Virus genome (UHGV): UHGV-0197950
DNA: 10,010 nt
Direction: 5' to 3' (one strand)
DNA from: a virus
In this document: positions 1-10,010 of the stretch, one piece after another
How positions within the stretch are numbered: position 1 is the first letter of the stretch
Layout of the letters: every line of letters starts with the position of its first letter
The notes under the pieces: model-generated
Seen by the model: the letters and a program-made list of their open reading frames with translations, nothing else
The model's database searches: none
Told to the model about the DNA's origin: nothing
Position numbers and translations under genes: made by a program

Positions 1-217
1 GCTTCGACATCCTTCGCAAATCTTATACAAGTAAGATGGAATAAACCGGGGTCAGAGAGGGGGCTGTTCAAAACCTCGCCAACTCTAGAAATACAATTTA
101 GAGAATTAGGGCGAGCCGTCAAGCGTTTGACAGGGGCCAGGGGGCAGGTATGAATCAAAAATTTGAAGCAGTTAACGCTATTGACAGGAATGTGACAGAT
201 GTCGCTGATGCCAACGA

Positions 218-241
218 TAGATGATAGTTATTTATCATCTA
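218..241. repeat. Perfect 9-bp inverted repeat TAGATGATA-N6-TATCATCTA upstream of the integrase gene; candidate recombination-core or regulator-binding site
   Basis: Read directly: 218-226 tagatgata, spacer gttatt, 233-241 tatcatcta (exact reverse complement). Its position upstream of a P4-type int is where att or arm sites are expected. Function is inferred. Confidence 0.35.
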
Positions 242-243
242 GT

Positions 244-332
244 GTTCGCGGGTGTTCGTGGTAGTGTTTTGTGTGCATTCATCGCTATGATTATAAAGGA
301 AAATTTTGTTTTCCTTGTTCGCTCTTGTTCGT
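244..332 (+). repeat. Four direct copies of TGTTCG(C/T) in two tandem pairs (244-259 and 314-332); candidate integrase arm-type or regulator-binding sites
   Basis: gtgttcgcgggtgttcgtg at 243-260 and ttgttcgctcttgttcgtc at 313-333; also GGTGTAGT twice at 358-377. Binding function is inferred. Confidence 0.3.
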
Positions 333-404
333 CACGGTTTGCCCTTGTACGATGCACGGTGTAGTCAATGGTGTAGTTAATTTTGATGACCGGAAACGCG
401 AAAC

Positions 405-1643
405 ATGAGCAGCGCAATTCATAGACTTAGCGACACTCTTTTACGAAAATTAAGCGGATCACCAACCACAAAAAACGCCTTTTTTAATGACGGTGGCAAT
501 CTTAGCGTAAGACATTCCACCAGCGGCCTGTTAACCTGGTATTTCACTTACAGGGCCGGAACTGGTAGGCAGGTATCACCGGAACGTCTGAGACTGGGCA
601 ATTATCCCGATCTGAGTCTGAAAGCAGCCAGGGAAAAAGCAGCACAGTGTCGCGCCTGGCTGGCTGAGGGGAAAAATCCGCGCTATGAGCTTAATCGTGC
701 TGTACAGGATGCGTTAGCCCCCGTGACAGTTAAGGAAGCGCTCACTTACTGGCTTGAATCGTATGCAAAGGAAAAGCGCACTGACTACGAATCACTGAAA
801 AGCCGGATCAATAAACACATAATCAGCCAGATTGGCGCTTTGCCGTTGGAAAAATGCGAGCTACGGCACTGGTTGGCATGTTTTGACCAGATGGCAAAGC
901 GAAGCCCAGTATCTGCCGGATTTTTGCTACAGGTATGCAAACAGGCGCTTAAGTACTGCCGAAAACGACGATACGCAATCAGCAACGTTCTTGATGATAT
1001 GGTTGTCGGTGATGTGGGAAAAAAAGCAGAAGTGAGCGAGCGCGTACTAACAAATAAGGAGCTTGGGGAATTACTCCGCGCCCTGGATGACAAAATATTC
1101 CCGCCATACTACAGCGCCCTAATTCGCCTCCTGATTGTTTTTGGATGCCGTACCACTGAGCTAAGGCGCTCTGAGGTGCAGGAGTGGGATTTTAAAGAAA
1201 TGCTCTGGACAGTACCGAAGGAGCACAGCAAAACGAAGGTCGCCATATTCAGGCCAATACCGGAAAGCATTTTGCCGTTCGTCACGCAACTGGTGGAGCA
1301 GAACAGACACACAGGCTTATTGCTTGGTGAACTGAAAGGACAATCTTCGGTAGCAGAGTACGGAAGAACAGCGCACAGACGAATTAATCAAGCCCCCTGG
1401 ACGTTACACGATATCCGGCACACATTTACAACCATGCTGAACGATTTAGGCGTGGATCCGCATATTGTCGAGCAGCTTACAGCCCACCAGATGCCAGGGA
1501 TGCAACGAGTCTATAACCACTCCCGCTACCTTGATGCAAAACGTGATGCTCTTAATCTATGGGTAGACCGTCTCGAGCTTCTCCAGAACAATGATGAAAA
1601 AATCGTTGTTATGACCCCGCGAATTTACCCCCAAAATTCTTGA
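405..1643 (+). CDS. int: Site-specific tyrosine recombinase, P4-family integrase
   Basis: 412-aa ORF, ATG 405, TGA 1641-1643. C-terminal catalytic region has typical tyrosine-recombinase motifs (LHDIRHTFTT...HQMPGMQRVYNHSRYL) and the N-terminal region has the arm-binding/SAM-like organisation typical of P4-like integrases. First gene of the island next to a repeat-rich arm region. Confidence 0.9.
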   Translation: MSSAIHRLSDTLLRKLSGSPTTKNAFFNDGGNLSVRHSTSGLLTWYFTYRAGTGRQVSPERLRLGNYPDLSLKAAREKAAQCRAWLAEGKNPRYELNRAVQDALAPVTVKEALTYWLESYAKEKRTDYESLKSRINKHIISQIGALPLEKCELRHWLACFDQMAKRSPVSAGFLLQVCKQALKYCRKRRYAISNVLDDMVVGDVGKKAEVSERVLTNKELGELLRALDDKIFPPYYSALIRLLIVFGCRTTELRRSEVQEWDFKEMLWTVPKEHSKTKVAIFRPIPESILPFVTQLVEQNRHTGLLLGELKGQSSVAEYGRTAHRRINQAPWTLHDIRHTFTTMLNDLGVDPHIVEQLTAHQMPGMQRVYNHSRYLDAKRDALNLWVDRLELLQNNDEKIVVMTPRIYPQNS

Positions 1644-2062
1644 CAAATTACGGCTGTTTTTTCTTTAAGAGATTACAGCCGTGAATAGATCTTAGAATAT
1701 CGGGGAATATCTGCAAATATCTTCTCTTTATATGTGTCAACTATCGAAAAAAATTGAAATGTCTTCTTCTGAGTTCTTATTCTCTGTTTCTTGATTGTTC
1801 CAACACCTGATGGTTTATCTATTTGTTTTTAATGAGGTAATTCAGGTGTCATGCCAAATGACGACATTTTTTGTTGCGTCGCTTAAAAACTCGTGACACG
1901 ATTTTAAACACTAACGAGCTTCTACGAACCTTAGCGAACAAAGCCTTTAGCATGGTTGTGTTTTTAATTTAATAGGTGAAAAAGAATCTAAGTAATATCC
2001 GATCTCATATATCTACAGCTAAGAGAAAAGTTTATATACGTAATTTTTATGTAGGTTTTTGT

Positions 2063-2272
2063 ATGCGTGAAATAAATGAAGATCGCGTAATCCGTGAGGA
2101 TGAATGTCGTAAGTTAACTGGAGTGTGTCGCACTACACGCTACGAACTGGAGAAAAAAGGGAGCTTTCCGTCTCGCCGTAATCTTGGTGGGCGTTCTGTA
2201 GGTTGGCTGCTGTCCGAGGTTATGGAATGGGTTAAAAGCCGGGATCGCATTAATTCAGGTAAGGCAGCGTAA
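2063..2272 (+). CDS. alpA: AlpA-family (Phage_AlpA / MerR-type HTH) transcriptional regulator
   Basis: ~69 aa from ATG 2063: MREINEDRVIREDECRKLTGVCRTTRYELEKKGSFPSRRNLGGRSVGWLLSEVMEWVKSR, matching the AlpA pattern (TG-SR-TIY...G-FP...LG-R-VGW...EV--W). The track ORF starts at 1976 (GTG) but that N-terminal extension lies in AT-rich DNA; the start is uncertain. Stop TAA 2270-2272. Confidence 0.75.
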   Translation: MREINEDRVIREDECRKLTGVCRTTRYELEKKGSFPSRRNLGGRSVGWLLSEVMEWVKSRDRINSGKAA

Positions 2273-2299
2273 AGGGGAGCATATGACATATAAAACAAA

Positions 2300-2319
2300 G
2301 GCGACCGGGGGCGGTCGCC
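2300..2319 (-). terminator. GC-rich perfect hairpin (GGCGACCG-GGGG-CGGTCGCC); possible terminator for leftward transcription from the repressor gene, or for alpA
   Basis: 8-bp perfect stem at 2300-2307 / 2312-2319. On the minus strand it is followed by a U-rich run (CTTTGTTTTA); on the plus strand it lies 28 nt after the alpA stop with no U-tract. Confidence 0.35.
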
Positions 2320-2623
2320 AATGGATACACACTAAACTTGAACGCATCACCAACAATGCCACATTTGCGGCTGGTGGGCAATGTGATCAGTCAGATTTGG
2401 TTCGTTCCAAGGTTTGCAACGAGAGCTTTTTCCTGTGCTCTTTAAGGAATTTCTCAAGAGCAAACGAACAAGGTGCGAATCTTTCTGATTCATGTTCATG
2501 CGCTATATTTTTGCGTCGTCTCTTACGAGTTGGTGATGGTGTTTTGGTTGATTCTGTGTCGCTCATGGTGCTGTCCTGTAAAGCAATGCGCCTGCGTTCC
2601 TCAAACTATGGCGCTGATAGTGG

Positions 2624-2929
2624 CTATTCCTGCTCTTTGACCTTGCGTCGCTGGAGTTCTTCACGCGCGACGGTGACGAGTTGCCCGATCTCCTCGGCGG
2701 CTTTGACTCCGATTTTTTCCACCTGCGCTAGGGCATCGAGCGAAGAAACCAGGAGGTTTTCTCCGCTTCCTTCTGCCTGGCGGCGGGCGATTTCACCGCG
2801 CATGGCGGTTACTATGAATCCGGCGTTGCTTTCACCGTCCAGTTTTACGGATTCCATGCCTTCAATAACATCATGCGGGATCCGAGCTGTCAGTGATTGT
2901 GATTTTGCGTTTTTTGAACCTGTAGCCAT
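2624..2929 (-). CDS. Putative ribbon-helix-helix-type DNA-binding repressor (candidate island immunity/maintenance regulator)
   Basis: 101 aa from ATG (minus) at 2929 with SD GAGAGGA 6 nt upstream: MATGSKNAKSQSLTARIPHDVIEGMESVKLDGESNAGFIVTAMRGEIARRQ..., i.e. an N-terminal beta-strand/helix pattern typical of RHH (Arc/CopG-like) proteins and a charged helical C-terminus. The track start at 2944 is a TTG. Divergent from a region with two palindromic operators. Family assignment is by pattern only. Confidence 0.55.
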   Translation of the reverse strand: MATGSKNAKSQSLTARIPHDVIEGMESVKLDGESNAGFIVTAMRGEIARRQAEGSGENLLVSSLDALAQVEKIGVKAAEEIGQLVTVAREELQRRKVKEQE

Positions 2930-2950
2930 CTGTAATCCTCTCAATGAAAG

Positions 2951-3027
2951 TGTAAGACAATATACACATAAAAAGTCTTACATAAAAGCATTGACATGTA
3001 AGCCACCTATAAATAAAGTTGCTTACA
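2951..3027. promoter_or_regulatory. Divergent control region with two palindromic operators (TGTAAGAC-N16-GTCTTACA and TGTAAGC-N17-GCTTACA) overlapping a TTGACA -35 element
   Basis: Read directly: 2951-2958 tgtaagac / 2975-2982 gtcttaca; 2997-2003 tgtaagc / 3021-3027 gcttaca; TTGACA at 2991-2996 with a -10-like TAAAGT 17 nt downstream (3014-3019) reading towards the + strand gene at 3126. Confidence 0.55.
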
Positions 3028-3125
3028 CCTTGTTAATGCAAGGTGCAGAAACGACGAAACCCCGCACTGTAGGAGCAGTAACGGGGCTTCTAACCACCAA
3101 CGATAGCAAGATTATCGAGGCAGCT

Positions 3126-3329
3126 ATGAGAAATCATACCATACACCCGCAAGGGCGGGACTCGTACAACCTGAATAAATACATCTGGCGTTTTATCGCC
3201 CTGAGCACCGCACAACCGCGCGTGATTCACATCGTGGCCACCAGCGAACAGGAAGCACGCCAGCAATCCCCGGCTGGCTGCGTGATGGTATTCGCCGCCC
3301 GTATTCGTCAGGGGGTGTGCCATGCCTGA
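3126..3329 (+). CDS. Small hypothetical protein (67 aa); first gene of the rightward operon; possibly an Icd-like cell-division-inhibitor-family protein
   Basis: ATG 3126 with GAGG SD 5 nt upstream, in frame with the end of the long 2283-3329 ORF: MRNHTIHPQGRDSYNLNKYIWRFIALSTAQPRVIHIVATSEQEARQQSPAGCVMVFAARIRQGVCHA. The Icd-like label is a recollection, not verified. Confidence 0.45.
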   Translation: MRNHTIHPQGRDSYNLNKYIWRFIALSTAQPRVIHIVATSEQEARQQSPAGCVMVFAARIRQGVCHA

Positions 3330-3642
3330 TATGTCAAATTACCAGTACCTGATTAATCCGCATTTTAACTGTGAGCATGATATTGCTAAAAAGGTTTATT
3401 CCGCTGCGGATGGGGCTACTGACAATATATCAATGGCTGTTGCGTCAATTGGTAGCCTGATGTGGCATGCGTCAGAAAATGAGGACTATGACGAAAAGGC
3501 CATGCGCATTGATATGGGTAATATCGGTTTGTTACTGGCAATGCTTGGACATTTTGATATTTCGTTACGGTGCACCATTGAAAATGCCACAGATGCATTA
3601 AATGCTATAAAGAAAGCGAATACTGATTCAAATCGGGGATAA
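3322..3642 (+). CDS. Hypothetical protein (106 aa)
   Basis: ORF overlapping the upstream gene stop by 8 nt (ATG 3322; alternative ATG 3331), i.e. operon-coupled. Protein-like composition; no motif recognised. Confidence 0.55.
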   Translation: MPDMSNYQYLINPHFNCEHDIAKKVYSAADGATDNISMAVASIGSLMWHASENEDYDEKAMRIDMGNIGLLLAMLGHFDISLRCTIENATDALNAIKKANTDSNRG

Positions 3643-3648
3643 ATAATC

Positions 3649-3948
3649 ATGAGAACGTATTTATCTGGCTTGACTGCCAGCGGTTATGCACACCCCCAAA
3701 TTATCCCCGGCGCTATTTATCTGGATAAGAACGGTAACAGAGTAACGGTAAAAGAACTGATGTTTGACCGTGTGTATTTTATCCGTGATGGCTATTCATT
3801 TCTTAGTTCGCTGAACGTGGAGATCTTTATTTGCAGATTCCGGCGGGAAATCCCGACTTCCAGAAATAACCATGTGTCACGTGTGGATGTGGATAAAAAA
3901 CTACAGGAACTGAAAAACATGATTGCCGCGTGGAGAGAGCAGAAATGA
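3649..3948 (+). CDS. Hypothetical protein (99 aa)
   Basis: ATG 3649 preceded by GGGGA. Its stop TGA 3946-3948 overlaps ATG 3945 of the replication gene (ATGA coupling). No motif recognised. Confidence 0.55.
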   Translation: MRTYLSGLTASGYAHPQIIPGAIYLDKNGNRVTVKELMFDRVYFIRDGYSFLSSLNVEIFICRFRREIPTSRNNHVSRVDVDKKLQELKNMIAAWREQK

Positions 3949-5762
3949 AAAAAGCGCCAAATTTAAAACACCAGCCGCGTGACAAAATGACGGAAGTCAT
4001 CATTTTTGCGGGTAGTGATGCGTGGGCACATGCGAAGCAGTGGCAGGAACAGGACGGGCGACTGGCTGGCGATAACGTGCCACCTGTCTGGCTTGGAGAG
4101 CAACAACTTGCCGAACTGGACAACCTGCAAATCGTACCGGACGGACGCTATCGCGTGCGTCTCTACCAGGCGGGGTTATTGCGTCCGGGGCTTGTTAATA
4201 CCATCGGGCAGAAACTGGCAGCGGCAGGTGTCAGGGATGCTGATTATTACCCTGAAGGAATGCACAGCCAGAAACGGGAGAACTGGCGCGAATATCTGGA
4301 ACGTGAACGGGCAGAGCAGGCGGAAAAGAAAAAGGTAGTTGAACTGCCTGTAAAGAAAAAAGAGCGGGTAAAAGACGATAACGCTTCATCACTGGCGCTT
4401 AACCAGATGGGAGCAAGTCAACGCGGCGAAGTTCTCCTGGCACATTATGGCGGTGAACTGGCGATTCATGCTGACTCTGACACTGTTCACCATTACAACG
4501 GCGTTGTATGGGAGCCAGTACAGGATAAAGAATTACAGCGAGCTATGGCACAGATTTTCATTGATGCGGAGATCAGCTATTCGCAGAACGCCATTAAATC
4601 GGCGGTCGATACCATGAAGTTAAGTTTGCCTGTTATGGGGAATACAGCCCGTAACCTGATTGGATTCAGTAACGGGGTATTTGATACCAGAACAGGTAAT
4701 TTTCGGGAGCATAACAAAAACGACTGGTTGTTAATTGCCAGTGAATTACCTTTCAGCCCACCAGCAGAGGGGGAAACGCTGGCAACACATGCGCCGAATT
4801 TCTGGAAGTGGTTACGCCGTTCGGTGGCTGAGAATGACCGCAAGGCGGATCGCGTACTGGCTGCATTATTCATGGTGCTGGCGAACCGGTACGACTGGCA
4901 GTTATTCATTGAGGTAACAGGTCCAGGGGGAAGTGGTAAAAGCGTGATGGCGGAGATTTGCACCATGCTGGCGGGTAAGGTTAATACAGTATCAGCGAGC
5001 ATGAAGGCGCTGGAAGATGCAAGGGAACGCGCGTTAGTGGTTGGCTTTTCGCTGATTATCATGCCGGATATGACCCGCTACGCTGGTGATGGGGCGGGAA
5101 TTAAGGCTATTACAGGCGGTGACAAGGTGGCAATCGACCCAAAACATAAAGCCCCATATTCAACGCGTATCCCGGCAGTAGTGCTGGCGGTTAACAATAA
5201 CGCTATGTCATTCAGTGACCGCAGTGGGGGGATCTCGCGACGTCGGGTGATATTCAATTTTTCGGAAGTTGTACCGGAGAACGAACGCGATTCAATGCTG
5301 GCGGAAAAAATAGAAGGTGAGCTGGCGGTAGTGATTCGTCATCTGCTTACACGGTTTGCTGACCAGGACGAAGCCAGACGCCTTTTATATGAGCAGCAGA
5401 AATCAGAAGAAGCACTCGCGATAAAGCGTGAAGGTGATTCGCTGGTGGACTTCTGCGGCTATCTCATGGCGTCGGTAATGTGTGATGGCCTGTTAGTGGG
5501 TAATGCTGAAATTGTGCCATTCAGCCCGCGCAGGTATCTCTATCATGCCTATCTGGCTTATATGAAGGCACATGGGTTTGGTAAACCTGTAACACTGACG
5601 CGCTTCGGTAAAGATATGCCGGGGGCAATGGCGGAATATGGCAGGGAGTATATGAAACGGAAAACGAAGCACGGTTTGCGTTCAAACGTGACACTGACGG
5701 AGGAATCAGAAGACTGGATGCCATCATGTGTATCGGTCACTAATGACGATAGCAAAAATTAA
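3945..5762 (+). CDS. Replication initiation protein, phage/plasmid primase-helicase family (P-loop NTPase; pri-rep-like)
   Basis: 605 aa from ATG 3945 (SD GGAGAGAG 3932-3939); the track start 3930 is a GTG. Walker A motif GPGGSGKS (EVTGPGGSGKSVMAE) and a downstream hydrophobic stretch plus acidic residues (LVVGFSLIIMPD) consistent with Walker B. Size and position immediately upstream of an iteron origin match satellite/PICI pri-rep genes. Confidence 0.8.
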   Translation: MKKAPNLKHQPRDKMTEVIIFAGSDAWAHAKQWQEQDGRLAGDNVPPVWLGEQQLAELDNLQIVPDGRYRVRLYQAGLLRPGLVNTIGQKLAAAGVRDADYYPEGMHSQKRENWREYLERERAEQAEKKKVVELPVKKKERVKDDNASSLALNQMGASQRGEVLLAHYGGELAIHADSDTVHHYNGVVWEPVQDKELQRAMAQIFIDAEISYSQNAIKSAVDTMKLSLPVMGNTARNLIGFSNGVFDTRTGNFREHNKNDWLLIASELPFSPPAEGETLATHAPNFWKWLRRSVAENDRKADRVLAALFMVLANRYDWQLFIEVTGPGGSGKSVMAEICTMLAGKVNTVSASMKALEDARERALVVGFSLIIMPDMTRYAGDGAGIKAITGGDKVAIDPKHKAPYSTRIPAVVLAVNNNAMSFSDRSGGISRRRVIFNFSEVVPENERDSMLAEKIEGELAVVIRHLLTRFADQDEARRLLYEQQKSEEALAIKREGDSLVDFCGYLMASVMCDGLLVGNAEIVPFSPRRYLYHAYLAYMKAHGFGKPVTLTRFGKDMPGAMAEYGREYMKRKTKHGLRSNVTLTEESEDWMPSCVSVTNDDSKN

Positions 5763-5776
5763 ACTTATGGAATAAC

Positions 5777-6006
5777 TGTTCACCACTGTTCACCCTGTCA
5801 TAAATATTTTTTATATCAGTATATTATAGGGTGAACAGTTATTTATGAACTGTTCACCAAACTATTCACTGTTCACCTTTTTGATTGTTTATTGAGCTTC
5901 AAGGGTGAACAGTGGTGAACAGTTGGTGAATAGTTTTTGTGAAACTGTTCACCCCTTAACATTATGAATTAAAAGATAAAATATCAAAAGGTGAACAGGT
6001 GAAGGG
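5777..6006. repeat. Iteron array / putative replication origin: about 10 copies of TGTTCACC (both orientations) flanking an AT-rich stretch
   Basis: TGTTCACC at 5777, 5787, 5851, 5870, 5946; GGTGAACA at 5830, 5904, 5914, 5990; degenerate copies at 5861, 5925, 5998; AT-rich 5795-5828. Lies immediately after the replication gene stop (5762). Confidence 0.75.
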
Positions 6007-6049
6007 TTAAAACGCAAAAATTTTAATTTACTGCTGTGAGATAAAGCCT

Positions 6050-6295
6050 ATGACAGCGAAGCACATAAAAAAATCACAATCGCACGCCCTTGATTTGACG
6101 GAACACTGGTTAAGGGTGTCGATAAAAATCATCGACCGCAACGCCGGGGAAGGATATGCGAAAGCACATCCCGAACTGATTAGCGCATTCATGACAACGG
6201 CAGCTGCAAACTTTGCCACGCTGACAGAACGGGAGATTGCCGAAGCGGAACAGGTGACAACCATCAACGTTAAAACCGGAGAGCAGACAGCATGA
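6050..6295 (+). CDS. Hypothetical protein (81 aa), translationally coupled to ssb
   Basis: ATG 6050; stop TGA 6293-6295 overlaps ssb ATG 6292 (ATGA). No motif recognised. Confidence 0.5.
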   Translation: MTAKHIKKSQSHALDLTEHWLRVSIKIIDRNAGEGYAKAHPELISAFMTTAAANFATLTEREIAEAEQVTTINVKTGEQTA

Positions 6296-6714
6296 CAGCA
6301 CAGATAGCGGCTTACGGACGGCTGGTGGCTGATCCGCAGTTAAAGACCACCAGCAAGGGTACACAAATGGCGATGGCTAGTATGGCGGTCCCCCTTCCGT
6401 GCAGCCAGGCAGATGACGGAACGGCGATGATGTGGTTATCCGTCCTGGCGTTTGGCAGACAGGCCGACGCACTGGCAAAACACCACAAAGGCGAACTGGT
6501 GAGCGTGGCGGGTAACATGCAGGTAAGCCAGTGGACAGGCCAGAACGGCGAAACGCGGCAGGGCTGGCAGGTTATCGCAGACAGCGTGATCAGTGCGCGA
6601 ACAGCGCGACCGGGCGGCAAAAAAGGCCAGCAGGGGCAGGCCACTGACGCACTGAACAGGGCAAAACAACAGTCGGGGAATGATGATCCGTACGGCGATA
6701 ATATACCGTTTTAA
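6292..6714 (+). CDS. ssb: Single-stranded DNA-binding protein (SSB-like, OB-fold) with acidic C-terminal tip ...DDPYGDNIPF
   Basis: 140 aa; N-terminal region follows the E. coli SSB pattern (IAAYGRLVADPQLKTTSKG... / WLSVLAFGRQADALAKHHKGELVSVAGNMQVSQWTGQNGETRQGWQVIADSV), a Gly/Gln-rich linker, and a C-terminal IPF tail resembling SSB DDDIPF. Confidence 0.8.
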   Translation: MTAQIAAYGRLVADPQLKTTSKGTQMAMASMAVPLPCSQADDGTAMMWLSVLAFGRQADALAKHHKGELVSVAGNMQVSQWTGQNGETRQGWQVIADSVISARTARPGGKKGQQGQATDALNRAKQQSGNDDPYGDNIPF

Positions 6715-6731
6715 ATTCTGCAAACAAAAAG

Positions 6732-6760
6732 ATGCCGGAAAAAAATAGATTTTCCGGCAT
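6732..6760. terminator. Perfect 11-bp-stem hairpin (ATGCCGGAAAA-N7-TTTTCCGGCAT) between the replication and head modules; possible bidirectional terminator or insulator
   Basis: Arms 6732-6742 and 6750-6760 are exact reverse complements; a T-rich run follows on the minus-strand side (CTTTTTGTTTG); 18 nt after the ssb stop. Confidence 0.4.
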
Positions 6761-6925
6761 GCTACATAAATCCCGACCAAAGGAAGTAAATACATTAACA
6801 CGAATTATCAGCACTGAAGTTGTCGCGGCATATTTTATACAACATTGCACTTGGTTGCATGTATTCGCATAGCAGACATCGGTAATAGAATATATTCACA
6901 ATTATTTGTAATGAATGTAAAGAGG

Positions 6926-7972
6926 ATGAGTATGGTTGACTTATATTCGCCTACACAGCTTGTGCAGGTGGCTAATGCTGAAGATGTGCAAAAAAAATTA
7001 AATGCGTTGTTTACCAGTTTGTTTTTCACTCGCTCGGTAATGTTTGAATCGAGAGACATTATTCTTGATACGATCGACGATCCAAATATCCCGATCGCGG
7101 CGTTTTGCTCTCCTATGGTGGGCAGTAAAGTTTCACGAGATGAGGGATACGAATCAAAAACAATTCGCCCTGGCTATATGAAACCGAAAAGCAGCATTGA
7201 TCCAAATAAGTTAGCTGTGCGCCCTGCTGGTGTATCACCTGAGCAATACAATGCTTTTGGAGCGCGTAATATTAAAGTTAAACAGGCGATTGTAAATCAG
7301 GCTAAAGCTATTCGTGCACGTATTGAATGGCTTGCCGTTCAGGCAATCACAACGGGGAAAAATATCATTGAGGGCGATGGTATTGAACGTTATGAGCTGG
7401 ACTGGAATATTAAACCACAAAATATCATCACTCAGTCTGGCGGTGCTGAGTGGTCAGGTAAGGATAAAGAAGCTTTTGATCCAAATGATGATATTGAGAG
7501 CTACGCAGAATTTAGTGAGGGCGTCACTAATATTATCATTATGGGCGGTAATGTATGGAAGAAATACCGTTCATTCAGGGCGATAAAAGAGGCTCTGGAT
7601 ACTCGTCGTGGTTCTAATTCCGAACTGGAAACGGCCCTTAAAGACCTTGGTGATTCGGTGAGTTTTAAAGGGTATATGGGCGATGTTGCGATTGTTGTTT
7701 ACAGCGGGCGTTATACCGACGAGGACGGAACTGAAAAATATTTCCTTGATCCTGATTTGATGGTGCTTGGCAATACGGCTCTTCAGGGGATTGTCGCTTA
7801 TGGCGGTATTCAGGATCCGGAGCTAATCCGGATGGGGCTGACTAAAGCCGAACTTGCACCGAAAAACTATATTGTGCCTGGTGATCCGGCTATTGAATAT
7901 GTGCAGACACATTCAGCACCACAGCCAATACCGGCCCGCATCAATCGTTTTGTTACCGTTCGCATTGGCTAA
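6926..7972 (+). CDS. Major capsid protein, phage lambda gpE family
   Basis: Begins MSMVDLYSPTQLV (lambda gpE begins MSMYTTAQLL) and shares long blocks with gpE as recalled: NIITQSGGAEWSGKDKEAFDPNDDIESYA, LDTRRGSNSELETALKDLG, GDVAIVVYSG, MVLGNT, PGDPA. Start may be ATG 6926 or 6932 (AGAGG abuts 6926). Stop TAA 7970-7972. Confidence 0.9.
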   Translation: MSMVDLYSPTQLVQVANAEDVQKKLNALFTSLFFTRSVMFESRDIILDTIDDPNIPIAAFCSPMVGSKVSRDEGYESKTIRPGYMKPKSSIDPNKLAVRPAGVSPEQYNAFGARNIKVKQAIVNQAKAIRARIEWLAVQAITTGKNIIEGDGIERYELDWNIKPQNIITQSGGAEWSGKDKEAFDPNDDIESYAEFSEGVTNIIIMGGNVWKKYRSFRAIKEALDTRRGSNSELETALKDLGDSVSFKGYMGDVAIVVYSGRYTDEDGTEKYFLDPDLMVLGNTALQGIVAYGGIQDPELIRMGLTKAELAPKNYIVPGDPAIEYVQTHSAPQPIPARINRFVTVRIG

Positions 7973-7981
7973 GGGGGAGCA

Positions 7982-8323
7982 ATGGCTACTCATTACACTG
8001 AACTCATGTCTGGCACTGAAGCACTGGTTACTACGCTGGGGATATTTTCAGCCAATAAAGGGGTAATACCTGCGTTTACGCCACTGATGCAGGAAGATGC
8101 AACTGGTGCGCTAGTGGTATGGGATGGAACGAGCGCAGGCAAAGCGGTTTATGTTTCCGCTGTACAAATCGACACAGCGAAAAAAACACAGGCACAGGTT
8201 TATAAGACAGGTGTTTTAAATGTTGATGCTCTGAACTGGCCTGAGTCTGTAAAAGAACTGTCGGCAAAGGTTGCCGCGTTTGTTGGCTCAGGTATTTCTG
8301 TTCAGCCGCTGGCTCGTGTGTAA
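7982..8323 (+). CDS. Head decoration protein, phage lambda gpD family
   Basis: 113 aa with SD AAGGGGGAG; motifs shared with gpD as recalled: TPLM, LVVWDGT, YKTG, WPE, AAFVGSGISV. Lies immediately downstream of the capsid gene (order E then D, reversed relative to lambda). Confidence 0.8.
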   Translation: MATHYTELMSGTEALVTTLGIFSANKGVIPAFTPLMQEDATGALVVWDGTSAGKAVYVSAVQIDTAKKTQAQVYKTGVLNVDALNWPESVKELSAKVAAFVGSGISVQPLARV

Positions 8324-8334
8324 AGGGGGATACA

Positions 8335-8718
8335 ATGCAGAATCATTACAATGACCTTAAGCCAATTGCCGAAATGATGTATCCGGATCCAGCAGTAGAG
8401 GAATTAAAGGCTATTGCTGACAAAATGCGTTTAAGTGAACGCCTTGTTGATATGAATCAGGTGATGGAACTTACTACCCTTAGCCGTCGCACATTGCTAA
8501 ACCTTGAGGCTCGCGGAGAGTTCCCCGAACGCGTACAGGTTACGGAAGGGCGTAAGGCCTGGTATTTAAGTGAAGTGATCGACTGGATAAACAATATTCC
8601 TCGAGCTTCTGAATATTGCCGCGTACCTGTCCCAAAAAAGCCAGATGCGGCGCTATGCCTCAAGATTGAGCGTGTACGTCGCAATGCACGGGATGGTCGC
8701 TATAAGTTGATTGGTTGA
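8335..8718 (+). CDS. AlpA-type HTH DNA-binding protein with N-terminal extension (127 aa); candidate late/packaging regulator
   Basis: SD AAAGGGGGA; C-terminal half has an AlpA-like HTH (MELTTLSRRTLLNLEARGEFPERVQVTEGRKAWYLSEVIDWINN). Sits between the decoration gene and cos. Confidence 0.7.
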   Translation: MQNHYNDLKPIAEMMYPDPAVEELKAIADKMRLSERLVDMNQVMELTTLSRRTLLNLEARGEFPERVQVTEGRKAWYLSEVIDWINNIPRASEYCRVPVPKKPDAALCLKIERVRRNARDGRYKLIG

Positions 8719-8741
8719 TGAAATTAGGGCCCGTTCTGGCT

Positions 8742-8810
8742 GGCGGGTCCTTTCCGGCGATCCGGTAGGCTACGGGGCGGCGACCTCGCGGTTTTTCGCT
8801 ATTTATGAGC
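8742..8810. other. Lambda-type cohesive-end site (cosQ/cosN region); cosN 12-nt GGGCGGCGACCT at 8775-8786
   Basis: Island GGCGGGTCCTTTCCGGCGATCCGGTAGGCTACG|GGGCGGCGACCT|CGCGGTTTTTCGCTATTTATGAG versus lambda right end ...CGGGTCCTTTCCGGTGATCCGACAGGTTACG and left end GGGCGGCGACCTCGCGGGTTTTCGCTATTTATGAA as recalled. Identity falls away after about +35, so the cosB region is different. About 145 bp upstream of a Nu1-like gene, as in lambda. Confidence 0.8.
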
Positions 8811-8818
8811 TTTTTCAG

Positions 8819-8833
8819 GGTGGTGGTGGTGGT
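8819..8833. repeat. (GGT)5 trinucleotide tract followed by TTTGTTGTTTG, inside the cosB-equivalent region
   Basis: Read directly: ggtggtggtggtggt at 8819-8833. Downstream are ACACCAACACACCAACC repeats (8877-8893), loosely complementary in composition. Confidence 0.6.
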
Positions 8834-8919
8834 TTTGTTGTTTGCTCTATCTCCATGAATAAAAAGGGAAAGATAACACCAACACACCAACCTGAAACCT
8901 TGACCAAGTTGGGATATTG

Positions 8920-9462
8920 ATGAAATCGCACCTGATGAACAAAAAAACCATGGCGCAAAGCTGCCGGGTAAGTGCTACAGCATTCGACAAGTGGGGAGTG
9001 ACTCCCGTTGAACGTAAAGGCCGTGAGGCGTTTTATGATGTTGCCAGCGTGATAGACAATAGGGTTAACAATGCAATTAGCCAGCTTACAAACGACAAAG
9101 GCGAGATTGATGATGATGAACTCTTACGAGTCAGGATCAGATTACTGACAGCACAGGCGGAGGCGCAGGAACTTAAAAACGAGCGCGATCGCGGTGACGT
9201 GATTGATACAGAGTTTTGCATGTACGCGCTTTCAAAACTGGCGAGTCAGATTTCATCAATCATGGACAGCCTCCCGCTTACTATGCAAAGGAGCTTCCCA
9301 CAGATGACCCCCGTCATGCTGGATGGCCTGAAAAAAGAAGTTGTCAGAGCCTGTAACGCATGCACAAAACTTGATGAAAACATCCCGCGAATGCTGTCCG
9401 ATTATCTGATGGAAACTACCGGAAATGTGCCTGATAAGTTTCAGCCGGATAAAGACAAGTAA
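8920..9462 (+). CDS. Terminase small subunit, lambda Nu1-like
   Basis: Product aligns by eye with lambda Nu1: N-terminus ...NKKTMAQSCRVSATAFDKWGVTPVERKGREAFYDVASVI versus NKKQLADIFGASIRTIQNWQEQGMPVLRGGGKGNEVLYDSAAVI; C-terminal part RLLTAQAEAQELKNERDRGDVIDTEFCMYALSKLASQISSIMDSLPLTMQRSFPQ versus RLTRAQADAQELKNARDSAEVVETAFCTFVLSRIAGEIASILDGLPLSVQRRFPE. Start ambiguous (TTG 8917, ATG 8920, ATG 8935). No TerL gene follows. Confidence 0.85.
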   Translation: MKSHLMNKKTMAQSCRVSATAFDKWGVTPVERKGREAFYDVASVIDNRVNNAISQLTNDKGEIDDDELLRVRIRLLTAQAEAQELKNERDRGDVIDTEFCMYALSKLASQISSIMDSLPLTMQRSFPQMTPVMLDGLKKEVVRACNACTKLDENIPRMLSDYLMETTGNVPDKFQPDKDK

Positions 9463-9480
9463 CGTAGTGCACAATGACCG

Positions 9481-9502
9481 AAGCCAGTTTACTGACTGGC
9501 TT
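9481..9502 (+). terminator. Hairpin (AAGCCAGT-N6-ACTGGCTT) 19 nt after the terS stop; possible terminator or RNA-stability element
   Basis: Perfect 8-bp stem read directly; the downstream sequence is only weakly T-rich (TTCAGCGTTGCG). Confidence 0.3.
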
Positions 9503-9698
9503 TCAGCGTTGCGCTGGTGGGCGTTATGCGTCAGTGATGAACAAAAAACAATCGAAATCGACACCGAAAAATAAAACATCAAGTCATATCAATATATTGC
9601 ATTGGTGGTGATGACGAATAAAAATGCAAAAACTAGCCTTTTTCCGCGATGCTCCCGCCCCGTGGCAGGGCACCCCACAAGGAGGACCCGCCATCACT

Positions 9699-10010
9699 AT
9701 GGAGGCCATGACCATGACCATGACCATGACCGAGACCGAAGCGCTCGGGATAATCCGCAGTATTACCGGAATCAGCCAGCAGGCTGGCGAACAGGAGGCC
9801 ACGCAGCCGGACAGCGTGATAGCCGAAAATTACGCGCGTGTTGTTGCTGAGGTGATGCGCCGTGATGGTATTGAGCTTAACGGCGTGGATATGCGCAACA
9901 TACGAACCAGAGTCCTTGAGTTGCTGGCATACCGTCGCCGTTCTCAACAACGGAGGGAGAGCGCGAAAAGTACTTACCAGTGGAAGAAGCCGGAACGACT
10001 GCGGCGGTAA
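9699..10010 (+). CDS. Hypothetical protein (~103 aa) beginning in a hexanucleotide repeat (MEAMTMTMTMTETE...)
   Basis: ORF ends TAA 10008-10010. Candidate starts are ATG 9699 (SD AAGGAGGA 9679-9686) or ATG 9714 (SD GGAGG 9701-9705). The track start 9624 lies in probable non-coding DNA. No confident family assignment. Confidence 0.5.
   Translation: MEAMTMTMTMTETEALGIIRSITGISQQAGEQEATQPDSVIAENYARVVAEVMRRDGIELNGVDMRNIRTRVLELLAYRRRSQQRRESAKSTYQWKKPERLRR
9707..9730 (+). repeat. (CATGAC)4 hexanucleotide tandem repeat, with a degenerate fifth unit to 9736, at the 5' end of the last gene
   Basis: Read directly: catgac x4 at 9707-9730 then cgagac; encodes MT dipeptide repeats and provides four in-frame ATG codons. 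Confidence 0.7.

Follow-up and report, generated by a model that had tools for sequence, protein, structure and literature searches.

The stretch of DNA analysed here (the window, 10,010 nucleotides) contains nearly the whole of a phage-inducible chromosomal island (PICI) 10.5 kb long. It is a phage satellite, and its family was reported from E. coli in 2018 (Fillol-Salom et al. 2018, PMC6092414). The island is an ordinary member of this already known family, not a new one. With a probability of roughly 0.88, it is a classical, non-capsid-forming, cos-type Gram-negative PICI at the E. coli cspD/yljB-clpS attachment site. All five PICI core components of SatelliteFinder are present and none of the forbidden ones, and its "Type A PICI" has exactly the same five-part gene set (PMC10085698). 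The first-pass annotation had left novelty open; that gene set is already annotated or published, in EcCIIHE3034 and EcCICFT073 as well as in the SatelliteFinder type, which settles the matter against it.

Location and boundaries

The host DNA is the E. coli chromosome, in which an island of about 10.47 kb lies between cspD/yljB and clpS. The neighbouring genes are chromosomal, macB and cspD at one end of the island, clpS and clpA at the other. There are no genes for tail, lysis, portal or large terminase (TerL), and the island does not lie inside a prophage. The element had been thought to start at position 405; its real start is the attL core, and it ends about 690 bp past the window. The core repeat ATGATAGTTAT, which occurs exactly twice in 34 kb (0.03 copies expected), is the att core published for EcCIIHE3034 and EcCI18098 (PMC6092414 Table S1). 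Comparison with an empty site, proposed at first pass as the way to find attL and attR, supports these boundaries: the reconstructed empty site is contiguous in other genomes at 100% identity, and at least 80% of it is covered in one place in 5,057 of 5,426 genomes. A second GGTGTAGTYAAT pair lies just inside attR (L001 22594-22617), and L001 has four copies of this motif (0.16 expected), two at each end of the island and none elsewhere. The arm repeats annotated in P4 attP suggest by analogy that the pairs may be arm-type integrase-binding sites. Among 5,426 complete E. coli genomes, 81 contain at least 80% of the window, 395 the capsid/decoration module and 759 the cos-TerS module.

Table 1. 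Features of the island in window coordinates, except attR, which is given in those of locus L001
Feature	Position	Strand	Evidence and remarks
attL core ATGATAGTTAT	221-231	+	Exact 11-bp direct repeat; overlaps yljB stop codon (222-224)
Tandem GGTGTAGTYAAT pair	358-381	+	Candidate arm-type integrase-binding site
Tyrosine integrase (int) with arm-binding domain	405-1643	+	Pfam Phage_integrase 2.7e-18, Arm-DNA-bind_3 1.4e-16
AlpA-family regulator/excisionase	2063-2272	+	Pfam Phage_AlpA 4.8e-16; RefSeq start in W619
Intrinsic-terminator-like hairpin GGCGACCG...CGGTCGCC then TTTGTTTTAT	2300-2319	-	Ends the minus-strand gene pair
Small 59-aa gene	2387-2566	-	phrog_21027 5.2e-15; absent from W619 annotation
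YlcI/YnfO-family protein	2624-2929	-	NCBIfam NF041551 4.7e-20, phrog_6522 1.3e-57; divergent from rightward operon
Putative divergent regulatory region	2930-3125	.	Sigma-70-like promoter 2991-3019 (TTGACA-17-TAAAGT), TGTAAG/CTTACA repeats
Icd-like protein, first gene of rightward replication operon	3126-3329	+	NCBIfam phage_ICD_like 5.3e-20, phrog_6196
Hypothetical protein	3322-3642	+	phrog_15327 2e-71; same-size positional counterpart in L006
DUF4222 protein	3649-3948	+	Pfam DUF4222 8.8e-17; in EcCICFT073 too, directly 5' of primase gene
Pri-Rep, P4-alpha-type SF3 helicase and origin-binding protein	3945-5762	+	Pfam D5_N, DUF5906, Pox_D5
Replication origin	5774-6008	.	Two opposed sets of TGTTCACC iterons, AT-rich stretches between
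Hypothetical 81-aa gene	6050-6295	+	phrog_1231 6e-49
Single-strand DNA-binding protein (SSB)	6292-6714	+	Pfam SSB 1.7e-15
Perfect 11-bp inverted repeat hairpin	6732-6760	.	Between replication and capsid/packaging genes
Lambda-gpE-type major capsid protein homolog	6932-7972	+	Pfam Phage_cap_E 6.3e-41
Lambda-gpD-type head decoration protein homolog	7982-8323	+	Pfam HDPD 2.3e-15; PDB 1TD0 2.8e-16
Second AlpA-like HTH protein	8335-8718	+	Pfam Phage_AlpA 1.4e-8, phrog_2790 1.8e-48
Lambda-type cosQ/cosN	8743-8820	+	Aligned to lambda cos junction and N15 left end
Satellite-specific cosB	8821-8916	+	Inverted repeat 8813-8825 / 8885-8897, (GGT)n tract, N15-R3-like GGTTTTGTTGTTTGC
Full-length Nu1-type small terminase (TerS), 180 aa	8920-9462	+	Pfam Phage_Nu1 9.8e-23, phrog_57 1.2e-51
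Conserved 94-aa terminal gene	9726-10010	+	phrog_1561 7.5e-51; preceded by (ATGACC)4 repeat
attR copy of ATGATAGTTAT	L001 22689-22699		About 690 bp past window end

Relationship to known islands

The gene order reported at first pass (int, alpA, pri-rep, ori, ssb, capsid, decoration, HTH, cos, terS) holds, with every gene present, and homologies to P4, lambda and N15 support its description as a PICI-like satellite in which a P4-type integration and replication core is joined to a lambdoid cos/TerS/capsid module. The label "chimeric" overstates the case, as enterobacterial PICIs are normally built this way.

Among the closest known systems is EcCIIHE3034 (E. coli IHE3034, NC_017628.1 920272-930825; Fillol-Salom et al. 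2018, PMC6092414 Table S1), which has the same att core, cspD-clpS site and 10.5-kb size, and whose genes follow the same order all the way from int through the terminal ORF. Identity to it is 97% over the first 2.66 kb of the window and about 89% over the cos-TerS region, cosB included. Internally the modules form a mosaic: identity is 48% for Pri-Rep, 55% for the capsid protein and 54% for the decoration protein, the iterons differ, and the protein following the decoration gene is unrelated to the present HTH protein. In addition to its first cos, EcCIIHE3034 carries another in inverted orientation, which is absent from the present island.

EcCICFT073, the experimentally characterised prototype of Gram-negative PICIs (PMC6092414, PMC6739421), is collinear with the island gene for gene: int, alpA, the minus-strand small ORF and YlcI/YnfO gene, icd-like, DUF4222, pri-rep, ori, a hypothetical gene, ssb, capsid (c1499), decoration (c1500), another hypothetical gene, a packaging-specificity gene and a terminal ORF, the last 71% identical to the 94-aa gene here. 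It likewise combines a lambda-type cosQ/cosN with a non-phage cosB. Unlike the present island it sits at ycfD-phoQ and has perC and two cos sites, but the main difference is that the slot filled here by the Nu1/N15-type TerS holds RppA (144 aa) there.

The 11capE-type helper-embedded PICIs (Mageeney et al. 2023, PMC10111431) carry nearly the same allele of the capsid, decoration and AlpA-like HTH genes (95-98% amino acid identity in L007 and L008; 95-96% for the HTH protein). These islands, however, have another integrase, are inserted into capsid gene E of a lambdoid prophage rather than at a chromosomal site, and have either a TerS of a different type (36% identical) or a TIR-domain gene in its place.

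Proposed life cycle and packaging

AlpA is the inducer-responsive activator in Gram-negative PICIs (PMC6092414), and from EcCICFT073 we infer that a lambdoid helper phage would activate it here. Int, with AlpA, would then excise the island at the ATGATAGTTAT core, whose boundaries and empty site are observed. Given the gene content and iterons found here and the pri-ori tests in EcCICFT073, the island would next replicate from its own P4-type origin through the alpha-like Pri-Rep helicase and SSB, and the helper large terminase would cut and package the resulting concatemers at cosN. Putative binding of cosB by the diverged N-terminal winged-helix domain of TerS and putative recruitment of helper TerL by its conserved C-terminal half would together divert packaging toward the island. 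Where Rpp of EcCICFT073 remodels the helper TerS, this sublineage would thus use a full-length TerS of its own instead.

The island cosN is identical to that of lambda, the 12-nt cohesive-end sequence GGGCGGCGACCT (8775-8786) has its sole copy in the island there, and the cosQ/cosN segment is 89-91% identical to those of 96 lambdoid phages. Phage matches stop at 8820, with none beyond for cosB, which is about 90% conserved with the cos1 region of EcCIIHE3034, both repeat arms included. TerS is 87% identical to its EcCIIHE3034 counterpart and, over its full length, 48% to N15 gp1 and 37% to lambda Nu1; its dN/dS is 0.2-0.27. Domain homology and the co-conservation of TerS with the cos region point to both cosB binding and a TerS-TerL interaction.

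Could TerS of the same PICI act instead in the manner of Rpp, forming mixed oligomers with a still essential helper TerS that poison helper packaging and retarget it to the island cosB? The gene occupies the exact rppA slot of EcCICFT073, which itself requires the helper TerS, and the protein's central oligomerisation region is close enough to that of lambda Nu1 to make hetero-oligomers plausible. However, the island protein has no sequence similarity to RppA or RppC, nor was any found to a PDB Rpp chain, and it has kept the C-terminal half of Nu1 in full. According to the literature this half contains the TerL-binding region, and the island TerS could therefore reach TerL without the helper TerS. 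The mixed-oligomer mechanism is therefore unlikely, and redirection by an autonomous island TerS is preferred. In the literature on E. coli cos PICIs, no paper testing a TerS-type island was found.

In pac SaPIs of Staphylococcus aureus, a satellite TerS homolog and the helper TerL select satellite DNA. By analogy, the redirection logic would be the same as that proposed here, but pac SaPIs package by the headful (pac) mode, use unrelated proteins and have a Ppi inhibitor in addition, whereas the present system is cos-based, Nu1-type and putative.

Capsid and decoration genes

The capsid protein has a match at 1e-121 to PDB 3BQW (entered there as "putative capsid protein of prophage"), and its identity is 55% to the EcCICFT073 counterpart and 41.5% to lambda E; the decoration protein is 40% identical to lambda D. 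Strong purifying selection (dN/dS about 0.06 for the capsid gene, 0.06-0.08 for the decoration gene and a range of 0.06-0.08 with the HTH gene included) indicates that the capsid and decoration genes are in use. Published knockouts of their homologs in EcCICFT073 had no phenotype, and both are dispensable there for transfer and interference.

Lambda-like E, D, Nu1 and cos could also be the few head and packaging genes left in an immobile, cryptic remnant of a lambdoid prophage. This is very improbable: the order E, D, then cos and Nu1 departs from the Nu1-A-W-B-C-Nu3-D-E of lambda, the proteins are merely 37-42% identical to those of lambda, the integration and replication genes are P4-type rather than lambdoid, and the compact architecture, bounded here by exact att repeats, is found again at several att sites, its ORFs intact and under purifying selection. 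A capsid-forming PICI (cf-PICI), which makes capsids of its own and hijacks only tails, is hardly tenable either, since the encoded capsid protein, decoration protein and TerS are not accompanied by portal, protease/scaffold, head-tail connectors, TerL or HNH genes (the ORFs of useful size all have other assignments), and the 10.5-kb island is smaller than the 15.4-kb prototype EcCIEDL933.

Coupled translation of late genes, read at first pass from stop-SD-ATG junctions, is upheld in part. The motif TAARGGGGR occurs three times (0.2 expected; none of 200 shuffles reached three), each time on the stop codon of a gene (alpA, capsid and decoration). Real genes follow the two junctions in the capsid-decoration-HTH series; the third (2270-2285), behind the early regulator alpA, leads into the spurious ORF 2283-3329 and falls outside the claim.

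Replication module

Pri-Rep lacks the N-terminal primase domain of P4 alpha, and its residues 145-595 are 50% identical to residues 320-771 of that protein; identity to the EcCICFT073 Pri-Rep is 49%. PICIs are defined in part by an origin directly 3' of pri-rep, and the iteron cluster noted earlier at this place is real: 5777-5997 contains nine exact copies of TGTTCACC and one or more near copies, oriented both ways, while the rest of the window has a single exact copy. P4 has the identical octamer, annotated there as its "ori type 1" repeat. The 81-aa gene and ssb are also paired in EcCICFT073 (ssb is c1497 there), and the hairpin that follows them probably marks an operon boundary.

The island further shares with P4 the arm-binding integrase domain and tandem arm repeats in the att region. 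P4, however, has Sid, Psu, Delta, Epsilon and the alpha primase domain, none of which is present here, and exploits P2, whereas the lambda-type cos and head genes lead one to expect a lambdoid helper. That the island is a P4-like satellite parasitising P2-type helpers, as its P4-alpha-like helicase, iteron octamer and Vis-like AlpA might suggest, is barely credible, as BLASTP found no Sid, Psu, Delta or Epsilon homologs, the lambda-type cos matched lambdoid phages only and the head genes are of the lambda E and D types.

Integration and regulatory genes

The integrase is 99% identical to that of EcCIIHE3034 and 24% to P4 Int, and AlpA is 43% identical to P4 Vis/orf88. Positional counterparts of the 59-aa gene are annotated in L006 (3773-3946) and in EcCICFT073 (L009 3243-3416). 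Consensus matches suggest a regulatory function for the region between the divergent genes. Of the "repressor switch" placed here at first pass, the divergent gene pair and its promoter-like site stand; a repressor function is putative. The minus-strand pair that includes the YlcI/YnfO gene breaks the "unidirectional rightward" rule for Gram-negative PICIs, and EcCICFT073 likewise carries the pair.

Chromosomal Location and Boundaries

By megablast, the window aligns over its full length with Escherichia coli strain W619 at 99.9% identity, and at least 80% of it is present in 81 of 5,426 complete E. coli genomes. The W619 element is flanked on the left by macB, cspD and then the tiny gene yljB, and on the right by clpS and clpA, with no prophage around it in that locus. 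The 34-kb W619 locus (L001) has exactly two copies of the 11-mer ATGATAGTTAT, against 0.03 expected by chance, and these form an exact direct repeat. Rebuilding the empty site by joining both flanks at this core gives a contiguous 100% match in other E. coli genomes, and the rebuilt site is covered to at least 80% in one place in 5,057 of the 5,426. The exact repeat pair, together with the intact empty site elsewhere, defines an island of 10,468 bp in W619. The first-pass annotation had started the element at 405; the att repeats and the empty site move this start about 180 bp upstream and place the end about 690 bp beyond the window.

The 24-aa gene yljB (150-224) has its stop codon in the att core; because integration regenerates this codon, the small gene is preserved. 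A tRNA scan found no tRNA genes, so this is not a tRNA site, and Rfam at its gathering threshold returned no matches for the whole island and its flanks. Tandem GGTGTAGTTAAT repeats lie just inside both island ends and are probably arm-type integrase sites. From the last ORF to attR, roughly 690 bp (L001 22005-22688) carry GC-rich hairpins and, near attR, TTGTTCG repeats and an arm-type repeat pair, with no convincing ORF and no Rfam match; in EcCIIHE3034, a published island at the same att site, the equivalent region holds an inverted second cos along with a small ORF on the minus strand. One island copy, otherwise 99.5% identical, is broken by an IS1 element in strain Eco_70239.

Gene Content

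The ORF listing, the Pfam, PHROGs and NCBIfam matches and the RefSeq annotation give one consistent gene map, and the gene order first read from the sequence is correct.

Features of the island in window coordinates, except where L001 is given
Feature	Coordinates	Strand	Remarks
att core ATGATAGTTAT	221-231 and L001 22689-22699		exact 11-bp direct repeat
Integrase	405-1643
AlpA	2063-2272		Pfam Phage_AlpA 4.8e-16; regulator adjoining int
Terminator-like hairpin	2319-2300		ends the minus-strand pair
59-aa ORF	2387-2566	minus	PHROG match 5e-15
YlcI/YnfO gene	2624-2929	minus	pairs with the 59-aa ORF
icd-like	3126-3329		first gene of rightward operon
Hypothetical	3322-3642		rightward operon
DUF4222	3649-3948		rightward operon
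Pri-Rep	3945-5762		rightward operon
Iteron origin	5774-6008		immediately 3' of the Pri-Rep gene
Hypothetical	6050-6295
SSB	6292-6714
Lambda-E-type capsid protein	6932-7972		Phage_cap_E 6.3e-41
Lambda-D-type decoration protein	7982-8323		HDPD 2.3e-15
AlpA-like HTH	8335-8718
cos	cohesive end 8775-8786		between AlpA-like HTH and TerS
Nu1-type TerS	8920-9462
Terminal ORF, 94 aa	9726-10010		conserved

Three copies of the motif TAARGGGGR are present where 0.2 would be expected; each lies on a stop codon, and all three had been read as junctions of coupled genes. This reading holds for the copies after the capsid and decoration genes, where a real gene follows 9-11 nt downstream, consistent with translational coupling. 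It fails for the copy at alpA, which precedes an ORF of 348 aa (2283-3329) that is rejected as a gene. This ORF has no Pfam or PHROG match, runs antisense to the two supported minus-strand genes across their predicted terminator, and amounts to an upstream extension of the icd-like reading frame, which happens to stay open; the N-terminal residues of the ORF show no conservation in the related island locus L006, and the alpA-side junction is absent from EcCICFT073, the experimentally studied prototype Gram-negative island, and from helper-embedded islands. At the same position in IHE3034, PGAP marks just a fragmentary BRO-N pseudogene.

Three smaller features of the map deserve mention. The 59-aa minus-strand ORF is missing from the W619 RefSeq record; strain 190693 and CFT073 each have an annotated counterpart in the corresponding position, and this ORF is probably a real gene overlooked by some annotations. 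Downstream of ssb, before the capsid gene begins, a perfect 11-bp inverted repeat (ATGCCGGAAAA / TTTTCCGGCAT, 6732-6760) may act as an attenuator or mark a transcriptional boundary between the replication genes and those for capsid and packaging. A hexanucleotide repeat, (ATGACC)4 at 9705-9730, encodes a Met-Thr repeat with several in-frame ATGs at the beginning of the terminal ORF, and could make the start or length of that protein variable.

Membership in the PICI Family

Gram-negative phage-inducible chromosomal islands (PICIs) were defined by Fillol-Salom et al. 2018 (PMC6092414), whose Table S1 places EcCIIHE3034 and EcCI18098 at cspD-clpS with the att core ATGATAGTTAT and sizes of 10.5 and 10.8 kb. 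The island shares both this core and this site, a specific non-prophage location with the integrase gene at one end. Its AlpA gene supplies the AlpA/MerR/Stl-type regulator next to int, a primase-replicase gene is followed immediately 3' by an iteron origin, the capsid gene answers to the capsid-morphogenesis or capsid homolog of the class, and a Nu1-type TerS with a lambda-type cosN answers to the TerS homolog and/or helper cos/pac. With all ORFs assigned, its 10,468 bp (the class spans about 8-15 kb) include no tail, lysis, portal, head-tail connector or TerL gene. De Sousa et al. 2023 model a PICI as integrase, regulator, primase-replicase, capsid and TerS, and count 375 elements with all five components, 97% of them in E. 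coli; the window has exactly these five and none of the tail, lysis, portal and connector genes that the model forbids. The five components and the published att site bear out the initial view of a PICI-like satellite, and the element is a classical E. coli PICI with a probability of about 0.9.

Other classes account for parts of this gene set. Helper-embedded PICIs (HE-PICIs) share the capsid module, which is the sole part in common, and the cspD/yljB and clpS flanks place the island in the chromosome, which rejects that class and also answers the concern that the window might map inside a prophage. A P4-like satellite would agree with the matches to Int, Vis/orf88 and alpha, the only ones obtained by BLASTP against all P4 proteins; the same search found no homologs of Sid, Delta, Psu or Epsilon, so the element is not P4-like. 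A capsid-forming PICI (cf-PICI) is rejected because portal, protease, head-tail adaptor/connector, TerL and HNH are absent from the ORFs and from the Pfam and RefSeq annotation. A prophage remnant was considered and rejected as well.

The first-pass annotation had also allowed for a distinct lineage. This does not stand: EcCIIHE3034, EcCICFT073 and the five-component model are all published, and the element belongs, as a routine and already known case, to the classical PICI family of E. coli. A satellite finder using that model, such as SatelliteFinder, should class it as a Type A PICI, and as a discovery it carries little weight, since this phage satellite is common in E. coli and already catalogued.

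Replication Module

The origin comprises nine exact copies of TGTTCACC along with near copies; they run in both orientations, interspersed with AT-rich stretches, at 5777-5997, and the rest of the window has one further exact copy. This octamer is the annotated P4 "ori type 1 repeat" of P4 ori and crr. Pri-Rep residues 145-595 are 50% identical to residues 320-771 of P4 alpha, while the P4 primase domain is missing from Pri-Rep. Judged by these sequence matches, the replication module is truly P4-type, and both the iteron origin and the P4-type core proposed at first reading are sustained. TGTTCACC is absent from the origins of EcCICFT073 and EcCIIHE3034, whose Pri-Rep proteins are 48-49% identical to that of the window. 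With iterons identical to those of P4, this PICI lineage may cross-talk with P4-like satellites in replication or be incompatible with them; both kinds of element are common in E. coli.

The cos Site and Proposed Capture of the Helper Terminase

The lambda cohesive end GGGCGGCGACCT confirms the cos site. Alignment with lambda runs from cosQ to about 35 bp beyond the nick site and then diverges completely: 8743-8820 is 89-91% identical to lambdoid phages in 96 records, no other part of the cos region matches, and cosB (8821-8916) has no match in the phage collection. The island contains no second cos of the kind present in EcCICFT073 and IHE3034, even when up to 1-2 mismatches are allowed. cosB is about 90% conserved with EcCIIHE3034, the island that shares the TerS, and the conserved part includes an inverted repeat (8813-8825 / 8885-8897) and an element, GGTTTTGTTGTTTGC, that resembles the R3 position of N15. 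In cosB, at 8819-8835, a (GGT)n tract varies in length: the window and EcCIIHE3034 have 6 bp more than W619. This is the sole indel in 10 kb, and it changes how far cosN lies from the putative R3-like TerS site. In lambda, packaging is reported to suffer from shifts in spacing as small as 3 bp (PMC9026076).

TerS is 48% identical to N15 gp1 and 37% to lambda Nu1, and the similarity spans the N-terminal DNA-binding region as well as the C-terminal half, where the literature places TerL binding. The cos-TerS module is present in 759 of the 5,426 genomes, and TerS has a dN/dS of 0.2-0.27. Could this protein instead be an Rpp, the factor that remodels helper TerS in EcCICFT073? It shows no similarity to RppA (BLASTP E = 1.4) and no match to PDB Rpp chains at E <= 1, so that identity is rejected, and with it membership among Rpp-type cos PICIs, which are defined by an Rpp that heterodimerises with helper TerS (Fillol-Salom 2019). 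EcCICFT073 has no TerS, and its RppA converts the helper TerS to recognise the island cosB, whereas in the window island a full-length TerS occupies the rppA slot.

Helper induction, excision, replication and high-frequency transfer have been shown by experiment only for the relative EcCICFT073. By homology with that prototype, a lambdoid helper would activate AlpA, the island would excise and replicate from its own origin, and the helper terminase would package it from concatemers at the shared cosN. The island TerS is then predicted to bind the island cosB and recruit helper TerL directly, as suggested by a full-length TerS with its TerL-binding half, the lack of Rpp similarity and a non-phage cosB kept together with this TerS. 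This packaging route is the likelier one. The main rival, a hetero-oligomer of island and helper TerS, would have a precedent in the action of RppA on helper TerS, and is unlikely for a protein so unlike Rpp. Direct recruitment of helper TerL by the island TerS would parallel, in a cos system, what pac SaPIs do with their TerS. Literature searches brought up no functional work on any E. coli cos PICI of the TerS type, and EcCIIHE3034 turned up only in a supplementary table; the case highlights a gap, namely how cos-type PICIs with their own Nu1-like TerS instead of Rpp capture the helper terminase.

Capsid and Decoration Genes

Among solved structures, PDB 3BQW is the one closest to the window capsid protein. 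Its deposited name is "putative capsid protein of prophage", and it probably derives from CFT073 c1499, which fits the near-identical alignments obtained with each of the two. The window capsid and decoration proteins are homologous to c1499 and c1500 of EcCICFT073, and their allele is present in 395 of the 5,426 genomes. Against alleles whose proteins differ by 2-16%, dN/dS is 0.055-0.08 for the capsid, decoration and HTH genes, which are clearly maintained by selection; across hundreds of E. coli PICIs, purifying selection on the E-like and D-like genes is strong. In EcCICFT073, which is packaged in full-size capsids, deletion of c1499 or c1500 left interference and transfer unchanged. A capsid gene is present in 21 of 29 reference Gram-negative PICIs (Mageeney et al. 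2023, PMC10111431), and the role of these conserved homologs is a question for the whole family, not one peculiar to the window. A speculative and rather improbable model has the E-like and D-like proteins co-assemble with helper portal, scaffold and protease into satellite-specific or satellite-biased shells, which, with a self-sufficient TerS, would make this sublineage intermediate between classical PICIs and cf-PICIs. The element would then supply its own shell and DNA-recognition subunit, and borrow portal, motor and tail.

Mosaic Relationships

EcCIIHE3034 has the gene order of the window; its integrase is 99% and its TerS 87% identical, and its cos region is conserved. Its middle modules are mosaic (Pri-Rep 48%, capsid 55% and decoration 54% identical), and the protein after its decoration gene is unrelated to the AlpA-like HTH of the window. 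EcCICFT073 is collinear gene for gene, including the minus-strand pair of a small ORF and YlcI, DUF4222, pri-rep, ssb, capsid (c1499), decoration (c1500) and the terminal ORF (71% identical).

The HE-PICIs, which lie in the E gene of lambdoid prophages, carry a capsid/decoration/HTH module with 95-98% amino acid identity to that of the window, but have another integrase and either another TerS or a TIR-domain gene. One has the TIR-domain gene at the TerS position, and a second combines a TerS of another type (36% identical) with DUF2971 genes. Their cargo thus differs (L008 10886-12028; L007 10533-11084 and 2764-3585) despite the near-identical capsid module, which shows module swapping at the packaging/cargo end.

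Follow-up and report, generated by a model that had tools for sequence, protein, structure and literature searches.

Two small genes of a phage-inducible chromosomal island replication operon: an RgdR-family gene overlapping the initiator gene and an orphan gene for a predicted helical hairpin

The two small genes at positions 3322 to 3948 of the virus genome UHGV-0197950 (a stretch of 10,010 nucleotides, hereafter the window) lie second and third in the replication operon of an E. coli phage-inducible chromosomal island (PICI). The gene adjoining the replication initiator gene, ORF99, is a divergent allele of the known DUF4222/RgdR family; in this family of islands a DUF4222 gene constantly accompanies the initiator gene, regardless of which of four catalytic types the Rep protein belongs to. 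Its upstream neighbour, ORF106, represents an uncharacterised and narrow orphan family, whose product is predicted to be a small acidic two-helix hairpin. The locus as a whole is a typical PICI replication operon and largely ordinary. For the overall explanation developed below, in which ORF99 would serve as an accessory of the initiator and ORF106 as an exchangeable accessory of this operon, we estimate a probability of about one half.

Both are real genes under purifying selection. On the + strand, ORF106 extends from an ATG at 3322 to a TAA ending at 3642 (106 aa) and ORF99 from an ATG at 3649 to a TGA ending at 3948 (99 aa). Nucleotides 2900 to 4200 of the window are 100% identical to several E. 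coli chromosomes, and in one such chromosome RefSeq/PGAP annotates exactly the four coding sequences discussed here (an Icd-like gene, ORF106, ORF99 and the primase-helicase gene rep). Among 5426 complete E. coli genomes, the DNA of each small gene was recovered from 474 (513 places per gene), and both reading frames are open in 6 diverged copies. Nei-Gojobori dN/dS ratios fell between 0.06 and 0.37 for ORF106 and between 0.16 and 0.33 for ORF99 in most pairs, the few pairs reaching 0.5 to 0.7 being separated by fewer than 12 substitutions each. Together with the profile matches given below, the RefSeq annotation and these ratios bear out the two genes of 106 and 99 codons that a preliminary description of this DNA had proposed.

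The window is an EcCICFT073-like E. coli PICI. It displays the features of Gram-negative PICIs of the EcCICFT073 type (Fillol-Salom et al. 2018), namely int, alpA, pri-rep, a small packaging module and, immediately downstream of rep, an origin made up of iterons. The insertion site of the island adjoins cspD/yljB, and in a matching chromosome the island lies between cspD/yljB and clpS; its right-hand end is outside the window. The left part harbors a tyrosine integrase gene (405-1643, + strand; Pfam scan, RefSeq), an AlpA-family regulator gene (2063-2272, + strand; PF05930, E 3.6e-16; RefSeq CDS) and a divergently transcribed YlcI/YnfO-family gene (2624-2944, - strand; NF041551, E 5.6e-20; RefSeq CDS 2624-2929). 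The initiator gene (3945-5762, + strand) encodes a Pri-Rep protein of 605 aa, in which an N-terminal domain of ~125 aa precedes a D5_N/DUF5906/Pox_D5 primase-helicase. The replication origin candidate (5774-6008) consists of about 11 iterons (GGTGAACAG) lying in both orientations and separated by AT-rich spacers, the same iteron organisation as that described for the origins of Gram-negative PICIs (PMC6092414). It is followed by a hypothetical 81-aa gene (phrog_1231) and an SSB gene, which overlap each other by 4 nt (6050-6714, + strand). The packaging module comprises only major head, head decoration and TerS genes, with neither tail nor lysis genes, and a second AlpA-like gene sits among them. 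The window shares its layout with the EcCICFT073 prototype and the O157:H7 island at the OI-51 position, and this layout also agrees with the description of PICIs in PMC6092414. This gene content and layout confirm the earlier view of a satellite whose polycistron runs into pri-rep. An Rfam scan of the whole window at E <= 1 returned two chance matches only, and no c4/CI-like immunity RNA near the Icd-like gene.

The operon is ordered as follows: promoter-like site, Icd-like gene, ORF106, ORF99, primase-helicase Rep, and ori iterons. In the divergent intergenic region, the sequence TTGACA-17-TAAAGT (2991-3019, + strand) is a sigma-70-like promoter candidate, based on a consensus match only (10 of 12 positions). 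From this candidate to position 6350, no terminator-like site was found on the + strand. The first cistron (3126-3329, + strand), already noticed as a small upstream gene in the preliminary description, encodes an Icd-like small basic protein (67 aa, pI 10.3; NF033153, E 5.3e-20; phrog_6196, E 1.4e-42; RefSeq CDS). It overlaps ORF106 by 8 nt (ATGCCTGA), while the stop codon of ORF99 overlaps the start codon of rep by 4 nt (ATGA), the Rep start being the ATG at 3945 and not the GTG at 3930. These two junctions bear out the coupling through overlapping stop and start codons that had been proposed for the whole series, but between ORF106 and ORF99 there is no overlap and instead a spacer of 6 nt (TAAATAATCATG). 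A GGGGA Shine-Dalgarno-like motif lies ahead of ORF99, inside the end of ORF106, and a purine-rich motif of this kind precedes every start in the operon. The junction sequences are essentially invariant in the 6 diverged copies, two of which show 1 to 2 base substitutions just upstream of the ORF106 start. Based on the promoter-like site, the lack of a + strand terminator, the Shine-Dalgarno-like motifs and the invariant junctions, we assign ORF106 and ORF99 to one operon.

The earlier statement that neither product carries a recognisable motif does not hold for ORF99 (pI 9.8), which passes the Pfam DUF4222 model (PF13973, E 8.8e-17) with 60.9 bits against a gathering cut-off of 27 over residues 17 to 67, and which also matches phrog_285. 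An ungapped alignment of all its 99 residues with the DUF4222 protein encoded at the OI-51 position in O157:H7 shows 33% identity (E 2e-15); the comparison strain was FRIK944, and because a few residues of its protein are not those of the published ECs1581, we refer to that protein as an orthologue. In its length of ~99 aa, its full-length alignment and its location directly upstream of the island replication gene, ORF99 agrees with the definition of the RgdR family (Flockhart et al. 2012). The S6-G7-[LF]-T-A-S-G12 motif is retained, as are K35 and the core residues D26, G29, V32, V42, R46, G48, Y49, F60 and F64. The RGD motif at residues 20-22 is absent from ORF99, which has P20-G21-A22 instead, and these positions vary among E. 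coli alleles (NGD, PGD, CGD and KGD). For RgdR (ECs1581) itself, activation of LEE1 and of the type III secretion system (T3SS), repression of motility, weak non-specific DNA binding and a functional importance of residue 20 have been reported (PMC3378721), and RgdR was present in all analysed E. coli PICIs (PMC6092414). Our literature search on small genes upstream of pri-rep found no study besides the RgdR work. A first profile scan of genome contigs with the ORF99 alignment confirmed no locus. At the nucleotide level, a block (TCTGGCTTNACTGCCAG) is conserved at codons 6 to 11 of DUF4222 genes. Considered as a candidate RNA or DNA element, this block shows exact identity runs no longer than those of shuffled sequences, and it coincides with the conserved SG[LF]TASG peptide; we record it as an observation only.

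The AF2 model of ORF99, computed from a shallow alignment of 40 sequences, reached a pLDDT of 79.8 and predicts a disordered N-terminus, a four-stranded small barrel (residues 23-56), a short helix (57-63) and a C-terminal helix (78-98). The N-terminal SGLTASG motif is conserved though predicted to be disordered, and the predicted C-terminal helix is amphipathic. Foldseek comparison of the model with the PDB gave weak matches (E >= 0.03) to Spt5 KOW, a TnsB domain, PWWP, Tudor, the C-terminal domain of UvrD and SH3-like barrels, that is, consistently to small beta-barrels of nucleic-acid-binding or adaptor type. Sequence searches of the PDB with ORF106, ORF99 and the N-terminal domain of Rep yielded no match.

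ORF106 (3322-3642, + strand; pI 4.8) is the gene for which the earlier statement stands: Pfam, NCBIfam and PADLOC gave no match, and its sole family match is phrog_15327 (E 2e-71), to which no function is assigned. A word-indexed search detected relatives in E. coli only, and of the 15 matches that an exhaustive HMMER search returned among 1.84 billion cluster representatives, 3 are true small homologues with 29 to 42% identity. The large proteins matched by ORF106 are 1200 to 1650 aa long. One of them, the protein P0058, with 12 matched stretches, was rejected as a chance resemblance between YDEK..GN[IL]GLL and a TPR_12-type repeat, amplified by the number of repeats; P0060 shows the same 12-stretch pattern. 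The AF2 model (8 sequences, a shallow alignment; mean pLDDT 77.6) predicts a hairpin of two helices, spanning residues 19 to 51 and 58 to 104. Against the PDB and BFVD, Foldseek gave nothing below E 0.15 and generic hairpins only; such a helical hairpin does not point to any particular function. Neither for ORF106 nor for ORF99 did the profile and fold searches give a confident assignment to a housekeeping family of replication accessories.

To place the two genes in a wider context, we surveyed 80 IMG/VR loci carrying PICI-type DUF4222 genes. The stop codon of the DUF4222 gene overlaps the Rep start by 4 nt in 79 of these 80 loci. The Rep proteins encoded there share the N-terminal domain of ~125 aa, for which Pfam and the PDB gave no match, and in this domain the Rep of the window is 72% identical to the AAA_25 helicase encoded by the island at the OI-51 position. 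Behind it, four catalytic modules were encountered: two D5-primase types, an AAA_25 RepA-like helicase, and DUF927. DUF4222 alleles, Rep N-terminal domains and catalytic modules reassort almost freely (Spearman 0.14-0.29), so that gene order and overlap are conserved while specific allele combinations are not. As the co-variation test against the Rep N-terminal domain revealed free recombination, it lends no support to a specific contact between DUF4222 proteins and Rep, and the link of DUF4222 with replication is positional only.

The gene directly 5' of DUF4222 in these loci belongs to one of three mutually unrelated families of small proteins: a 77-aa family termed h77 (56 loci), ORF106 (19 loci), and a 66-aa family (4 loci). 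The spacer between this gene and DUF4222 measures 5 to 6 nt in most loci, 4, 7 or 16 to 17 nt in some, and 30 nt in one. Homology of ORF106 to h77 was considered and rejected (hhalign probability 0.3%). Of the 19 ORF106 loci, 17 have the ORF99-type DUF4222 allele and 2 an RgdR-like one; ORF106 co-occurs with three Rep types and with varied integrases and packaging modules. Its distant homologues (29-42% identity) occupy an equivalent place in other PICI-like islands, in which the next genes are not DUF4222 and the Rep is of the AAA_25 or DUF927 type. Satellites may use the slot upstream of DUF4222, which holds at least three unrelated families, for swapping accessory proteins.

DUF4222 genes are also found in lambdoid phages, where an ORF of 59 to 73 aa that consists of the barrel only lies in the early-right operon and usually overlaps the start of an O/DnaD-like initiator gene by 11 nt. 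Such an initiator overlap was seen in SfIV, SfII, and Klebsiella prophages and phages, as well as in 79 of 80 lambdoid IMG/VR loci, which are close relatives and were counted as one lineage. In phage EKP1, the DUF4222 ORF overlaps by 4 nt the gene of an HTH protein, itself located before a toprim protein gene, and in ST64B/Stx-type phages it precedes a Rha/antirepressor gene and not an initiator gene. The phage ORFs are often unannotated, or appear under a ymfM-like or Rha annotation.

The stop/start overlap of DUF4222 with the initiator gene of any island, together with the phage homologues found at the same place, points to a replication-linked role. According to the explanation to which we give even odds, ORF99 would be translated together with Rep and would assist the initiator, at the origin or close to it, as an accessory protein that binds nucleic acid or serves as an adaptor. 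It would be dispensable for basal rep-ori function, since an EcCICFT073 construct with the rep gene and ori was described as enough for plasmid maintenance (PMC6092414), from which we conclude that DUF4222 is probably not essential for initiation; like RgdR, it could spill over onto host transcription. ORF106 would be a non-enzymatic, protein-binding modulator, exchangeable between islands, aimed at a host, helper or island protein and standing outside the core replication machinery. This accessory role is proposed with low confidence.

The published phenotypes and weak DNA binding of RgdR (PMC3378721) raise the question of whether ORF99, which has the same length, architecture and K35, serves first of all to regulate the transcription of host or island genes and is placed before rep for early co-expression only. 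KOW/Tudor-like barrels such as those matched by the ORF99 model often contact the transcription machinery, and the phages with DUF4222 ahead of Rha regulators rather than initiators fit this idea as well. ORF99, however, has P20-G21-A22 where RgdR has R20-G21-D22, with residue 20 reported as functionally important, and a regulatory function leaves unexplained why the 4-nt Rep overlap is invariant across four Rep types. Control of the T3SS, moreover, cannot be the ancestral role of the DUF4222/RgdR family, because most of its carriers lack the LEE. We consider a primarily regulatory ORF99 rather unlikely. Somewhat more doubtful is the proposal, close to the preliminary description, that both small proteins are effectors of the satellite for helper interference or host takeover. 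Unrelated small acidic proteins fill the ORF106 slot, a pattern typically seen with accessory or counter-defence genes that can be exchanged, the ORF106 model predicts no enzymatic fold, and RgdR-type proteins do reprogramme host gene expression. Nevertheless, the two genes cannot be treated as equivalent accessories, as had been assumed: ORF99 is a conserved core gene of E. coli PICIs, and its family has been reported to affect type III secretion and motility of the host (PMC3378721, PMC6092414); ORF106 alone is accessory-like. Neither protein matched a PADLOC defence model, and the documented interference mechanism of these islands sits in their packaging module (Rpp, PMC6739421), in a paper that is silent on both small genes.

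Two further readings appear less probable still. P4 Cnr regulates alpha, and the position of the two genes resembles that of P4 ORF106/cnr, immediately 5' of alpha; with ORF99 coupled to Rep by the ATGA overlap, one or both proteins could be analogues of Cnr that bind the initiator and limit copy number. Against this stand the lack of sequence similarity of ORF106 and ORF99 to Cnr/DUF5375 and the lack of co-variation with Rep; the weak relative of Cnr in the window, if any, is the divergent YlcI/YnfO gene. We hold this analogy to be improbable. ORF106 might also neutralise or modulate the Icd-like cell-division inhibitor encoded upstream, as an acidic partner of a basic toxic protein: the two are of opposite charge, and their 8-nt overlap is kept in the E. 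coli copies and with the 40%-identical ORF106 homologue of island L095. Yet other islands have unrelated small genes behind the Icd-like gene, and the ORF106 homologues in L099 and L103 are preceded by small proteins that are not Icd-like, which leaves such a partnership with very little likelihood.

The replication-accessory explanation can be extended. DUF4222 proteins, RgdR included, might be dedicated cofactors of initiators in PICIs and lambdoid phages alike, working as SH3/KOW-like adaptors that the stop/start overlap would supply in a fixed ratio; the published action of RgdR as a virulence regulator would then arise incidentally from its DNA or protein binding, and exchangeable acidic hairpins encoded upstream, such as ORF106, would adjust this step or inactivate a factor of the host or helper. 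This generalisation is speculative, and on balance we doubt it. To our knowledge, the literature cites RgdR as a PICI-borne virulence regulator of EHEC but does not define what the protein natively does in the satellite life cycle. New in the present analysis, to a modest degree, are (i) a second allelic class of RgdR, devoid of RGD and accompanied by ORF106, in 8.7% of complete E. coli genomes, (ii) the finding that DUF4222 genes are generally coupled to the genes of replication initiators, and (iii) the exchangeable slot upstream.

Among known systems, the ORF106 model resembles generic hairpins of about 100 aa (WXG100/EsxB, the TraM anti-activator, HP0062, Rop and UvsY), with query-normalised TM-scores (Foldseek TMq) of 0.45 to 0.68. 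All E-values exceed 0.3 and no sequence relation exists; this likeness is one of fold class and not of family. In the case of WXG100/EsxB, the Foldseek E-values were 0.67 to 1.7 and the turn of ORF106 reads HASENEDYD, without a WXG motif. Defence models of PADLOC-DB 2.0 matched neither ORF106 nor ORF99 nor the Icd-like protein. The left operon of P4 (kil/Icd-like, epsilon, ORF151, cnr, and the alpha primase) follows the same logic as the operon of the window, with an Icd/Kil-like first cistron, small proteins, and a primase-helicase. The proteins themselves differ: neither by sequence nor by profile do ORF106 and ORF99 resemble P4 epsilon (PF25738), ORF151 or Cnr (DUF5375). For Cnr (P4 ORF106), BLASTP gave no alignment with ORF106 of the window and an E-value of 7.8 with ORF99, and the Pfam scan was devoid of DUF5375. 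For epsilon (PF25738, Derepression family), there was no Pfam match, and BLASTP returned nothing for ORF106 and non-significant fragments for ORF99 (E 12 and 27). A resemblance between ORF99 and P4 ORF151 was rejected at an hhalign probability of 1.3%.

Closer counterparts exist for ORF99. The short DUF4222 ORFs of lambdoid phages (SfIV/SfII, mEp390, Klebsiella prophages and ST64B) share its barrel core, with the same nine residues from D26 to F64 invariant, and they likewise belong to an early operon and commonly overlap the start of an initiator gene, but with 59 to 73 aa they have neither the SGLTASG N-terminus nor the C-terminal helix. RgdR (ECs1581; O157:H7 O-island 51/CP-933C) and its EcCICFT073 orthologue C1493 are like ORF99 throughout their length, being DUF4222 proteins of 99 aa with SG[LF]TASG, K35 and a basic C-terminal helix, and their genes likewise stand directly before the replication initiator gene of the island and overlap it by 4 nt. 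Unlike RgdR, ORF99 represents a separate allelic class, with PGA in place of RGD at residues 20-22 and with ORF106 in front of it in place of the 77-aa h77.

The N-terminal part of the window Rep, the 605-aa primase-helicase, proved to be a separate module of about 125 amino acids (residues 1-125; window 3945-4320), which is common to four unrelated catalytic Rep types, namely two D5-primase types, an AAA_25 helicase type and a DUF927 type. Copies of this module are 40% to 100% identical to the window copy, and the recombination joint of the Rep proteins lies near residue 130. No match to the module was found in Pfam or PDB. Directly 3' of rep, window positions 5774-6008 hold an array of about 11 GGTGAACAG repeats, which occur in either orientation and are separated by AT-rich spacers; this array is the presumed origin.

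Upstream of rep, the DUF4222 gene carries at codons 6-11 the block TCTGGCTTNACTGCCAG (window 3664-3680), an imperfect palindrome (CTGGC-N6-GCCAG) that occurs at the same place in related loci. It is retained in 70 of the 89 loci, although outside the block the DUF4222 genes share only about 49% identity, and most of its variants are single non-synonymous changes. Because the block coincides with the coding stretch for the peptide SG[LF]TASG, a function at the nucleotide level is not established. DUF4222 ORFs supported by Pfam matches (E values of 3e-19 and 9e-15) are without annotation in three phage records: Shigella phage SfIV (3438-3659), L008 (3480-3659) and ST64B (3001-3180). For SfIV, the ORF is contained, in a different frame, in the 3' part of gp40 (annotated as "putative protein YmfM" in another record) and shares 11 nt with the beginning of the replication gene. 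For ST64B, it lies inside the annotated Rha-type gene sb41, which is over-long.

The frame of the Icd-like gene, the first cistron of the operon, remains open far upstream (window 2283-3329, + strand), with 348 codons devoid of a stop; this extension spans the divergent promoter region and runs antisense to the YlcI/YnfO-family gene. At the corresponding place in related islands, PGAP annotates pseudogenes named "Icd-like" or "ash family" that are either longer or partial. RgdR-type islands (L003, 7811-8703; L004, 6424-7313; L005, 7427-8317) possess 3-4 chained small acidic genes in the interval from the Icd-like gene to DUF4222. These are mosaics in which common segments are differently split or fused; for example, what is a single 154-aa protein in L003 is divided in L005 and L004 into proteins of 73 aa and 77 aa.

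In the right-hand part of the window, a second AlpA-like regulator gene (8335-8718; phrog_2790, E 2e-48) is placed within the packaging module, between the head-decoration and TerS genes. Further downstream, the ORF starting at 9624, a member of the family of unknown function phrog_1561, includes a perfect CCATGA hexanucleotide repeat (4.3 copies; 9706-9731), which translates to a (Met-Thr)n run and is possibly a slippage-prone tract.

Finally, the divergently transcribed YlcI/YnfO-family gene (window 2624-2944, - strand) encodes a protein with weak similarity to the Cnr protein (DUF5375) of phage P4 (26% over 83 aa, with E 5e-4 against a database of five sequences). The Cnr relative in the island, if any, may be this gene rather than those upstream of rep.

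Follow-up and report, generated by a model that had tools for sequence, protein, structure and literature searches.

The intergenic stretch that follows the primase-helicase gene of virus genome UHGV-0197950, at positions 5763-6049 of the 10,010 nucleotides of DNA analysed here (hereafter "the window"), is, judging from its sequence, very probably the vegetative replication origin of an E. coli phage-inducible chromosomal island (PICI). In PICIs the origin directly follows the 3' end of the gene for the replication initiator (PMC6092414), and in the window this stretch lies directly 3' of pri-rep and carries short iterons that flank AT-rich DNA. The preliminary description had proposed an iteron origin of a satellite or plasmid, recognised by its cognate initiator, and for a satellite this proposal is supported by genomic context, by homology, and by co-variation of the repeats with the initiator. 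As a call it is an ordinary one, routine in kind; function has been demonstrated in a sister island, and octamers of this type are already present in a published PICI allele and in satellite phage P4.

Residence in a PICI is indicated first by the attachment site. The cspD-clpS locus is a PICI attachment site with the core ATGATAGTTAT (Table S1 of Fillol-Salom et al. 2018, ISME J, PMC6092414), and since the same core is found at 221-231, matching the entry for cspD-clpS in that table, the window can be assigned to a Gram-negative PICI of E. coli. It also has the other hallmarks of such elements, namely an island of about 10 kb with int, alpA and pri-rep, rightward unidirectional genes and a PICI-specific attC. 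Pfam matches and RefSeq context give the gene order int, alpA, DUF4222, pri-rep, ori, hypothetical gene, ssb, capsid-E-like gene, decoration-D-like gene and terS, with Pfam identifying a tyrosine integrase with an arm-binding domain (405-1643), AlpA (1976-2272), DUF4222 (3649-3948), a lambda E-like capsid protein (6845-7972) and a lambda D-like decoration protein (7982-8323); an HTH protein is encoded at 8335-8718. The replicon (3900-6300) is 99.9% identical to sequences in E. coli chromosomes, where the island is flanked by cspD/yljB and clpS and has terS at its end (RefSeq), and the coordinates of the gene at 3945-5762 agree with the RefSeq annotation of an identical island. The island is a mosaic, combining the int and att (cspD-clpS) of EcCIIHE3034 with an RM13514-like replicon, while the replicon of EcCIIHE3034 itself is of the CFT073 type. 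At a coverage of at least 80% of the query, this replicon class is found in 655-668 complete E. coli genomes.

The initiator gene, pri-rep (3945-5762, plus strand), has Pfam matches to D5_N, DUF5906 (SF3 helicase) and Pox_D5, as well as a weak one to PPV_E1_C. Its 605-aa product comprises a TOPRIM-like N-terminal domain (aa 1-131), a D5_N and SF3 helicase region (aa 167-454) with the Walker A motif GPGGSGKS at aa 326-333, and a C-terminal origin-binding domain. Among solved structures (phmmer against the PDB), the best match of Pri-Rep is 1ka8_A, the origin-binding domain of P4 alpha (E 1.4e-24, chain residues 2-99); PDB entry 1KA8 is reportedly the structure determined for that domain. The corresponding part of Pri-Rep, aa 497-593 (5433-5723, plus strand), is thus a predicted winged-helix origin-binding domain homologous to that of alpha. 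AlphaFold gave no usable model of the C-terminal domain (pLDDT 38), the alignment being shallow and its sequences at least 77% identical. On the other side of the origin lie a gene for an 81-aa hypothetical protein (6050-6295, plus strand), directly 3' of the origin, whose position is kept in sister PICIs and whose product is without a Pfam family, and the island's own SSB gene, which is part of the replication module (6292-6714, plus strand; Pfam SSB, E 1.7e-15).

Exact copies of the octamer TGTTCACC (or its reverse form, GGTGAACA) occur ten times in the whole window, and nine of these fall within 5777-5997; in dinucleotide-preserving shuffles of the whole window (n=200) the mean was 0.32 and the maximum 3. 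The only copy outside the cluster is a single octamer at 4484, inside pri-rep. The earlier count of at least nine exact 8-bp units plus degenerate copies in both orientations holds, with five exact units on the plus strand (5777-5784, 5787-5794, 5851-5858, 5870-5877 and 5946-5953), four on the minus strand (5830-5837, 5904-5911, 5914-5921 and 5990-5997) and three degenerate ones, which are TATTCACT at 5863-5870 (plus strand, overlapping the next copy by 1 nt), TATTCACC at 5925-5932 (minus) and CCTTCACC at 5998-6005 (minus). The unit at 5946-5953 is followed by CCTTAAC, as in the P4 ori. According to a repeat finder, the conserved repeat unit is 10 nt rather than 8, ACTGTTCACC. That the cluster begins just after the stop of the replication gene is likewise correct; 14 nt separate the end of the stop codon (5762) from the start of the first octamer (5777).

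The origin region occupies the whole stretch between pri-rep and the downstream gene (5763-6049, 32% GC), and GC content across it is 26-37%, versus about 50% in the flanks. The preliminary description recognised one AT-rich core, which is indeed present at 5795-5829 (35 bp, 17% GC), but it missed a second, symmetric one at 5954-5989 (36 bp, 17% GC); both are candidate DNA-unwinding elements, the GC content of the window as a whole being 47%. Each core belongs to a module of about 115 bp. In the left module (5768-5885, read on the minus strand) three iterons are followed by 13 bp, one opposite iteron, the 35-bp AT-rich core and two more iterons, and the right module (5895-6012, plus strand) has the same layout and is collinear with the block of type 1 repeats in the P4 ori. 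The two modules are 74% identical, far above shuffled controls. Since they resemble both each other and the P4 ori, the origin is best described as two inverted copies of a P4-ori-like module on either side of a T-rich central spacer (5878-5903, 26 bp, 27% GC) that forms the axis of the inverted repeat. This symmetry also explains why a single strand of the origin folds far better than shuffled sequences (z = -7.3) and why Rfam returns matches to miRNA hairpins only, all far below threshold (best 42 bits against a gathering score of 249 bits). We rejected an RNA gene as the reading of these matches, the sub-threshold hairpin scores reflecting the long palindrome.

Searches of 5763-6049 found neither a DnaA box nor an IHF consensus, and in 5600-6200 there was no intrinsic terminator and no sigma-70-like promoter (0 found versus 1.5 expected). 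With neither found in that interval, transcription probably runs from pri-rep across the origin to the genes downstream. The same observations bear on a different function for the repeats, as operators through which Pri-Rep, AlpA or the HTH protein of 8335-8718 would control transcription of the hypothetical gene, ssb and the capsid genes, with no origin involved. The repeats do lie between two genes on the same strand with no terminator separating them from pri-rep, and initiators that bind iterons often autoregulate; however, the interval gave no sigma-70-like promoter, a 240-bp palindrome that holds twelve sites and two AT-rich cores has the anatomy of an origin rather than of an operator, the sequence of the repeats follows the C-terminal domain of Pri-Rep, and the homologous repeats of P4 are replication sites. 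We therefore consider operators alone highly improbable, although the repeats may have a secondary regulatory role beside their function as an origin.

The closest experimental counterpart of the proposed origin is that of EcCICFT073, where a plasmid carrying pri-rep and ori replicates but fails to do so once ori or pri is deleted (delta-ori, delta-pri; Fillol-Salom et al. 2018, PMC6092414). In both EcCICFT073 and EcCIIHE3034 the gene order is DUF4222, a primase-family gene, a gap of about 288 bp, a small hypothetical gene and ssb. EcCICFT073 thus has the same flanking gene neighbourhood as the window and a gap that is collinear with the origin of the window, in which TGTCTACC/GGTAGACA units take the order and the orientation of the TGTTCACC units, giving the same two-module plan with an octamer of its own. 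It differs in that octamer (TGTCTACC rather than TGTTCACC) and in its Pri-Rep, which is only 49% identical to that of the window. Iterons with the sequence TGTTCACC, in the layout of the window, are found in EcCIRM13514, whose Pri-Rep is one of four alleles published. The published scheme has one AT-rich region flanked by two sets of iterons (PMC6092414), whereas we observe two inverted modules with one core each.

A second counterpart is the 11.6-kb genome of P4, which contains the identical octamer. In the P4 record (NC_001609) TGTTCACC is annotated as "ori type 1 repeat", and its 11 exact copies are distributed over ori (9310-9413) and crr (4291-4590), the latter directly downstream of the alpha gene. 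P4 ori (9300-9420) is 73% identical to 5895-6012 over 117 aligned positions and 75% identical to the reverse complement of 5768-5885, in both cases far above shuffles. The P4 ori and the right module share three GGTGAACA units, a spacer of 13-14 bp and one TGTTCACC followed by CC(C/T)TTAAC, and then an AT-rich spacer of about 36 bp and two further GGTGAACA. The similarity extends to the initiators, with 50% identity between P4 alpha 320-771 and Pri-Rep 145-595 (452 aa) and 51% over the last ~75 aa, that is, the end of the origin-binding domain and the tail. Pri-Rep has no counterpart of alpha residues 1-319; the N-terminal primase region of alpha, of about 300 aa, is replaced by the TOPRIM-like domain of about 130 aa. 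Beyond the replicon the two elements diverge, as none of psu, delta, sid and epsilon was found in the window, which has the lambda E/D-like capsid genes and terS instead. Type 2 repeats of P4 (CACTTAAAGY, at most one mismatch) were not found in the origin of the window either.

In both elements a cluster of repeats lies just 3' of the initiator gene, and this raises an alternative in which the cluster is a cis-acting replication enhancer like crr and initiation takes place elsewhere in the island. The block directly downstream of P4 alpha is indeed crr, an enhancer required in cis and not the start site, and the cluster of the window occupies the crr position. In P4, however, the sites are divided between ori and crr, which are separated by 4.7 kb, crr consisting of a 120-bp direct duplication, whereas the window has a single cluster that is an inverted duplication, the lone octamer in pri-rep being the only other copy, and its modules align better with P4 ori than with the repeats of crr. 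The final ~0.7 kb of the island, on the attR side, falls outside the window and was viewed in an identical island (L001), where no comparable repeat cluster was seen by eye. The pri-ori fragment of EcCICFT073 sustains plasmid replication on its own and deletion of the region abolishes it (PMC6092414). An enhancer remote from the true start site is thus very unlikely, and we regard the cluster as the origin itself.

It is tempting to go one step further and propose that P4-like elements and this class of PICIs share one origin-recognition code, given the common octamer, the related ori modules and origin-binding domains, and a segment of the form ..TK.G.. in both initiators; we put this forward tentatively, as possible rather than probable. 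If it were true, P4, whether resident or incoming, could fire, titrate or block the PICI origin, and vice versa, so that satellites of different helpers (P2 versus lambdoid phages) could cross-activate each other, be incompatible or interfere, and the PICI and P4 replicons would be homologues exchanged between families. The replicons of PICIs and P4 have been said to have "evolved independently" (PMC6092414), and the primase-replicases of satellite families have been suggested to be analogues (PMC10085698). A P4-type ori is present in 1051 of 5426 complete E. coli genomes (981 with at least 80% of the query covered), and since both this ori and the PICI class counted above are common, co-residence in one genome is likely.

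Conservation and co-variation were examined in 323 loci that encode a relative of the C-terminal domain and have at least 250 nt downstream, collected from IMG/VR contigs and E. coli genomes and representing 152 distinct combinations of C-terminus and downstream 300 nt. A scan of genome contigs with a Pri-Rep alignment gave 2 loci only, the chosen patterns being N-terminal, and most contigs retrieved by a second scan of viral contigs, using the RM13514 allele, had already come up in the first. A pattern scan for CTGTTCATNNCTGTTCAT gave 44 loci, mostly chance matches, among which were two informative P4-like elements. The origins of the class found in the window comprise 66 distinct sequences that are 63-99.7% identical to it. 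They differ from the window in 3.8% of cells in iteron columns versus 10.1% in spacers (Mann-Whitney p 1.3e-4, a generous value since related sequences and neighbouring columns were treated as independent, though the direction is clear), which supports purifying selection on the repeats.

Across the 152 combinations, the sequence of the iterons tracks a C-terminal segment of the initiator, so that the comparison of related islands suggested at the outset comes out in favour of a cognate pair. In the window this segment is YMKRKTKHGLRSNVTL (aa 569-584; 5649-5696, plus strand; delimited by aligning alleles against iterons), and within it T574-K575-H576-G577 is the putative wing tip, as placed by winged-helix topology. 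Alleles of the form (K/R)(K/R/H)TK(H/E/Q)G, which include the window class, RM13514, contigs at 76-79% identity and P4 alpha, go with TGTTCACC, and this is true of all ..TK.G.. alleles in the set. In one PICI contig (L064), whose Pri-Rep is 94% identical and has 10 of its 34 differences within aa 550-600, TK is changed to TT (KRTTAG) and the iterons are TGTTCAT(T/C) at every position, in the same layout. TK is changed to TN (RRTNQG) in the two P4-like elements (L190 and L205), and there the iterons are ATGAACA or AGTGAA(C/T)A, that is, TGTTCAT or TGTTCAYT. CFT073-type alleles fall into two groups, NVNDFGKAMK with TGTCTACC (29 distinct origins) and NVA(E/D)FSKAMK with CCTCTACC/CATCTACC (33 distinct origins). 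A third type of tail, KCTKGPDKGR (L086), accompanies TGTCTAC/TCTACCAA in a different arrangement.

Loss of the lysine (to Thr or Asn) thus coincides with loss of the terminal CC (to T(N)) in two independent lineages; in the P4-like elements the ori lies 4.3-4.4 kb from the 3' end of alpha. From general winged-helix topology we infer that the octamer is contacted at its 3' end by the C-terminal beta-hairpin (the wing) and at its 5' end by the helix region that precedes the wing. Since the 3' end of pri-rep adjoins the origin in PICIs, one recombination tract can carry both, and the co-variation among PICIs could partly reflect this physical linkage, the two being swappable as one block. The P4-like cases, with an ori about 4.4 kb away, weaken this objection without removing it, and the PICI case with a TT wing is a single contig. 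Pri-Rep aa 497-605 would be expected to bind TGTTCACC only, as against TGTTCATT and TGTCTACC, and K575T or K575N would be predicted to shift its preference towards TGTTCAT.

These observations can be combined into a mechanism. Upon induction by a helper phage Pri-Rep would be made, and its C-terminal winged helix would bind the 8-10-bp iterons, (AC)TGTTCACC. The twelve sites would act as two inverted modules, each of about 115 bp and wrapped around its own 35-36-bp AT-rich core, and if SF3 initiators with an origin-binding domain of their own are a guide, this symmetric layout may allow the helicase part, of the SF3 (D5/E1) type, to be loaded, probably in the form of two opposed hexamers. The hexamers would then melt the AT-rich cores, the presumed melting site, and start bidirectional replication without DnaA from a source of priming that we likewise assume, and the island SSB encoded just downstream would coat the opened strands.

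Such a scheme has parallels in several known systems. SV40 large T antigen and papillomavirus E1 are, like the initiator of the window, SF3 helicases with their own origin-binding domain that act on short inverted sites beside AT-rich DNA; this likeness is an analogy of layout only, the sites having no sequence relationship, and double-hexamer loading in the window is suggested by that analogy. Iteron plasmids (pPS10, RK2, F, P1, R6K) and the lambda ori also have an initiator that binds repeats beside an AT-rich unwinding element. Their iterons are 17-22 bp and mostly direct, and their initiators are Rep_3/WH1-WH2 proteins or lambda O, which recruit host DnaB, usually with DnaA boxes. In contrast, the sites of the window measure 8-10 bp and occur in both orientations, the origin lacks a DnaA box and its initiator is a D5/SF3 helicase in its own right, so that the features of a Rep_3-type iteron origin (17-22-bp direct iterons, a WH1-WH2 initiator and DnaA boxes) are absent. 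[quoted passage not shown] The position 3' of the rep gene is that seen in the window, whereas the iteron sequences and the host clade are unrelated, and in SaPIs pri and rep are usually separate genes.

A text search of the literature for TGTTCACC retrieved unrelated primer sequences only. Among the papers whose text was searched, none notes that P4 and PICI iterons are identical, and the identity could be visible in the list of iterons in Fig. 2a of PMC6092414. As far as these sources extend, then, the explicit identity of the iterons with those of P4, together with the homology that links origin module and origin-binding domain to P4, looks new, and so do the description of two modules and the residue-to-base co-variation. 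In practical terms, over 600 complete E. coli genomes contain a 290-bp gap without annotation that can now be labelled as a PICI ori. Through the repeat, which equals the P4 type 1 repeat, and through the homologous module and origin-binding domain, the PICI and P4 replicons are tied together, and cross-talk between co-resident satellites is predicted. The natural series of alleles amounts to a specificity map for a winged-helix initiator (TK with ..ACC, TT or TN with ..AT, NVNDFG with TGT.. and NVAEFS with CCT/CAT..), which would be useful for orthogonal replicons, and the inverted two-module layout points to a way in which an initiator of the SF3 primase-helicase type might be loaded symmetrically in bacteria.

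A further set of repeats, beside int, had been thought to share the TGTTC core of the iterons. This does not stand, since the int-proximal units are TGTTCG (at 243, 253, 316 and 326), a different motif, which is not enriched in the window (9 found versus 5.5 expected). These repeats are base-for-base identical in EcCIIHE3034, which has the same integrase and TGTCTACC iterons, and a TTGTTCG pair and a GGTGTAGTTAAT pair recur beside the att core of the opposite island end (L001 18670-18725 and 18797-18807). We therefore rejected a link between them and the iterons, as TGTTCG is unchanged in EcCIIHE3034 and recurs at attR. The supposed common core was also one reason to consider that the repeats downstream of pri-rep might serve recombination, packaging or partition (as integrase arm sites, cos/pac or a centromere), another being that satellites need a packaging site. 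Yet the int-proximal repeats follow int and att and not the replicon, the island has no ParA/ParB genes, and terS and its surroundings are 3 kb away, all of which makes such a function for the cluster extremely improbable, and its reading as an origin is retained. The int-proximal TGTTCG repeats, which follow the integrase and recur at attR, look like arm-type sites of that integrase.

When the whole window (1-10010) is compared with the published PICI EcCIIHE3034, the two islands have the E. coli cspD-clpS attachment site and AlpA in common and carry near-identical integrases, but the replicon allele differs, being of the TGTTCACC type in the window and of the TGTCTACC type in EcCIIHE3034. 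The island is thus a mosaic, and the replication module is a cassette that PICIs exchange.

At locus L086 (NZ_CP069996.1, 2870-3176), the Pri-Rep gene is about 85% identical to that of the window at the DNA level up to codon ~570, beyond which its C-terminal tail (KCTKGPDKGR) differs, and its origin has TCTACC-type repeats in an arrangement unlike that of the window, with an IS3 insertion 3' of the origin. The change at codon ~570 shows that the swap point is within the origin-binding domain. The published PICI allele EcCI042 (L090, 5204-5403) has a RepA-family helicase in place of the window's D5-type protein and origin repeats of the form AAAGTGAGG; its replicon is thus unrelated to that of the window, although it occupies the same slot.

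When the ori of satellite phage P4 alone was used as a blastn query against E. coli genomes, weak matches (H123-H125; 79-86% identity over 75-132 nt) fell at candidate PICI-origin positions, for instance at about 3.04 Mb, resembling cspD-clpS islands, and are consistent with DNA-level homology of the P4 and PICI origin types.

At the island ends, direct (T)TGTTCG pairs lie near attL (243-258 and 316-331) and one more near attR (18670-18725 in L001, a chromosomal locus with an identical island), while a tandem GGTGTAGT(C/T)AATGGTGTAGTTAAT is located just 5' of int (359-382) and occurs a second time adjoining attR. Both elements are also present in EcCIIHE3034 and, in part, in EcCICFT073, which makes a role as integrase arm-type sites probable. 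Table S1 of PMC6092414 lists the sequence of the tandem as the "att site core" of EcCIDI14.

A 348-aa ORF (2283-3329) from the mechanical ORF listing is probably spurious; it has no Pfam match and is absent from the RefSeq annotation, in which its 3' end (about 3126-3329) is instead occupied by a short Icd-like gene and the opposite strand carries a YlcI/YnfO gene. Directly 3' of the origin, an 81-aa gene without family assignment (6050-6295) overlaps the start of ssb; its position is kept in the CFT073, IHE3034 and RM13514-type islands, and its product may be a replication accessory factor.

Follow-up and report, generated by a model that had tools for sequence, protein, structure and literature searches.

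The model island among Gram-negative PICIs is EcCICFT073, whose rep gene and ori suffice for plasmid maintenance in E. coli DH5alpha (PMC6092414). Origins of Gram-negative PICIs comprise iterons and AT-rich DNA and are located directly 3' of the initiator gene (PMC6092414). The paper on EcCICFT073 mentions SSB 0 times (PMC6092414), and a 2023 comparative paper that sorted the genes of Gram-negative PICIs into categories entered 'Primase, SSB and DUF5906' under Replication (PMC10111431). Our literature search found category-level mentions only and no experimental work on any PICI SSB.

In E. coli SSB, the aromatic residues W40, W54, F60, and W88 stack with ssDNA, and the C-terminal tip recruits Pol III chi, PriA, DnaG, RecQ, and other proteins. 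Conjugative plasmids carry SSBs of the F Ssb type, which are close to the host SSB and sited in the plasmid leading region. The SSB of the temperate phage 80alpha has an acidic C-terminal tail used in protein-protein contacts and cooperates with the recombinase Sak (PMC11846896).

The DNA analysed here, hereafter the window, is a stretch of 10,010 nucleotides of the virus genome UHGV-0197950 and carries a pair of overlapping genes, ORF81 and ssb. The ssb gene as such is already annotated: it has a RefSeq name, occurs in the model PICI, and has been listed among PICI replication genes in a published comparison. The additions made by the present analysis are modest, namely, a satellite-specific clade of SSBs with a variable tip, the placement of ORF81 in a large family with a predicted helical-hairpin fold, and the indication that ORF81 tracks the initiator.

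The island and its replication module

Judged by gene content and order, the window is an EcCICFT073-type Gram-negative PICI of ~10.2 kb. In E. coli CFS3313 this integrase-bearing element is flanked by yljB/cspD and clpS, in agreement with the initial annotation, which regarded the SSB as island-encoded. The 1-kb region used for DNA searches was 99.9% identical to chromosomal DNA of at least ten complete E. coli genomes, and some part of it was matched in 1,686 of 5,426 complete E. coli genomes, in up to six places per genome.

The 5' part of the island contains, in order, the genes of an integrase, an HTH/AlpA-like regulator, YlcI/YnfO (on the opposite strand), an Icd-like protein, a hypothetical protein, and a DUF4222 protein. 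They are followed by the gene of a 'DNA primase family protein' (pri), ORF81, and the genes of SSB, the major capsid protein, and the head decoration protein, and then by a second AlpA-like HTH gene, the gene of the terminase small subunit (Nu1-like), and a final hypothetical gene (Table 1). This is the layout of a PICI, with the integrase at one end, an AlpA-type regulator, pri/rep, and almost all genes in one direction; the late-gene homologues are capsid E, decoration D, and Nu1-like TerS. Window positions 367-381 hold one copy of a 15-bp direct repeat, AATGGTGTAGTTAAT, whose second copy lies 10.2 kb away, at positions 18850-18864 of locus L001, ~600 bp past the window end; the repeat is a candidate att core. 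Its left copy sits in a 12-nt tandem duplication (window 358-381). No Rfam families or tRNAs were detected in the window.

The same gene pair is found in EcCICFT073 (CFT073 C_RS06990/C_RS06995, NC_004431.1 1384284-1384948), where a small ORF and an SSB gene also overlap by 4 nt. Both islands share the order DUF4222, pri, an ori gap of ~290 bp, small ORF, SSB, and capsid and decoration genes. The product of the small ORF of EcCICFT073 (85 aa) and ORF81 share 88% identity; between the SSB of EcCICFT073 (136 aa) and the one studied here identity is 69%, the ends being GDDIPF and GDNIPF, respectively. EcCICFT073 differs in a shorter and dissimilar SSB linker, in the presence of a PerC gene between ssb and the capsid gene, and in its site beside roxA and phoQ vs. 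yljB and clpS, correspondingly.

Table 1. Positions of the main features of the window and of the domains of the SSB protein
Feature	Position	Strand	Remarks
int	405-1643	+	
HTH/AlpA-like regulator	2063-2272	+	
YlcI/YnfO	2624-2929	-	RefSeq annotation
Icd-like	3126-3329		RefSeq annotation
pri/rep initiator-helicase	3945-5762	+	D5_N, DUF5906 (SF3 helicase), Pox_D5; Pfam and PHROG matches
Island replication origin	5774-6008		~11 iterons GGTGAACAG(T) in both orientations around AT-rich DNA
ORF81	6050-6295	+	ATG start, 81 aa; RefSeq WP_000125504.1 (hypothetical), exactly matching coordinates
GGAGAG Shine-Dalgarno	6278-6283	+	eight bases 5' of the ssb start overlap
ATGA overlap	6292-6295	+	ORF81 stop (TGA) with ssb start (ATG); from the sequence
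ssb	6292-6714	+	ATG start, 140 aa; RefSeq WP_000126634.1 (single-stranded DNA-binding protein), exactly matching coordinates
OB domain	SSB residues ~1-104		
K/R/Q/G-rich linker	SSB residues ~105-128		
Acidic tip	SSB residues 131-140		DDPYGDNIPF
Hairpin with 11-bp stem	6732-6760		ATGCCGGAAAA...TTTTCCGGCAT; 18 nt past the ssb stop; T-run on the minus-strand side only
Promoter-like site	6864-6891		ahead of the capsid gene; promoter scan

The pri product (610 aa) is named 'DNA primase family protein' in RefSeq, and its match to TIGR01613 was below the cut-off. No primase catalytic domain was found in it with Pfam and TIGRFAM/NCBIfam profiles, and priming therefore probably relies on host DnaG. Residues 1-140 of the protein match only phrog_2850, a family without known function. 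The origin, whose iterons were called from repeat families D2 and D3, inverted pairs, and tandem arrays, fills the gap of ~290 bp between pri and ORF81, where GC falls to 0.38; its position directly after pri matches the organisation described for Gram-negative PICIs.

A scan revealed no sigma-70-like promoter between pri and ORF81 and no promoter-like or plus-strand terminator-like site between pri and ssb. The hairpin behind ssb probably ends the transcript of the replication module. Since no such signals occur from pri to ssb, and the hairpin and the next promoter-like site both follow ssb, ORF81 and ssb appear to be the tail of the replication transcript.

Two features outside the module concern annotation. 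A 348-aa plus-strand ORF at positions 2283-3329 of the mechanical list overlaps both YlcI/YnfO and the Icd-like gene and is probably spurious. A perfect (CCATGA)x4.3 repeat at positions 9706-9731 spans the annotated start (9726) of the last island gene (9726-10010), which gives this gene a series of Met-Thr codons in frame and several potential start sites.

The SSB protein and its C-terminal tip

Both genes of the pair are real genes, and chance ORFs are ruled out. Pairwise dN/dS values (NG86) of 0.28 for ORF81 and 0.17 for SSB point to purifying selection, which together with the conservation of both genes also rules out the reading of the pair as decaying remnants. The ORF listing and the sequence reproduced the 81-aa ORF, the 140-aa SSB gene coupled to it by the overlap, and the SSB tail as they had been described initially; the translation of the 140-aa ORF ends in ...GNDDPYGDNIPF.

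The SSB matched Pfam PF00436 with 57.4 bits (cut-off 26; E 1.7e-15; residues 5-99), TIGR00621 ssb with 59.3 bits (cut-off 53.95), and the phrog_44 SSB family with an E-value of 1.7e-38. A PDB search yielded 27 distinct solved SSB chains, E. coli SSB among them. The earlier identification of the product as an OB-fold SSB is thus confirmed by profile matches above the cut-offs.

In common with E. coli SSB, the island protein has an OB fold, the equivalents of W54, F60, and W88, and a flexible linker followed by an acidic tip ending in I-P-F. Its OB domain is 26% identical to that of E. coli SSB (178 aa). MAFFT alignment showed at least 96% conservation of the W54, F60, and W88 equivalents across the clade; the equivalent of W40 is a conserved Cys, aligned in a gapped loop region, and that of His55 is Leu in the island SSB. 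Because of the W40 to Cys and His55 to Leu replacements, the DNA-binding mode and oligomeric state of the island SSB may differ from those of its E. coli counterpart. The linker is short, ~25-30 residues with Lys and Arg, in contrast to the Gly/Gln/Pro-rich linker of ~60 residues in E. coli SSB, and the D-N-I-P-F tip is less acidic, with only three acidic residues in the last ten.

A database search at E<=1e-5 returned 757 relatives of the SSB, and those with a named source, which were nearly all labelled SSB, came from Escherichia, Shigella, Salmonella, and Citrobacter. IPF formed the terminus in 107 of the 120 best cluster representatives, preceded by N, G, D, E, or S. Among the 135 unique SSB genes from the fetched loci, the endings IPF (84), DDF (19), ISF (6), and IPL (6) were recorded. 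In the same 135 genes, the mean frequency of the top residue was 0.84 in the OB domain vs. 0.63 in the linker, and Asp136, at position -5 of SSB, was 93% conserved. This pattern of conservation shows the acidic C-terminal tip of the island SSB to be under selection; the tip usually ends in Phe and is not uniform. More distant members of the clade (59-77% identity), encoded directly 3' of 700-940-aa primase-helicases in other satellites, end in PPYDDDF, DDSIPL, or DDVPF. The acidic tail ending in IPF, on which the initial annotation laid emphasis, is therefore conserved in relatives while the linker varies, but DDDF, SIPL, and ISF variants also exist within the clade, and with them binding to the host interactome is not guaranteed clade-wide. 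The tip variants suggest that partner specificity may differ among subclades of island SSBs. Tips of the type ...DDISF were seen among the natural variants (relatives P0121-P0240, loci L176-L255); the Pro-to-Ser change in them is that of the E. coli ssb-113 mutation.

No true phage relative of the SSB with more than 30% identity was present among 50,697 phage records, and the DNA of the 1-kb region had no megablast match in INPHARED. Only 52 plasmid records matched the SSB; a few inspected ones carry the same SSB beside a hypothetical gene. By these comparisons, the lineage is satellite-associated and distinct from host, phage, and conjugative-plasmid SSBs. Assignment to the conjugative-plasmid (F Ssb) type was ruled out by the 26% identity to host SSB and by the location in a chromosomal satellite island. 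The SSBs of conjugative plasmids (F Ssb) and temperate phages (80alpha) resemble the island SSB in being carried by mobile elements and in retaining a functional acidic tail at the C terminus; in contrast to them, the island clade adjoins an SF3 helicase-initiator and its iteron origin.

Family and predicted fold of ORF81

ORF81 matched phrog_1231, a family of unknown function, with an E-value of 6e-49, residues 2-80 being aligned with positions 4-82 of the 83 profile positions. The same profile was matched by all 29 diverse relatives tested. The 164 close relatives of ORF81 were all found in Enterobacteriaceae, and a profile search against 1.84 billion cluster representatives (E<=1e-3) expanded the family to at least 696 clusters at 50% identity. 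Most members are 60-140 aa long among the 150 matches listed. Aligned members have the common core xAxxTAxxYLxxAIxxIDxxFGxGYAKxHPELIxAFMxTAAxDF, which includes the conserved turn GxGYAKxHPELIxAFMxTAA. The family is unannotated, lacks Pfam and NCBIfam models, and has neither a solved nor a matching structure: ORF81 had no Pfam, NCBIfam, or PADLOC matches, nor were there any among the 29 diverse relatives, no PDB sequence relative was found by single sequence or with a 126-sequence profile, and no tblastn match of ORF81 occurred in INPHARED.

With 18 close homologues as input, AlphaFold2 yielded only a poor model (pLDDT 61.7). With 126 diverse sequences, it gave a pLDDT of 83.6 (>90 in the core) and helices at residues 3-32, 36-39, and 41-75, so ORF81 is predicted to fold as a helical hairpin. 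A Foldseek search of this model against PDB gave nothing significant (best E 1.5), and against BFVD only uncharacterised phage proteins with E >= 0.04. A bare helical hairpin is not diagnostic of function.

Proposed role of the gene pair in island replication

The reading that we favour, and hold to be moderately probable, is that the pair is the distal part of a PICI replication module composed of pri, the iteron ori, ORF81, and ssb, in which the SSB would be an accessory factor raising efficiency. Because rep and ori of EcCICFT073 suffice on a plasmid, the SSB is most likely accessory and dispensable at least in that setting. Upon induction by a helper phage, the SF3 helicase-initiator would open the adjacent iteron origin, whose exposed single strands would be coated by the island SSB, a product of the same transcript as the initiator; extra SSB would be supplied in this way when helper and island replication together raise demand. 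The ...D-x-I-P-F tip probably docks the host proteins that recognise the tip of E. coli SSB (Pol III chi, DnaG, PriA, and others), which would be of importance given that the island initiator has no detectable primase domain. ORF81, which is translationally coupled to whichever gene comes next, would act with the initiator or the origin. The initial suggestion that the SSB could compete with or substitute for host SSB is plausible as a hypothesis. If the tip does recruit the host replisome to a helicase-only initiator, this would explain priming in these minimal replicons, and recruitment of replisome parts would also have a bearing on defence systems sensing foreign SSBs. The practical interest lies in what a satellite gains from an SSB of its own and in the role of the phrog_1231 protein; both questions could be answered quickly by EcCICFT073 genetics.

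The overlap of stop and start codons could also be explained if ORF81 were a dedicated partner of the SSB (chaperone, loader, or regulator). The same 4-nt overlap with an SSB gene was present in 143 of 163 loci, which were retrieved mainly through ORF81, as well as in EcCICFT073; in three more loci the SSB gene lay 36-318 nt downstream, and one database entry (P0121) is a natural in-frame ORF81-SSB fusion. However, in ~13 loci an unrelated 101-aa gene (MSEPKFGEKFYKHNG...) was coupled to ORF81 by ATGA in the same manner, and the Shigella locus L002 had this gene after ORF81 and no SSB at all. Of the 80 loci retrieved via a divergent SSB, 46 had no ORF81-family ORF within 4 kb, and in L173 the ORF81 relative is 4 kb away from the SSB gene, which comes after that of a DUF927 primase. 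Distant ORF81 relatives were located after AlpA, DUF5906 helicase, or CI-like repressor genes or in a phage contig, with no SSB neighbour; integrase/AlpA/primase-helicase islands without SSB are among these locations. Either gene thus occurs without the other, which rules out ORF81 as an obligate SSB partner and leaves the dedicated-partner explanation unlikely. Divergence of ORF81 followed that of pri (Spearman rho 0.80) more closely than that of SSB (0.37) in 64 unique pri/ORF81/SSB combinations, although it is ssb that ORF81 overlaps; this is a crude distance correlation in which locus pairs are non-independent and loci were chosen by similarity. Correspondingly, ORF81 was 98-99% identical and SSB 69% in L024, L057, and L066; the opposite mosaic was found in L036 and L043, where pri was 87%, ORF81 97%, and SSB 97% identical, and ORF81 travels with SSB. 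As ORF81 divergence tracks pri, we infer action with the initiator or origin and not as a dedicated SSB partner. In our reading, ORF81 would belong with pri and ori, and the ORF81/ssb boundary would be a frequent recombination joint. The more specific proposal, that ORF81 is an initiator-specific replication accessory and the first characterisable member of a widespread family found in satellites and temperate phages across Proteobacteria, with the SSB clade tuned to that replisome, is tentative and rather doubtful; possible roles within it are an adaptor between the SF3 initiator and host priming or loading, or a licensing factor of the iteron origin. Of what had been said initially about the upstream 81-aa gene, its translational coupling and the absence of a named function hold, but it is no orphan, being a member of phrog_1231, and it has no SSB-specific tie.

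Other explanations place the action of the SSB outside island replication. The island SSB might mainly compete with host SSB, by titration of tip-binding proteins or in mixed tetramers, and thereby slow helper or host replication to the benefit of the island. In favour of this, lambdoid helpers depend on host SSB, and the conserved tip of the island SSB is similar to that of the host. Interference of PICIs with helper phages is known (PMC6092414), but the interference of EcCICFT073 examined so far concerns the capsid, decoration, and packaging region (PMC6092414), whereas ssb lies in the replication module and not among interference or packaging genes. Moreover, mixed tetramers are unlikely in view of the low identity of the OB domain to that of host SSB (26%) and the different residue at the His55 position; overall, interference seems rather unlikely to us, slightly less so than the dedicated-partner explanation. 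Alternatively, the SSB might aid annealing and recombination proteins of the helper or host in forming concatemers for cos packaging into full-size heads. The cooperation of the 80alpha SSB tail with Sak (PMC11846896) and the packaging of EcCICFT073 as multimers in phage-size heads (PMC6092414, PMC10111431) would agree with this, but the island has no recombinase gene and the SSB adjoins pri and ori in every lineage examined, and we regard a recombination role as improbable, on a par with the dedicated partnership. The least probable explanation is an immune role, in which a non-host SSB serves as a decoy or trigger for SSB-sensing defences (Retron-Eco8, AbpAB, Hna, DRT10). Satellites often carry defence functions, and phage SSBs are reported to trigger several defence systems (PMC13402713, PMC10732053, PMC13381803); yet neither SSB, ORF81, nor their neighbours had a PADLOC match, ssb belongs to the conserved replication module, outside the variable accessory region, and the idea is purely circumstantial.

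Several minor observations relate to single loci and genes. The 101-aa gene coupled to ORF81 (MSEPKFGEKFYKHNGRITIL...; L002 8207-8512 and ~12 other loci) either replaces SSB or sits between ORF81 and SSB, and it had no PADLOC match. Window positions 8920-9462 encode a small terminase of the Nu1 family (PF07471, phrog_57), and the island contains no large terminase subunit; this Nu1-like protein may be the Rpp-type packaging-redirection protein of EcCICFT073-like PICIs. In the SSB relative P0141 (202 aa), the tip is replaced by ~65 residues matching the nuclease domain of a terminase large subunit (PF20441), which may represent a PICI junction inside the terminase gene of a helper or else an artefact of assembly or recombination.

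Follow-up and report, generated by a model that had tools for sequence, protein, structure and literature searches.

A PICI-lineage major capsid and decoration gene pair in a cos-type satellite island between cspD and clpS of Escherichia coli

Among the late genes of Gram-negative PICIs, those for capsid proteins are the most frequent, being present in 21 of 29 reference elements (PMC10111431), and SatelliteFinder counts "capsid morphogenesis" among the core components of a PICI (PMC10085698). A first-pass annotation of the island studied here supposed that such an element would normally rely on helper structural proteins, which the frequency of capsid genes in the reference PICIs contradicts. 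Satellite homologues of lambda gpE and gpD in E. coli PICIs are already known, from the literature since 2018 and from the PDB since 2008. EcCICFT073 carries such a pair, c1499 and c1500, described in 2018 (PMC6092414), and c1499 is the protein of PDB 3BQW, a solved HK97-fold structure. Deletion of c1499 or c1500 in EcCICFT073 left transfer by the resident helper unchanged and did not relieve interference with lambda, and the c1499::cat island in fact transferred better (PMC6092414). EcCICFT073 DNA packaged with lambda was phage-sized only, with no PICI-monomer band, and no size redirection was seen for E. coli PICIs (PMC6092414). The idea that the lack of a phenotype was an artefact of the c1501::tetA marker was considered and rejected. 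The recombineering arms put tetA exactly after the c1501 stop codon, and c1501 is therefore intact in the knock-out strains.

The stretch of DNA analyzed here, called the window, is 10,010 nucleotides long, and its island can be compared with several described satellites. EcCIIHE3034 and EcCI18098 (PMC6092414) have the same attC and att core, ATGATAGTTAT, a similar size (about 10.5 kb) and the same gene order, including the major capsid protein (MCP) gene followed by the decoration protein (Dec) gene. Their integrase (99.8%), AlpA (100%), TerS (87%) and single-strand DNA-binding protein (SSB; 89%) are close in sequence to those of the window. However, Pri-Rep has only 48% identity, the MCP and Dec alleles are different (55% and 54% identical), and the small ORF upstream of MCP is absent from the window island. 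The third cassette gene also differs, encoding an AlpA-like HTH protein in the window island and a c1501-like protein in IHE3034. Both of these cspD-clpS elements showed poor or no transfer with resident prophages (PMC6092414). EcCICFT073 belongs to the same PICI family and has its homologous pair at the same position, E then D, with a lambda-type cosN just downstream. However, c1499 and c1500 are 55% and 54% identical to the MCP and Dec of the window, Rpp takes the place of a full TerS, there are two cos sites, the attC is ycfD-phoQ, and c1501, which resembles the Nu3 C-terminus, replaces the AlpA-like gene. The helper-embedded "11capE" PICI (PMC10111431) has essentially the same MCP-Dec-AlpA-like-TerS cassette, at 95-97% nucleotide identity, but has a different integrase and lies inside gene E of a helper prophage, whereas the window island is chromosomal.

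Two other kinds of satellite also encode a coat protein or a homologue of one. The cf-PICIs (EcCIEDL933; bioRxiv 10.1101/2022.09.08.507074) share the int-alpA-pri-rep backbone and likewise encode a satellite MCP and a TerS. Unlike the window island, they have genes for TerL, HNH, portal, protease and head-tail connectors as well, and make their own small capsids. In published trees, the capsid and TerS genes set PICIs apart from cf-PICIs (PMC10085698). SaPIbov5 is a cos-type satellite whose Ccm (PMC8569155) is a divergent homologue of the helper HK97-fold coat protein, encoded without portal or protease, as in the window. However, Ccm belongs to another MCP family and has no partner decoration protein, and its role is proven: it forms pentamers that force small isometric capsids.

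Identity and boundaries of the island

The features of the window outside the capsid pair are as follows.

221..231, plus strand: attL core ATGATAGTTAT, the left end of the island; published att core of cspD-clpS PICIs
405..1643, plus strand: tyrosine integrase (PF00589 and PF13356), 99.8% identical to the EcCIIHE3034 integrase
2063..2272, plus strand: AlpA regulator (PF05930, E=4.8e-16), 100% identical to EcCIIHE3034 AlpA; the ORF start is possibly as early as 1976
3945..5762, plus strand: Pri-Rep primase/helicase with D5_N, DUF5906 and Pox_D5 domains, 48% identical to EcCICFT073 Pri-Rep
5774..6008, no strand assigned: probable replication origin, about 11 iterons GGTGAACAGT in both orientations, immediately 3' of pri-rep
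6292..6714, plus strand: single-strand DNA-binding protein (PF00436, E=1.7e-15)
8335..8718, plus strand: second AlpA-like HTH protein, the third cassette gene (PF05930, E=1.4e-8; PHROG 2790, E=1.8e-48)
8744..8808, plus strand: lambda-type cos site, 60 of 65 bases as in lambda cos
8917..9462, plus strand: Nu1-family terminase small subunit (TerS), likely ATG 8920 (PHROG 57, E=6e-52; PF07471, E=1e-22)
9726..10010, plus strand: last island gene (PHROG 1561), with its stop codon ending at the final base of the window

The first-pass annotation did not list the lambda-type cos site or the Nu1-type TerS gene. It had called the element a satellite, and this agrees with the presence of int, alpA and pri-rep and the absence of tail and lysis genes. 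Almost certainly, the element is a classical Gram-negative PICI of the EcCI family of E. coli, 10.5 kb long, cos-type and not capsid-forming, and the window contains nearly the whole of it. The island has the properties of a classical PICI in several respects. First, it is a small island between direct att repeats at a PICI-specific chromosomal site. Secondly, int is leftmost, an AlpA regulator is present and the genes run unidirectionally rightward. Third, Pri-Rep has an iteron origin immediately 3' of its gene, a position that agrees with the PICI ori described in PMC6092414. Fourth, tail, lysis, portal, TerL and protease genes are absent. Lastly, the island carries elements for hijacking helper packaging, here a helper-type cosN and a Nu1-family TerS.

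The island lies at the published PICI attC between cspD and clpS. E. coli W619 is 99.9% identical to the window and places its ends. The core ATGATAGTTAT occurs once in the window and twice in W619, where the two copies are 10,468 bp apart and are flanked by cspD/yljB and clpS. The attR core is about 685 bp past the end of the window, followed by clpS, and no gene is annotated in the 685 bp between. Because the island ends at this attR, it is a complete 10.5-kb classical PICI and neither a capsid-forming PICI nor a prophage. The proposal that further head genes lie beyond position 10010, as in a capsid-forming satellite, is refuted by the same boundary; in W619 the sequence downstream, which the first-pass annotation had asked to be inspected, has no portal, protease, scaffold or TerL gene annotated before the island ends. 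In total, 81 genomes share at least 80% of the window.

Searches for genes of other elements were negative. The cf-PICI genes (TerL, portal, head maturation protease and head-tail connectors) were found neither in the window nor in the 685 bp to attR. Pfam, PHROG and NCBIfam scans of the annotated ORFs gave no Psu, Delta, Sid or Ash/epsilon of P4-like satellites, and an Rfam scan of the window for P4-type CI or seqA RNAs had no match at the gathering threshold. A lambda-like (defective) prophage was also considered and rejected, since the true phage contexts compared have a contiguous Nu1-A-W-B-C-D-E-FI-FII-tail module and lysis genes and the window does not. Because the window holds MCP, Dec and TerS genes and stops at a gene boundary, it could be read as the left part of a capsid-forming PICI or defective lambda-like prophage with portal, protease and TerL genes downstream, a reading of negligible probability given that the searches gave no homologues of TerL, portal, protease or connectors, that the 685 bp to attR in W619 have no annotated gene, and that in six cassette-bearing E. 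coli genomes the island stops within a few hundred bp of its last gene, at an att core or at a gene of the host or helper.

The capsid and decoration genes

The two genes of the capsid pair, designated E' and D', are as follows.

6932..7972, plus strand: PICI-lineage MCP (E'), gpE family, HK97 fold, 346 aa (PF03864, PHROG 29, 3BQW match)
7982..8323, plus strand: PICI-lineage head decoration protein (Dec, D'), gpD/SHP family, 113 aa (PF02924, PHROG 49)

The MCP matches Pfam PF03864 (Phage_cap_E) with E=4.8e-41 over profile positions 4-327 of 329 and PHROG 29 ("major head protein") with E=1.9e-89. Among solved structures, PDB 3BQW is closest to it in sequence (E=1e-121), and two lambda capsid entries, 7VI9 and 7SJ5, come next. 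Aligned along its whole length, the MCP has 42% identity to lambda gpE and is colinear with it; the only insertions or deletions specific to the clade are +3 aa in the N-arm and +1 aa. Beyond these, the PICI MCPs have no clade-specific domain changes that would hint at another T number, which leaves this comparison uninformative. A poor, low-confidence AlphaFold model of the MCP (pLDDT 59.7), made from an alignment of 18 sequences, was used to confirm the fold and not fine structure; its top fold matches were 3BQW and lambda gpE (TM 0.65-0.72). The first-pass annotation had described a full-length gpE-family MCP and would have abandoned this had profile searches given no gpE/HK97-fold homology; the Pfam, PHROG and 3BQW matches support it. 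It had placed the ORF at 6926-7972. The gene is real, but its start is more likely ATG 6932 than 6926, judging from the sequence AGAGG at 6921-6925, which sits 0 nt from 6926 and 6 nt from ATG 6932, and from the RefSeq and orthologue starts, which are equivalent to 6932.

By profile match, Dec is a member of the gpD/SHP fold family. It matches PF02924 (HDPD) with E=2.3e-15 and PHROG 49 ("head decoration") with E=1.2e-26, and its solved-structure matches are phage 21 SHP and lambda gpD (1TD0, 1TD3 and 7VII). It is 40% identical to lambda gpD. The PICI Dec proteins share an N-terminal arm motif and a C-terminal extension, both of which are absent from phage gpD/SHP. In the island the order is E then D, with 9 nt between the genes, whereas in lambda D (5747-6079) precedes E (6135-7160). 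A gpD-family protein in this reversed order had been noted from the sequence, and the profiles and lambda coordinates agree with it. Also as noted then, no homologue of portal, protease or scaffold was found anywhere in the window; a tblastn search of the window gave no scaffold like Nu3, gpC or c1501.

The late module is a portable cassette that runs E' (MCP), D' (decoration), AlpA-like gene, cos and Nu1-like TerS. All of the window-type cassettes examined have an AlpA-like HTH gene after Dec. At 8775-8786 the cohesive ends of cosN, GGGCGGCGACCT, match lambda exactly, and the cos flanks share 92% of their bases with lambda over 65 bp, while the cosB-equivalent downstream of the island cosN differs from that of lambda. 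The protein families and fold of E', D' and TerS are those of lambda gpE, gpD and Nu1, and TerS has 37% identity to Nu1 over residues 3-180. In addition, cos and Nu1 are downstream of D' in the island and not at the start of the module as in lambda, and the island has no A, W, B, C, Nu3, FI or FII.

Clade, selection and spread of the cassette

The wider comparison drew on encoding contigs and E. coli genome matches, since GTDB genomes gave only four related loci, and the head genes of the CFT073 lambdoid prophage served as reference sequences. Our analysis adds three observations: a PICI-specific capsid clade, a fixed E then D order and strong purifying selection. A phylogeny of the MCP against phage gpE, proposed as a check in the first-pass annotation, placed all PICI-context MCPs in one deep clade apart from all phage-context gpE. 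E' and D' belong to this PICI-specific clade, in which the order is always E then D, and the two genes always change allele together.

E' and D' are very probably functional and under selection. In a set of seven islands, taken from E. coli and four further genera and free of stop codons in these genes, dN/dS was 0.014-0.25 for MCP and 0.07-0.29 for Dec, values that are rough upper or lower guides because dS is saturated in most between-genus pairs. The capsid and decoration ORFs were intact in every island examined, from E. coli and six other genera, and no other cassette protein is as well conserved between genera as the MCP (79-86%, versus 54-56% for TerS). In the protein database, clusters of full-length, near-identical (98-99%) MCPs have 643 and 1,275 members, and the largest truncated cluster has 32.

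Among 5,426 complete genomes of E. coli, about 395 carry the exact cassette, a count that includes helper-embedded PICIs inside prophage gene E. It is annotated in hundreds of RefSeq genomes. Sample ERZ28600228 contains a lambda-E/PICI-E' chimera, which may be either a true recombinant or an artefact of assembly. The window-type cassette (95-97% nucleotide identity) is located inside gene E of lambda-like prophages in helper-embedded PICIs; this was the case in three of five sampled E. coli genomes with a context other than that of the window, and the helper-embedded cassette is also present in Cedecea and Kosakonia. It occurs on backbones with three different integrases or replicases. Some islands have additional head genes. 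CFT-type islands add c1501, a match (E=9e-10) to the C-terminal scaffold end of lambda-like gpC/Nu3, and in a Lelliottia PICI, Dec is followed by a full S49 protease/scaffold, with a head-closure protein encoded as well.

Possible roles of E' and D'

The overall explanation we find most plausible, though held tentatively, is that of a classical cos-type PICI with a lambda-derived E'/D' cassette that acts in the following way. The helper would be a lambda-like cos phage, because all elements of the late module derive from a lambda-like head and packaging module. Upon helper induction, AlpA would turn on the rightward operon and the island would excise and replicate. The PICI TerS would bind the island's own cosB and bring the helper TerL (gpA) to the lambda-identical cosN. 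E' would form shells on the helper portal, scaffold and protease, alone or mixed with helper gpE, and the cognate D' would cement the E' shells after expansion, giving island capsids independent of the helper coat protein. Helper gpE would be able to stand in for E' under laboratory conditions, which may be the reason why the knock-outs of the sister allele had no phenotype. We infer all of these steps from lambda biology and the EcCICFT073 literature. The compatibility of E' with helper Nu3/C is an assumption, because the window has no scaffold-like gene and E' is so divergent from lambda gpE; against the helper E fragments in two embedded islands, E' is 41-45% identical. That E' and D' are structural parts of the capsids of transducing particles is, as a claim by itself, possible and made with reserve.

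A further reading, which we regard as doubtful, is that the E'-D' pair, with the c1501/Nu3-like or protease-scaffold additions of sister islands, marks a class of "semi-capsid-forming" PICIs. In such particles the shell would consist of coat and cement proteins of the satellite, with portal and scaffold taken from the helper. This shell might be of reduced size or might withstand the interference that the island itself exerts, and in function the element would stand between classical PICIs and cf-PICIs. Knock-outs of the published kind would miss such a role, because helper gpE would be redundant with lambda or phi80 in laboratory strains. The question raised is why strong purifying selection acts on the "late" gene found most often in Gram-negative PICIs when it has no known phenotype. 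Given the clade, the reversed order, the co-varying third gene, the scaffold-like and protease additions and the location in gene E, this question becomes more testable with the right helper.

The location in gene E suggests another role, as proposed in PMC10111431. The cassette may have evolved mainly in helper-embedded PICIs that split gene E, where E' would supply coat protein or hedge against imprecise or late excision, and in the chromosomal cspD-clpS island it would be a passenger acquired by module exchange. The gene E insertions in E. coli, Cedecea and Kosakonia, and the modularity seen across the three kinds of backbone, are consistent with this. Nevertheless, we consider a backup copy unlikely for several reasons. 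CFT-type cassettes are mostly in chromosomal PICIs, and purifying selection is just as strong in chromosomal islands. An Edwardsiella HE-PICI located in the portal gene, not in gene E, still has E' and D'. In addition, a spare E would need no divergent Dec of its own, and E' is too divergent from lambda gpE (42% identity) to count as a spare copy.

Redirection of capsid size, as by SaPIbov5 Ccm, is quite unlikely. The first-pass annotation had suggested it, with an island coat protein forming capsids sized for a small genome on helper portal, protease and scaffold. E' would here occupy specific capsomers such as pentons, or form whole small shells that fit one copy of the island and shut out the helper genome. 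Ccm is a precedent for a satellite coat homologue that takes the pentamers and forces small isometric capsids (PMC8569155), and PmCI172, which has a gene for a capsid homologue, also produces small capsids (PMC6092414). However, DNA of EcCICFT073, which has the sister allele, was phage-sized only with lambda, deletion of c1499 did not relieve interference, and the PICI MCPs have no domain-level change relative to gpE. The marked EcCICFT073 islands in which small capsids were looked for were either enlarged by tetA or lacked c1499 and thus differed from the unaltered island, a point which favors redirection to some degree.

It is improbable that E' and/or D' serve to poison the assembly or stabilization of helper capsids, or that they are decoys for some process that senses capsids. 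The assembly of helper capsids is a common target of satellites (reviewed in PMC6893505), and relief in single knock-outs could be masked by dominant interference based on Rpp/TerS (PMC6739421). However, the knock-outs gave no detectable relief, and a pure poison would need neither a full-length, highly conserved shell protein nor a co-evolving cementing protein.

Lastly, the only published knock-outs gave no phenotype, as would be expected if the capsid and decoration genes were functionless remnants of a captured phage module. Such decay is very improbable, since every island examined, in E. coli and in six further genera, has intact ORFs, dN/dS lies far below 1, the clade is deep and PICI-specific with a fixed gene order, and the clusters of full-length, near-identical MCPs have more than 1,900 members.

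Boundaries and gene content of the island

The element is a complete classical Gram-negative phage-inducible chromosomal island (PICI) for several reasons. First, an 11-bp core, ATGATAGTTAT, lies at window positions 221-231 and recurs 10,468 bp downstream in E. coli W619, about 685 bp beyond the window end. Secondly, W619 carries the island at 99.9% identity to the window, flanked by cspD/yljB and clpS, the sole indel being two GGT units at 8819-8824. The same att core and cspD-clpS site are listed for EcCIIHE3034 (10.5 kb) and EcCI18098 in Table S1 of Fillol-Salom et al. 2018 (PMC6092414). Third, the window Int and AlpA are 99.8% and 100% identical, respectively, to those of EcCIIHE3034. A prophage reading was rejected, since the island is bounded by att cores at a published PICI site. 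The first-pass annotation had allowed for further head genes beyond the window; these are refuted, as the island closes at the second core copy and no gene is annotated in W619 between the window end and that copy.

Features of the window. The genes are co-directional, except for the YlcI/YnfO-family gene on the minus strand.
405-1643: int
2063-2272: alpA
2624-2929, minus strand: YlcI/YnfO-family gene
3126-3329: Icd-like gene
Between the Icd-like gene and pri-rep: DUF4222 gene
3945-5762: pri-rep, D5-type
5774-6008: likely replication origin, directly after pri-rep; about 11 GGTGAACAGT iterons, closely packed and in both orientations
Between pri-rep and ssb: small ORF
6292-6714: ssb
6932-7972: major capsid protein (MCP, E') ORF, 346 aa
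7982-8323: decoration protein (Dec, D') ORF, 113 aa
8335-8718: AlpA-like ORF
8917-9462: terminase small subunit gene (TerS, Nu1')
Annotated start 9726, ending exactly at base 10010: last small ORF

A 348-aa plus-strand ORF at 2283-3329, which overlaps the YlcI/YnfO-family and Icd-like genes and is unannotated in RefSeq, is most likely spurious. A perfect (CCATGA)x4.3 hexanucleotide repeat at 9706-9737, just upstream of or overlapping the annotated start of the last gene, is a possible slippage-prone tract; in the longer ORF, from 9624, it would be translated as an MTMTMT run.

The capsid cassette and packaging module

The claims that the island encodes a full-length gpE-like MCP and a gpD-like decoration protein were both borne out by profile searches. 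The MCP matches virtually the entire Pfam Phage_cap_E profile (E=4.8e-41) and PHROG 29 "major head protein" (E=1.9e-89), and is 42% identical to lambda gpE over gpE residues 1-341. Dec matches HDPD, the gpD family (E=2.3e-15), and PHROG 49, and is 40% identical to lambda gpD over 78 residues. The order E' then D' is indeed the reverse of that in lambda, because lambda has D (5747-6079) ahead of E (6135-7160). Position 6932 is a better choice of MCP start than 6926, judging by Shine-Dalgarno spacing, RefSeq annotation and orthologue N-termini. Two database entries (P0005, 463 aa; P0081, 470 aa) have Phage_cap_E and HDPD fused in a single ORF; either translation running past the MCP stop codon into Dec or an error in sequencing may account for this.

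A separate transcription signal may serve the cassette. A weak sigma-70-like site, TTCGCA-16-TAGAAT (6864-6891), lies about 40 bp 5' of the MCP start within a 218-bp AT-rich gap, and the count of promoter-like sites was not above shuffle expectation. A hairpin with an 11-bp stem directly follows ssb (6732-6760), with a T-run on the minus strand only.

The third cassette gene, the window's second AlpA-type gene, starts 11 nt past Dec. Every island examined that has the window-type MCP/Dec allele also has this gene (64-72% identity across genera), which may act in late regulation, as a second excisionase or as an accessory factor for cos. In islands of the EcCICFT073 type, c1501 fills this slot instead. 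This gene (10584-10997 in the EcCICFT073 locus) was without an assigned function in Table S2 of the 2018 paper (PMC6092414). Its product looks like a mini-scaffold by sequence, because it matches the C-terminal ~80 residues of a lambda-like gpC/Nu3 protease-scaffold (blastp 37%, E=9e-10); it also matches PHROG 53 positions 495-567. In a Lelliottia PICI, Dec is followed by a complete S49 protease/scaffold gene (11409-12752), and a head-closure (Hc1) gene lies near alpA (5117-5518). No counterpart of c1501, the S49 protease/scaffold or Hc1 was found in the window.

Between the AlpA-like gene and TerS, at 8775-8786, is an exact lambda cosN, GGGCGGCGACCT, omitted from the first-pass annotation. 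The 65 bp around it match lambda cos (-31 to +34) at 92% identity and the sequence diverges beyond; therefore the island's cosB equivalent differs from that of lambda. TerS, likewise omitted from that annotation, aligns with Nu1 over its whole length (37% identity, residues 3-180), and by analogy its C-terminal part would be the gpA-binding region. The cosB-equivalent region contains a (GGT)5 tract at 8819-8833, two units shorter in W619, a twofold ACACCAAC repeat at 8876-8891 and a 13-nt inverted repeat (8813-8825 / 8885-8897); the repeats downstream of cosN (within 8744-8897) are candidate TerS binding sites. The late module (E', D', AlpA-like gene, cos and Nu1') is thus the head and packaging module of lambda in miniature, with its parts rearranged, and this makeup points to a lambda-like cos phage as the helper.

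Distribution and a PICI-specific lineage

At least 80% of the whole window is present in 81 of 5,426 complete E. coli genomes. The MCP-Dec pair, at a coverage of at least 80%, is present in approximately 395, and in 366 of these the nucleotide identity is 95% or more. Genomic context was sampled in five: one is the same cspD-clpS island, one is an abgR-smrA PICI with a different replicase, and three are helper-embedded PICIs inside gene E of lambda-like prophages, corresponding to the "11capE" type of PMC10111431. The cassette also occurs in Superficieibacter, Kluyvera, Cedecea and Kosakonia (79-86% MCP identity); in the latter two it again sits inside the E gene of a prophage.

The window's capsid cassette is shared by helper-embedded PICIs of E. 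coli 99RCEF, EP91A and Res13-Lact-PEB21-38-A, which carry different cargo beside alpA or downstream of TerS: DUF2971, a SWIM zinc finger, a TIR-domain protein and a protein of the "abortive infection family". An internal stop interrupts the PICI TerS of 99RCEF, in which MCP and Dec are intact. A 4,432-bp ENA metagenome scaffold encodes a chimera, P0046, whose first ~215 residues are lambda gpE (98% nucleotide identity with lambda) and whose residues from ~220 to 342 come from window-type PICI MCP (95% nucleotide identity), followed by a PICI Dec and AlpA-like gene. The crossover is in a shared KLDTRRGSNSELETA motif, where the longest exact lambda-window match is 11 nt, and P0046 could be a true helper-satellite recombinant or an assembly chimera.

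Protein-database matches to the MCP split into two groups, at 50-99% and at no more than 43% identity. In the first, all members with context examined (the window, CFT073, IHE3034, four further PICI-context islands, an Edwardsiella island in a portal gene and a Lelliottia island at fis) are in a PICI or helper-embedded PICI, with Dec directly downstream of MCP. In the second, all members examined sit in the canonical Nu1-A-W-B-C-D-E phage module. A midpoint-rooted neighbor-joining tree of the MCP cleanly divides the two groups. PICI MCPs differ from phage gpE only by a 3-residue N-arm insertion and a 1-residue insertion elsewhere; PICI Dec proteins have a common N-terminal motif of their own and a C-terminal "SVQPLA" extension.

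Possible function of the capsid genes

The element belongs to a published family and is typical of it; the capsid-gene feature has already been reported from a sister island, with a solved structure and genetic tests. EcCICFT073 and EcCIIHE3034 have the same MCP-then-Dec layout; the window MCP is 55% identical to c1499 and Dec is 54% identical to c1500. Among solved structures, PDB 3BQW ("putative capsid protein of prophage (E. coli CFT073)") ranks first as a match for the window MCP, and it is c1499 itself. Capsid genes are the commonest late gene of Gram-negative PICIs (21 of 29 reference elements) and dispensable for transfer (Williams laboratory, PMC10111431), and SatelliteFinder treats "capsid morphogenesis" as a core component of Proteobacteria PICIs (PMC10085698). 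The first-pass observation stands, and its interpretation is partly supported. The remaining interest is the function of PICI capsid genes. To our knowledge, the allele group with the AlpA-like third gene is a variant without a separate study.

A structural role for E' and D' in island-carrying particles is the reading we favor, tentatively and at somewhat under an even chance, for several reasons. First, the MCP is a full-length, conserved shell protein. Secondly, it is paired with a cementing protein that co-evolves with it and has an N-arm of its own, an arrangement that makes sense if threefold sites are built by E' and not gpE. Third, sister islands add assembly factors (c1501; the Lelliottia protease/scaffold and head-closure protein). 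Drawing on lambda biology and EcCICFT073 work on AlpA activation and cos/TerS hijacking (PMC6092414, PMC6739421), the helper would activate AlpA, and the island would excise and replicate from the iteron origin (5774-6008). PICI TerS would then bind its own cosB, bringing helper gpA to the lambda-identical cosN, and E' and D' would form or contribute to the shell, using helper portal, scaffold and protease.

Our caution reflects published results. In EcCICFT073, island transfer was unaffected by deletion of c1499 or c1500 (Fillol-Salom et al. 2018, PMC6092414), and island DNA packaged with lambda was phage-sized (PMC6092414); Dokland's review gives the same account (PMC6893505). As a caveat, the marked islands in these tests were either tetA-enlarged or without c1499. 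Marker damage to c1501 as a confounder was ruled out, as the tetA marker left c1501 undisrupted.

Among rival explanations, E' and D' may serve as a backup where an embedded island interrupts helper gene E, which is the context in three of the five sampled genomes; the window itself lies at cspD-clpS. Ccm-like size redirection (PMC8569155) is a second rival, to be weighed with the phage-sized packaging. An interference role is a third; neither c1499 nor c1500 deletion restored lambda plaquing (PMC6092414). Lastly, E' and D' may be a relic, but the MCP and Dec genes are clearly maintained by selection despite no laboratory phenotype. Both are intact in all seven islands compared, with dN far below dS (approximate dN/dS, dS often being saturated, of 0.014-0.25 for MCP and 0.07-0.29 for Dec). 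Between genera, the MCP is the best-conserved cassette protein, and near-identical (98-99%) full-length MCP clusters have 643 and 1,275 members, against 32 in the largest truncated cluster.

What the first reader, a model, noticed from the sequence alone, without database searches (positions are those of the whole stretch)
8335..8718. Second AlpA-type HTH protein with an N-terminal extension located directly upstream of cos
A DNA-binding HTH protein is encoded as the last gene before cos, inside the morphogenesis operon, with the same AGGGGGA-type translational coupling as the capsid genes. That position is unusual for an excisionase-like regulator. It could be a packaging-specificity factor acting at cos, a late-operon regulator, or an excisionase expressed late to couple excision with packaging.
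Basis: inference. Interest (0 to 1): 0.55.

Follow-up and report, generated by a model that had tools for sequence, protein, structure and literature searches.

The report
Second AlpA regulator in satellite capsid cassette
A phage satellite island of E. coli carries a second, longer AlpA-type DNA-binding gene that always travels with the island's own capsid and head-decoration genes and a set of phased repeats at their promoter, so it is most likely the cassette's own late-gene regulator, not an excisionase or a cos packaging factor.

Summary
Window 8335-8718 (+) encodes a real 127-aa AlpA-family winged-helix protein. It has a 34-aa N-terminal and a 37-aa C-terminal extension. It lies 11 nt after the head-decoration gene and 26 nt before a lambda-type cosQ/cosN.

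The window is a PICI-type phage satellite between cspD and clpS of E. coli. In 84 related loci the block [phased TTGCAY repeats - capsid - decoration - alpA2] stays constant. Integrase, the int-linked AlpA, primase, cosN type, cosB type and small terminase are all swapped around it.

- The same island-type small terminase also occurs in 38 islands that have no alpA2.
- Three islands have alpA2 but no cos after it.
- The repeats occur only at the capsid promoter, are absent from 80 EcCICFT073-type capsid modules that lack alpA2, and change sequence in the most divergent AlpA2 clades.

Best reading, inferred and with no binding data: a cassette-specific late-promoter regulator, probably an activator, built like PrtN and its P-box. 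Excisionase and cos-specificity roles are disfavoured but not excluded.

I found no paper that discusses this gene. It is a new member of a known kind, of moderate interest.

The parts
6836..6870 (+). Conserved TTTATAC box followed by three direct repeats at 10-bp spacing: TTGCAC 6845-6850, TTGCAT 6855-6860, TCGCAT 6865-6870. This is the candidate operator for AlpA2. The last repeat overlaps the -35 position.
   Evidence: The pattern is found only here in the window and in the whole island. It is conserved upstream of capsid in Kosakonia, Kluyvera, Superficieibacter and Cedecea loci and in about 80 E. coli loci. In those loci substitutions fall mostly in the spacers. It is absent from 80 EcCICFT073-type modules. 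Lag-10 self-similarity of the region gives p=0.047 in the window, 0.001 in L004 and <0.0005 in L173, but is not significant in 4 of 9 loci.
6886..6891 (+). -10 hexamer TAGAAT of the predicted capsid-operon promoter (-35 TTCGCA at 6864-6869, 16-nt spacer).
   Evidence: Promoter scan. The other E. coli allele and other genera have GGTGATAGCAT, an extended -10, at the same place. This is a consensus match only.
6932..7972 (+). Major capsid protein, lambda gpE family (346 aa from the PGAP start).
   Evidence: PF03864 E=6e-41, phrog_29 E=4e-91. PGAP annotation.
7982..8323 (+). Head decoration protein, lambda gpD family.
   Evidence: PF02924 E=2e-15, phrog_49 E=1e-26.
8335..8436 (+). alpA2 N-terminal extension (aa 1-34). 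Two predicted helices (8-15, 19-33). Fast-evolving, but ends in a conserved A-D-x-M-x-x-S-E-R-L motif.
   Evidence: Alignment A1. AF2 model, pLDDT 58-81 in this part. dN 0.32-0.47.
8437..8604 (+). alpA2 winged helix-turn-helix core (aa 35-90), nearly invariant.
8605..8718 (+). alpA2 C-terminal extension (aa 91-127 plus stop). Pro-rich linker and a basic helix at 105-119.
   Evidence: Conserved P100, P103, L107, K110, R113, R115. AF2 helix 105-119, pLDDT about 80. Kept in the 51-55% identical relatives P0100 and P0101.
8745..8815 (+). cos: cosQ-like GGGTCCTTTCCGG (8745-8757), the 12-nt cohesive-end sequence GGGCGGCGACCT (8775-8786) and the conserved CGCTATTTATGA box.
   Evidence: Alignment with the CFT073 prophage cos and with EcCICFT073 cos1. 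cosN position. Alignment of 84 loci.
8816..8916 (+). Island-type cosB-like region (GGTGGTGGTGGTGG TTTTGTTGTT ... CAACACACCAACC), different from lambda-type cosB.
   Evidence: It co-occurs with the island Nu1-type terS. Other loci with the same alpA2 carry a lambda-like R3/R2/R1 region instead.
8917..9462 (+). Nu1-type small terminase of the island. It is not part of the alpA2 cassette and is exchangeable.
   Evidence: PF07471 E=1e-22, phrog_57 E=6e-52. Varies from 38 to 99% identity or is absent next to a constant alpA2. Present in 38 islands without alpA2.

Best explanation
AlpA2 is the dedicated transcription regulator of a mobile 'late cassette' made of a promoter with phased repeats, a capsid gene (gpE-like), a decoration gene (gpD-like) and alpA2.

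Proposed mechanism, all steps inferred:
1. Several AlpA2 monomers bind head-to-tail to the three or more TTGCAY direct repeats. These are spaced one helical turn apart and end at the -35 position of a promoter that has a recognisable (extended) -10 but a poor -35.
2. The N- and C-terminal helical extensions, which ordinary 65-75-aa AlpA proteins lack, provide cooperativity and/or the contact with RNA polymerase.
3. Because alpA2 is the third gene of the operon it controls, low read-through from the upstream early/replication genes, or from helper late transcription in helper-embedded copies, would start a positive feedback loop. That loop switches on capsid, decoration and, across cos, the packaging genes late in the cycle.

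Shown: gene, fold, selection, cassette linkage, and the repeats with their conservation. Inferred: that AlpA2 binds the repeats, and the sign of regulation. Activation is favoured by the promoter geometry and by the PrtN/P-box precedent.
For: 1. The protein is a bona fide AlpA-type wHTH with a nearly invariant DNA-reading core.

2. In 84 loci the capsid (98-100%), decoration gene, alpA2 (95-100%) and the repeat element at a fixed distance (-1490) form one constant block. Integrase (21-100%), the int-linked AlpA (44-99%, at least three different recognition helices), primase type, cosN, cosB and terS all vary.

3. The trio is kept even in relatives with 51-58% identical AlpA2, alongside other primases and early regulators.

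4. The repeat pattern occurs once in the island, at the capsid promoter, and not near att or cos. It is absent from EcCICFT073 and from 80 modules of that type, all of which lack alpA2.

5. Within E. coli, substitutions fall mostly in the spacers between the TTGCA cores.

6. The repeat sequence changes with the AlpA2 clade while the 10-bp phasing is kept: TTAGAC/TTGTGC in L173, and a TATACA/TTGCAC/TTATAC/TTGCAT mix in L171.

7. AlpA2 is the only DNA-binding protein encoded in the co-inherited block. The upstream p6050 and ssb genes are shared with EcCICFT073, which lacks the repeats.

8. Precedents:
- PrtN activates pyocin genes through a P-box of four 10-11-nt repeats, ATTGnn(n)GTnn(n), 60-100 bp upstream of the SD (PMC4905994). 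Here ATTGCACnnn-type repeats lie 56-81 nt upstream of the capsid SD.
- PrtN-annotated viral proteins are among the Foldseek matches.
Against: - There are no binding or expression data.
- The association of alpA2 with the repeats is confounded by physical linkage: they lie in the same 1.9-kb block, so co-inheritance alone does not prove interaction.
- Lag-10 periodicity is not significant in 4 of 9 representative promoters (L006, L169, L170, L171), and the repeats of the Scandinavium/Buttiauxella clade are weak.
- TTGC-N6-TTGC is also the recognition pattern of lambda CII (my own knowledge). A helper-phage factor could therefore be the binder.
- A regulator encoded at the distal end of its own target operon needs an independent trigger, which I only postulate.
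- Deleting the capsid or decoration gene of EcCICFT073 had no transfer or interference phenotype (PMC6092414), so the benefit of regulating this cassette is unclear.
Confidence: 0.45

Rival explanations
1. Same binding site, opposite sign. AlpA2 is a negative autoregulator that occludes the -35 region and keeps the capsid-decoration operon low, either in the uninduced island or as a feedback limiter.
For: In the window the last repeat overlaps the predicted -35 (TTCGCA-16-TAGAAT), where a bound protein could block RNA polymerase. The regulator is encoded within the operon it would limit, which is a common homeostatic design. All the linkage evidence of the best explanation applies equally.
Against: The -35 is poor and the -10 is extended in most loci, which is typical of activator-dependent promoters. 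In other genera the three strong repeats sit one helical turn further upstream, at about -40 to -60, an activator position. The PrtN/P-box precedent is activation.
Confidence: 0.15
2. Packaging accessory factor acting at or next to cos. Possible roles: binding upstream of cosQ, assisting terminase assembly or termination, or interacting with helper or island TerS in the manner of Rpp.
Against: - The same AlpA2 is joined to two cosN types, two cosB types and terS of 38-99% identity, or none.
- The island terS and cosB occur in 38 islands without alpA2.
- Three loci have alpA2 with no cos after it.
- The spacer between alpA2 and cosQ is not conserved between genera although the HTH is invariant.
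- cosQ/cosN are the same in lambda-like phages and in EcCICFT073, which lack alpA2.
- There is no sequence similarity to RppA (one search compared terS with RppA; one search found no Rpp chain for AlpA2 even at E<=10).
- The slot holds an unrelated 137-aa gene in EcCICFT073.
Confidence: 0.12
3. Second recombination directionality factor (excisionase), expressed late to drive or complete excision.
Against: - A constant AlpA2 is paired with integrases of 21, 37, 42, 66, 76, 96 and 100% identity and with different attachment sites, including cspD/clpS, the prophage capsid gene and fis.
- Every island already has an int-adjacent AlpA or HTH_17 regulator that does co-vary with int.
- The TTGCAY motif is absent from attL and attR, which carry other repeats: TTGTTCG and GGTGTAGTTAAT.
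Confidence: 0.1
4. Interference or hijacking regulator aimed at the helper phage. It would bind helper DNA to repress or re-time helper capsid or late genes, so that the island's own capsid and decoration proteins are used. PLE CapR acts this way.
For: It is co-inherited with the island's own capsid and decoration genes. There is precedent for satellite DNA-binding proteins that repress helper capsid genes (CapR, cited in the bioRxiv version, 10.1101/2022.07.18.500453). Many copies sit inside the helper capsid gene itself.
Against: There is no TTGCAY-N4-TTGCAY site in the 40-kb lambdoid prophage of CFT073 held in L003. Lambdoid late genes are read from one antiterminated promoter, so there is no obvious internal target (my own knowledge). 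In EcCICFT073 only rppA gave interference among the post-ori genes, but that island lacks alpA2 (PMC6739421).
Confidence: 0.1
5. Processive antiterminator, like Pseudomonas aeruginosa AlpA. It would load at the repeats onto RNA polymerase and let it read through the hairpin after alpA2 and across cos into terS.
For: One AlpA-family member is known to act this way (my own knowledge). Hairpins or terminator-like stems lie between gene 3 and cosQ in several islands: L007, EcCICFT073, and a weaker one in the window at 8726-8749. The C-terminal basic helix is an extra element.
Against: No P. aeruginosa AlpA chain was matched by sequence even at E<=10. The window's hairpin was not called a terminator. 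Nothing in the data specifically requires antitermination.
Confidence: 0.08

Closest known systems
AlpA of Gram-negative PICIs (EcCICFT073 AlpA) and AlpA of CP4-57, Pfam PF05930
   Same: Same Pfam family, scoring above the gathering threshold, and the same winged-helix fold. Both are encoded by a PICI-type satellite. PICI AlpA is a transcription activator of island genes (PMC6092414).
   Different: Only 32% identical to the island's own int-linked AlpA. Twice the size, with N- and C-terminal extensions. Located in the late cassette after the decoration gene, not next to int. It does not co-vary with int.
PrtN and the P-box of Pseudomonas pyocin genes
   Same: A small AlpA/excisionase-like wHTH activator of phage-derived structural gene clusters. 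Its target is four 10-11-nt direct repeats starting with ATTG, 60-100 bp upstream of the SD. Here there are three or more 10-nt repeats, many of them starting ATTGCA, 56-81 nt upstream of the capsid SD.
   Different: No hit to the PrtN Pfam family (one search lists only Phage_AlpA and HTH_17). PrtN is encoded apart from its targets and is controlled by PrtR. AlpA2 is encoded inside the putative target operon. Binding is not shown.
GIsul2 excisionase (PDB 8c3t) and other AlpA/Xis-type RDFs (TorI, P4 Vis, RdfS)
   Different: 8c3t is a 73-aa single domain. AlpA2 has extensions, is not linked to an integrase, and its candidate motif is not found at att.
Rpp proteins (RppA/B/C) of E. coli PICIs and the lambda Nu1 DNA-binding domain
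   Different: No sequence similarity. Rpp lies downstream of cos, in the slot occupied here by terS, and determines cosB specificity by pairing with helper TerS (PMC6739421). AlpA2 lies upstream of cos and is independent of the cosB and terS type.

Membership tests
AlpA family (Pfam PF05930 Phage_AlpA) | Match to the family HMM above the curated gathering score | tested here: met
   34.9 bits against a cut-off of 21, residues 36-85 covering profile positions 2-51 of 51. phrog_2790 E=1.8e-48.
AlpA family (Pfam PF05930 Phage_AlpA) | Excisionase/MerR-type winged helix-turn-helix fold | tested here: met
AlpA family (Pfam PF05930 Phage_AlpA) | Typical context and size: a 60-75-aa single-domain protein next to a tyrosine integrase | tested here: not met
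   127 aa with two extensions. Located after the decoration gene, 6.7 kb from int. This is typical of the family but not defining.
Recombination directionality factor (excisionase) | Genetic coupling and co-variation with a cognate integrase and att site | tested here: not met
   The same AlpA2 is found with integrases of 21-100% identity and with several integration sites.
Recombination directionality factor (excisionase) | Binding sites in the att arms | tested here: inconclusive
   The only candidate motif (phased TTGCAY) is absent from attL and attR, but the true binding site is unknown.
Recombination directionality factor (excisionase) | Stimulates excision by the integrase | not testable with these tools
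   Needs excision assays.
Rpp / TerS-like cos specificity factor | Sequence or profile similarity to RppA/B/C or Nu1 | tested here: not met
Rpp / TerS-like cos specificity factor | Co-variation with the cosB type and with the terminase small subunit | tested here: not met
   A constant AlpA2 is found with two cosB types, two cosN types and variable or absent terS. The terS occurs without alpA2 in 38 loci.
PrtN/P-box-like late activator (functional analogy, not homology claim) | Three or four direct repeats of 10-11 nt, 60-100 bp upstream of the SD of the regulated structural genes | tested here: met
   Repeats at 6845-6870, which is 56-81 nt upstream of the capsid SD. Conserved in position and phasing in other genera. 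P-box definition taken from PMC4905994.
PrtN/P-box-like late activator (functional analogy, not homology claim) | The protein binds the repeats and activates transcription | not testable with these tools
   Needs EMSA or footprinting and reporter assays.
PrtN/P-box-like late activator (functional analogy, not homology claim) | Membership in the PrtN (PyocinActivator) Pfam family | tested here: not met
   Only Phage_AlpA and HTH_17 were reported at E<=0.1. PrtN-annotated viral models match structurally on the core only.

The most novel reading that the evidence does not exclude
AlpA2 has two functions. As well as switching on the cassette promoter, its extensions let it act at the neighbouring cosQ or on capsid assembly. 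It occupies the slot that holds a Nu3-scaffold-like gene in EcCICFT073-type cassettes. It would thus couple expression of satellite-encoded capsid and decoration proteins to packaging of satellite DNA. That would be a satellite-specific link between late transcription and cos processing that no phage or PICI is known to have.
Probability: 0.07. Interest if true: 0.7.

Novelty: new member of a known kind. Interest (0 to 1): 0.38.

Why it matters
The function of the capsid and decoration genes carried by many Gram-negative PICIs is an open question, because deleting them in EcCICFT073 gave no phenotype.

This work shows that one widespread version of the module is a self-contained cassette with its own regulator and operator-like repeats. 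That version is found in about 7% of complete E. coli genomes and in at least ten other enterobacterial genera. The cassette moves between islands that have different integrases, replicons and packaging systems.

This gives a direct experimental handle on when and why satellites express their own head proteins: delete or overexpress alpA2, or mutate the repeats.

It also warns annotators. A Phage_AlpA hit in a satellite does not by default mark the integration module or an excisionase.

Tried and rejected
- First AF2 run with the shallow 17-sequence family alignment gave pLDDT 49.6 and was unusable. It was repeated with 115 sequences.
- A tblastn search of AlpA2 against 50,697 phage genomes found no match at E<=1e-5. 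The gene is satellite-specific and not borrowed from a known phage.
- NCBIfam gave no hits for AlpA2, AlpA1, terS or the EcCICFT073 137-aa protein.
- An Rfam scan of the window found nothing at gathering thresholds.
- The afdb50 fold library was unavailable. The BFVD search matched only the wHTH core and found no full-length analogue.
- The genome-contig scan returned only 5 loci. IMG/VR and exact-protein look-ups supplied the comparative set instead.
- I considered that AlpA1 binds the TTGCAY repeats. I rejected this as unlikely because at least three AlpA1 types with different recognition helices, and HTH_17 regulators, accompany the same repeats.
- I considered that the repeats are replication iterons. 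I rejected this because they persist with four different primase types, and the ori-like iterons lie elsewhere, directly after the primase.
- I considered lambda CII (TTGC-N6-TTGC, from memory) as the binder. This is not excluded, but the positions of the repeats relative to the -10 do not fit the CII geometry as I recall it, and the repeat sequence changes with the AlpA2 clade.
The cos identification therefore rests, which aligns the window with a prophage cos and with EcCICFT073 cos1.
- I could not cross-tabulate alpA2 and promoter presence genome by genome in the E. coli collection. Only the totals are available: 366 full-length alpA2 against 353 promoter matches.

Full report
WHAT THE WINDOW IS

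The window is 100% identical over 6800-10010 to a chromosomal segment of E. coli CE0032f that lies between cspD/yljB and clpS. It is a PICI-type phage satellite of about 10.1 kb. It is flanked by imperfect direct repeats, with attL at about window 325-381; attR lies about 600 nt beyond the window end.

Gene order:
- integrase, 405-1643
- AlpA1, 2063-2272 (69 aa by PGAP)
- a YlcI-like gene on the minus strand, Icd-like genes and a DUF4222 gene
- D5-type primase, 3945-5762
- an 81-aa gene and SSB, 6292-6714
- major capsid protein (lambda gpE family), 6932-7972
- head decoration protein (gpD family), 7982-8323
- the gene in question, 8335-8718
- cos
- a Nu1-type small terminase, 8917-9462
- a phrog_1561 gene, 9624-10010

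The model PICI EcCICFT073 has the same layout. There, the slot after the decoration gene holds an unrelated 137-aa protein (no BLAST similarity). The slot after cos holds rppA instead of terS.

The 127-aa product matches Pfam Phage_AlpA above the curated cut-off (34.9 against 21 bits, residues 36-85). It matches phrog_2790 'excisionase and transcriptional regulator' at 1.8e-48. It matches the AlpA-family protein of PDB 8c3t at 1.6e-10. It is 32% identical to AlpA1 over the 56-aa core.

Homologues of almost always 127 aa occur in many genera. Source names or record titles give Escherichia, Citrobacter, Enterobacter, Klebsiella aerogenes, Pluralibacter, Salmonella, Trabulsiella, Scandinavium, Buttiauxella, Kosakonia, Kluyvera, Superficieibacter and Cedecea. 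The alignment has 39 invariant columns. Of these, 31 lie in residues 35-89, and most of the rest lie in a C-terminal P-x-x-P-x3-L-x2-K-x2-R-x-R motif.

Non-synonymous divergence is 0.02-0.08 in the wHTH. It is 0.32-0.47 in the N-terminal extension and 0.29-0.35 in the C-terminal extension, with saturated synonymous sites. This is a real, selected gene with a slowly evolving DNA-reading core and two faster-evolving appendages.

With a 115-sequence alignment, AlphaFold2 gives pLDDT 80, and above 90 in the core. The model has helices at 8-15 and 19-33, a winged HTH at 36-86, a proline-rich linker, and a helix at 105-119. The shallow first run was unusable.

- RdfS, mycobacteriophage Xis and MerR-family N-domains
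- BldC

The fold therefore does not discriminate between an excisionase, a transcription factor and a TerS-like DNA-binding domain. No viral structure matches the full length, and no phage genome encodes a close relative.

cos is directly confirmed. GGGTCCTTTCCGG (8745-8757) and GGGCGGCGACCT (8775-8786), plus the CGCTATTTATGA box, align with the cos upstream of the terminase genes of the lambdoid prophage of CFT073 and with EcCICFT073 cos1.

The 9- and 11-nt gaps with AGGGGGA-type Shine-Dalgarno sequences are present. They indicate co-transcription rather than coupling in the strict sense.

COMPARATIVE GENOMICS: WHAT THE GENE IS LINKED TO

I collected 84 loci that encode AlpA2 and scored them with the window's proteins. 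Capsid (98-100% in E. coli, 79-86% in other genera), decoration gene and alpA2 are always together and in the same order. Everything else around them varies:
- the integrase ranges from 21 to 100% identity
- the int-linked AlpA ranges from 44 to 99%, with at least three different recognition helices
- two primase types alternate
- the small terminase is 99, 93, 88, 84 or about 38% identical, or absent

An alignment of the 260 nt after the alpA2 stop codon shows that the spacer and cosQ travel with alpA2. Downstream of cosQ there are two cosN types (GGGCGGCGACCT and GGGCGTCAGGCG) and two cosB types. One cosB type is an island type, GGTGGTGGTGG...CAAYACACCAACC, followed by the island terS. The other is a lambda-like R3/R2/R1 type, followed by a lambda-type Nu1 or by no terS. 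These occur in several combinations.

Three loci have no cos after alpA2, but a tail-assembly-I-like gene instead.

Conversely, among 80 loci with the EcCICFT073-type capsid module, none has alpA2. Yet 38 of them carry the same island-type terS, 85-87% identical.

More distant AlpA2 relatives (51-58% identity) still sit in capsid-decoration-alpA2(-cos). They do so with Toprim/Zn-ribbon or DUF927 primases, with HTH_17 or other AlpA early regulators, and at other integration sites including fis and prophage capsid genes.

Conclusions from linkage:
1. alpA2 belongs to the capsid-decoration cassette.
2. It is independent of the integration module, which argues against a cognate excisionase.
3. It is independent of cosN/cosB/terS, which argues against a packaging-specificity partner.
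4. Being 'directly upstream of cos' is a property of the slot at the end of the head module, not of this gene.

A CANDIDATE TARGET

Upstream of the capsid gene, the AlpA2-bearing loci share a block that stands out from otherwise diverged intergenic DNA. It is TTTATAC, then ATTGCAC-N4-TTGCAY-N4-T(T/C)GCAY (window 6836-6870).

- The pattern TTGCAY-N4-TTGCAY occurs in the window only here at zero mismatches, and twice (overlapping) here at one mismatch or fewer. The one other match at one mismatch is on the minus strand inside the decoration gene (8087-8102). The chance expectation is 0.43 matches.
- It occurs once in the whole island including both att regions, and in L004-L006 at the equivalent place.
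- It does not occur in L003, which holds EcCICFT073 and a complete lambdoid prophage, nor in any of the 80 EcCICFT073-type modules.
- Among 20 sequence variants of this promoter in 82 loci, the differences within E. coli fall mostly in the 4-nt spacers, with two exceptions in the third core.
- The last repeat lies at the -35 position of a promoter with TAGAAT (window) or an extended -10, GGTGATAGCAT (other allele and other genera). In Kosakonia, Kluyvera and Superficieibacter the three strong repeats lie one helical turn further upstream.
- In the divergent clades the phasing is kept but the sequence differs. L173 has TTAGAC, TTAGAC, TTGGGT, TTGTGC, TTGTGC. L171 has TATACA, TTGCAC, TTATAC, TTGCAT. 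L169 and L170 have weaker RTGCAR/GTGTAA/GTACAG repeats.

A lag-10 self-similarity test against shuffles gives these p values:

| Locus | p |
|---|---|
| L173 | <0.0005 |
| L004 | 0.001 |
| L005 | 0.01 |
| window | 0.047 |
| L007 | 0.047 |
| L006, L169, L170, L171 | not significant |
| EcCICFT073 | 0.99 |

AlpA2 is the only DNA-binding protein encoded in the co-inherited block. The early regulators and primases that accompany the repeats differ from island to island, which argues against their being the binders.

MECHANISM PROPOSED

The architecture matches the P-box through which PrtN activates pyocin genes. [quoted passage not shown] The architecture here is three or more 10-bp repeats ending at a weak -35 and followed by a good or extended -10, 56-81 nt upstream of the capsid Shine-Dalgarno sequence.

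I therefore favour activation. Positive feedback would follow because the gene is in its own target operon. Priming would come from read-through from the co-directional early genes, or from helper late transcription in helper-embedded copies. The extensions are candidates for cooperativity or for contact with RNA polymerase.

None of this is shown experimentally. The linkage argument is confounded by physical proximity, and a helper factor such as CII (which recognises TTGC-N6-TTGC, from my own knowledge) is not excluded.

Rivals, each treated under Rival explanations:
- the same site with a repressive sign
- a cos-proximal packaging role
- a second excisionase
- a regulator aimed at the helper
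- an AlpA-type antiterminator

COMPARISON WITH THE LITERATURE

The PICI papers describe alpA next to int as the island's activator, the capsid and decoration genes c1499 and c1500 as dispensable, and rppA (c1503) as the cos-redirecting factor (PMC6092414; PMC6739421).

The SatelliteFinder paper (PMC10085698) treats AlpA, MerR and Stl homologues as the satellites' regulatory component. It notes that a single satellite can carry two regulatory genes that match different profiles. The helper-embedded-satellite papers (bioRxiv; PMC10111431) file all Phage_AlpA hits under an 'Integration' category. The passages I searched do not mention a second AlpA in the late zone. Targeted searches found nothing further, and 8c3t has no paper in the library.

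PGAP calls the gene 'helix-turn-helix transcriptional regulator'.

The gene is present in 398 of 5,426 complete E. coli genomes, 366 of them at full length. The promoter and capsid 5' end are found in 353.

VERDICT

This is a real, conserved, uncharacterised member of the AlpA family in an unusual but explainable place. It is the built-in regulator of a mobile capsid-decoration cassette.

- Novelty: new member of a known kind.
- Interest: moderate, 0.38. It offers a handle on the unexplained capsid genes of Gram-negative PICIs, but nothing about it is mechanistically unprecedented.

Noticed in passing
window ~315-331 (attL), L001 13768-13794 (attR), window 1913-1941 (upstream of alpA1): TTGTTCG repeats at exact 10-bp spacing sit in both att regions, two copies at attL and three at attR. 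One inverted exact copy plus two degenerate copies (TAACGAGC / CTACGAAC / TAGCGAAC, about 10-11-bp spacing) lie upstream of alpA1. These are candidate sites for the integrase arm domain or for AlpA1 acting both as RDF and as autoregulator. Six of the seven TTGTTCG matches in the 23-kb locus fall in these three places.
   Followed up: partly
L004 (Kosakonia), L007 (Cedecea), L169, L047: These copies of the satellite are integrated inside the major capsid (gpE-like) gene of a prophage. Capsid fragments flank the island, and FI, FII and tail genes follow. These are the 'helper-embedded' PICIs described by the Williams laboratory (PMC10111431).
   Followed up: partly
downstream of alpA2 in L009-L088 (equivalent to window 8758-8916): cos is mosaic. 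One alpA2-cosQ segment is joined to two cohesive-end types (GGGCGGCGACCT or GGGCGTCAGGCG) and to two cosB types (island GGTGGTGG type or lambda-like R3/R2/R1). The combinations imply recombination breakpoints between cosQ, cosN and cosB.
   Followed up: partly
L003 7084-7497 (EcCICFT073, the slot equivalent to alpA2) and L003 4960-5208: The 137-aa EcCICFT073 protein in the alpA2 slot (phrog_1999) has a weak match (E=1e-8) to the C-terminal part of the head-maturation-protease profile phrog_53. It may therefore be a Nu3-like scaffold. That island also has a PerC-family regulator upstream of its capsid module. The two cassette types may thus use different regulators.
   Followed up: partly
window ~5765-5953 (L001 8966-9154): Palindromic iterons GGTGAACAG...CTGTTCACC are repeated directly after the primase gene. 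This is probably the island's replication origin.
   Followed up: no
window 6732-6760: An 11-bp-stem hairpin, ATGCCGGAAAA...TTTTCCGGCAT, lies between ssb and the capsid promoter. The T-run is on the minus-strand side. It may be a leaky boundary between early and late transcription.
   Followed up: no
window 9709-9732: There is an ATGACC x4 tandem repeat (protein MTMTMTMT) in the 5' part of the phrog_1561 ORF. PGAP starts the gene after it. The conserved 93-aa core is shared with the gene after rppA in EcCICFT073 (72% identity), and its function is unknown.
   Followed up: no
window 8726-8749, and L020: The stem GGGCCCG/CGGGTCC bridges the alpA2 3' flank and cosQ. In L020 the G.T pair is swapped to T.G by changes on both arms. 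This may be a structured element that overlaps cosQ.
   Followed up: no
window 2283-3329 (+): The 348-aa ORF listed here is probably spurious. In the identical genome PGAP annotates Icd-like genes on the plus strand and a YlcI/YnfO gene on the minus strand in this stretch. The reference strain also has a 132-nt indel relative to the window between alpA1 and the primase.
   Followed up: no

Follow-up and report, generated by a model that had tools for sequence, protein, structure and literature searches.

Which terminase would package an island that carries the cohesive-end sequence of phage lambda and a small terminase of its own, and through which DNA site? The question is raised by a 10,010-nucleotide stretch of virus genome UHGV-0197950 (hereafter the window), in which a lambda-type cosN is followed by a gene for a Nu1-like small terminase (TerS) and by no gene for a large terminase (TerL). 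An earlier note on this DNA read the region as a packaging-piracy module, in which the island TerS recognizes the island cosB and recruits the TerL of a lambdoid helper.

Identity, borders, and distribution of the island

The window element is an EcCIIHE3034-type phage-inducible chromosomal island (PICI) of E. coli, located at the cspD-clpS site. Its attL core ATGATAGTTAT (353..363, + strand) matches the published EcCIIHE3034 core and occurs in 2 exact copies in L001 (6054 and 16396; 0.01 expected), and attR lies ~690 bp past the window end, which gives an island size of 10.34 kb. Pfam searches and RefSeq annotation assign int, alpA, a D5-type primase gene, an SSB gene, and gpE-like and gpD-like genes to the island. 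The int-alpA-primase/rep core, the length of ~10 kb, the att repeats, the specific insertion site, and a gene set without lysis or tail genes place it among the Gram-negative PICIs. Identity as a cf-PICI was rejected: those islands encode TerL, portal, protease, head-tail connectors, and HNH, whereas the window island is without these, its head genes being limited to the gpE-like and gpD-like genes plus TerS.

A 2018 catalogue already listed the EcCIIHE3034/EcCI18098 type as "encoding TerS" (Fillol-Salom et al. 2018, PMC6092414); the TerS and cos of these islands were not analysed in that study, and neither EcCIIHE3034 nor EcCI18098 was transferred by its resident prophages after mitomycin induction of the native strains. 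Comparison with the published islands revealed that (i) the att core, the insertion site, and a 412-aa integrase are shared, with 97% DNA identity across int-alpA; (ii) the cos-terS cassettes match, with TerS 87% identical and cosB nearly identical; (iii) the window island differs from EcCIIHE3034 in being a mosaic, with a capsid, decoration, and AlpA-like module of the helper-embedded-satellite (HES) type; (iv) its TerS has another allele of the C-terminal module (61% identity over aa 126–167, dS about 1); and (v) its second cos site, described below, is degenerate. The capE-D-AlpA-cos-TerS module is shared with the HESs, but these are inserted into capsid gene E of lambdoid prophages, whereas the window island sits in the chromosome (cspD-clpS). 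One HES without terS is presented in the preprint on these satellites (10.1101/2022.07.18.500453), which offers no analysis of TerS.

Directly 5′ of cos lies a second gene for an AlpA-like helix-turn-helix (HTH) protein of 127 aa (8335..8718, + strand; Pfam PF05930, E 1.4e-8; phrog_2790). The IHE3034, CFT073, and O157 islands have an annotated 137-aa hypothetical protein at this position, and BLASTN of the window DNA against these 3 islands gave no match there. On the 3′ side, terS is followed by an intergenic hairpin (9480..9503, + strand) with a 10-bp stem, a 4-nt loop, no U tract, and a modest fold z-score of −2.3, which was not picked up by a terminator scan; the stretch around it (window 9150–9542) has 98.7% identity in L009. 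Farther downstream is a degenerate, inverted second cos, which we designate cos2 (9640..9692, − strand). Its cosN remnant GGGCGGGAGCAT (9649–9660) has 4 mismatches, and the site is undamaged in EcCICFT073 and EcCIIHE3034. The last island gene (9726..10010, + strand) encodes a conserved 94-aa protein to which no function is assigned (phrog_1561, E 7.5e-51); it has ~78% DNA identity to its CFT073, IHE3034, and O157 homologues and is also the terminal gene of EcCICFT073.

No TerL gene accompanies this TerS, as the earlier note had stated: the hairpin and the 94-aa gene are there instead. The note had further allowed that TerL might lie just past the window end, where a 100%-identical genome has attR and clpS after the 94-aa hypothetical gene. 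TerL was likewise not found in the window island or in the IHE3034, O157, Kosakonia, or Superficieibacter satellites. By contrast, genomic homologues of the island TerS at 43% identity or less are nearly all followed by an overlapping or abutting gpA-like gene, the exceptions being 2 short partial matches.

Of 5426 complete E. coli genomes, 761 (14%) carry the cassette intact, among them O157:H7, O145, and O26 strains, compared with 97 genomes carrying RppA, the only Rpp type counted in this comparison. Several genera and several integrase backbones have the cassette, in each case without TerL. These observations bear on the reading of the region as the end of an ordinary or decaying prophage, that is to say, a cos-Nu1 remnant without a function of its own. 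The cos-Nu1 order does mirror the left end of lambda; however, att sites delimit a 10.34-kb island with PICI genes, clpS adjoins it directly on the 3′ side, and a cassette kept across integrase backbones and genera, always without TerL and with dN/dS of 0.12–0.27, is hardly what a remnant would be. This reading is scarcely credible, and the att sites, the adjoining clpS, and the PICI gene set led us to reject it.

The cos site and the island TerS

The 12-nt cohesive-end sequence GGGCGGCGACCT is located at 8775..8786 (+ strand), is identical to that of lambda, and occurs once in the window; ~0.001 chance occurrences of the exact 12-mer are expected in 2 × 10 kb. The exact cosN, the lambda-like cosQ side, and the flank of ~35 bp that the earlier note had recognized ~145 bp upstream of TerS were all recovered by alignment. 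In 87 lambdoid phage records, the cos region matches window positions 8743–8820 at 88–91% identity (E down to 7e-21), and identity with the lambda and phi21 ends is colinear from −32 to +35, running from the cosQ-side box CGGGTCCTTTCC through cosN to GCTATTTATGAG (8809). The box (8744..8755, + strand) exactly matches the annotated R4 box of phi21 (phage 21). It is essentially kept in 6 satellites from at least 4 genera, with 1–2 substitutions in the O157 and HES copies, and is also conserved in the helper prophage of contig L062 (described below). The right flank (8787..8809, + strand; +13 to +35) is lambda/phi21-like and equivalent to I2. Cleavage would be predicted at 8775–8786. The start of terS is 145 bp from cosN, compared with 190 bp in lambda.

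Past +35 (8809), the end alignments revealed no similarity to lambda or phi21, as the earlier note had said of the cosB. The lambda R3-I1-R2-R1 sites were not found in the island cosB by alignment to lambda and phi21, nor was an integration host factor (IHF) consensus at up to 1 mismatch, a scan that recovers I1 in the lambda control. The island cosB instead carries a conserved GGTGGTGGT-TTGTTGTTT box. This candidate TerS-binding box (8819..8843, + strand; +45 to +69) consists of the tandem repeat (GGT)5 followed by TTTTGTTGTTT, and in the alignment to N15 its 3′ half resembles the mapped R3 site GAGGTTGTTGTTT, the position of which was taken from PMC9026076. The pattern GGTGGTGGT[G/T]TTGTT[G/A]TT stands in the same register in 6 satellites, the TerS proteins of which are only 54–58% mutually identical. 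The island shares with N15 the R3-like TTGTTGTTT core and the absence of an IHF site; the R3-like box is, however, 9 bp farther from cosN than in N15 and is extended by (GGT)n. A second conserved box, CAACACACCAACCTG (8880..8894, + strand; +106 to +120), is GT-rich in reverse complement, similar to the first box, and shares positions with the 3′ arm of an inverted repeat (8813–8825/8885–8897). The E. coli, Kosakonia, and Superficieibacter satellites all keep the motif CAAYACACCMACYTG, which is weak in the HES L013. The island TerS may be expected to bind at the GT box.

The gene at 8920..9462 (+ strand) encodes a 180-aa TerS of the Nu1/gp1 family, in agreement with the earlier note and with RefSeq, which annotates a "terminase small subunit" at identical coordinates. 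The Pfam Phage_Nu1 match (PF07471) scored 81 bits (cutoff 30) and is limited to aa 64–148; the match to phrog_57 (TerS; E 1.2e-51) spans aa 1–173 and covers the PHROG over its full length; and BLASTP against lambda Nu1 gave 37% identity over aa 7–167 (E 1e-35). The protein comprises a probable N15-type winged HTH (aa 1–56), a conserved central region of the oligomerization type (aa 64–125), and a variable C-terminal module (aa 126–180) with the island-specific tail ETTGNVPDKFQPDKDK. An AlphaFold2 model built on 27 aligned sequences was of middling quality (pLDDT 68), with a secondary-structure pattern that fits a winged HTH. A Foldseek search of the PDB with this model returned nothing significant, only weak matches to the winged HTHs of MerR, RacA, and GlnR (E ≥ 0.17), and a sequence search of the PDB returned chance matches alone.

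Comparison by region altered 2 claims of the earlier note. The first, a divergent N-terminal DNA-binding region, applies to lambda Nu1, to which aa 1–56 are 33% identical, but the domain is not an orphan: among phage TerS proteins, N15 gp1 comes closest, with 47.5% identity overall and 55% in the DNA-binding domain. The helix-wing segment AFDKWGVxPVE..GRE.F.DV is common to the island TerS and N15 gp1, and both lack an 11-aa insertion of the lambda and phi21 proteins. The second, a well-conserved gpA-contacting C-terminus, proved wrong. Identity to lambda Nu1 is 41–45% in aa 57–125 and 38% in aa 126–167, and the central region (aa 72–125), with a nearly invariant AQADAQELKN, is the part that best matches phage TerS. 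The C-terminal segment, equivalent to the gpA-binding last ~40 aa of Nu1, is colinear with those of lambda and N15 and keeps the LDExIP..L..Y motif at just 35–38% identity; the C-terminus of N15 gp1 is lambda-like, whereas that of the island protein is divergent and ends in a 13-aa tail. This C-terminal module is a mosaic and the most divergent part among island TerS alleles. A search of the phage collection yielded no TerS more than 54% identical over the C-terminal half (best match PhiR5_1, 54%), so no helper could be named. The protein is under purifying selection (dN/dS 0.12–0.27). Since the putative TerL-binding segment is poorly conserved, recruitment of a helper TerL by the island TerS is something that we infer.

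Rpp, N15-type, and lambda-type determinants in related satellites

The island TerS gene occupies the exact position of Rpp in the syntenic relative EcCICFT073, and alternative cassettes (Rpp, phi21-type, and lambda-type) are found in related satellites. Across these cassettes, at one syntenic position, the type of DNA-binding domain co-varies with the type of cosB: (i) N15-type TerS with the GT box; (ii) a chimeric TerS with a phi21 domain with a colinear phi21-like cosB, the boxes of which at the R3, R2, and R1 positions resemble those of phi21; and (iii) Rpp with a ACCACCACC cosB.

EcCICFT073 resembles the window island in its lambda-like cosQ and cosN, its private cosB, and a small winged-HTH gene without TerL, and the Rpp DNA-binding domain belongs to the same PHROG as the island TerS (phrog_57, RppA aa 7–47). 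The EcCICFT073 Rpp binds the helper TerS, which is still essential (Fillol-Salom et al. 2019, PMC6739421; Murialdo & Feiss 2022, PMC9026076). An Rpp-like mode could accordingly be imagined for the window island, with mixed oligomers of island and helper TerS retargeted to the island cosB and the helper TerS bringing TerL. The shared position and domain family speak for this mode; the well-conserved central region could support hetero-oligomers, and the C-terminal segment is poorly conserved. Rpp proteins, however, are 135–153 aa long and lack the C-terminal 30–40 residues of TerS (PMC9026076), whereas the island TerS has 180 aa and aligns to lambda Nu1 through residue 180, with a full-length, colinear C-terminus that keeps its LDExIP...Y motif under purifying selection. 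Its cosB box is the GGTGGTGGT-TTGTTGTTT type instead of ACCACCACC. The oligomerization part of Rpp is different, and no homology to RppA was found outside the HTH by BLASTP (E 1.4) or hhalign (probability 0.6%), which upholds the earlier note's separation of this island from the Rpp-type strategy. We consider the Rpp-like mode unlikely.

A natural pairing of phage and satellite is offered by contig L062, in which a satellite is embedded in the capsid gene of a lambda-like prophage. The prophage TerS and TerL are 87% and 88% identical to those of lambda, and its cosB is lambda-type. Prophage and satellite have identical cosN and near-identical flanks (−36 to +35); by contrast, their cosB regions are unrelated, their TerS DNA-binding domains differ, and the satellite is without TerL. 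The preprint 10.1101/2022.07.18.500453 presumes an embedding prophage to be the helper of its satellite. L062 and L121 were the embedded pairs examined, and in both the surrounding prophage is lambda-type, not N15-type, in TerS and cosB.

These pairs weigh against mimicry of the cos of an N15-type helper, in which the TerS of an N15-like phage would read the R3-like box and the island TerS would be redundant or would mainly interfere. N15 gp1, which is followed by the TerL gp2, is the phage TerS nearest to the island protein, and the island cosB does hold an N15 R3-like core. The cosN of N15, however, is GGGCGGCGTCCG, whereas the island cosN is that of lambda; the R3-like box is displaced and (GGT)n-extended; and the island terS stays intact, with purifying selection, across 761 genomes. 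Such mimicry is improbable, more so than the Rpp-like mode.

A model for capture of the helper TerL

In our best model, the island TerS probably binds the island cosB and recruits the TerL of a lambda-like helper, which would cut the shared cosN. The region would then be the packaging-specificity cassette of an EcCIIHE3034-type PICI. After induction and replication, the TerS would bind its own cosB through the N15 gp1-like winged-helix domain, at the GT-rich box (+45..+69) and possibly also at the inverted second box (+106..+120). The central and C-terminal parts of TerS would assemble with a gpA-type TerL supplied by a lambda-like helper phage resident in the same cell; this TerL would nick the lambda-identical cosN, and the lambda-like cosQ side would be used for termination. 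Island concatemers would be packaged cos-to-cos into helper-built particles; a lambda-sized head would have room for 4 units of 10.34 kb (41.4 kb). With a helper TerS that reads a different cosB, the island would be independent of that protein and would compete for TerL, and interference with the helper may follow.

The model draws support from (i) the lambda/phi21-like cosQ, cosN, and +13..+35 flank next to a cosB that is not; (ii) the full-length Nu1-family TerS, selected and widely intact; (iii) the lack of TerL in the satellites, set against the gpA-like gene beside nearly all distant homologues; (iv) the N15 gp1-like domain together with the R3-like TTGTTGTTT; and (v) the domain/cosB co-variation, the L062 pair, and the precedent of the pac-type SaPIs. 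Against it stand the non-transfer of EcCIIHE3034 and EcCI18098, the low C-terminal identity to any phage TerS, the low-confidence fold, the displaced R3-like box, the lack of an IHF consensus, and the fact that the helper role of an embedding prophage is a presumption of the preprint. The piracy reading of the earlier note is partly supported: its outline agrees with the TerL absence, the lack of sequence kinship to RppA beyond the DNA-binding domain, the cosB/domain pairing, and the L062 pair, and it is corrected on the DNA-binding domain and cosB, which are N15-like and not orphans, and on the C-terminus, which it took for conserved.

Among known systems, lambda cos-Nu1-A shares the cosN, a similar cosQ side and flank, the order of cos then TerS, and a colinear TerS; the island differs in lacking the R3-I1-R2-R1 sites and the gpA gene. 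In the pac-type SaPIs, according to work cited in PMC6739421, an island TerS acts together with the TerL of the phage, by which the principle is established. The likeness lies in a satellite-encoded small terminase thought to pair with the helper TerL and redirect packaging (PMC6739421). The SaPI TerS is, however, headful/pac, Ppi-assisted, and of an unrelated family, whereas the island system is of the cos type and its cos is chimeric.

The island type and its terS have been known since 2018 (PMC6092414), and the novelty is to this extent smaller than the earlier note implied. A literature search on EcCIIHE3034, PICI cosB, PICI TerS/TerL, and SpLE2 found no study of the cassette. New are the N15 gp1-like domain, the R3-like cosB box, the pairing of cassette and cosB, the L062 pair, and the genome counts of 761 versus 97. 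We raise, tentatively but as a serious candidate, a third way of packaging for enterobacterial cos-type satellites, next to cos mimicry and Rpp, in which a complete TerS of the satellite would do without the helper TerS and directly capture a gpA-type TerL on a chimeric cos (helper cosQ/cosN plus private cosB), with modular units that would be reshuffled. The DNA-binding-domain/cosB units (N15-, phi21-, and lambda-type) and the C-terminal units may be shuffled by recombination at the AQADAQELKN joint, which would allow a rapid switch of both site specificity and helper TerL partner.

For Gram-negative cos-type islands, Rpp is the sole demonstrated route to preferential packaging, and it requires the helper TerS. 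If the model is true, a large, medically relevant island group found in 14% of complete E. coli genomes takes the helper TerL directly, which would change the helper phages that are eligible and the way in which these islands interfere with them, and would explain a packaging specificity separate from that of the helper despite a common cut site. The interchangeable cosB/DNA-binding units lend themselves to studies of how the Nu1 family reads cosB, including the single-R3 mode of N15, and the units may serve as parts for engineered orthogonal cos packaging systems.

Island borders and gene content

The window covers nearly the whole of a phage-inducible chromosomal island (PICI). A 100%-identical copy is located between cspD/yljB and clpS in E. 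coli CE0032f, and the island is flanked by 2 copies of ATGATAGTTAT lying 10.34 kb apart, one (attL) at 353–363 and the other (attR) approximately 690 bp beyond the window end. Comparison with the supplementary table of Fillol-Salom et al. (2018, PMC6092414) revealed that the island corresponds to EcCIIHE3034 and EcCI18098 in site, att core, size, and 412-aa integrase. Both islands were said to “encode TerS” and showed no transfer after their native strains had been induced with mitomycin C (PMC6092414); our literature searches found no later study of either.

The island encodes, in order, a tyrosine integrase, AlpA, Icd-like remnants, DUF4222, a D5-type primase-helicase, SSB, a lambda gpE-like capsid protein, a gpD-like decoration protein, a second AlpA-like HTH protein, the cos-TerS cassette, and a 94-aa conserved protein. 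The 348-aa ORF at 2283–3329 is probably not a real gene; on the other strand of this stretch, RefSeq places Icd-like fragments and a YlcI/YnfO gene. The region 6932–8323 encodes the major capsid and decoration proteins, and portal, protease, and scaffold genes are absent; the EcCICFT073 homologs were reported to be dispensable for both transfer and interference (PMC6092414). The second AlpA-family gene (8335–8718), directly upstream of cos, is common to the embedded satellites L013–L015 and might be a regulator of the packaging module or a second excision function. This DNA had no BLASTN match in the IHE3034, CFT073, and O157 islands, in which a 137-aa hypothetical protein is annotated at the same place. 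At the start of the last ORF, a hexanucleotide repeat, (CCATGA)4.3 (9706–9731), can be read either as Met-Thr repeats or as alternative ATG starts. In other genomes, near-identical islands vary in length in steps of exactly 6 bp (1705, 1711, or 1717 bp for one query), and the phoQ-site PICI L009 has fewer copies, which suggests that the repeat number varies between islands.

A lambda-type cosN next to an N15-like cosB

The sequence GGGCGGCGACCT, which is the exact lambda cosN, as an earlier note had claimed, is present once in the window, at 8775–8786. The surrounding region (8743–8820) is 88–91% identical to the cos regions in 87 records of lambdoid phages. In the alignment, the island is colinear with both lambda ends and the annotated phi21 cos from the cosQ-side box CGGGTCCTTTCC (8744–8755, the phi21 “R4” box) through cosN to GCTATTTATGAG at +35 (counted from cosN), and no further similarity to the lambda or phi21 cos was found beyond +35. 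The lambda-like flanks and unrelated cosB described earlier are thus borne out.

The island cosB carries (GGT)5 followed by TTTTGTTGTTT at +45 to +69 (8819–8843). The 3′ half of this box matches N15 GAGGTTGTTGTTT (N15 bp 48–60), the R3 site mapped by linker scanning, as cited by Murialdo and Feiss (PMC9026076); compared with N15, the R3-like box of the island is 9 bp farther from cosN. We aligned 6 satellites (E. coli window, IHE3034, and O157; an Enterobacteriaceae embedded satellite; Kosakonia; and Superficieibacter), whose TerS proteins are only 54–58% identical across genera. Their intergenic DNA is conserved in the following blocks: the cosQ box, cosN, GCTATTTATGAG, GGTGGTGGT[G/T]TTGTT[G/A]TT in a constant register, and a second cosB box, CAAYACACCMACYTG, at about +106 to +120. 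The reverse complement of the CAAYACACCMACYTG box is another GT-rich box, and the box overlaps an inverted repeat (8813–8825/8885–8897). This inverted arrangement recalls the opposed R3 and R2 boxes of lambda cosB. No IHF consensus was found in the island cosB.

A trinucleotide array occupies the R3 position in both the window and EcCICFT073 (L006 25607–25623), in opposite orientations: the TerS-type cosB has (GGT)5 at +45 to +59 (8819–8833), and in the Rpp-type cosB of EcCICFT073 the reverse complement, ACCACCACC, is found at +55 to +63, a segment reported to be invariant among Rpp-type islands. A degenerate inverted second cos lies at 9640–9692 on the minus strand, with a cosN remnant, GGGCGGGAGCAT (4 mismatches), and a cosQ-like CGGGTCCTCC close by. 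EcCICFT073 (L006 26297–26308) and EcCIIHE3034 carry an intact copy of the homologous cos2, and in L009 this site is degenerate in the same way; deletion of cos2 in EcCICFT073 was reported to lower transfer (PMC6092414).

The island TerS and the absence of TerL

The ORF at 8920–9462 encodes a Nu1-family small terminase, in agreement with the earlier assignment: PF07471 (81 bits) covers only residues 64–148, phrog_57 matches the full length, and the protein is 37% identical to lambda Nu1 (residues 7–167) and 33% to phi21 gp1. The proposal that its N-terminus is divergent and its gpA-contacting C-terminus well conserved did not hold, since identity to lambda is 33% in residues 1–56, 41–45% in residues 57–125, and 38% in residues 126–167; apart from this claim, the original observation stands. 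The closest phage TerS is N15 gp1 (47.5% overall, 55% in the DNA-binding region, residues 1–56). Multiple alignment revealed that the island TerS shares the architecture of N15 gp1: both lack the 11-residue insertion of lambda and phi21, and both have AFDKWGVxPVE..GRE.F.DV across the helix-wing region. The cassette could on this resemblance mimic an N15 helper, which we consider unlikely; cosQ and cosN are of the lambda type.

No TerL follows the island TerS, as stated before; clpS comes after the island. A hairpin does exist behind terS, and it is unconvincing as a terminator. Genome homologs at least 54% identical to the window TerS are satellite-borne; a gpE-like gene precedes them and no gpA-like gene comes after, whereas nearly all homologs with at most 43% identity (Shewanella, Klebsiella, Vibrio, Buttiauxella, and others) have a gpA-like TerL gene overlapping or abutting them downstream, the exceptions being 2 short partial matches without a gpA-like gene. 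That the cos and terS are the remnant of a prophage is very improbable: terS is under purifying selection (dN/dS 0.12–0.27 versus the IHE3034 and O157 alleles). The feature is a real packaging cassette of a known PICI type.

In the comparison with the same alleles, synonymous divergence rises from 0.08–0.17 in codons 1–125 to about 1.0 in codons 126–180, and the TerS C-terminus has 2 main allele types. It follows that the putative module for TerL binding diverged long ago and is exchangeable. Such a module would fit, without proving, adaptation to different partners. Over the C-terminal half, the best TerS match from the phage collection reaches only 54% identity, too distant to point to a particular helper.

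Cassette exchange, packaging, and prevalence

Other satellites have further cassette variants at the position of the island TerS. The PICIs L009–L012 (P0099/P0104) at the phoQ site encode a 194-aa chimeric TerS with a phi21-type DNA-binding domain, whose N-terminal 100 residues are approximately 95% identical to phi21 gp1 (by eye). In its C-terminal half it does not differ from the window TerS, and the 2 parts are joined at AQADAQELKN/ERDRGDV. The cosB that accompanies it is colinear with the phi21 cosB, with similar boxes at the R3, R2, and R1 positions; the cosN is GGGCGTCGACCT. This cassette is present on more than 100 contigs and implies that island and phage terS genes have recombined. 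In the IMG/VR satellites L047, L048, and L051, located in a prophage capsid gene, the TerS is 73% identical to lambda Nu1 and the capsid and decoration proteins are 98% and 96% identical to those of the window, so the TerS/cosB cassette is exchanged independently of the head-gene module. Across these variants, each DNA-binding-domain type travels with a matching cosB and the cosQ and cosN remain lambda-like, and this covariation is the main comparative argument that the island TerS would read the island cosB.

Homologous satellites are often inserted in the capsid gene E of lambdoid prophages, as “helper-embedded satellites” (preprint 10.1101/2022.07.18.500453). Walking along one IMG/VR contig, L062, recovered both partners. 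The prophage combines cosN GGGCGGCGACCT and a lambda-type R3 region with a TerS and a TerL 87% and 88% identical to those of lambda. In the satellite embedded 15 kb downstream, cosN is identical and its flanks are nearly so from −36 to +35; past +35 come a GT box and an N15-type TerS without TerL. At the sequence level, the pair matches the arrangement first proposed, in which the cut site is common to both partners, recognition is the satellite's own, and the large subunit would be borrowed. Most likely, although with moderate confidence, the island TerS would bind the N15-like cosB and recruit to the shared lambda-type cosN a helper TerL of the gpA type.

The main rival, an Rpp-like hetero-complex of the island and helper TerS, is possible but doubtful. 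The central regions of the 2 TerS proteins in L062 are approximately 65% identical (by eye, from the alignment); mixed oligomers, which would make the mechanism partly Rpp-like, could therefore form. EcCICFT073, found in NC_004431, is syntenic with the window island (capsid, decoration, small ORF, cos1, rppA of 144 aa, inverted cos2, and the same last gene), and the island TerS occupies the exact rppA position; BLASTP and hhalign detected no similarity between the island TerS and RppA. RppA matches phrog_57 only in residues 7–47, which agrees with the published structure, in which Rpp has a TerS-like DNA-binding domain without the TerS C-terminus (PMC9026076).

The cosB and N-terminal TerS half (8800–9200, at least 80% coverage) was found in 761 of 5426 complete E. 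coli genomes, mostly with 90–95% identity, including O157:H7, O145:H28, and O26 strains; the cosB-rppA segment of CFT073 was found by the same method in 97 genomes, a comparison that is only indicative because the more divergent RppC type was left out. The O157:H7 cassette resides in a PICI at roxA-phoQ, the site used by EcCICFT073. This TerS-type PICI (L016, strain ECP19-598) has a RepA-type helicase in place of the D5-type primase, and its cosQ-side flank differs from that of the window, the resemblance setting in only 4 nt ahead of cosN.

The island and its terS were already listed in 2018 (PMC6092414), and the pairing of a satellite TerS with a helper TerL is known in principle from pac-type SaPIs (PMC6739421); the cos-type version, the N15-like specificity on a lambda cosQ/cosN, the modular cassettes, and the abundance of the cos-type version appear to be undescribed in the searchable literature.

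Follow-up and report, generated by a model that had tools for sequence, protein, structure and literature searches.

The window, by which we mean the whole 10,010-nucleotide stretch of DNA that was analysed, is a ~10 kb PICI-type satellite island, an E. coli phage satellite. Its segment at 8787-8916 is probably the cosB of a Gram-negative PICI that encodes its own full-length small terminase (TerS), and we predict from the sequence that this protein binds there. The GGT repeat within the segment appears to be a G-for-T variant of the R3 element of N15 and Monarch-like phages (GGTTGTTGT) and is very probably a fixed element for the predicted binding, not a variable microsatellite. To our knowledge, Rpp is the only packaging hijack that has been worked out for cos-type Gram-negative PICIs. 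The island family described here appears to use another solution, namely its own full-length Nu1-type TerS together with a private cosB derived from the N15/Monarch type.

A satellite island with lambda-like cosQ and cosN

The window encodes an integrase (405-1643), a DUF4222 protein, a D5-type primase (3930-5762), an SSB (6292-6714), a lambda E-like capsid protein (6845-7972), a lambda D-like decoration protein (7982-8323) and, just upstream of cos, an AlpA-family HTH protein (8335-8718). The cos site is followed by a Nu1-family small terminase gene (8920/8935-9462) and a small ORF. The gene content, as judged by Pfam, the size, att-site integration and the absence of a large terminase gene are those of Gram-negative PICIs. 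An island that shares this cos-terS segment is flanked by cspD/yljB and clpS in strain 2015C-3163, and a relative in O157:H7 sits between roxA and phoQ. The model Gram-negative PICI, EcCICFT073, has the same layout and occupies the same roxA/phoQ site, with rppA (144 aa) and not terS in the slot after cos.

All 80 of the IMG/VR loci that encode the island TerS are islands of this architecture, and a large terminase gene follows terS in none of them. A cosB of the window's type is present in 481 of 5,426 complete E. coli genomes (~9%), and O157:H7 and O55:H7 are among the E. coli that carry the island family. When 50,697 phage records were searched with blastn, only positions 8743-8820 were matched, and none of these records carries the cosB of the window. 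A peptide-seeded search of genome contigs for TerS gave 75 seeds and no relatives, and the 80 exact matches there to the 19-mer TGGTGGTGGTTTTGTTGTT were all chance occurrences in unrelated taxa. Beyond the E. coli relatives, a single divergent IMG/VR island, L338, was recovered. We considered whether L338 might be a phage with a window-type cosB and rejected this; it is another island, given that its neighbours are a decoration-like gene and an AlpA-like gene and that no large terminase gene follows its terS.

We numbered the cos region from the first base of the cohesive end (bp 1 = 8775); cosQ was placed by its coordinates in lambda. On the plus strand, the cosQ-containing segment (8745-8774) begins with GGGTCCT at 8745-8751 and continues with a spacer to the left nick. 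As a whole, GGGTCCTTTCCGGCGATCCGGTAGGCTACG is a 30-mer that agrees with the final 30 bases of lambda-type cos; a lambda-like helper prophage in strain AST216 carries GGGTCCTTTCCGGCGATCCGACAGGTTACG. Within this segment, GGGTCCTTTCCGG at 8745-8757 matches the cos of the lambda-type helper prophage and is conserved in the island family; it is the putative cosQ, ~30 bp upstream of cosN. The cosN cohesive-end sequence GGGCGGCGACCT follows at 8775-8786 (plus strand, bp 1-12); it is identical to lambda bp 1-12 and is flanked by ACG and CGC, as in lambda. It is also the sole terminator-like match in 8600-9100. The distance from cosN to terS is fixed in relatives. Between cosN and cosB lies a plus-strand segment (8787-8810, bp 13-36) that is common to lambda-like phages, identical at 21/24 positions to lambda and at 23/24 to the Monarch-like prophage described below.

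Anatomy and conservation of the probable cosB region

The original prediction held that the sequence departs from lambda exactly where lambda has its R3, I1 and R2 elements, and a position-by-position comparison bears this out. Identity to lambda is complete over bp 1-12 (12/12) and remains high over bp 13-36, similarity fades from about bp 35, and the count falls to 8/13 over bp 37-49, 11/21 over bp 50-70, 14/39 over bp 71-109 and 4/13 over bp 110-122. Since lambda R3 lies at bp 50-65 (PMC9026076), similarity ends at its start, and since identity is lost across the R3, I1 and R2 positions, the departure is real. The GGT microsatellite reported at 8819-8833 is present exactly there as (GGT)5 (TRF); the window contains no other such tract, and shuffled sequences give an expectation of 0.01. 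The ACACCAAC repeats are present too, as two tandem copies at 8876-8883 and 8884-8891 followed by a C at 8892, so that their predicted position, 8877-8893, was one base too far to the right. By chance 0.28 copies are expected, and two were reached in 5 of 200 shuffles.

Conservation was assessed in the 57 distinct relatives without indels, from a total of 58 distinct variants. The three longest runs without a common polymorphism are bp 19-36, in the segment next to cosN, bp 51-65 and bp 110-122. In 20,000 shuffles of the columns, the three lengths were never attained together, and the longest strictly invariant run by itself is not significant (P = 0.09). In the distant island L338, 20/21 positions of bp 50-70 and 12/13 of bp 110-122 agree with the window, as against only 7/13 and 17/39 in the flanking spacers. 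The TerS of L338 is ~55-60% identical, with 33/50 and 31/49 in the N-terminal half and lower values beyond.

The candidate R3-equivalent TerS recognition element lies at 8819-8842 on the plus strand and consists of (GGT)5 (bp 45-59) followed by TTTGTTGTT, with TTTTGTTGT at bp 60-68; its constrained core is TGGTGGTGGTTTTGTTGTT at bp 50-68. The GGT tract and the adjoining TTTTGTTGTT (bp 45-68) occupy the R3 position of both lambda, where TerS contacts bp 55-63 (PMC9026076, PMC4669245), and N15, where R3 has been placed at bp 48-59/60 (PMC9026076, PMC4669245). They form the best-conserved intergenic block in ~58 distinct relatives; bp 51-65 (GGTGGTGGTTTTGTT) is the run without a common polymorphism, and its spacing is fixed. 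The first one or two GGT units fall in a polymorphic segment, bp 42-50, in which the variants GGGTGG, GGGTGC, GGGGAC, GGGGGG and GGTTGG occur. The proposal that the tract is a recognition element for TerS therefore survives for its three 3' units together with TTTTGTTGTT; the 5' units vary by substitution. The comparative evidence for the surviving part as a candidate TerS element is its canonical R3 position, its conservation in the family, its relatedness to N15 R3 and the way in which it tracks the class of the TerS recognition helix. In N15, scrambling of bp 54-59 (GTTGTT) lowers yield ~100-fold (PMC4669245, PMC9026076).

The relationship with the N15/Monarch type is clearest in a Monarch-like E. 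coli prophage (strain 144), which aligns with positions 8743-8893 of the window at 83% identity and has TerS followed by a large terminase gene. Three exact copies of GGTTGTTGT are found in this prophage, on the plus strand at bp 51-59 and 188-196 and on the minus strand at bp 110-118; an IHF-like site separates the copy at bp 51-59 from that at bp 110-118. In the window, GGTGGTGGT lies on the plus strand at bp 51-59 and GGTTGGTGT on the minus strand at bp 110-118. The N15/Monarch R3 core, GGTTGTTGT(T) at bp 50-60, is thus replaced in the window by GGTGGTGGT, with G for T at bp 55 and 58, and it is this comparison, together with the homology to the prophage, that leads us to read the GGT tract as a G-for-T variant of that R3.

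A variable, A-rich spacer (8845-8883, plus strand) separates the R3-equivalent from an R2-like inverted element, ACACCAACCTGAA, at 8884-8896 on the minus strand, whose reverse complement contains GGTTGGTGT at bp 110-118. The spacer is polymorphic in the family and includes the first ACACCAAC copy. The R2-like element (bp 110-122) is strictly invariant over its 13 bp in the 57 distinct relatives, and the second ACACCAAC copy (bp 110-118) coincides in position and strand with the inverted R2 found in the Monarch-like prophage. Hence, of the two repeats that had been put forward as recognition elements, the second, together with the CCTGAA that follows, is conserved and corresponds to the inverted R2, whereas the first is lineage-specific; the polymorphic segments include bp 100-108, which contains this first copy, and bp 123-145. 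In the core register, R3 and the R2-like element match at only 6/9 positions.

The IHF consensus WATCAANNNNTTR was not found in 8787-8935 at up to one mismatch, nor in bp 61-112 at up to two. Its absence between the R3 and R2-like elements differs from lambda and Monarch; N15 likewise has no IHF site (PMC9026076). Given that terS starts at bp 146, the window has no R1. Two sets of inverted repeats were set aside. A 12/13 inverted repeat pairs 8813-8825 with 8885-8897, and we dropped it as a possible R3/R2 pair because relatives vary more in its left arm than anywhere else in the region; it is not relied on here. The inverted repeats that pair the R3 core with 8938-8950 were put down to the codons for the N-terminal N-K-K of TerS, which lambda Nu1 has too. 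Similarly, an ORF at 8711-8920 would translate (GGT)5 as five glycines, and this coding reading was rejected on two grounds: the ORF runs across cosN, and in O157-type islands unrelated sequence stands in place of its upstream half, with indels whose lengths are not divisible by three.

The small terminase and its predicted recognition of cosB

The island TerS gene lies at 8920-9462 on the plus strand, with the RefSeq start at 8920 and an alternative ATG at 8935 that aligns with the N-terminus of Nu1. Its product is annotated in RefSeq as terminase small subunit and matches Pfam Phage_Nu1 (E = 1e-22), and tblastn to N15 gp1 and lambda Nu1 also identifies a Nu1-family terS directly downstream of cos. 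Among the TerS proteins of phage records, N15 gp1 is the nearest (47% identity), and lambda Nu1 is 37% identical; in the DNA-binding domain the island protein is identical at 27/45 positions to N15 and at 17/45 to lambda, and it has the two deletions of N15 relative to lambda. The N15/Monarch recognition helix, ISVQAFDKW, is not found in the island TerS, and the rest of its DNA-binding domain is of the N15 class. Within the island family this domain is almost invariant, with the helix VSATAFDKW in 123/123 island TerS proteins, and the last ~40 residues are the most variable part; between the window and O157 proteins, 21/40 residues are identical in the tail and 42/45 in the DNA-binding domain. 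In Nu1, the C-terminal ~40 residues are the large-terminase-binding region. As the island tail is only ~25-40% identical to any phage TerS tail, binding of a large terminase by the island TerS is putative. A phmmer search of the PDB with TerS gave nothing meaningful and found neither 6HLK nor the Rpp chain of 6HN7. The TerS family profile matches 1J9I and 6HN7 chain B, matches that are partly circular since the profile includes lambda Nu1.

Across 300 cos-terS or cos-rpp loci, the class of the recognition helix and the type of R3 go together. VSATAFDKW, carried by the window's island family, is paired with TGGTGGTGGTTTTGTTGTT (TGGTGGTGG) at the R3 position; ISVQAFDKW of N15 and Monarch-like phages with GGTTGTTGTTT (GGTTGTTGT); xSxRTIQNW of lambda-like phages with CGTTTCCGTTCTTCTT (CGTTTCCG); VDPRTIERW of the phage 21 type with ATCGTGTCGG (TCGTGTCGG); and VNRTTIRAW or VDRTTVRAW of the Rpp islands with ACACCACCACCAC (ACCACCACC). 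This is the pattern that would be expected of cognate pairs, and we regard it as supportive rather than as proof, since only a few deep lineages are represented and the association could reflect shared ancestry and not co-adaptation.

From these observations we infer a mechanism in which a dimer of the island TerS would bind through its N15-class winged helix-turn-helix, with VSATAFDKW as the recognition helix. Its main site would be the R3-equivalent, comprising the 3' part of the GGT tract and TTTTGTTGTT (bp 50-68), and it would probably also bind the inverted R2-like ACACCAACC (bp 110-118). The C-terminal tail of TerS would then bring the large terminase of the helper onto the lambda-identical cosN, and the lambda-like cosQ would serve termination. 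Since R3 and R2 differ from the sites of lambda, 21 and N15/Monarch, we propose that packaging of the island would have its own specificity, orthogonal to that of a lambda-type helper, such that neither TerS would recognise the cosB of the other. In strain AST216 (locus L133), an island of the window's type sits inside the capsid gene, E, of a lambda-like prophage. This prophage has its own cos with R3, R2 and R1 of the lambda type and a lambda-like Nu1, and the island cosB, 15 kb from the prophage cos, is of the GGT type. Such a configuration is that expected if packaging of the island is orthogonal to that of its helper.

The main mechanistic rival is that the island TerS acts as Rpp does, forming a hetero-oligomer with the helper TerS that blocks helper packaging and reads the island cosB as a mixed complex, so that the helper TerS would be essential. 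Indeed, Rpp binds phage TerS and transfer of EcCICFT073 requires phage TerS (PMC6739421); the island terS occupies the exact rppA slot of EcCICFT073, its central oligomerisation region is ~40% identical to lambda Nu1, and Rpp-type islands also have a trinucleotide-repeat R3 (ACCACCACC) at the same coordinates. We nevertheless consider this mode unlikely, because the island TerS is a full-length protein with the Nu1 C-terminal region and is unrelated in sequence to Rpp. It has 175-180 aa, whereas Rpp has 135-153 aa and lacks the large-terminase-binding tail (PMC9026076); its match to the Nu1 profile extends almost to the end of the profile (positions 77-161 of 164), and it keeps the tail pattern LK..KA.N...P..L..Y. 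RppA has no detectable similarity to it (BLASTP E = 1.3), and the DNA-binding domain of RppA aligns with lambda Nu1 and not with the island or N15 TerS. Still less probable is that the region is a non-functional remnant, a decayed phage cosB in which cosQ and cosN alone, or low-specificity binding by the helper terminase, suffice. Plasmids bearing the EcCICFT073 cos are indeed moved by lambda and phi80, at reduced frequency, when the island protein is absent (PMC6092414, PMC6739421). However, conservation varies strongly along the region, and the segments with little polymorphism fall precisely on the R3 and R2 positions. The 481 E. coli genomes retain an intact cognate TerS gene, and the DNA-binding domain of TerS is nearly invariant; we give this reading very little credence.

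The conserved blocks might instead be signals for the expression of terS, such as an operator for the AlpA-like regulator or elements of a 5'-UTR, since they lie 25-100 bp upstream of the terS start and the AlpA-family HTH gene adjoins. This, too, seems improbable to us. A promoter scan of 8600-9100 found no sigma-70-like promoter, in phage cos sites R3 and R2 have the very coordinates and strands of these blocks, and in O157- and CFT073-type islands an unrelated 137-aa ORF replaces the AlpA-like gene, yet the O157-type islands retain the same R3 and R2 blocks. The original prediction also suggested that the GGT tract could change length by slipped-strand mispairing and so, as a contingency microsatellite, tune packaging efficiency. 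The tract is a perfect five-unit trinucleotide repeat, and one natural variant (L065/L118) lacks one GGT unit. Comparison of copy number among relatives nevertheless speaks against this idea: that 3-bp deletion is the indel found in 1 of the 58 distinct sequences, the distance from cosN to the ATG at 8935 is 160 bp in nearly all of the 80 IMG/VR loci, 43 of 44 matches to a variable-gap pattern have the same length, and 12/12 evenly sampled E. coli genome matches align 130:130. In the 5' units, GGT is substituted by GCT, GAC or GGG, and close relatives do not have the repeat-number polymorphism of a phase-variable contingency locus. Furthermore, spacing between cosN and R3 is critical, and in lambda a change of 3 bp is severely deleterious (PMC9026076). 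The phase-variable reading, tempting as it was, is not supported, and we assign it only the slightest probability; the account that we favour remains a fixed cosB for the island TerS.

Relation to known packaging systems

Some Gram-negative PICIs have been reported to carry a terS homologue in a 2018 survey (PMC6092414). A search of the literature found no paper that dissects the cos of terS-bearing Gram-negative PICIs and no binding or packaging experiment for the window's island type. Among phages, N15 resembles the window in having R3 at the same distance from cosN, a 3-periodic G/T element and no recognisable IHF site. The N15 R3 is GAGGTTGTTGTT at bp 48-59 and is single, with the motif GGTTGTTGT at bp 50-58 (+). 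The two differ in that N15 has GTTGTT at bp 54-59 where the window has GGTGGT, and in the recognition helix, which is SVQAFDKW in N15 and SATAFDKW in the island (V-Q as against A-T). The island also has an inverted R2-like element nearby, the only counterpart in N15 being a remote rR2 within gene 1, published at bp 250-258 (-). Finally, N15, as a complete phage, encodes a large terminase, which the island lacks.

The Monarch-type cosB of the strain 144 prophage, with its R3-I1-R2-R1 order and N15-like R sequences, is homologous to the window from cosQ through R2, and its R3 and inverted R2 lie on the window's coordinates (bp 51-59 and 110-118). It differs in having three exact GGTTGTTGT copies as R sequences, where the window has GGTGGTGGT and GGTTGGTGT and no R1, and its IHF-like site, TATCAATTAGATA, is not preserved in the window. 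Moreover, the Monarch type belongs to a prophage with a large terminase, whereas the window is a satellite without that gene. Lambda shares with the window the overall layout of cosQ, cosN, R3 ~50 bp in, an inverted R2 near bp 110 and terS, and the TerS proteins of lambda and the island belong to the same fold family. In contrast, the R sequences of lambda are unrelated to those of the window (11/21 and 4/13), and the window has neither the I1 consensus nor R1.

An island-specific cosB joined to a phage-like cosQ and cosN is already established for EcCICFT073, and the window's version is not categorically new. In EcCICFT073, Rpp and phage TerS together read the island-specific cosB (PMC6739421), the R3 of which Murialdo and Feiss put at bp 48-65 (PMC9026076). 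The cos1/Rpp system resembles the window in its island architecture, its gene slot after cos, its lambda-like cosQ and cosN and its island-specific cosB, and in both R3 is a trinucleotide repeat. The repeat block of EcCICFT073 lies at bp 53-65, where Rpp-type islands carry ACACCACCACCAC, the complementary repeat to that of the window; this core is not present in the window, which has (GGT)n on the top strand where the Rpp type has (ACC)n. The gene after cos starts at bp 146 in the window and at bp 102 for rpp, and its product is a full-length Nu1-type TerS in the former and Rpp, with no sequence similarity to it, in the latter. Rpp needs the helper TerS, and the window island may not. We considered whether Rpp might have descended from an island TerS and rejected this. 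For its DNA-binding domain, RppA can be aligned with lambda Nu1 (30% over 47 aa) and not with the island or N15 TerS, so that the two solutions look independent.

We raise, tentatively and as a whole with considerable doubt, the possibility that E. coli satellites evolved an orthogonal cosB twice, independently, around one duplex motif in opposite orientation, (GGT)n being read by an N15-class, full-length TerS and (ACC)n by a lambda-class, tail-less Rpp. On this speculative reading, the islands with a full TerS would carry a self-sufficient cos-specificity module, in which the DNA-binding domain and cosB are frozen and the large-terminase-binding tail and the cohesive-end sequence of cosN are exchanged to suit different helpers. 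If this were true, the island could be packaged without the helper TerS and would interfere simply by competing for the large terminase. In addition, the elements described here, R3 at bp 50-68, R2 at bp 110-122 and the helix with A-T as against the V-Q of N15, provide a map for the evolution of TerS specificity. Such a map may help to identify mobilising helpers and, for the delivery of DNA by PICIs or cosmids, to construct orthogonal cos/TerS pairs.

The strategy that we propose for the island has a counterpart in the SaPIs, in which a small terminase encoded by the satellite redirects the large terminase of the helper to the satellite's own site (PMC6739421). The SaPIs differ from the window in their use of headful packaging from a pac site, in an unrelated TerS family and in a separate interference protein, Ppi, whereas the window is of the cos type and has a TerS of the Nu1 family.

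Cohesive ends and the TerS tail

Among islands that share cosB and the DNA-binding domain of TerS, the small terminase, the cohesive ends themselves vary, and we found GGGCGGAAGGCG, GGGCGTCAGGCG, GGGCGGCAGACG and GGGCGGCTGACG. The relatives with variant cosN, compared at the position of window 8775-8786, are L009, L014, L016, L028, L034, L042-L051 and L133. The last of these, from E. coli AST216, carries GGGCGTCAGGCG as its island cosN, whereas the lambda-like prophage that surrounds the island has GGGCGGCGACCT. Within the island TerS, variation is greatest in the C-terminal ~40 aa (window 9340-9462), presumed to be the tail that binds the large terminase. Between the window and the O157 island, 21 of 40 tail residues are identical, compared with 42 of 45 in the DNA-binding domain. 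The tail comes in several types within the island family, which are shuffled relative to the variants of cosN and cosB, and this variation and shuffling could reflect adaptation to different helpers.

Chi octamers and the GGT tract

The exact Chi octamer, GCTGGTGG, occurs eight times in the 10 kb window, against an expectation of 0.3 and a maximum of 2 in shuffled sequences; at the average density of E. coli, Chi would be found about twice per 10 kb. The sites are divided equally between the strands, with four on the plus strand (2370-2377, 5441-5448, 6321-6328 and 9513-9520) and four on the minus strand (517-524, 3238-3245, 4758-4765 and 6347-6354). Since no homologue of Gam was seen, we suggest that these sites might protect concatemeric island DNA against RecBCD.

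An exact GCTGGTGG also lies inside the R3 region of some relatives: in the stretch corresponding to window 8819-8828, their 5' GGT units carry substitutions that generate the octamer. The relatives in question are the L010-type and L032-type relatives and the distant island L338, whose Chi-bearing R3 variants are GGGTGCTGGTGG, GGGGGCTGGTGG and GCTGCTGGTGG. Other members of the family are a single base away from Chi at this position (ACTGGTGG, GTTGGTGG and GGTGGTGG). The only natural length variant of the tract that we found, IMGVR_UViG_2740892112_000004 (L065/L118), lacks one GGT unit, and its R3 core is consequently 3 bp nearer to cosN.

Mosaic surroundings of the cos-terS segment

Directly upstream of cos, at 8335-8718, the window encodes an AlpA-family HTH protein (Pfam PF05930; PDB 8C3T, E = 2e-10). 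The sister island of strain 2015C-3163 has the same HTH gene as well as an HTH regulator beside its integrase, and in the O157- and CFT073-type islands the slot before cos is occupied by an unrelated ORF of 137 aa. Compared with L001, the genome that matches its cos-terS segment at 100%, the window is mosaic (about 2664-3024 and 4366-6067). The primase/replication module differs: the window encodes a D5-type protein of 610 aa where 2015C-3163 has a DUF927 protein (707 aa).

Other island arrangements

A sister island in E. coli DS26-1 (L083, 2560-2760) has the same AlpA-like gene as the window and the variant cosN GGGCGTCAGGCG, followed by a cosB of the lambda type, GCCGTTTCTGTTCTTCTTCG ... AGAAAGGAAATGG ... 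CCGTTTCCTTTCTCC, with neither terS nor rpp downstream of it. Such an island seems to follow a third strategy, in which the cosB of the helper is copied.

The AST216 island (L133, 11392-23150) has the helper-embedded PICI arrangement, and because islands can be embedded in this way, several of the IMG/VR contigs that hold the island are 30-60 kb long. Such an arrangement has been described previously (PMC10111431); however, the published example reportedly lacks terS, whereas the AST216 island possesses it.

Follow-up and report, generated by a model that had tools for sequence, protein, structure and literature searches.

An in-frame hexanucleotide repeat of variable copy number at the start of the last gene of an Escherichia coli island assigned to the EcCICFT073-type PICIs

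Gene content of the island

The stretch of DNA analysed here (UHGV virus genome UHGV-0197950; 10,010 nt, hereafter designated the window) matches a segment of the E. coli 1919D62 chromosome, between cspD/yljB and clpS, at 100% identity. Its genes run in the order integrase (int; 405–1643), AlpA (1976–2272), an Icd-like protein, DUF4222, a D5-type primase (3930–5762), iteron-like repeats, SSB, a lambda E-type capsid protein, a D-type decoration protein, a second AlpA-like protein, a Nu1-type small terminase (terS) and a small ORF, and no lysis, tail or large terminase (terL) genes were found between cspD and clpS. The terS gene (8920–9462, plus strand) encodes a full-length, 180-aa Nu1-type protein (Pfam Phage_Nu1, E = 1e-22; phrog_57, E = 6e-52 over residues 1–174; also annotated by PGAP) and occupies the position of rppA in EcCICFT073. 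The late region, that is, E, D, a cos site, a TerS-like gene, a second cos site and the terminal small ORF, has the same order in CFT073 (669–3655 of the CFT073 locus, L014). As read from its sequence, the element is an EcCICFT073-type E. coli PICI rather than a lambda-like phage deprived of terL, and by its gene content it relies on the large terminase of a helper. Induction, packaging and transfer by such a helper are predicted for the island of the window; helper-driven induction, packaging and transfer have been published for EcCICFT073 only (PMC6092414, PMC6739421).

An 18-bp att core, ATGATAGTTATCTATCAT, lies as a direct repeat at both island ends (221–238 of the window and 13296–13313 of locus L001), the second copy being about 685 nt past the small ORF. 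Near each end is a doubled 12-mer, GGTGTAGTCAAT GGTGTAGTTAAT (358–381 of the window; 13201–13224 of L001), which probably corresponds to the arm-site motif reported for integrases of this clade (bioRxiv 10.1101/2022.07.18.500453). Directly after the primase, 10–11-nt tandem repeats ACTGTTCACC and their complement GGTGAACAGT, in inverted orientation (5775–5798 and 5904–5935), stand at the place expected for a PICI replication origin and are candidates for it. An Rfam scan of the window gave no match. A 348-aa ORF at 2283–3329 is probably spurious, because the identical RefSeq record leaves it unannotated and places a minus-strand YlcI/YnfO gene and an Icd-like gene here.

Two related arrangements were observed elsewhere. 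In strain CREC-629 (NZ_CP024815.1), the island forms a tandem array at cspD–clpS, with six matching places in the record; the locus taken from it (L004) shows two island units with two copies each of the hexanucleotide repeat described below. In an O145:H28 genome (NZ_AP024924.1; L005, 1–9262), a related satellite that ends in the same small ORF lies inside the terL of a lambdoid prophage and carries a protease-capsid fusion gene in place of terS.

The terminal gene and its product

The last gene of the island (9699–10010, plus strand; 103 aa in its longest plausible form) ends with the stop codon TAA at 10008–10010, which is also the end of the window. The small ORF follows terS in L006, the protease-capsid fusion gene in L005 and rppA in CFT073. 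The first-pass annotation had noted that it sits where lambda has gene A. The position is as described, but the gene does not stand in for gene A, since EcCICFT073 has the same gene after rppA and the element itself is a terL-less PICI. Identity with a large terminase, or a remnant of one, was also rejected, with no match in Pfam, NCBIfam or PDB.

Near the 5' end of the gene, direct reading and Tandem Repeats Finder (CCATGA × 4.3, 9706–9731, 100% matches) revealed a perfect hexanucleotide tandem repeat, (CATGAC)4, at 9707–9730 on the plus strand. The stretch 9699–9737 reads ATG GAG GCC (ATG ACC)×4 GAG ACC, and the in-frame (ATG ACC)4 encodes MTMTMTMT, in agreement with the initial description of a repeat encoding a Met-Thr ladder at this end of the ORF. 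In 1000 dinucleotide-preserving shuffles of the whole window, the longest tandem run of a non-trivial hexamer was two copies in 838 and one copy in 162, and three or more copies occurred in none, so that the repeat is real and chance is excluded. A full-text literature search found no published MLVA locus with a CATGAC unit.

The ORF, regarded as a gene from the outset, is intact in relatives and shows dN/dS values of 0.20–0.32 (ten pairs among five homologues), and thus is truly protein-coding and under purifying selection. Whereas no family had been assignable at first, the product belongs to phrog_1561 (E = 2e-50), residues 35–128 of the form of 128 aa that begins at an upstream ATG matching positions 1–93 of the 93-position profile; the profile begins at the last ATG of the array. 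The N-terminal 30 residues are variable and the C-terminal 60 strongly conserved, with an invariant basic C-terminal motif, Y-x-W-K-K-P-E-R-L-R-R, and with G48, L51, N52, D55, I59, R60, L67, Y84, W86, L92 and R93 invariant in 36 members. Our guess is that the basic C-terminal tail binds a partner, either nucleic acid or protein.

At a threshold of at least 80% coverage, at least 1058 of the 5426 complete E. coli genomes carry the body of the small ORF, up to a maximum of six copies per genome, and its annotation in these genomes is always hypothetical protein. Of the 37 hits that an exhaustive HMMER search obtained among 1.84 billion representative proteins, almost all were close relatives or fragments; a 2175-aa repeat protein, which matched via many weak stretches, was regarded as spurious. 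In a scan of species-representative genomes, the protein occurred only in Shigella flexneri and Cedecea davisae, and tblastn against 50,697 phage records gave one weak hit. The gene is almost absent from phage genomes and is specific to Escherichia PICIs. The AlphaFold2 model, which is of medium confidence (mean pLDDT, 75.7) and has a shallow alignment behind it, consists of three helices (residues 3–14, 28–46 and 53–83). A Foldseek comparison of this model with PDB and BFVD found nothing below E = 0.3, sequence and profile searches of the PDB returned only a homeobox chain (E = 0.85), and Pfam, NCBIfam and PADLOC yielded nothing significant, the sole match being BrxA at E = 0.012. Kinship with the island TerS, RppA or a DUF1441 TerS was rejected at hhalign probabilities below 1%.

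Two cos sites and the beginning of the gene

Two cos sites flank terS. The first (cos1), upstream of terS on the plus strand, is composed of GGGTCCT (8745–8751), which we take to be lambda's cosQ, a 23-nt spacer and the exact lambda cosN, GGGCGGCGACCT (8775–8786). Between cos1 and terS lie (GGT)5 at 8819–8833 and two copies of ACACCAAC at 8876–8891, which are possibly TerS binding repeats. The second site (cos2; 9539–9693, minus strand), recognised by homology to phage cos regions, is inverted and of the mEp460/cdtI lambdoid type, with GGGTCCT from 9689 to 9683, a 22-nt spacer, the cosN-like GGGCGGGAGCAT from 9660 to 9649 and a cosB-like, AT-rich flank extending to about 9539. It is 80–93% identical to a non-coding stretch located about 175 nt upstream of the DUF1441 terS in lambdoid prophages and 87–88% identical to phages phi458 and mEp460, and the GGGTCCT heptamer is conserved at the cosQ position in these relatives. 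In the genome records of both cdtI and Tritos, moreover, the first base is precisely the one that aligns with 9660, the opening G of the 12-mer. By these features, the minus strand of 9539–9693 qualifies as a lambda-type cos site, at which cutting in the island is predicted.

Both cos sites of EcCICFT073 are functional (PMC6092414). The arrangement there is the same as in the window, with cos1 forward before the TerS-like gene, cos2 inverted between that gene and the small ORF, and GGGTCCT located 22–23 nt before cosN in both sites. EcCICFT073, however, has the lambda 12-mer GGGCGGCGACCT in both cosN, whereas cos2 of the window has GGGCGGGAGCAT and a cosB-like flank of the mEp460 type. The two sites of differing type may serve two types of helper. 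A more elaborate proposal, which we consider quite unlikely, is that cos1 (lambda-type, used with the island's own TerS) and cos2 (mEp460/cdtI-type, copying the cosB of a helper) would allow packaging by two lambdoid helper families, the small gene being an accessory factor for one of them, with the repeat setting its dose or form.

A further arrangement around cos2 was seen beside phoQ in another assembly (GCA_002467655.1, contig NMMD01000097.1; L020, 4387–4920), where a terS of the DUF1441 type, a terL and a portal gene, all on the other strand, adjoin the small ORF and cos2. Either a PICI and a lambdoid prophage seem to have been joined through the cos sequence they share, or the two were put together at that place by the assembly.

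The position of cos2 bears on where the small gene begins. In-frame ATG codons occur at 9624, 9699, 9708, 9714, 9720 and 9726, and the product would have 128 aa from 9624, 103 aa from 9699, 98 aa from 9714 and 94 aa from 9726, the last being the form annotated by PGAP (9726–10010). The four in-frame ATGs counted in the first-pass annotation are those of the array; together with the ATG at 9699, which precedes the array, there are five between 9699 and the stop codon. That the real gene is the 128-aa ORF starting at 9624, with the repeat internal to it, would agree with a frame open from that codon, with the start predicted by several gene callers and with the many database proteins of 122 to 133 aa that include the extension. 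This reading is nevertheless hardly credible, because 9624–9693 falls within a stretch whose minus strand has its homologue in the non-coding cos region of lambdoid phages, because MTE is the beginning of the phrog_1561 profile and of most family members, and because only a weak Shine-Dalgarno (SD) element precedes 9624 (–6.2 kcal/mol, 13 nt away). In addition, PGAP does not call the extension, which matches a different family, phrog_35283, taken here as putative ORF calls laid over phage cos regions. As cos2 spans the extension (9624–9698) together with the AGGAGG considered below, the extension is, as far as the sequence tells, most likely non-coding.

Two SD-like elements had been proposed near the start of the gene, and both are present, AGGAGG at 9680–9685 and GGAGG at 9701–9705. 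The former, as AAGGAGG, is 12–13 nt upstream of the ATG at 9699, and it overlaps AGGACCC (9683–9689), the complement of the cosQ-like GGGTCCT of cos2. The latter (plus strand; anti-SD duplex, –9.3 kcal/mol) is located 2 nt from the ATG at 9708, 8 nt from that at 9714 and 14 nt from that at 9720, and is the positional homologue of the GAGGG or GGGGG found 4 nt before the single ATG in other family members. The annotated last ATG (9726) has no SD element in the four-copy allele, as is also the case in the other alleles with four or more copies. Since the first ATG of the array is only 2 nt from GGAGG and the last lacks an SD element in these alleles, the most likely start by SD geometry would be the second ATG of the array, at 9714, with the ATG at 9699 as an alternative candidate. 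Scanning for promoters and terminators gave nothing convincing before the small ORF.

Copy-number alleles and comparison with known systems

The comparison of copy number across related islands, proposed in the first-pass annotation, gave one to six copies, with the ORF intact and all alleles in frame; the opposite outcome envisaged there, a repeat of invariant number in an ORF absent or disrupted in most homologues, was thus not observed. Read from the DNA on identical immediate flanks, the number was one in L015 (used by its immediate flanks only, its longer flank stretches not being comparable), two in L004, L013 and L016–L022, three in L012, four in the window and L001, five in L003 and six in L002. 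The repeat sublineage is present in 97 complete genomes. For 86 of these, with about 11 uncounted, alignment spans of 249, 255, 261, 267 and 273 nt (flanks without substitutions in most rows) gave two copies in 31 genomes, three in 30, four in 19, five in 4 and six in 2. A synthetic one-copy query found no one-copy allele in the 97 complete genomes, the single case being in a draft genome.

These alleles occur on near-identical flanks. Between the six-copy L002 and the three-copy L012 there is 1 mismatch over 1407 nt upstream and there are 2 over 900 nt downstream, and the four-copy L001 and the five-copy L003 match throughout 900 nt downstream, indicating that the tract changes faster than point substitutions accumulate. 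Two islands in one genome carry three and two copies. Clonal assemblies, compared as assemblies only, share one allele ('strain 167', all two copies; E14, E16 and E32, all three; TUM18530 and TUM18780, both three), and thus the tract is not hypermutable on short timescales. NDM2 and NDM6, considered as a clonal pair with different alleles, were rejected because the strains carry different island variants. The cassette of cos2, repeat and ORF is found in islands at several integration sites, namely cspD–clpS, phoQ and two others.

At the protein level, members of the sublineage read MEA(MT)nETEAL, with n = 1–4 in the protein set and 1–6 over all; the wider family mostly begins MTE(T/A/S)E, the canonical N-terminus being MTETEAL. 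Independent duplications of MT are seen in other branches of the family (P0062 versus P0092, P0076 versus P0106), with starts such as MTMTEAE and the decayed form MTITEAE. As had been anticipated, a change in the repeat keeps the frame and alters the N-terminus, the alleles differing in N-terminal length. The expected change in the spacing between SD element and start, on the other hand, does not take place: GGAGG lies 5' of the tract, and alleles with two or more copies therefore all have it 2 nt from the first ATG and 8 nt from the second. Copy number does also change the distance from GGAGG to the last, annotated ATG.

Collectively, we consider it likely that the repeat is an in-frame microsatellite that arose from the first two codons (ATG ACC) of the conserved gene that closes an EcCICFT073-type PICI, and that it is near-neutral and no switch. 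In one sublineage, M-E-A-(MT)n-ETEAL, with n from 1 to 6, has replaced MTETEAL, units presumably being added and removed by slipped-strand mispairing. Ribosomes would mostly initiate at the second array ATG, which GGAGG precedes by 8 nt, so that the two-copy allele would yield the canonical MTETEAL product and each extra copy one more Met-Thr. In this way n – 2 Met-Thr dipeptides would be added to a poorly conserved N-terminal helix, with the SD element staying in place and without on/off control. Because the SD element of other members lies 4 nt before their single ATG, this lineage may have lost 2 nt of the SD spacer, and the first duplication may then have restored a usable start. The lack of one-copy alleles in complete genomes fits this idea of a restored start, although it is not proof. 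The repeat polymorphism probably has a small fitness effect and little consequence; the one-copy alleles missing from the 97 complete genomes could, however, reflect selection for at least two copies, in which case the repeat would be less than neutral.

The same observations could be read as tuning of translation by the repeat. After a loss of 2 nt of spacer, the first ATG would be too close to GGAGG, a duplicated ATGACC would have brought an ATG back to a distance of 8 nt, and additional copies would adjust initiation, for instance by competition among several starts or by mRNA structure nearby, the resulting dose being under selection. The series of spacings of 2, 8 and 14 nt, the GAGGG or GGGGG at 4 nt in other members, and the near lack of one-copy alleles (none in 97 complete genomes and one draft case, where a dead end of slippage should accumulate) are consistent with tuning. 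Tuning is unlikely, though it deserves consideration, since the ATG at 9699, with the strong AAGGAGG 12–13 nt upstream, could serve any allele, and since two and three copies are about equally common while four to six persist, which does not suggest a single optimum.

Very unlikely, in our estimation, is a contingency (phase-variable) locus, or a Met-Thr ladder that alters the activity or partner specificity of the protein and so creates heritable diversity among satellites. Six alleles on near-identical backgrounds, the recurrence of MT duplications in other family branches and the location of the ladder in the N-terminal third, the variable part of the family, would be expected of such a locus, and copy number indeed varies between close relatives. 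With a unit of 6 nt, however, every allele is in frame, and neither a frameshift nor an off state is possible, and hence no on/off switching. The tract is also short (2 to 6 units), clonal isolates share an allele, and the added residues precede a helix of low confidence and poor conservation.

The near-neutral microsatellite, which we favour, may be set beside what is known of the homologue in EcCICFT073, the ORF of the c1505 clone (WP_000133413.1; NC_004431.1, 1388373–1388654). It encodes a homologous 93-aa protein with the same C-terminal motif and occupies the same place, as the island's last gene after rppA/terS and directly past the inverted cos2; CFT073 has the order capsid, decoration, cos1, rppA, inverted cos2 and 93-aa ORF, followed by chromosomal phoQ. 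The homologue differs in having a single MT at its start, with an SD element 4 nt upstream, and in following rppA (144 aa), where the window has full-length terS. The primers of the c1505 clone map to 3317–3690 of L014 and enclose the whole homologue, and c1503 (rppA) was the sole one of the pBAD18 clones c1499 to c1507 to block lambda and phage 80 (PMC6739421). The marked island c1504-07::cat, in which 3104–4001 of L014, including cos2 and the homologue, is replaced, is judged from the strain list to correspond to the 'EcCICFT073 cat' that served as wild type when that study assayed transfer (PMC6739421). The non-blocking c1505 clone and the use of c1504-07::cat as the transfer standard suggest that EcCICFT073 needs the homologue neither for interfering with lambda and phage 80 nor for being transferred by them; the homologue in question is about 70% identical and belongs to another island, only two helper phages were used, and the deletion removed cos2 and two other annotated ORFs as well. 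A literature search for c1505 found nothing. In view of this dispensability, we take the small protein to be an accessory factor, outside the core packaging machinery.

As regards packaging, the island resembles SaPI-type satellites with their own small terminase, in which a full-length TerS is encoded beside the satellite's own packaging site and the large terminase of the helper is used. The island of the window differs in that it is predicted to package by cos, not pac, and the likeness concerns terS, not the small ORF. The second cos site, of a phage type unlike that of the first, hints at a way in which a single satellite could make use of helpers of two kinds.

The repeat is an in-frame VNTR in a known, uncharacterised PICI gene. 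The ORF, unassigned at first, is now placed as the conserved terminal gene of very common E. coli satellites, its body being present in about one-fifth of complete genomes. The six-allele repeat is easily typed and could mark this island lineage, and its alleles constitute a small natural experiment on the choice of start codon. Repeat loci with copy-number alleles are known as the in-frame VNTRs of E. coli and the simple-sequence contingency loci of Haemophilus and Neisseria. The tract described here shares with them a short, perfect coding repeat with alleles on otherwise identical sequence, and differs from them in that the hexamer contains the start codon, the frame is constant and the copies are few.
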